Positions 1-12,302 of a stretch of 12,302 nt of DNA are shown in pieces (positions within the stretch are counted from its first letter, which is position 1; each line of letters opens with the position of its first letter). The translations under genes and the position numbers were made by a program. Source of the stretch: a virus (lineage: Duplodnaviria; Heunggongvirae; Uroviricota; Caudoviricetes); the IMG/VR virus record IMGVR_UViG_2896607866_000011. One strand, written 5' to 3'. The notes under the pieces were generated by a model, which was not told where the DNA came from, did no database searches, and was given only the letters and a program-made list of their open reading frames with translations.

Positions 1-8546: not shown

Positions 8547-9080
8547 ATGATGCACTTAAAAAACATTTCTGCTGGTAATCCTGAAACAAAAGAGCAATAC
8601 CAGCTAACGAAACAATTTAACATCAAATGGCTTTATACAGAGGATGGGAAAAACTGGTATGAGGAACAAAAGAACTTTCAGCCTGATACGTTGAAAATGG
8701 TCTATGACCACAACGGCGTTATTATTTGTATTGAAAAGGATGTTTCAGCAATTAATCCGGAAGGCGCAAGCGTCGTTGAGGTTCCTGATATTACAGCAAA
8801 TCGCCGGGCTGATATTTCAGGTAAATGGATGTTCAAAGATGGCATAGTGATAAAGCGAACTTATACCGGGGAAGAGCAGAGGCAACAAGTGGAAAATGAA
8901 AAGCAAAGCCTGTTGCAACTTGTCAGGGATAAAACCCAGCTATGGGACTCACAGCTACGGCTGGGCATCATTTCCGCCGGGAATAAGCAGAAATTAACCG
9001 AGTGGATGCTCTACGCGCAGAAGGTCGAATCCACAGACACCTCCAGTCTGCCAGTAACGTTTCCCGAACAACCAGAATGA
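8547..9080 (+). CDS. U: Tail fiber assembly protein U
   Basis: 177-aa [41 protein letters not shown]... matches Mu U; paralogous to U' on the opposite strand. Confidence 0.85.
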   Translation: MMHLKNISAGNPETKEQYQLTKQFNIKWLYTEDGKNWYEEQKNFQPDTLKMVYDHNGVIICIEKDVSAINPEGASVVEVPDITANRRADISGKWMFKDGIVIKRTYTGEEQRQQVENEKQSLLQLVRDKTQLWDSQLRLGIISAGNKQKLTEWMLYAQKVESTDTSSLPVTFPEQPE

Positions 9081-9083
9081 GAG

Positions 9084-9110
9084 AAGGCCCGCTATCGGGC
9101 CTTAATTTTT
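9084..9110. terminator. Bidirectional hairpin terminator shared by convergent U and U'
   Basis: AAGGCCCG-CTAT-CGGGCCTT stem-loop (9084..9103) followed by AATTTTT, between the stop codons of U (9080) and U' (9109). Confidence 0.5.
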
Positions 9111-9636
9111 ACTCTGGTTTTTGTGGCCATTCTGGCTTTGCCGTATCCACACGGCTGACCAGAACACTGTAGCGTTCCCATGACTCCAGTCGTGCGCGTT
9201 CCTCATCTGTTGCCATATTCAGCCTGACAGAGCGCTCCAGCGGCTGGATGACTGATTCAGCTTCGGAAAGCAATGCGGCTTTTTGTGATTCGGCCTGTTG
9301 CTGCTGTTCGTCTGCCGTATAAATCCGCTTAACCACAGCTCCGTCCTTAAACATCCACTTCCCGGAATCATCGGCACGACGATTTGCTGTTATATCGGGG
9401 ACCTCAACGACGCTAAAGCCTTCAGGATTAAGCGTGGAGGCATCTTTAGTGATGGCGACAATAATATTATTTTCATCGTAAACAATCTTTATTGTATCTG
9501 GCTGAAAGTTCTTCACTTCCCCATACCAGTTTTTTCCGTCTTCTGTCCACAACCAGATTACGTCAAAATTCTTTGTTAATTCGTACTGTTCCAGTGTTTT
9601 AGCGTTACCCGCTTTAATGTTCTTTAAGTGCATCAT
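9109..9636 (-). CDS. U': Tail fiber assembly protein U' (alternative host-range set)
   Basis: 175-aa minus-strand [41 protein letters not shown]..., paralog of U. Confidence 0.85.
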
Positions 9637-9637
9637 A

Positions 9638-10624
9638 TTAAACGCTCGCTACATTATACCAAGTGCCATTTATATACTTTTGAATCGGTCTGTAATAAAC
9701 ACCCGCAATATTATCGGCAGAGTTGGAACCTGTATCCTGAACATTAATACCAGACAATACATGACCTGAAGGGCACTGAAAATTCCATGTTTGCCAGTTG
9801 TTCACTCCATAATATTGCTGTGAACCAAGTCGAACATCTTTCACATATCTGGAATCAAAATTGCCATAGTTGCCGGGAATAACTTGCGAACCGCAAAGCC
9901 AGTTCCCGTTATTATCCATGTACGCCTGACCATCGGTGCCATTGGCTGTCCTTGAGTTATTAATCATGTAGATGCCAAATTGCCTATTCCCCAGCCCACC
10001 AATTACGAATTTACGGTCGGTATGGTCCTGGCGAAGCAATGCCTGCGCACCATCGTTGGATACCGCATTACGGCCCATAATAACGTTCTGGTCACGCATA
10101 TGAATCCACATGCCTGTACTGCTGTTAATTAAAAAACGGTTTGTAAATATATCTCCTGTAACAACCAGACCATGCCCCATGCTTATCCGGCCAGTTCTGA
10201 GATTAAGCGTAAAGGGGCGTAGTGGCCCTATATTACCATTTTCCCCTTCATTCTCTCGTGTAGGGATGATATGCAGGCATTCTTCAGAACGACGAAAAAT
10301 GGCACCAAAAGATGAATTAAATATTCTCAGTGCATTGACCGTCGATATTTTTACTTCACTGCTGAAAAGGGCTTTAACAAGAACATACAGAGCATCCCAT
10401 TTAAGATTCATCAGGTCTTTAACCCGGCCGCCAGTGAGGTGGTGTCTCCATTTGAAATACTCATTGCCGTTGTCGCCTGTTTCAAACCACATGTATGAAT
10501 CAGTATCGCTGTCGGCATCATTTTTAAATCCAATCTTTGCCCAGTCAGTATTCCGAATCCAGGCAAGGATTGAGTCGTTTTCAAAAGTAAGTCCACCGGA
10601 CAACGTATCGCCATTTTTTTGCAC
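9638..10624 (-). CDS. S': Tail fiber protein S' variable part (S'v); frame continues upstream to the gix site near 10662 and lacks an attached constant part in this orientation
   Basis: 328-aa minus-strand ORF ending ...[19 protein letters not shown]; position and orientation as Mu S'v; reading frame stays open past the first Met toward gin. Confidence 0.75.
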
Positions 10625-10639
10625 GGCGTTACCAGCCTT

Positions 10640-10673
10640 GTTTACCGTTTCCTGTAAACCGAGGGGCCGTTTC
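10640..10673. repeat. Right G-segment border with gix recombination half-site
   Basis: TTCCTGTAAACCGAGG (10649..10664) matches the gix/hix-family half-site; the second half-site looks degenerate. Confidence 0.4.
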
Positions 10674-10717
10674 TGGCCTGCATGGCATGATTTCCGCTTT
10701 TAAACGGGGAATTCAGC

Positions 10718-10915
10718 GTGCTGATTGGCTATGTAAGGGTATCAACAAATGACCAGAATACAGACCTGCAACGAAACGCTCTTGTTTGTGCAGGATGTGA
10801 ACAAATATTTGAAGATAAATTAAGCGGAACAAGGACAGACCGACCGGGATTAAAACGTGCTTTAAAGCGCCTTCAAAAAGGAACGCATATAGAAAACGAC
10901 GATCGAATCAATTAA
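10718..10915 (+). pseudogene. gin: gin G-segment invertase remnant: N-terminal about 55 aa fused in frame to the last about 9 aa (about 128 codons deleted)
   Basis: GTG-initiated ORF MLIGYVRVSTNDQNTDLQRNALVCAGCEQIFEDKLSGTRTDRPGLKRALKRLQKG matches the Gin N-terminus and then jumps to (A)HIENDDRIN, the Gin C-terminus; only 65 codons versus about 193. Confidence 0.85.
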
Positions 10916-11008
10916 ATCGATCTGTATTACCGATCGATTATGTCCCGATAACCACACCCGACTGATGAGATTTTTTAAGATAACGGCGAATTGATGCAAG
11001 GAGGTGAA
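10896..11008 (+). promoter_or_regulatory. mom operon control region: three clustered GATC (Dam) sites upstream of the com-mom promoter
   Basis: GATC at 10901..10904, 10919..10922 and 10932..10935 within 35 bp, immediately upstream of com; corresponds to the Dam/OxyR-controlled region of Mu Pmom. Confidence 0.65.
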
Positions 11009-11197
11009 ATGAAATCAATTCGCTGTAAGAACTGCAACAAACTGTTATTTAAAGCGGATTCCTTTGATCACATTGAAATCAGGTGTCCGCGTTGCAAACG
11101 TCACATCATAATGCTGAATGCCTGCGAGCATCCCACGGAGAAACATTGTGGGAAAAGAGAAGAAATCACGCATTCTGACGAAACCGTGCGTTATTGA
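11009..11197 (+). CDS. com: Com, zinc-finger translational activator of mom
   Basis: 62-aa [54 protein letters not shown]... (Cys4 motifs) matches Mu Com; AAGGAGGTG Shine-Dalgarno directly upstream of ATG 11009. Confidence 0.88.
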
Positions 11198-11843
11198 GTA
11201 TGAAGGCCAGATTGTTGGCTATGGTTCAAAGGAGCTGCGCGTTGAAACCATATCCTGCTGGCTGGCCCGCACAATCATTCAGACAAAGCACTATTCCCGC
11301 CGTTTTGTGAATAACTCTTACCTTCACCTGGGAGTATTCAGCGGGCGTGATCTGGTTGGCGTTCTCCAGTGGGGATATGCCCTTAACCCCAACTCAGGTC
11401 GTCGTGTCGTGCTTGAAACGGATAACCGGGGCTATATGGAGTTGAATCGCATGTGGCTACACGACGACATGCCCCGCAACTCTGAATCACGGGCCATCAG
11501 CTACGCGCTGAAAGTTATCAGATTACTGTATCCGTCAGTGGAGTGGGTTCAGTCCTTTGCTGACGAACGCTGCGGACTCGCAGGCGTTGTGTATCAGGCG
11601 TCGAATTTTGATTTTATTGGCAGCCATGAAAGCACGTTCTACGAGCTGGATGGTGAGTGGTATCACGAGATAACGATGAACGCGATTAAGCGCGGAGGGC
11701 AACGAGGCGAGTATTTGCGAGCTAATAAGGAGCGTGCCGTGGTGCACAAATTTAATCAGTATCGCTACATCAGATTCCTGAACAAGCGAGCAAGGAAGCG
11801 GCTAAATACCAAACTATTCAAGGTTCAGCCATACCCTAAGTGA
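11148..11843 (+). CDS. mom: Mom DNA-modification enzyme (adenine N6 modification, anti-restriction); start assigned to in-frame GTG 11148, and the ORF is open from ATG 11118
   Basis: ORF ...[41 protein letters not shown]...[10 protein letters not shown] matches Mu Mom; overlaps the 3' end of com as in Mu; GTG start gives 231 aa. Confidence 0.85.
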
Positions 11844-11958
11844 TCCCCATGTAATGAATAAAAAGCGGTAATTAATACAGCTGTTTCATTTGAAGCGCGA
11901 AAGCTAAAGTTTTCGCATTTATCGTGAAACGCTTTCGCGTTTTTCGTGCGCCGCTTCA
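11844..11958 (+). promoter_or_regulatory. Mu attR: right-end transposase binding sites R1-R3 and terminal CA
   Basis: Sequence ...GAAGCGCGAAAGCTAAAGTTTTCGCATTTATCGTGAAACGCTTTCGCGTTTTTCGTGCGCCGCTTCA matches the Mu right end with repeated CGAAA(A/G)C MuA-site cores. Confidence 0.8.
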
Positions 11959-12302
11959 CCCAGCCGTTCATAGGCAATTGGCTTAATGAGATAATCAAAT
12001 ACACCACAACGTACGGCTTCAGACACCGTTTCCATATCACTGGCTGCAGTGGTAAACACCACGTCGCCGGGATAATGCGCCTGCACCAGTTCATGCAGTA
12101 AATTAATCCCTCTACCGTCAGGAAGATAGTTATCGAGCAAGATTAGCCCCGGCTTAAAACGCTCGATCATCATTCGGGCCTGCGCCAGGTTTCCCGCCAG
12201 TAATATCTGACTGAATCCGGGAATGTGACGAATATATTCCGCATGCATCTCTGCCAGCGGCGTTTCGTCCTCAACGATCAATAGGGTTAATGGAGCTGTC
12301 AT
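11959..12302 (-). pseudogene. dpiA: dpiA (citB) 5' fragment, codons 1-114 (receiver domain); ORF continues 13 codons into the Mu right end before a stop at 11919
   Basis: Minus-strand translation MTAPLTLLIVEDETPLAEMHAEYIRHIPGF...DYLIKPIAYERLG matches the DpiA N-terminus, then reads EAAHEKRESVSR* from prophage sequence; ATG is at 12300..12302, the window edge. Confidence 0.9.

Follow-up and report, generated by a model that had tools for sequence, protein, structure and literature searches.

An intact com-mom operon in a recently decayed Mu/SfMu-like prophage of Shigella flexneri, probably silent and dependent on C from another phage

RESULTS

The com-mom DNA-modification operon carried by a 12,302-nucleotide stretch of DNA (hereafter, the window) is probably a silent fossil within a recently gutted Mu/SfMu-like prophage; judged by sequence, it would be a working unit that needs the late activator C from outside. 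In kind such a fossil is already known, with one small unexplained oddity in its promoter. Under this explanation, a Mu/SfMu-like phage would have transposed into dpiA of an ancestor of Shigella flexneri and would have been gutted later by a few large events. With mor and C deleted, the promoter would be essentially off in this cell, and the operon would be switched on only by C from a co-resident or superinfecting Mu-like phage.

The remnant lies in dpiA and marks a young S. flexneri lineage

The chromosome in the window is enterobacterial and carries pagP, dcuC, and a dpiA gene split in two halves. The elements that define the insertion are as follows.

2575-2877 and 11919-12302, minus strand: the two halves of dpiA, flanking the prophage remnant
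2917-11958, plus strand: Mu/SfMu-like transposable prophage remnant of 9 kb, inserted in dpiA

The left end of the remnant reads TGTATTGATTCAC... from position 2917, and the right end, ...CGCCGCTTCA, stops at 11958. The sequence CCCAG is duplicated on both sides (2912-2916 and 11959-11963), and a 5-bp target duplication is typical of Mu transposition. The remnant thus has both Mu ends and the 5-bp duplication that characterize Mu-like transposable prophages.

The exact Mom protein, in its 241-aa form, was found on 216 contigs, all named Shigella flexneri and all with the same dpiA/cit context, which gives a lineage of at least 216 contigs. The window is essentially identical to IMG/VR contig UViG_2526164649_000013. 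Across the last 2.4 kb, 11 other copies of the remnant differed from the window by 0 to 4 changes, and sampled isolates of the lineage are ~1 SNP per kb apart. Since the copies differ so little, the sampled lineage is young. The dpiA::remnant arrangement was present in 0 of the 5,426 complete E. coli genomes searched. A literature search returned nothing relevant on a Mu insertion in dpiA/citB of S. flexneri, and neither the dpiA insertion nor the promoter allele of the window was found in the literature searched. The dpiA::Mu remnant with IS1 and IS600 is a marker for one S. flexneri lineage.

A few large events account for the decay

Decay was mapped against SfMu (KP010268). It comprised an IS1 insertion, an IS600-linked deletion of 29.7 kb, a 384-bp in-frame deletion in gin, and an 11-bp deletion in gixR, that is, four or five large events. 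SfMu positions 2903-32617 are missing from the remnant, and IS600 occupies that position. The lost interval covers B, the semi-essential early genes, mor, C, and the lysis, head, and tail genes. When SfMu C and Mor were used as tblastn queries against the window, only chance matches were obtained (best E values of 3.7 and 0.38, respectively). The deletion of C reported in a first-pass annotation of this DNA was thus confirmed, and the window lacks the cognate late activator in cis that belongs to a Mu-type Pmom unit.

On the left, the survivors are the IS1-interrupted left end, a divergent repressor gene, ner, residues 1-544 of transposase A, and IS600. On the right, they are residues 250-488 of S, U, U', S', the first 55 codons of gin, com, mom, and the right end. 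Amino acid identity to SfMu is ~30% for the repressor c and 57% for ner. Every open reading frame missed by the large events can be aligned to its SfMu counterpart free of gaps and stops (A 1-544, S 250-488, U over 177/177 residues, U' over 175/175, and S' over 321/321). The region around com and mom includes three altered or terminal elements.

10649-10664, plus strand: truncated gixR, retaining its left half, TTCCTGTAAACCGAGG, but missing 11 bp (TTTT[A/G]GATAAT) from the right half
10718-10915, plus strand: gin remnant, 65 aa versus 193, with a 384-bp in-frame internal deletion
11844-11958, plus strand: Mu right end (attR region), with two terminator-like hairpins 3' of mom

Because gixR is truncated, gixL lies inside the big deletion, and gin is deleted, the G segment is frozen. 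The gin deletion junction is near 10880/10881, roughly at -108 from the mom start site. This deletion directly upstream of the operon, the promoter change cluster, and the unique R144L substitution in Mom (the last two described below) had been missed in the first-pass annotation. An Rfam search of 10500-12302 gave no match.

The same annotation held that retention of com-mom in an otherwise heavily decayed prophage needed explaining. It is unremarkable, since every open reading frame spared by the large events is equally intact and the diversity of the lineage is low. At ~1 SNP per kb, chance alone should leave a segment of 0.9 kb intact. From these alignments, the intactness of com-mom would most likely reflect recent decay and a small mutational target, not selection for a function in the host.

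com and its translational switch are conserved

The coding part of the operon has the gene order and the com/mom overlap of phage Mu (AF083977, Mu_52/Mu_53), and both genes are full length, as first described.

11009-11197, plus strand: com, encoding a 62-aa Cys4 zinc-ribbon translational activator
11111-11131 and 11132-11152, plus strand: Com-binding hairpin, then translation-inhibition stem-loop (TIS), after the model in PMC6483171
11148-11843, plus strand: mom, with a GTG start and encoding 231 aa

All four cysteines of Com are present (Cys6, Cys9, Cys26, and Cys29), and the protein passed the Pfam Zn_ribbon_Com model with 37 bits (cut-off 22.9). The copy of NCBIfam searched with Com and Mom yielded no match, and Pfam was used instead. 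A single difference, K52E, separates Com from the Mu and SfMu proteins (61/62 residues identical to Mu). This allele is widespread, being found on at least 1,000 contigs, and it affects a disordered tail at the C terminus that RNA binding does not require (PMC6483171).

The cognate mRNA target of Com is present as a hairpin adjoining the stem-loop that sequesters the mom GUG. Hairpin and stem-loop are identical to those of Mu, and the whole of 11100-11160 is identical to Mu and SfMu in the alignment. Folding recovered both structures, the fold energy by itself being unexceptional (z = -1.3). One mRNA would thus be predicted to yield Com, which would bind the first hairpin and open the second, exposing the hidden mom start.

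Mom retains all essential residues and has one unprecedented substitution

In addition to the 231-aa frame, a longer mom frame of 241 aa is open from an ATG at 11118. Mom passed the Pfam Mom model (PF25680) with 251.8 bits (cut-off 27.1) over profile positions 1-202 of 202. It aligned end to end and ungapped with the Mu Mom structure 8BV8, with 229 of 231 residues identical. Mom is a GNAT-fold enzyme that takes glycine from Gly-tRNA(Gly) and attaches it to N6 of adenine in double-stranded DNA; the adduct then rearranges to carbamoylmethyl (PMC13219725). The Mom of the window, if made, would be expected to use the same glycine donor and the same adenine position. Residues important in Mu Mom are W38, H48, Y49, R101, S114, D139, R141, Y149, and W171 in 231-aa numbering (PMC7261163, PMC13219725); residue numbers in PMC13219725 are higher by 10, such that R141 is R151 there. 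All the experimentally essential residues of Mu Mom are unchanged in the window, and the HTH-like insertion (about residues 165-199, 231-aa numbering) is present and uninterrupted.

Only R144L (codon 11577-11579) and V188E (codon 11709-11711) distinguish this Mom from that of Mu. V188E lies within the HTH-like insertion and is benign, since Glu is the commonest residue in that column (41/115 full-length homologues); V188E and the K52E change in Com are common natural alleles. R144 lies within the sequence E-R-C-G-R-A-G, three residues past the essential R141, in what would be the GNAT pyrophosphate loop. The residues in column 144 of the same 115 homologues are Arg (68), Gly (24), Lys (10), Cys (10), and Ala (2), and never Leu. 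Because Gly, Cys, and Ala are tolerated there, an Arg side chain at 144 is not essential. The R144L enzyme is putatively active. The main texts of the Mom studies consulted contain no mutagenesis of residue 144. The search for inactivating substitutions by alignment to functional Mom, proposed in the first-pass annotation, returned two changes, one benign and one absent from the 115 homologues.

We called a substitution private where the window differs from all ten comparators and these agree with one another. The comparators were Mu, SfMu, D108, two Yersinia phages, Mu_3F6, and four E. coli prophages, and 1,261 aligned bases from gin to attR were scored. Relative to these ten close Mu-like elements, mom has nine private substitutions, two of which are non-synonymous, against an expectation of 77% (P = 7e-4). 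Among the coding changes, only R144L (position 11578) is truly unique. The mainly synonymous pattern suggests that the private substitutions of mom arose while the phage was still alive, and that most of the divergence would predate decay. At 11693-11729, a cluster agrees with Salmonella mom alleles at 5/7 sites, which identifies it as a recombinational mosaic patch.

The promoter is of the Mu type and is predicted to require C

In Mu, Pmom depends on C and is further silenced by OxyR and Fis; without C, RNA polymerase is diverted to the divergent momP2 (PMC3378877, PMC4461284). Expression of mom is cytotoxic when mistimed (PMC3378877). The dependence on C, the control through Dam methylation, and the adenine modification had all been correctly stated in the first-pass annotation. 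The counterparts in the window were located as follows.

10901, 10919, and 10932 (span 10901-10935), plus strand: three GATC (Dam) sites, at -87, -69, and -56 relative to +1
10916-10938, plus strand: perfect 7-bp inverted repeat ATCGATC/GATCGAT, holding the second and third GATC, with a 9-bp loop
10937-10952, plus strand: predicted 16-bp imperfect dyad for the C activator, centred at -43.5; the element is defined in PMC2582627
10951-10988, plus strand: Pmom core, with the -35 ACCACA at 10951-10956, the -10 TAAGAT at 10976-10981, and the +1 G at 10988

The position of +1 was taken from the -58..+20 tin7 oligonucleotide in PMC4461284. The GATC triplet, already noted in the first-pass annotation, is the counterpart of the OxyR-bound region of Mu Pmom and is the only triple GATC cluster in the window. 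Shuffling gave at least one such cluster in 26 of 200 shuffles, which is not significant; what establishes the cluster as real is its positional homology to that of Mu and its conserved position in all ten comparators. The C dyad reads ATTATGTCCCGATAAC in the window versus ATTATGCCCCAATAAC in Mu, with 14/16 positions matching and the outer TTAT/ATAA kept. The C>T change at -45 is a natural polymorphism, and the A>G change at -41 is private to the lineage. The latter falls inside the dyad and speaks against a sure response to C. The -35, the -10, and the 19-bp spacer length with its T6 run are unchanged, with no indels from -57 to +9.

With these elements, unmethylated GATC sites would permit repression by OxyR. 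The promoter, weak on account of its poor -35, 19-bp spacer, and T6 run, would need C, which would untwist the spacer and bring in RNA polymerase. We found no predicted sigma-70 consensus promoter upstream of com. Because C is deleted and no consensus promoter lies upstream, the operon should be off. Transcriptional silence of com-mom is thus the expected state, and the diverged promoter would still be expected to respond to C.

Lineage-private changes are concentrated in the promoter

The region from gin to attR has 25 private substitutions, of which 11 fall inside 62 bp (10923-10984) where 1.2 are expected, a ~15-fold concentration. The binomial probability of this clustering is 9.5e-9, or 7e-7 with an inversion (below) counted as one event and 9e-4 after multiplication by the number of windows. 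Identity over 10878-11012 was at most 88% in the 47 E. coli prophages found and in phage records, compared with ~96% in the flanks. From -65 to +21, the window differs from Mu by 14 substitutions and one 1-bp deletion.

The loop between the second and third GATC is inverted, reading TGTATTACC in the window versus GGTAATACA in every other Mu-like element, and the changes at 10923, 10927, and 10931 make up one event, a 9-bp hairpin-loop inversion. Eight substitutions lie in the spacer and discriminator, at -30, -28, -25, -24, -19, -18, -5, and -4. In the com leader, 1 bp is deleted after 10997, and position 11008 has changed from G to A. Eleven private substitutions in 62 bp, together with this deletion, are more than a purely passive fossil would lead one to expect. 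In 10901-11011 (111 bp), the window departs from the Mu-type consensus by 15 differences, every one of which misses the 45 core positions that were designated post hoc, namely, the GATCs, the dyad TTAT/ATAA, the -35, the T6 run with the -10, the Shine-Dalgarno sequence, and the ATG (P ~4e-4, or 1e-3 for 13 events).

No donor of the promoter allele was recovered. By blastn, the best matches were 88% in the 5,426 complete E. coli genomes and 87.5% in 50,697 phage records. Exact and degenerate pattern scans found no donor in IMG/VR, GTDB species representatives, or JGI metagenomes; 16-mer pattern matches were considered and rejected, their contexts being unrelated. Nor was a source for the patch revealed when blastn-short was run on the complete SfMu genome and on the window. 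Among the collections searched, the allele is carried only by the same S. flexneri remnant, and the seven metagenomic Mu-type promoters carry Mu-type bases at every variable position. A template switch or inversion explains 10923-10931; by inspection, none was found that explains 10958-10984. Reading the changes as promoter-up mutations was rejected, as the -35 is not improved, no extended -10 is created, and the spacing is unaltered.

Neutral drift in a young lineage does not account for the density of promoter changes, and some other process must at one time have acted on this segment. The pattern appears to be one of divergence under constraint. Most simply, the patch would have come by inheritance or import from a Mu-like lineage outside the sample, as with the patch in mom.

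Alternative explanations for the diverged operon

The combination of an odd promoter allele and R144L could mean that the operon is functionally dead, with the promoter patch, made up of the -41 change, the eight spacer and discriminator changes, and the leader deletion, blocking activation even when C is supplied, R144L crippling Mom, or both. The absence of Leu at 144 in all 115 homologues, the closeness of R144 to the essential R141, and the lack of the allele in all functional Mu-like phages and prophages in the sample are in keeping with this explanation. We nevertheless consider it unlikely: position 144 tolerates Gly, Cys, Ala, and Lys, promoter spacing is unchanged, and the avoidance of the core positions by all 15 promoter-region changes looks like constraint rather than decay. 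The description of the module as intact in the first-pass annotation consequently holds for gene length and essential residues, and is tempered by R144L and by the strongly diverged promoter. The odd allele and R144L are natural variants with which key positions in Pmom and in the R141 loop can be tested.

Two further explanations invoke expression in the absence of C. Read-through from the gin promoter, or outward from IS600, might give low expression and sporadic modification of host adenines. In favor of this, the interval between the gin stub and com is free of terminator-like structures, and the in-frame deletion has moved the 5' region of gin 384 bp nearer com. Yet the interval is equally terminator-free in wild-type Mu lysogens, the 11-bp deletion takes part of gixR just upstream of gin, and IS600 lies >3 kb away with the opposite-strand U'/S' between. 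Constitutive expression of mom, which is cytotoxic (PMC3378877), would also be selected against. The literature search gave nothing usable on the location of the gin promoter. Taken together, these points make read-through very improbable. We give even less credence to domestication, in which the promoter changes would have rewired Pmom for C-free expression in the host, possibly phase-variable through OxyR and Dam as in agn43. The concentration of private changes in the promoter fits such rewiring, as does the sparing of the GATC/OxyR sites, the core hexamers, com, the TIS, and the mom sequences. Against it, nothing in the -35, -10, spacer, or T6 run points to a stronger promoter, Mom is toxic, and the lineage is young; in addition, the mosaic patch in mom that matches Salmonella alleles indicates that short stretches are exchanged by recombination in this element, a simpler origin for the promoter patch. 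Least probable of all is the specific outcome that a rewired Pmom lets S. flexneri express mom without C, with a subpopulation carrying carbamoylmethyl-adenine in its own chromosome. We thus retain the silent fossil as the preferred explanation.

An intact C gene occurs with the remnant in a sister genome

The suggestion in the first-pass annotation that a C-like activator might come from another prophage proved realistic. In sister genome IMG 2529293223, one contig (L011) carries the promoter, com, and mom of the remnant. A second contig (L041) is a 98.3% match to SfMu 7383-13308; its mor and C genes are intact, and 139/140 residues of C are identical. Because this genome holds both the remnant and an element with intact mor and C, trans-activation is realistic. 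L011 has an intact gixR and a G(-) segment (98.4% identical to SfMu) joined onto the deleted gin of the remnant. We rejected L011 as a differently arranged remnant; a simpler view is that its sequence was fused with that of a second SfMu-like prophage, as an assembly chimera or by recombination, and either way genome 2529293223 contains a second SfMu-like element. Mor/C-family genes were thus present in the sister genome and absent from the window; for the genome of the window itself (2526164649), a search of IMG/VR, which holds predicted viral regions only, gave no C-bearing viral contig.

With only ~30% identity to SfMu c, the repressor of the remnant would have a different immunity and would not be expected to exclude SfMu, which makes co-residence plausible. 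The mor-lys region was detected by PCR in 38 of 194 S. flexneri strains, and remnants occur in several serotypes (Jakhetia & Verma 2015, PMC4406740). Those PCR-positive remnants carry the mor-lys region, whereas the remnant in the window is without it and keeps the two ends. Strains that also carry a C-encoding SfMu-like phage would have two mom copies able to fire together. If mom were expressed, a pathogen would decorate its own chromosome with a phage hypermodification, and restriction barriers, DNA exchange, and sequencing-based methylome calls would be affected.

Relation to known systems

In addition to gene order, the remnant shares with phage Mu the Com hairpin, the inhibition stem-loop, the three GATCs, the -35, the T6 run, the -10, the 19-bp spacing, and the right end. 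It is unlike Mu in having no C or Mor in cis, an internally deleted gin, and Mom R144L; the promoter differences include the inverted 9-bp loop between the second and third GATC. SfMu has the same host species and a related backbone (A, 92% amino acid identity; U, 98%; mom, 98.8%), and its immunity region, with the c and ner identities given above, is unlike that of the remnant.

In E. coli, the promoter of agn43 (flu) is immediately preceded by an OxyR-binding region that contains three GATC sites. Mu Pmom likewise has three GATC sites in the OxyR-binding region upstream of the promoter (PMC3378877). Unlike that of agn43, the Mu switch gates an activator-dependent promoter. Precedents for cryptic Mu com/mom in Shigella are the S. 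flexneri remnants of PMC4406740 and an element on a chromosome of S. dysenteriae. The com and mom products of the cryptic Mu-phage of Shigella dysenteriae (VCOM_SHIDY) belong to the same 90% clusters as the Com and Mom of the window, and the cryptic S. dysenteriae Mom is a different allele of 235 aa.

Integration site, IS elements, and immunity region

The Mu-like remnant lies in dpiA (citB) and is bounded and interrupted as follows.

2575-2877 and 11919-12302, minus strand: halves of dpiA, a response-regulator gene split by the prophage
2912-2916 and 11959-11963: CCCAG target duplication
3155-3921: IS1, separating the Mu left end from the repressor gene
4031-4540, minus strand: repressor gene, intact (169 aa)
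4703-4957, plus strand: ner, intact
6567-7825: IS600, exactly on the 29.7-kb deletion junction (A codon 544/S codon 250)

IS1 is a recent arrival, since it is missing from L003, a public locus bearing the same remnant that is otherwise 99.9% identical to the window. [quoted passage not shown] It may still produce repressor. In several other isolates (L004-L008), ~2.4 kb downstream of mom, the location of dpiA and dpiB, has no called genes; this gap may mean that the dpiAB two-component system has decayed further.

The G segment

The segment is in the G(+) arrangement, with S and U on the plus strand and U' and S' on the minus strand. It is frozen in this orientation because the invertase gene is internally deleted, gixR is truncated, and gixL falls within the large deletion of the remnant.

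10649-10664: truncated gixR, its right half short by 11 bp
10718-10915: gin remnant, from which 384 internal bp have been lost in frame (65 aa versus 193)

In a sister IMG genome, one contig, L011 (IMGVR_UViG_2529293223_000012), carries the gin deletion, variant mom promoter, com, and mom of the remnant. On this contig they adjoin an intact gixR and a G(-) segment that matches SfMu at 98.4% identity. Both mor and C are intact on a separate contig of the same genome, L041 (IMGVR_UViG_2529293223_000002). L011 arose either through chimeric assembly or through gix-mediated recombination with a second SfMu-like prophage.

Variation in the mom promoter and coding sequence

The following features lie in and around com-mom.

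10862-10999, minus strand: 45-aa ORF overlapping the mom promoter
10916-10938: perfect 7-bp inverted repeat (ATCGATC/GATCGAT) with a 9-bp loop
11693-11729: short mosaic patch inside mom, with seven differences from Mu and SfMu

All other Mu-like elements carry the loop of the repeat in the opposite orientation; the inversion gives the appearance of three point substitutions and looks like a hairpin template-switch event. Another loop SNP, 10924 G>A, segregates among Shigella flexneri isolates. Five of the seven differences in the mom patch, which includes V188E, match Salmonella mom alleles, and the patch shows that short-patch recombination occurs between mom alleles. The 45-aa ORF, which one public assembly (L003) annotates as a gene with no family match, is most likely spurious.
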